A DNA stretch of 11,271 nucleotides, taken from NCBI RefSeq assembly GCF_006345805.1, contig NW_021827015.1, positions 1-11,271 of the forward strand. Direction: 5' to 3'. This DNA is from Octopus sinensis. Lineage: Eukaryota. Shown piece by piece: positions 1 to 11,271 of this stretch. The stretch's first letter is position 1. Each line of letters starts with the position of its first letter. Made by a program: the position numbers and the translations under genes. The notes beneath the pieces are model-generated. The model was not told where the DNA came from and searched no databases. It saw only the letters and a program-made list of their open reading frames with translations.

Positions 1-302
1 CTATAGCCCCGGGCCGACCAATGCCTTGTGAGTGGATTTGGTAGACGGAAACTGAAAGAAGCCCGTCGTATATATGTATATATATGTGTGTGCTTGTGTG
101 TCTGTGTTTGTCCCCCTAGCATTGCTTGATAACCGATGCCGTGTGTTTATGTCCCGTTACTATAGCGGTTCGGCAAAGAGACCGATAGAATAAGTACTGG
201 GCCTTACAAAAAGAATAAGTCCGGGGTCGAGCTGCTCGATTAAAAGGCGGTGCTCCAGCATGGCCGCAGTCAAATGACTGAAACAAGTAAAAGAGTAAAA
301 GA
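1..302 (+). mobile_element. SINE family A, 3' portion (head presumably lies before the window start); internal (TA)/(TG) microsatellite; tail with CAGTC-AAAT-GACTG hairpin and (GTAAAAGA)x2
   Basis: Seen: internal TA/TG run ~69-110, hairpin 267-280, tandem GTAAAAGA at 287-294 and 295-302, a module shared with the SINE at 8393-8612, and a tail shared with 4462-4519. Recognised from memory as an abundant octopus tRNA-derived SINE (OR-type/CORE-SINE-like); family name not verified. Confidence 0.75.
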
Positions 303-303
303 A

Positions 304-429
304 TATATGGATGAATTAAAGATCTTCTGGAAGGCCGAACGTGAAATAAAGGGCCTGATCTTAACAGTCCTGATGTTCACTAAGGATTTTGGGATGGAAT
401 TTGGGACTAAAATCTGTGGCATGGTGTTG
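304..429 (+). pseudogene. Diverged R4/Dong-clade reverse transcriptase remnant (catalytic motif and downstream domains)
   Basis: Frame of ORF 250..486 reads YMDELKIFWKAEREIKGLILTVLMFTKDFGMEFGTKICGMVL. This matches the R4/Dong pattern YMDDLKL..K....L..L...V..FS.DIGMEFG..KC, with the catalytic YMDD changed to YMDE. Confidence 0.65.
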
Positions 430-578
430 AGTCTCGTCGACACTTTTATGTCGTTCTATGAACTCACTGCATTTGCCATTTTATAACGTTGACTTATAAC
501 AAGGTCATAACAATACAAATATAAACCAGAAACAACACGTAACAAACAATATATCTTCTCAAAGACTTCTACGACTGA

Positions 579-700
579 ATTTACATTATTTACATTATTT
601 ACATTTGACTGATATTTGTCCTCATCTTGTTTGTTGTTAACACAACGTTTCGGGTGATATACCCTCCAGCTTTCATCAGGTGTGTTGGGGAAATTTCGAA
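579..700 (-). mobile_element. Penelope-like element terminal (pLTR-type) segment containing a hammerhead-like motif, ending in 3 x 9-bp repeats
   Basis: Minus strand reads ACAC-CTGATGA-A-AGCTG-GAGGGTATAT-CACCC-GAAA-CGTT-GTGT (683->640). ATTTACATT x3 at 579-605. CTGANGA...GAAACGT motifs are typical of PLE pLTRs (established). Boundaries approximate. Confidence 0.5.
640..683 (-). ncRNA. Degenerate minimal type I hammerhead ribozyme motif
   Basis: Core CUGAUGA (679-673) and GAAA (651-648); palindromic AACGUU stem III with GUU triplet (646-644); 4-bp stem I ACAC/GUGU; stem II only 3/5 paired. Confidence 0.45.
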
Positions 701-822
701 CCTGGGTTTTCACTCCTAAGGTATTTTTCGATATTATTACGTAAAAACGTAGATTCGACAAAGTAGCCCAAAATCTCCACTAGCTACTACGCCGTAAGTA
801 TGGATATGAGGTTACGGGTGCT

Positions 823-1081
823 AAACACCATCCTAATTTCCGGCACGTTGACAAGAGTAAATCACTAAGCTAACCAGCTATATATGGGGTATGACGGTCA
901 AATGCACGCCACGTGCAATTAAGTGGAGAATCGTGGAGAAATACATGCGGAAATGGAACTTATCGTAGCTGAAAAATCACACATTTTATTTAAATCCAAG
1001 TAGTCCACTACATTGCTTAATTCTAGATCCGAGATTCCCAACAAATGCTAGCATATGCGAAAATATCTATTGGGGAACTGA
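823..1081 (+). pseudogene. Penelope-like element GIY-YIG endonuclease C-terminal remnant
   Basis: Manual translation across two frameshifts: KHHPNFRHVDKSKS / TKLTSYIWGMTVKCTPRAIKWRIVEKYMRKWNL / VAEKSHILFKSK*STTLLNSRSEIPNKC*HMRKYLLGN*. This matches the PLE endonuclease pattern H...F.H....T.LS.YIW...IKW.I...C.LC..EK..IL...LLN.RSEI..KC.H..K.LL. Not in the ORF track because of stops and frameshifts. Confidence 0.75.
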
Positions 1082-1255
1082 ATGGCGCCATCCTCTCCAT
1101 ATTTCGTTTTGGGATTTGCTTTGCAAGATTCTTTATATGAGAATTATGTTTTAGGAAAATAAAAATAAGAAATAAGTGGAAATTTTACTGGTGAGTGTGT
1201 GAGGCACCAAATGACTCTCTCCAGACCAAGCAGTATATAAATATATATATATATG

Positions 1256-1574
1256 AAAGGTGTAAGGAACCCTTTTGGTGATAAATAACCATGGGATTGC
1301 ACCTCGAAAGTTCCCCTCCAAGACACAAGTCTTGTAGTCGCCCATGCATACCAGCCTCTCCTGTCTTCTCTATGCCATATTATCCAAGGGAAAGGCAAAT
1401 GCAGATACAGCTTGGAACCAGTAATGTCGCCACTCATTTCTACAACTGAGTGAACTGGAGCACCATGAAATAAAGAGTCTTGCTCAAAAACACAACGCGC
1501 AGCCGTTACGGGAATCGAACTCACTCTCTCATGATTGCGAGCCCGTCGCTCTAGCCACTGAACAACGCGCTTTC
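1256..1574 (-). mobile_element. SINE family B, near full-length tRNA-derived SINE
   Basis: Minus-strand head GAAAGCGCGTTGTTCAGTGGCTAGAGCG..., degenerate A box (1555-1565), canonical B box GTTCGATTC (1512-1520). Followed by a CORE/V-like block TTGAGCAAGACTCTTT...CTCCAGTTCACTCAGTTGTAGAAATG; 3' end runs into (TA)n at ~1235-1254. Confidence 0.75.
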
Positions 1575-1789
1575 ACTACAATCATAAATAAACATATATG
1601 AACATGTTTGTATACTTAAATAGAAAGATACGTAAATGGAATTCATAAATGCCCGTATAAGCATGCTCATATATATATATATATATTATATATCAGCACA
1701 TACAAGTGTATACTTAAGTTTGTATGCACAGAGATAGCGCACACAAATAGCTATAGAGTGATTCCTAATATATAAACAGCAAATATTAA

Positions 1790-1850
1790 CGATGTATATA
1801 CAGCATCATATATATAGATGCATGTACATATATGCGTGTGTGCATGTAAT

Positions 1851-1893
<43 letters not shown>

Positions 1894-2095
1894 GCCAAGA
1901 CATATACAATGTATGTGTATGTATAGATGTATGTATATATATATATGTATATGTATGTATAGATATATATACATATATATATAGAATCAATATATTGGAG
2001 ATATAACAACACACACTCTCTCTCTCTCTCATGCATATGTTATATAAGTACGCATGTATATATACGTATAATATATATATAAATATGAATACATG

Positions 2096-2135
<40 letters not shown>

Positions 2136-2169
2136 CAAGTATTTATATTTATTTATATGCATATACATA

Positions 2170-2212
<43 letters not shown>

Positions 2213-2526
2213 TATATATACACACATGTATACATATACACTAATATAATCCACCAATAAATATTAGATGTAGAAATATGCAATAAATACATATATACAT
2301 CTATAAAACAGCTATACACATACGCACACACAGAGACACACATATATACAGATATATAATATACATAAAGGTATATGTGTATATATATAATTATATATAT
2401 ATATATATACACTATATACCTTTATGTATGTATGTATGCATGTGTACGCATGTATGTGTTTGTGTATATATTTTTACGTGCACAAACACACACACACACC
2501 CACCTCTCTCCCCAGTATATATATAT
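1790..2526. repeat. Compound (TA)n/(CA)n/(TATG)n microsatellite field
   Basis: Directly visible alternating purine-pyrimidine runs, with a short (TC)n at ~2016-2030; source of the YIYI ORFs. Confidence 0.95.
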
Positions 2527-2630
2527 TAAATGAGATCCGTTGTATGTATAATAGGCAATGTTCAGTTACCGTGCAACTGCAGCCATCTATACGACTTACG
2601 TAACAACACATCATCAGCAGCAGCAGCATC

Positions 2631-2710
2631 ATTATTGTTATTATTATTATTATTTATTATTATTGTTATTATTATTATTATTATTATTATTGTTTTTAAT
2701 ATTATTATTA

Positions 2711-2742
<32 letters not shown>

Positions 2743-2872
2743 GTTATTATTATTGTTATTATTATCATTATTATTATTATTATTGTTATTATTATTATTA
2801 TCATTATTGGTATTATTATCATTATTATTATTGGTATTATTATTATTATTTTATTATTATTATTATCATTAC

Positions 2873-2950
<78 letters not shown>

Positions 2951-3013
2951 TTATTATTATTATTATTTATTATTATTATTATTATTATATATTATTATTA
3001 TTATTATCATTAC

Positions 3014-3062
<49 letters not shown>

Positions 3063-3111
3063 TATTATTATTATTATTATTTTATTATTTATTATTATTA
3101 TTATTATTATA

Positions 3112-3168
<57 letters not shown>

Positions 3169-3364
3169 GGCTATTATTATTATTATTATTATTATTATCA
3201 TTATTATTATTGCTATTATTATTATTATTATTATTGCTATTACATTATTATTATTATTATTATTATTATTGCTATTATTTTATTATTATTATTGCTATTA
3301 TTATTATTATTATTATTATTATCATTATTATTATTGCTGCTATTATTATTATTATTATTATTGC

Positions 3365-3404
<40 letters not shown>

Positions 3405-3406
3405 GC

Positions 3407-3451
<45 letters not shown>

Positions 3452-3466
3452 CATTATTATTATTGC

Positions 3467-3503
<37 letters not shown>

Positions 3504-3508
3504 GCTAG

Positions 3509-3545
<37 letters not shown>

Positions 3546-3589
3546 GCTATTATTATTATTATTATTATATTATTATTATTATTGCTTAG

Positions 3590-3623
<34 letters not shown>

Positions 3624-3630
3624 GCTATGA

Positions 3631-3693
<63 letters not shown>

Positions 3694-3722
3694 GCTATTA
3701 TTATTATTATTGTTGTTGTTGT
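2631..3722. repeat. ~1.1 kb (TTA)n microsatellite with TTG/TCA/CTA variants
   Basis: Directly visible; source of the poly-I/L/Y ORFs. Confidence 0.97.
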
Positions 3723-3800
3723 TTTTATTTGTATTGTTGTTGATGTCATCGTCAATAAGCACATTGATATCGTTGCATGTGACAAATAAAGAACTTGCAA

Positions 3801-4317
3801 CCACCACCACCACTATTACTACTACTATCACTACTACTACTACTACAACTACTTCTTATACTACCACTAGTGATAACATTATCAATAGTAGTAGCAATAT
3901 CATTATTATTGTTATTTGTAGTAGTAGTAGTAGTAGTATTAGTAGTAGTAGTAGTAGTCGTAGTAGTAGTAGTCGTAGCAGTGATGGTGTTGTGGTGCTG
4001 GTAGTGGTGGTAGTAATAGTAGTAGTAGGAGGAGGAGGAGCAGGTGTAATGGTGGTGATGGTGATGGTAGTAGTTGTAGTAGTAGTAGTAGCAGTAGTAT
4101 TAGCTGTAGTTGTGGTGGTGGTGTTAGTAGTATTAATTGTAGTAGTACTAGTAGTCGTTATGGTGGTGCTGGTTGTAGTAGTTGTTAGTAGTTGTGTTGT
4201 TGTGGTGGTGGTGGTAGTGGTATTATTATTATTATTATTAGTAGTAGTAGTAGTAGTAGTAGTAGAAATAGTAGTAGAAGTAGTATTAGTTGTAGTTGTT
4301 GTAGTAGTTGTTGTTGT

Positions 4318-4368
<51 letters not shown>
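3801..4368. repeat. Compound triplet array (CAC/TAC)n then (GTA/GTG/GGA)n, ending in perfect (GTA)16 at 4321-4368
   Basis: Directly visible. Confidence 0.93.
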
Positions 4369-4461
4369 ACACGTACGTACATCGCTGGCGATCTGTGTGT
4401 CTGTCTACTCTCATGAAACCGACAAAAATTTAAACCTCATCACTCCAGAGAAATGAAGAAT

Positions 4462-4519
4462 GGCGCTGCTCCAACATGGCCACGCCCTTTTTCTGGTCTG
4501 AAACACATAAAAGATTAAA
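4462..4519 (+). mobile_element. Orphan 3' tail related to SINE family A
   Basis: GGCGCTGCTCCAACATGGCCAC matches 246-267 at 19/22, and CTGAAACACATAAAAGATTAAA matches 278-299 at 19/22. Confidence 0.6.
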
Positions 4520-4677
4520 GCGTAACATAGACATCAATTTTCTAAGGTTATTTCACTTTCGTTTAAATAGCCATCGATCTATCCTTTTAATTTATCGATC
4601 TCCATCCTAGTCTTTCATTATGTTAAACGTTTTGACTGTGTCTGCGGCTTGAACTCATAAAGCCGGAATTATATAGG

Positions 4678-4732
4678 CTCTCTCTCTCCCTCTCTTTCTA
4701 TCTCTCTATCCCTCACTCTATCTACCTACCTC

Positions 4733-4809
<77 letters not shown>

Positions 4810-4887
4810 TTCTATCTATCTATTTCTATCTATCTCTCTAACTCCCTATCTCTCTATCTATCAATCACTAGCTATTTGTCTCTCTCT

Positions 4888-4963
<76 letters not shown>

Positions 4964-4979
4964 CTATCTATTTATCTAT

Positions 4980-5011
<32 letters not shown>

Positions 5012-5020
5012 TTATCTATG

Positions 5021-5075
<55 letters not shown>

Positions 5076-5084
5076 TTATCTATG

Positions 5085-5115
<31 letters not shown>

Positions 5116-5181
5116 TTATCTATGTATCTATCTATCTATCTATCTATCTATTTATCTATGTATCTATCTATCTATCTATCT
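4678..5181. repeat. (TC)n grading into a (TATC)n tetranucleotide array; left flank of the Tx1 element
   Basis: Directly visible; source of the YLSI ORFs. Confidence 0.96.
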
Positions 5182-5182
5182 A

Positions 5183-6070
5183 GGCTGGGCATGCCGTGGT
5201 TGATGATGCGCAGACCGCGCTGAGACTGCGACATCTCTGGCTCTATGTAGACGACGGTGAACAGGTGTGGTCGCCGTTTGTGAGGCACGCCTTCCCCGCA
5301 GCTCGTCTCCATGACCGAACTGCAGTCGTGGATCAAAAAGAGCCCGAGGAAGGGCGAAGGCACCGCGAGTGTCGCGTTGCTCTCAAGCAACTCTGCGTCC
5401 TGGGTCGACCTTAGTGACTTCAACACAACCAAAGCATTCTATAGGGGTTTAGTGGAGGGGAGGTACGACGACGAGCTCGGGGCGAACCTGGACGTCGACG
5501 AGGAGTACCTGACCCGCCTGTTCGGGACGACTTTCGGGCCAGGGCCCATGGACAACTTCCAGAGATCCCTGGCCTGGCAGTGCTACCGAGAAGCGCTACC
5601 CGTTCGGGATAAGCTCTACAGACACGGCTCGAGAAACACGGGGCCGACCTGCCCGAGATGCGGTTCAGAGCGACGAAACCGTTCTGCACGCACTCGTTCA
5701 GTTGTCCACAATTTCCGACTGTGGGCTTATGTCGAACAACTGCTGTCACGTGTGGGACGAGTCGGTTTATCAGCTGAGTCTATCGTCAATATTGTCACGC
5801 CTCCTTCCTTCAAACGGGAAGGAAGAGCTATTTTCATCATCCTTGTGGCTATGGCGAAAGAATGTATCTGGTGGACGCGTCTGAAAGGATTGGAGACAAC
5901 ACTTTCCTCTCTGGTCAATCTCTCATCAACTTCTTCAAGTACCACTTGAAAAGGAAAGTGAGAGTAGAGAGGCAAGTTTTTGTCTAGCGAATGTTTTAAA
6001 AAAAAGATGGGTGAATGTAGCAAGAATGGCACGTATGAATGACGAAGCCACCTTGAGCATAGTCCTATGA
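5183..6070 (+). pseudogene. Frameshifted Tx1/L1-type ORF2 C-terminal region with CCHC zinc knuckle (zf-RVT-like)
   Basis: Joined frames read [18 protein letters not shown]...WSPFV.../RSLAWQCYREALPVRDKLYRHG...CPRCG/QSDETVLHALVQ/C.../LWAYVEQLL...AKECIWWTRL.../FFKYHLKRKVRVERQV/...F../RWVNVARM...IVL*. C-x2-C...H-x4-C at 5650-5705; stop TGA at 6068-6070. About 8-9 single-base frameshifts inferred. Confidence 0.8.
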
Positions 6071-6465
6071 ACCCAGAAATCGAAACAGAGAGTTGCTTAT
6101 TTGCAAAAAAAAAAAAAAAAAAAGAAATATAAAATGTGACTTCATTGACCGAGGTTACCGTGGTCTTTTCCGCAGGCTTTTCTTTCCACGGGTAAACCTC
6201 ACCTGTCCTCCCCTTTACACTTCATATTGACATTTCTGTGATAACGATCCCTATTGATCATTTTTCCTCTCCTCCCCTTTTTTTTTTTTTTTTTTTTTTT
6301 TTAACCCCCCTTATTTTTGTCCTCTTTCTCTCCTTTTACGATCCCTTTTGATCGCCCTCTCCCTTCCCTTTTTTTTTTTTTTTTTTTTTTTAATACCTTC
6401 AAAAGAAAAGCTCTACCTTGTAATTTGTTCTATCTGTGTGCAGCCCTGTGTGGCTAATAAAGAAA
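5183..6465 (+). mobile_element. 5'-truncated Tx1/L1-clade non-LTR retrotransposon: ORF2 C-terminus plus ~400 bp 3' UTR ending ...GGCTAATAAAGAAA
   Basis: GC/CpG-rich island against AT-rich flanks; ORF2-like translation; UTR with A and T homopolymers; abrupt junctions to (TATC)n on both sides. Confidence 0.8.
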
Positions 6466-6466
6466 C

Positions 6467-6725
<259 letters not shown>

Positions 6726-6728
6726 TCA

Positions 6729-7732
6729 ATTTGCAGCGTATAGTTTTAGGTCATCCATATATAAAAGGTGGCTGATCGTTTTGCCGTAACATCTACATCT
6801 GCATCCAGTTCTATATAGCATATCAGATAGAGGTGACAGTGCCAAGCAGAAAAGGAGTGGAGAGAGCGTATCTCCCTGGAATATTCCTCTTCTAATGGGG
6901 AGGGCTTTGGTTTTCACAAGTCCCTCTTTTGTTTGGAGCTGTAACACTGTCTGCCATTTATTCATAGAGTGCCCCATGTATTTTATAATTGTTGGTGCTA
7001 CTTTGTTAAAGGCTAGTGTTTCGAGGATCCATGTGTGGGGGTTGCTATCAAACGCTTTTTTGTAGTCGATCCAGGCCATACTGAGACTTTTCTTCTCTCT
7101 GTGGCTGTCTTCAGTTATGGCTTTATTGATCATTAGTTGATCTTTACAGCCATATGAGCCTTGCGGCATCCTTTCTGCTCTTCTGGAAACAGGTTGTTTT
7201 CGTCCAGGTGTTTGTCCAACTTTTGTGATGTTACTGCAGTAAATGCTTTGTACATTGTGGGGAGACAGGTTACAGGTCTGTAGTTTTCTGGTTTTGCTGT
7301 CTCATTGGATTTGGAAATTAAAATGGTTTTCCCCTTCGTGAGCCATTCAGGCATTGTCTCTGGCTCTGCCAGTATGTTGTTAAAGTTTCCAGCCAGCTTT
7401 TTGTGTATTCCTGTCTGATATTTTAACCAGAAGTTGGGCGCCTTGTCGTACCCGGATGCCTTCCAGTTGCTTAGTCTTTGCAGTGCCTGGGTGACCTCTT
7501 CAGTTGTTATGGGGGTCCGAAGTTGCTCAGATGCTAAGTTTGTTGTTTTAATAGTCCTTTTCTGTGGTTGTTCTTTCGCCGACCATATTTCTTTCCATAA
7601 TTCTTCCACTTCTTCTGCCGTTAGTGCTGCAGTGATGTATATTTTATTTTTGCCAAGTTTTTGGTAGAACTTTTTGGGGGTTGGAGTTGAACTGTTTGTT
7701 TTGTTCAAAGAAACGTTGGCGTTTCTCATACC
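6729..7732 (-). pseudogene. R4/Dong-clade non-LTR retrotransposon RT fragment (RT domains 0-5), main part
   Basis: ORFs 7133..7750 and 6726..7169 give KKFYQKL, EEVEELWKEIW, NWKASGYD..NFWLK, NYRPVTCLPTMYK, EQKGCR/GSYGCKDQL, WIDYKKAFDS, RGIFQGDTLSPLLF and HLLYMDDLKLYA, which are hallmark R4/Dong motifs. +1 shift in the G5 run at 7676-7680 and -1 shift at ~7160. Truncated right after YMDD. Confidence 0.9.
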
Positions 7733-7901
7733 TATTTCTTTACTACCCACAAGGGGCTAAACACAGAAGGGACAAACAAGGACAGACAAACGGATTAAGT
7801 CGATTACATCGACCCTAGTGTGTAACTGGTACTTATTTAATCGAACCCGAAAGAATGAAAGGCAATTTGAACTCAGAACGTAGCGGCAGACGAAATACCG
7901 C
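7733..7901 (-). mobile_element. SINE family C, 5'-truncated copy with a 17-bp internal deletion, inserted into the R4/Dong ORF
   Basis: Reverse complement aligns to 8438-8612; lacks CCGCCGAGGTCGACTTT; intact B-box start GAGTTCAAATT; flanked by TACC at 7729-7732 and 7902-7905. Confidence 0.88.
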
Positions 7902-7905
7902 TACC

Positions 7906-8003
7906 GGCGGATCCTTTGTGCTTTGGCAAGGATATCTTGTCTTAGCTTTTCTTTTATCTCAGGTAAATCTTTTTCTGTACTGTTGTATTTGCACAGTATT
8001 TTT
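7906..8003 (-). pseudogene. R4/Dong ORF, upstream piece separated by the SINE
   Basis: Reads KILCKYNSTEKDLPEIKEKLRQDILAKAQRIRR and joins in frame to YEKRQRFFEQNKQF once 173 bp (SINE plus one TACC) are removed. Confidence 0.8.
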
Positions 8004-8118
8004 GTTATTATTATTATTATTATCATTGTTGTTGTTGTTGTTGTTGATATTATTATTATTATTATAATCATCATCATCATCATTATTATTATTATTATTT
8101 GTGGTAGTAGTAGTAGTA

Positions 8119-8153
<35 letters not shown>

Positions 8154-8370
8154 TAGTTGTAGTAGTAGGAGGAGGAGGAGGAGGAGGAGGAAGAGGAGGA
8201 GGTGGTGGTGGACGAGGAGGTGGGGAGGTGCCACAGCAGTAGTGGTAGTAGCAGTGCTGTGGTAATGATGACGATGATGATGATAACTCTCTTGATGATG
8301 AAGATGATGTCGGGGATGATGGTGACGGTTGTTTGTCATTGATGATGTGGATGCTGACGATCATCATCAT
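8004..8370. repeat. Compound triplet array (TTA/TTG/TCA)n-(GTA)n-(GGA/GGT)n-(GAT)n
   Basis: Directly visible. Confidence 0.93.
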
Positions 8371-8392
8371 GGAAAGGCTTGTTAATGTAAAC

Positions 8393-8612
8393 GGCGGTGA
8401 GCTGGCAGAATCGTTAGCGCGCCGGGCGAAATGCGTAGCGGTATTTCGTCTGCCGCTACGTTCTGAGATCAAATTCCGCCGAGGTCGACTTTGCCTTTCA
8501 TCCTTTCGGGGTCGATTAAATAAGTACCAGTTACGCACTGGGGTCGACGTAATCGACTTAATGTCCTTGTTTGTGACCTCTATGTTTAGCCCCTTGTGGG
8601 CAATAAAGAAAT
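8393..8612 (+). mobile_element. SINE family C, full-length tRNA-derived SINE with a 15-bp target site duplication
   Basis: Head GGCGG...CCGCC acceptor-like stem; A box TGGCAGAATCG (8403-8413); B box GATCAAATTC (8467-8476, T>A variant); central GCCTTTCATCCTTTCGGGGTCGATTAAATAAGTACCAG. TSD AAGGCTTGTTAATGT at 8374-8388 and 8613-8627. Confidence 0.9.
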
Positions 8613-8707
8613 AAGGCTTGTTAATGTTTGTGACGGTGGTGGTGTTGGCGGTGATGATGATGACGATGTTGAAGTTGGGGAGCGGTTGTGGCTGTGGTGG
8701 TATTTCT

Positions 8708-9094
8708 GATGACGATGATGATTACGATGATGTTAATGAAGAAGGTGAAGATGATGATGATGAGGATGATATTGATGATTATGAGGATGAAGTTGATGAT
8801 GATGATGATGATGATGATGGAGTTGATGATGATGATGATGATGATGGTGGTGATGATGAAGATAATGATGATGATGACGATGATTTTGATGATGATGATT
8901 ATGATGGAGATGATGATGATGATGAAGAGGATGATGATGATGATGATGATTATTATGAAGATGATGACGATGATGACGATGATGGAGTTGATGATGATGA
9001 TTATGATGGAAATGATGATGATGAAGTTGATGATGATGATATTAATGATGATTGTGATGATGATTATGATAATGATGATGATGATGATTATGAC
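8708..9094. repeat. (GAT)n microsatellite, degenerate
   Basis: Directly visible; gives the poly-D/M/I ORFs. Confidence 0.95.
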
Positions 9095-9103
9095 GAAGTC
9101 GAC

Positions 9104-9247
9104 GACGGTGGCGACGGCAACGACGGTGGCGACGGCAACGACGGTGGCGACGGCAACGACGGTGGCGACGGCAACGACGGTGGCGACGGCAACGACGGTG
9201 GCGACGGCAACGACGGTGGCGACGGCAACGACGGTGGCGACGGCAAC
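9104..9247. repeat. Minisatellite, 8 perfect copies of GACGGTGGCGACGGCAAC (18 bp)
   Basis: Counted unit by unit; consistent with (DGGDGN)x8 in the ORF track. Confidence 0.97.
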
Positions 9248-9467
9248 GCCGGCGCCGTTTGTTGTGATGTATAACCACAAAAGAAGATGCAATCTTTAAC
9301 CAATTCTGTCCTTTAAAGGCGTGAAAAATCCATCAGAAAAGAAGAAACGAAAGCCGAAAGGAAGCAAAAACAAAAGCAACATATACAAAAAATACAAAAA
9401 TAAATTAAAATAAGAAAAAGTACAAACAGGCAAATCAAAGAAATCACAGAGAGACAGAGTCATCTAT

Positions 9468-10095
9468 CACAACAACAACAACTACAACAACAACAGCAAC
9501 AACACGTGTGACAGGAACAACATGAGCAGCAACAACTGGAACAGGAATAATAATACCACTAACAACAACTACGCTACGACCACCACTAACGACAACAACA
9601 GATGGAAACTTGAAGAACGGTAACACGAACAACAACAACGGCAGGAACAGCAATGAGAACAAATGTAGCAGCAGCAACAACAATAATGAGTACAAGAACA
9701 GCGGGAAAACAATGGCAACAACAACAACAACAGCAACAGCAGTAGCAGTATCATGAACAATATTAAAAAAAAACAGAAAGCGGCAGCAGGAACAATAAAA
9801 TTAACCACAACATCCATAATAACAACAACATTCCCAACAACGCGAGCAGTAAAGTGAACATCAATACCGAGTGTCACAACAGCAACAACAAATAAGAGTA
9901 ACAATTATAGCAACATTTGCAACGGTAATAATAAGAGTGATAACAATAATACCAACAACAACAACAACAATAATAATAATAATAATAATAATGATGATAA
10001 TATTAACAGTAATGCTGAAAATAAATAAAAATAATTCCAGTAGTAATAACAACGATAATAAAGAAATAATAATAATAATAATGATAATAATAATG

Positions 10096-10153
<58 letters not shown>

Positions 10154-10155
10154 AA

Positions 10156-10190
<35 letters not shown>

Positions 10191-10264
10191 CATGAAAATA
10201 AATAAAAATAATTCCAGTAGTAATAAACAACAATAATAATAAAGAAATAATGATAATAATAATG

Positions 10265-10304
<40 letters not shown>

Positions 10305-10330
10305 TGATGATGATAATAATAGTTGTAGTA
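9468..10330. repeat. Degenerate (ACA/GCA)n region grading into (TAA/TGA)n, with an internal ~177-bp duplication
   Basis: Directly visible; 34-bp identical anchor at 10016-10049 and 10193-10226. Confidence 0.9.
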
Positions 10331-10559
10331 TTGATAACAATAAGAGCAACAAGTAAATGATGAAGGAGAGAGATAATAAAAATAAAGAGAAGAGCGTAAA
10401 ATGGCAAGAGATGAAAACAATTCGAAAATAACAATATTAACGGCAACAACAATAGCAATAAGAACAACAACACCAAAGACAGCATGTAAAAATTATTGAT
10501 GGAATCTGAAATCTGAGTAAAAGTTGCGTATTACAGCGAGCGGGTTTGTGGAGTGGTTT

Positions 10560-11271
10560 GGGACGAAGGGCAAGCGGCGGATGCGGATGCGGATTCGAAG
10601 TGTGGCGGCGGTGTGGTGGTGGTGGTGGTGGGGGAGGTGCTGGAGTGGAGATGGTGGGGATGGGATGGCGGGCGGGCGGGCAGGCGAGCAGAAGGGAAGT
10701 GATGGTGGTGGTGGTGTTGGAGCGGAGACGTGGAGATGGGCTGGCGGGTAGGCGAGCAGAAGGGAAGTGATGGTGGTGATGATGAAGAGGCGGTGGTGCT
10801 GGATTGGAGAAGGTGGGGATGGGATGGCGGGCAGAAGGAAAGTGGTGGTGGTACGGAAGTGATGATGGTGATGCTGAAGAGGCGGTGCTGGTGGTTACAA
10901 GAAGGGGCGGCGTCGGAGTGGTAGGAAGTGGTGGCGGGGAAAAGCGGTGGCCAAGAGGGATGATCGAAACAGCACCAGGGTGGATGATGAGGCGGGGTTT
11001 TAAAACGGCGATGGTGACAAACGGTGGTGTTGGCAAACACCGGTGTTCGTGGAGGTGGCGGCACGAATTGTAAGTGGTGGTTGGGTGTAGGGCTTGGAGG
11101 AATGAGGCGGATGCGTGTGTGGAAGGGGTGGTGGTGAGAGGAGTGTGTGGAGGAGGCGGAATGGAAACGGTGGAAGGGCGGCGGTGGTGGAAGATCGAGG
11201 CGTTGATGGATGAGGATGATGGTAAAACGACTTCGTGGCCGAAGCGGTGGTGGTTGGAGATGAGGGCGGGA
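10560..11271. repeat. G-rich, strand-asymmetric low-complexity region with mosaic tandem duplications
   Basis: GGT/GGA/GGC-rich top strand; 38-bp block at 10636-10673 and 10795-10832 (36/38 identical); 29-bp block at 10682-10710 and 10750-10778 (identical). Confidence 0.8.

What the first reader, a model, noticed from the sequence alone, without database searches (positions are those of the whole stretch)
6416..6465. Tx1-like LINE and SINE family C share their 3' tail: candidate Tx1-SINE partnership visible in one window
Seen: the last 33 nt of the Tx1 3' UTR (6433-6465, TCTGTGTGCAGCCCTGTGTGGCTAATAAAGAAA) align without gaps to both SINE C tails, 27/33 with 7735-7767 (minus) and 26/33 with 8579-8611. 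The match extends upstream with a small gap (CCTTGT..TTGT). It falls at the extreme 3' end of all three elements, and each has a small hairpin just before the AATAAAG/AGTAAAG motif (LINE AGCC-ctgtgt-GGCT; SINE GCCC-cttgt-GGGC). Established: stringent-type SINEs borrow their partner LINE's 3' tail, classically from CR1/L2/RTE LINEs, whereas mammalian L1 recognises poly(A). Inference: this SINE family is or was mobilised by a Tx1/L1-clade LINE using stringent tail recognition, which would be a less common pairing. I cannot tell whether it has been described. Caveat: the match is short and its end is A-rich.
Basis: partly seen in the sequence, partly recalled or inferred. Interest (0 to 1): 0.8.

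Follow-up and report, generated by a model that had tools for sequence, protein, structure and literature searches.

The report
Octopus SINEs share L1/Tx1-type LINE tail
A dead copy of an L1/Tx1-type jumping gene and two copies of a short parasitic repeat (SINE) in this octopus DNA end in the same ~35-50-base tail, and the pattern recurs in a second octopod genus, so this LINE lineage is the likely engine that copied the very abundant octopus SINEs.

Summary
The last 33 nt of the LINE fragment (6433-6465) match the two SINE tails 27/33 and 26/33 without gaps. No shuffled 33-mer reached 25/33 anywhere in the window, and gapped local alignments give z = 8.7 and 13.

All three matches lie at true element ends. 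One SINE has a 15-bp target-site duplication. The LINE is cut out of a (TCTA)n microsatellite.

In Argonauta hians, homologous LINEs carry endonuclease, reverse transcriptase and zf-RVT domains, one with an intact ORF2. Four of their 3' ends finish in the same tail. Fourteen SINE-type tails of at least two head families in one 12.8-kb locus finish in it too. A third LINE lineage also carries it.

Between LINE lineages the tail is 64-82% identical, against about 50-56% for the upstream 3' UTR. A 4-bp hairpin with a CUUGU loop shows compensatory changes, but RNAalifold predicts nothing and the energies are unremarkable.

The LINE belongs to the L1 superfamily. The Tx1 label is circumstantial only.

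Verdict: a well-supported SINE/LINE tail partnership of the stringent type, a known kind in a rare clade. I found no publication describing it for octopus. Interest is moderate.

The parts
4693..5182 (.). (TCTA)n microsatellite, upstream flank of the LINE insertion
   Evidence: Tandem Repeats Finder. The same array resumes after the LINE.
5183..6070 (+). 5'-truncated, decayed C-terminal part of LINE ORF2. It includes the zf-RVT-type motif CPRCGSE...ETVLHALVQ at 5650-5701. There are at least 5 frame changes; the stop codon is at 6068-6070.
   Evidence: Three-frame translation. Homologues P0001-P0008 carry PF13966 zf-RVT. There is 53% amino-acid identity to the Argonauta element, which has endonuclease, reverse transcriptase and zf-RVT domains.
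6071..6465 (+). LINE 3' UTR, with an internal duplication (6244-6300 ~ 6338-6391) and expanded poly-T/poly-A runs
   Evidence: Positions 6144-6203 align at 87% with the 3' UTR of independent copy L001, and the collinearity continues into the tail.
6416..6465 (+). Shared 3' tail module of the LINE (the finding). 6433-6465 is the ungapped core.
   Evidence: 27/33 and 26/33 matches to the SINE tails. 50-nt gapped alignment, z = 13. The same tail ends Argonauta and Logan-assembly LINEs.
6442..6455 (+). Candidate tail hairpin AGCC-CUGUGU-GGCU, followed by AAUAAAGAAA (6456-6465)
   Evidence: Present in the minimum-free-energy fold. Pair counts across 22 tails are. The loop here is 6 nt; most other tails have the 5-nt loop CUUGU.
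6468..6727 (.). (TCTA)n-type microsatellite, downstream flank of the LINE insertion
7734..7904 (-). SINE C copy A. It is 5'-truncated (lacks about 48 nt) and has a 17-bp internal deletion and a 10-bp insertion. Tail about 7734-7783; hairpin 7745-7757. It is inserted inside the reading frame of an unrelated LINE.
   Evidence: Alignment to copy B. The flanking reading frame ...AKAQRIRR | YEKRQRFFEQNK... continues across the insertion.
8389..8612 (+). SINE C copy B, full length (224 bp). Tail about 8563-8612; hairpin 8589-8601; ends ...AATAAAGAAAT with no poly(A).
   Evidence: Perfect 15-bp target-site duplication at 8374-8388 and 8613-8627
6726..7733 (-). Unrelated LINE reverse-transcriptase fragment. 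It continues at 7905-7960 beyond the SINE A insertion. It is context only and not part of the partnership.
   Evidence: Pfam RVT_1 at 2.7e-13. Its nearest relatives are <=56% identical and come from diverse animals.

Best explanation
The window is octopod, probably Octopus, genomic DNA. It holds a dead, 5'-truncated copy of an L1-superfamily (most likely Tx1-group) LINE and two copies of a SINE whose last ~35-50 nt are homologous to the very end of that LINE's 3' UTR.

The shared module is roughly YCURUGUU-N-(4-bp stem, CUUGU loop)-AAUARAGAAAU and carries no poly(A).

Proposed mechanism, which is inferred and not shown: the LINE's ORF2 protein (endonuclease, reverse transcriptase and a C-terminal CCHC domain) recognises this terminal sequence or small stem-loop on its own RNA and starts target-primed reverse transcription there. 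Pol III-transcribed SINE RNAs that acquired the same tail are picked up in trans and inserted, giving 13-16-bp target-site duplications and occasional 5' truncation.

Several octopod SINE families with different heads carry the same tail. This LINE lineage is therefore the likely autonomous partner behind much of the octopod SINE expansion.

Shown here: tail homology beyond chance; its terminal position; its presence on independent and divergent LINE copies in two genera; its preferential conservation; L1-superfamily domain content.

Inferred: protein-tail recognition, trans-mobilisation, the role of the hairpin, and membership of the Tx1 clade.
For: (1) Match statistics: 27/33 and 26/33, with 0/5000 shuffles reaching >=25/33 anywhere in the window. 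Local alignment z = 8.7 and 13. The non-A-rich 23 nt alone match 18/23 (1/200,000 shuffles).

(2) Terminal position: 15-bp target-site duplication around SINE B. The LINE is bracketed by one (TCTA)n array.

(3) Independent LINE copies end in the tail. These are Argonauta hians L004 7168-7188, the truncated 3' UTR fragment at L004 827-847, and L008 2616-2636 and 8633-8653. L008 holds an intact 1160-codon ORF2. Logan contigs L020/L021 end ...TTTAACCCTTGTGGTTTGAATAAA. L001 is collinear with the window 3' UTR up to its contig end, inside the tail.

(4) The pairing is replicated within a second genome. The last ~24-56 nt of the Argonauta LINE align with Argonauta SINE tails at z = 7.7-15.9. There are 14 SINE-type tails of at least 2 head families in 12.8 kb.

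(5) The tail is conserved more than the rest of the UTR. Between LINE lineages whose ORF2 C-termini are 53-55% identical to the window's, the last 32 nt are 64-82% identical. The preceding 100 nt are 50-56% identical.

(6) Hairpin: 84% of cells are paired, against 77.6% in shuffles (0/500) and <=50% in slid controls. One pair is seen as G-C, C-G and A-U. A LINE family only 38-39% identical in ORF2 ends with AAGGC-CUCGU-GCCUU or AGGC-CUUGU-GCCU before AAAUAAAGUU.

(7) LINE class: endonuclease, reverse transcriptase and zf-RVT domains; best PDB hit human L1 ORF2p at 1e-47, against R2 at 4e-20.

(8) Specificity: other SINE-like elements in the window do not carry the tail. The exact 19-base core occurs only 11 times, all in unrelated prokaryotic contexts, in the whole JGI metagenome collection.
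Against: No experiment was done, so mobilisation is inferred from anatomy alone.

The hairpin is tiny. RNAalifold predicts no consensus structure on the 22-tail alignment. Single-sequence folding energies are not better than shuffles (z = +0.3 to -1.8).

Most SINE tails used for covariation come from one 12.8-kb Argonauta locus, and many share ancestry.

The window's own LINE tail has a 6-nt loop, so in the gap-free register one pair is broken.

The Argonauta LINE ends are followed by (ATT)n and the window LINE sits in (TCTA)n, whereas the SINE copies are not obviously in microsatellites. Shared target preference is therefore not shown.

3' ends of the other octopus LINE clades (RTE, CR1, Dong-R4, L2, Hero, R2) could not be compared.

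Tx1 membership was not tested by phylogeny.
Confidence: 0.74

Rival explanations
1. The similarity is chance or low-complexity. Both ends are A/T-rich and contain a polyadenylation-like AATAAA.
For: The last 10 nt (AATAAAGAAA) are A-rich and would match many sequences.
Against: 0/5000 shuffles reach >=25/33 anywhere in the window. The non-A-rich 23 nt alone match 18/23 (1/200,000 shuffles). The same pairing is found independently in Argonauta.
Confidence: 0.01
2. 6410-6465 is not the LINE's own end. It is an independent, heavily 5'-truncated SINE fragment that happened to insert next to this LINE copy.
For: SINEs of this group do insert head-to-tail next to each other's tails: three tandem short SINEs lie at L004 893-1362. 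5'-truncated SINE copies exist (copy A).
Against: Four further LINE copies in Argonauta and a third lineage (L020/L021) end in the tail at the same position relative to homologous 3' UTR sequence. L001 is collinear with the window UTR into the tail. The tail has LINE-lineage-specific variants, for example GACC...GGUC and AACC...GGUU.
Confidence: 0.03
3. The tail is truly shared, but the working partner of the SINEs is another LINE clade. That clade either also carries this module, or it was the donor from which both this LINE and the SINEs captured the tail by template switching. Under this reading the L1/Tx1-type LINE is not the mobiliser.
For: Tail exchange among SINEs and LINEs is documented (Kojima 2018, PMC5786205; Nishihara 2016, PMC4824008). 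Octopus genomes hold active RTE, CR1, Dong-R4, Hero and R2 families (PMC13282606), and their 3' ends were not examined here.
Against: A related hairpin-plus-AAAUAAAG tail is present in a LINE family only 38-39% identical in ORF2. This argues that the tail is ancestral to this LINE lineage rather than borrowed. An Argonauta copy with an intact ORF2 carries it at its terminus, so its own reverse transcriptase must prime there.
Confidence: 0.1
4. The shared tail works mainly as an A-rich priming or annealing site, a short substitute for poly(A), or as a polyadenylation/stability signal. It is not a specifically recognised stem-loop. Recognition would then be 'relaxed', as in mammalian L1, and the upstream similarity would reflect common descent only.
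For: The hairpin has weak thermodynamic support and RNAalifold finds nothing. The most invariant part includes AAUAAAG. Crocodilian SINEU elements attributed to Tx1 LINEs have poly(A) tails (PMC4494074).
Against: The inserted copies carry no poly(A). The non-A-rich half, including the CUUGU loop, is nearly invariant across SINE families and LINE lineages. Stem positions change in a compensatory way. The tail is conserved well above the neighbouring UTR.
Confidence: 0.12

Closest known systems
Maize/sorghum ZmSINE2, ZmSINE3 with LINE1-1_ZM, and Chlamydomonas SINEX-3_CR with L1-1_CR (Ohshima 2012, PMC3472496; review PMC3747384)
   Same: The SINE shares its 3'-terminal ~45-80 nt with an L1-clade LINE. 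The tail is conserved far more than the rest of the LINE. There is a small stem-loop with compensatory changes. The pairs are read as stringent recognition within the L1 clade.
   Different: Those pairs are in plants and a green alga, and they end in poly(A). Here the host is an animal (a cephalopod). The LINE looks Tx1-like. Neither the LINE nor the SINE copies carry poly(A). Several SINE families share the tail.
Crocodilian SINEU families with Tx1-Mar LINEs (Kojima 2015, PMC4494074)
   Same: An animal SINE group attributed to a Tx1-clade LINE. The LINE partner shows target preference.
   Different: That partnership was inferred from shared target preference and shared 5' parts. SINEU elements end in poly(A), and no specific shared 3' tail was the basis. 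Here the evidence is a shared non-poly(A) 3' tail, and shared target preference is not shown.
Eel UnaSINE1/UnaL2 and zebrafish ZfL2-1/ZfL2-2 (L2 clade; Kajikawa & Okada 2002 as cited in PMC3747384; Hayashi 2014, PMC4176376)
   Same: The working model: ORF2 protein binds a conserved stem-loop in the 3' tail, and a SINE carrying the same tail is mobilised in trans.
   Different: A different LINE clade (L2). Those systems are experimentally proven, have a longer stem-loop and end in short tandem repeats. Here nothing is tested experimentally and the hairpin has only about 4 bp.
Microsatellite-specific Tx1 elements Kibi and Koshi, and crocodilian (TTCC)n/(TTTC)n-targeting Tx1 families (Kojima & Fujiwara 2004 as cited in PMC4494074)
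   Same: The LINE copies seen here sit in or next to microsatellites and form head-to-tail arrays. The window copy lies in (TCTA)n, and four Argonauta ends are followed by (ATT)n.
   Different: Only five ends were seen, so target specificity is a hint and not a result. The repeat units also differ from those of the known families.
Octopus SINE families OK, OR1 and OR2 (Ohshima & Okada 1994, cited in PMC4758252 and PMC4824008), and the 'tRNA-Core/tRNA-Deu' octopus SINEs of RepeatModeler surveys (PMC8967140)
   Same: Abundant octopus SINEs with Pol III box-like heads. SINE C is probably one of these or a relative.
   Different: None of the papers I could read names a partner LINE for them.

Membership tests
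SINE/LINE pair with a common 3' tail ('stringent type') | 3'-terminal sequence similarity between SINE and LINE beyond chance | tested here: met
   27/33 and 26/33 matches; 0/5000 shuffles reach >=25/33; z = 8.7-13. Replicated in Argonauta at z = 7.7-15.9.
SINE/LINE pair with a common 3' tail ('stringent type') | The similarity lies at the extreme 3' end of both elements | tested here: met
   SINE B ends at 8612, directly before its 15-bp target-site duplication. The LINE ends where (TCTA)n resumes. Argonauta LINE tails are followed directly by (ATT)n or by the next LINE's 5' end.
SINE/LINE pair with a common 3' tail ('stringent type') | The tail is a constant feature of the LINE family and is conserved above the rest of the 3' UTR | tested here: met
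   Complete tails were read in three lineages: the window, Argonauta L004/L008 and Logan L020. L003 carries a degenerate version, and L001 is collinear only up to its contig end. Tail identity is 64-82% against 50-56% for the upstream UTR. The sample is small (7 LINE ends).
SINE/LINE pair with a common 3' tail ('stringent type') | No dependence on a poly(A) tail; elements end in a specific sequence | tested here: met
   The SINE copies end ...AATAAAGAAAT and the LINE ends ...AATAAAGAAA. None has poly(A).
SINE/LINE pair with a common 3' tail ('stringent type') | A conserved stem-loop in the tail supported by compensatory changes | tested here: inconclusive
   For: 84% of cells paired; pair 15-25 seen as GC, CG and AU; shuffles 0/500; slid controls <=50%. 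Against: RNAalifold finds no structure and energies are not better than shuffles.
SINE/LINE pair with a common 3' tail ('stringent type') | Tail-dependent trans-mobilisation of the SINE by the LINE's proteins | not testable with these tools
   Needs a retrotransposition assay.
L1 superfamily LINE | ORF2 with an APE-type endonuclease, a reverse transcriptase and a C-terminal CCHC (zf-RVT) region, closest to L1 ORF2p | tested here: met
   The Argonauta homologue has Exo_endo_phos at 1.4e-10, RVT_1 at 1.4e-24 and zf-RVT at 1.3e-7. Human L1 ORF2p scores 1e-47 over residues 6-865, against R2 at 4e-20. The window fragment retains only the C-terminal zf-RVT part.
Tx1 clade (within L1 superfamily) | The reverse transcriptase groups with Tx1 reference elements in a phylogeny | not tested
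   No Tx1 reference sequences were obtainable, and database names were uninformative. Indirect support: octopus L1-like LINEs are labelled L1-Tx1 in PMC13282606 and PMC8967140.
Tx1 clade (within L1 superfamily) | ORF1 of the RRM/CCHC zinc-knuckle kind rather than the mammalian Transposase_22 type | tested here: inconclusive
   ORF1 of the Argonauta element contains CHRCGLPGHIRSGC. Pfam zf-CCHC scores only 0.062, below threshold. There is no Transposase_22 hit. The criterion is from PMC5203782.
Tx1 clade (within L1 superfamily) | Target-sequence preference | tested here: inconclusive
   The window LINE lies inside (TCTA)n. Four Argonauta ends are followed by (ATT)n, with head-to-tail LINE arrays. 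A related family (38-39% identity) inserts at one repeated site, AAGTT|AAGTTAACTCCAGCC. The number of octopod ends is small.
tRNA-derived SINE | The head is recognisably derived from a tRNA, with A and B boxes | tested here: inconclusive
   ARAGORN finds no tRNA in the window. Rfam finds no hit on 8380-8620 even at E <= 10. Only box-like motifs are visible by eye. The short Argonauta SINE with the same tail gives a sub-threshold tRNA hit (21.8 bits, E = 0.087).
tRNA-derived SINE | Short, non-coding, multi-copy, flanked by target-site duplications | tested here: met
   Two copies in the window: a 224-bp copy with a 15-bp target-site duplication, and a 5'-truncated copy. Homologous body and tail occur in several Argonauta copies.

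The most novel reading that the evidence does not exclude
An animal L1/Tx1-superfamily LINE lineage uses poly(A)-independent, sequence- or structure-specific recognition of a short terminal module (a 4-bp stem with a CUUGU loop plus AAUAAAGAAAU). It is the so far unnamed autonomous partner of several octopod SINE families, and so the engine of the octopus-specific SINE expansion. The hairpin is old enough to be shared with LINE families only ~38% identical in ORF2.
Probability: 0.45. Interest if true: 0.7.

Novelty: new member of a known kind. Interest (0 to 1): 0.55.

Why it matters
SINEs make up a large share of octopus genomes: 11.6% of the O. vulgaris genome in PMC13282606, and about 40% of octopus transposable-element content in PMC8967140. 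They have been linked in the literature to genome reshuffling and to neural transcripts.

None of the papers I could read names the LINE that moves them. In the latest annotation, 893 of 900 recently active SINE families are 'unclassified'. A shared tail gives a concrete, testable candidate partner and a simple rule for classifying these SINEs by tail.

It would also add an animal case to the very short list of L1-clade LINEs that appear to need a specific 3' tail (three plant or algal pairs in Ohshima 2012). That list bears on whether stringent recognition is ancestral in the L1 superfamily.

The principle itself (SINEs borrow LINE tails) has been textbook knowledge since 1996, so this is a new instance and not a new mechanism.

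Tried and rejected
- Scan of JGI metagenome contigs with the tail core CCCTTGTGGNNAATARAGAAA. It gave only 11 hits, all in unrelated prokaryote-like contexts. This was no use for collecting more octopod tails. It does show that the core is rare outside octopods.
- Third protein search, using the unrelated minus-strand LINE reverse transcriptase, to fetch more Octopus loci and another LINE clade's 3' end. The nearest relatives were <=56% identical and came from insects and crustaceans. No Octopus contigs were obtained.
- Exact look-up of the window's own ORF to identify the source assembly. It is not on record.
- L028 (P0005) and L024-L027 (P0008): these LINE copies are 3'-truncated, or the contigs end before the tail.
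- Database names and cluster members, checked to get a 'Tx1' label. None was informative.
- Rfam and ARAGORN on the SINE head. No tRNA call. The Rfam hits in the window are all low-complexity microRNA false positives below gathering scores.
- RNAalifold on the 22 tails. No consensus structure.
- SINEBase supplementary consensus sequences, sought to compare SINE C with OK/OR1/OR2. They are not held.
- Literature searches for an octopus SINE/Tx1 pairing. Nothing was found. Repbase and Dfam could not be consulted.
- Considered and rejected: that the window's tail is a separate SINE fragment, and that the match is chance (see the rival explanations).

Full report
**What the window is.** The 11.3-kb window is microsatellite-rich animal DNA. 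Protein relatives of its LINE fragment come from Octopus bimaculoides (95% identity over a short stretch) and Argonauta hians. It is therefore octopod, probably Octopus, genomic sequence.

**Check of the observation.**
- The three 33-mers are exactly as quoted. The LINE tail matches SINE A at 27/33 and SINE B at 26/33. The two SINE tails match each other at 30/33.
- No other position on either strand reaches 20/33.
- None of 5000 shuffled versions of the LINE 33-mer reaches 25/33 anywhere in the window. None of 200,000 reaches 26/33 in the end-to-end register.
- The 23 nt before the A-rich AATAAAGAAA match 18/23 and 16/23. Only 1 of 200,000 shuffles reaches >=17/23.
- The match extends upstream to about 50 nt with one 3-nt gap (z = 13.0 against copy A; z = 8.7 for the ungapped core against copy B).

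All three matches lie at true element ends.
- SINE copy B is 8389-8612, between perfect 15-bp target-site duplications.
- Copy A (7734-7904, minus strand) is 5'-truncated. It interrupts the reading frame of an unrelated LINE.
- The LINE fragment (5183-6465) is excised from a single (TCTA)n array, which runs 4693-5182 and 6468-6727.

**What the LINE is.** Positions 5183-6070 are the decayed C-terminus of an ORF2, with at least five frame changes and a stop at 6068-6070. Pfam does not recognise the fragment directly. Its homologues carry the zf-RVT domain.

A near-full-length relative in Argonauta hians (L004, about 1363-7195) has:
- an ORF1 with a CCHC knuckle;
- an ORF2 with an APE-type endonuclease, a reverse transcriptase and zf-RVT.

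Its best match among solved structures is human L1 ORF2p (E = 1e-47 across endonuclease to thumb), well ahead of R2 (4e-20). A second Argonauta locus (L008) holds three head-to-tail copies, the middle one with an intact 1160-codon ORF2.

L1-superfamily membership is therefore shown. The Tx1 label rests on indirect points only:
- Octopus L1-like LINEs are annotated L1-Tx1 (PMC13282606, PMC8967140).
- The ORF1 is of the zinc-knuckle kind and not the Transposase_22 kind (criterion from PMC5203782).
- The copies sit in microsatellites or tandem arrays.

I could not obtain Tx1 reference sequences for a phylogeny.

Other copies do end in this tail.
- The Argonauta LINE in L004 ends ...TCTATGTTTTTGCCCTTGTGGCTAATAAAAGAAATAATTATT.
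- A heavily truncated 3' UTR fragment in the same locus ends ...GGACCCTTGTGGTCAATAAAAGAATTATT.
- Both LINE ends in L008 end ...TTTTGCCCTTGTGGCTAATAAAAGAATTAATTATT.
- A third lineage, from assemblies of public sequencing runs, is about 55% identical in protein. It ends ...TTTAACCCTTGTGGTTTGAATAAA, exactly where its contigs stop.
- L003 carries a degenerate version.
- L001, the closest relative of the window copy (73% protein identity), is collinear with the window's 3' UTR into the tail, until its contig ends.
- Between these lineages the last 32 nt are 64-82% identical. The preceding 100 nt of 3' UTR are 50-56% identical, roughly the floor for such alignments.

The tail is thus a conserved, terminal feature of the LINE lineage and not an accident of one copy.

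**The SINE side.** The 12.8-kb Argonauta locus L004 contains 14 SINE-type tails of the form ...TCTGTGTTCGGCCCTTGTGGCTAATAGAGAAATCT. They belong to at least two head families.
- A long SINE is homologous in body to the window's SINE C.
- A short SINE has a weak, sub-threshold tRNA match in its head and occurs as three tandem copies.

The last 24-56 nt of the Argonauta LINE align with these SINE tails at z = 7.7-15.9. The LINE/SINE tail pairing is therefore replicated inside a second genome. Other SINE-like elements in the window do not carry the tail, so it is specific.

**The hairpin.** Across 22 LINE and SINE tails (alignment A2), the 4-bp stem flanking the nearly invariant loop CUUGU is paired in 84% of cells. 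Shuffles give 77.6% (0 of 500 reach the observed value) and slid controls give <=50%. One pair occurs as G-C (Argonauta), C-G (the window's SINEs) and A-U (two LINE lineages).

A LINE family only 38-39% identical in ORF2, from an unidentified ENA assembly, ends AAGGC-CUCGU-GCCUU. A second covarying hairpin and AAAUAAAGUU follow. Its variant has AGGC-CUUGU-GCCU.

Against a real structure:
- RNAalifold predicts nothing on the alignment.
- Single-sequence energies are no better than shuffles.
- Most SINE tails come from one locus.
- The window LINE has a 6-nt loop.

I rate the hairpin as plausible but unproven.

**Mechanism.** The best-supported reading is the classical one. ORF2 protein of this LINE starts target-primed reverse transcription on a specific 3' terminal module and not on poly(A). 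SINE RNAs that carry the same module are copied in trans. Consistent observations are the absence of poly(A), the 13-16-bp target-site duplications seen by eye, a 5'-truncated SINE copy, and head-to-tail arrays of both SINEs and LINEs. Recognition and mobilisation are inferred, not shown.

Rival readings:
- Chance, or an independent SINE fragment next to the LINE. Both are contradicted by the data.
- Another LINE clade is the real partner. This is not excluded, because I had no library of octopod LINE 3' ends.
- The A-rich end acts as a poly(A) substitute without specific stem-loop recognition.

**Comparison with what is known.** SINE/LINE tail sharing is long established. For L1-clade LINEs it is rare: Ohshima (PMC3472496, PMC3747384) found 3 of 58 pairs (maize and sorghum ZmSINE2/3 with LINE1-1_ZM; Chlamydomonas SINEX-3_CR with L1-1_CR), and all end in poly(A). 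A Tx1-SINE partnership has been proposed for crocodilian SINEU and Tx1-Mar, from shared target preference and with poly(A) tails (PMC4494074).

None of the octopus or cephalopod repeat papers I could read names a partner LINE for octopus SINEs or mentions this tail. I could not consult Repbase, Dfam or the original OK/OR1/OR2 consensus sequences, so prior description there cannot be excluded.

**Verdict.** It is a new member of a known kind in an unusual LINE clade, and it is of moderate interest. The main value is a concrete candidate for the engine of the octopus SINE expansion, and an animal example of apparently stringent tail use in the L1 superfamily.

Noticed in passing
window 4693-5182 and 6468-6727; L004 7189-7205 and 848-895; L008 2637-2680 and 8654-8670: Every LINE end of this lineage that I saw lies in or next to a microsatellite. 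The window copy sits inside (TCTA)n. Four Argonauta ends are followed directly by (ATT)n. In L008 three LINEs stand head to tail, separated only by (ATT)n. This suggests microsatellite or own-tail targeting, as in the Kibi/Koshi-type Tx1 elements. Only five ends were seen.
   Followed up: partly
L006, L007, L029-L038 (ENA assembly ERZ21867824, organism unknown): This LINE family is 38-39% identical in ORF2 to the Argonauta element, and its protein cluster has hundreds of near-identical members. It always inserts at the same repeated site (...AAATAAAGTT | AAGTTAACTCCAGCC...) and forms tandem arrays. Its tail has two hairpins, and both covary between two subfamilies (AAGGC-CUCGU-GCCUU / AGGC-CUUGU-GCCU, and CUUUGUA-CUU-ACAAAG / CCUGU-GAAUCU-ACAGG).
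   Followed up: partly
L004 893-1362: Three copies of a short (~155 bp) SINE with a tRNA-like head stand head to tail with no spacer, immediately upstream of the 5' end of the near-full-length LINE. Each ends in the shared tail. This may mean that new insertions prefer the end of an existing tail.
   Followed up: no
window 6726-7733 and 7905-7960 (minus strand): A fragment of an unrelated LINE (reverse-transcriptase domain) is interrupted by SINE copy A. Its reading frame continues across the insertion. Its nearest database relatives are <=56% identical and come from insects and crustaceans, so its clade is undetermined.
   Followed up: partly
window about 1262-1570 (minus strand): Another SINE-like element. 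Its head is clearly tRNA-like by eye (GTTCAGTGGCTAGAGC...GTTCGATTCCCG) and its tail is different (...GGTTATTTATCACCAAAAGGGTTCCTTACA). It is presumably served by a different LINE. ARAGORN and Rfam did not call it.
   Followed up: no
window 6244-6300 and 6338-6391: The LINE 3' UTR contains an internal ~57-nt duplication (84% identity), each copy with a long poly-T run. There is also a poly-A run at 6105-6127. These are likely slippage and expansion after insertion.
   Followed up: no
window 2631-3729, 1849-2238, 3918-4368, 8707-9093, 9102-9252, 9926-10321: Simple repeats are exceptionally dense. There is a 1.1-kb (ATT)n array, plus (AT)n, (GTA)n, (TGA)n and (TAA)n arrays, and an 18-bp minisatellite (ACGACGGTGGCGACGGCA, 8.4 copies, 99% matches). 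All Rfam 'microRNA' hits in the window fall in these tracts and are below gathering scores.
   Followed up: partly
window 240-300 and 4455-4520: By eye, two short stretches resemble each other (GGTGCTCCAGCATGGCCGCAGTCAAATGACTGAAAC... and GGCGCTGCTCCAACATGGCCACGCCC...CTGAAACAC). They may be remnants of a further repeat family with an AAAAG-rich end. BLAST self-comparison did not report them.
   Followed up: no
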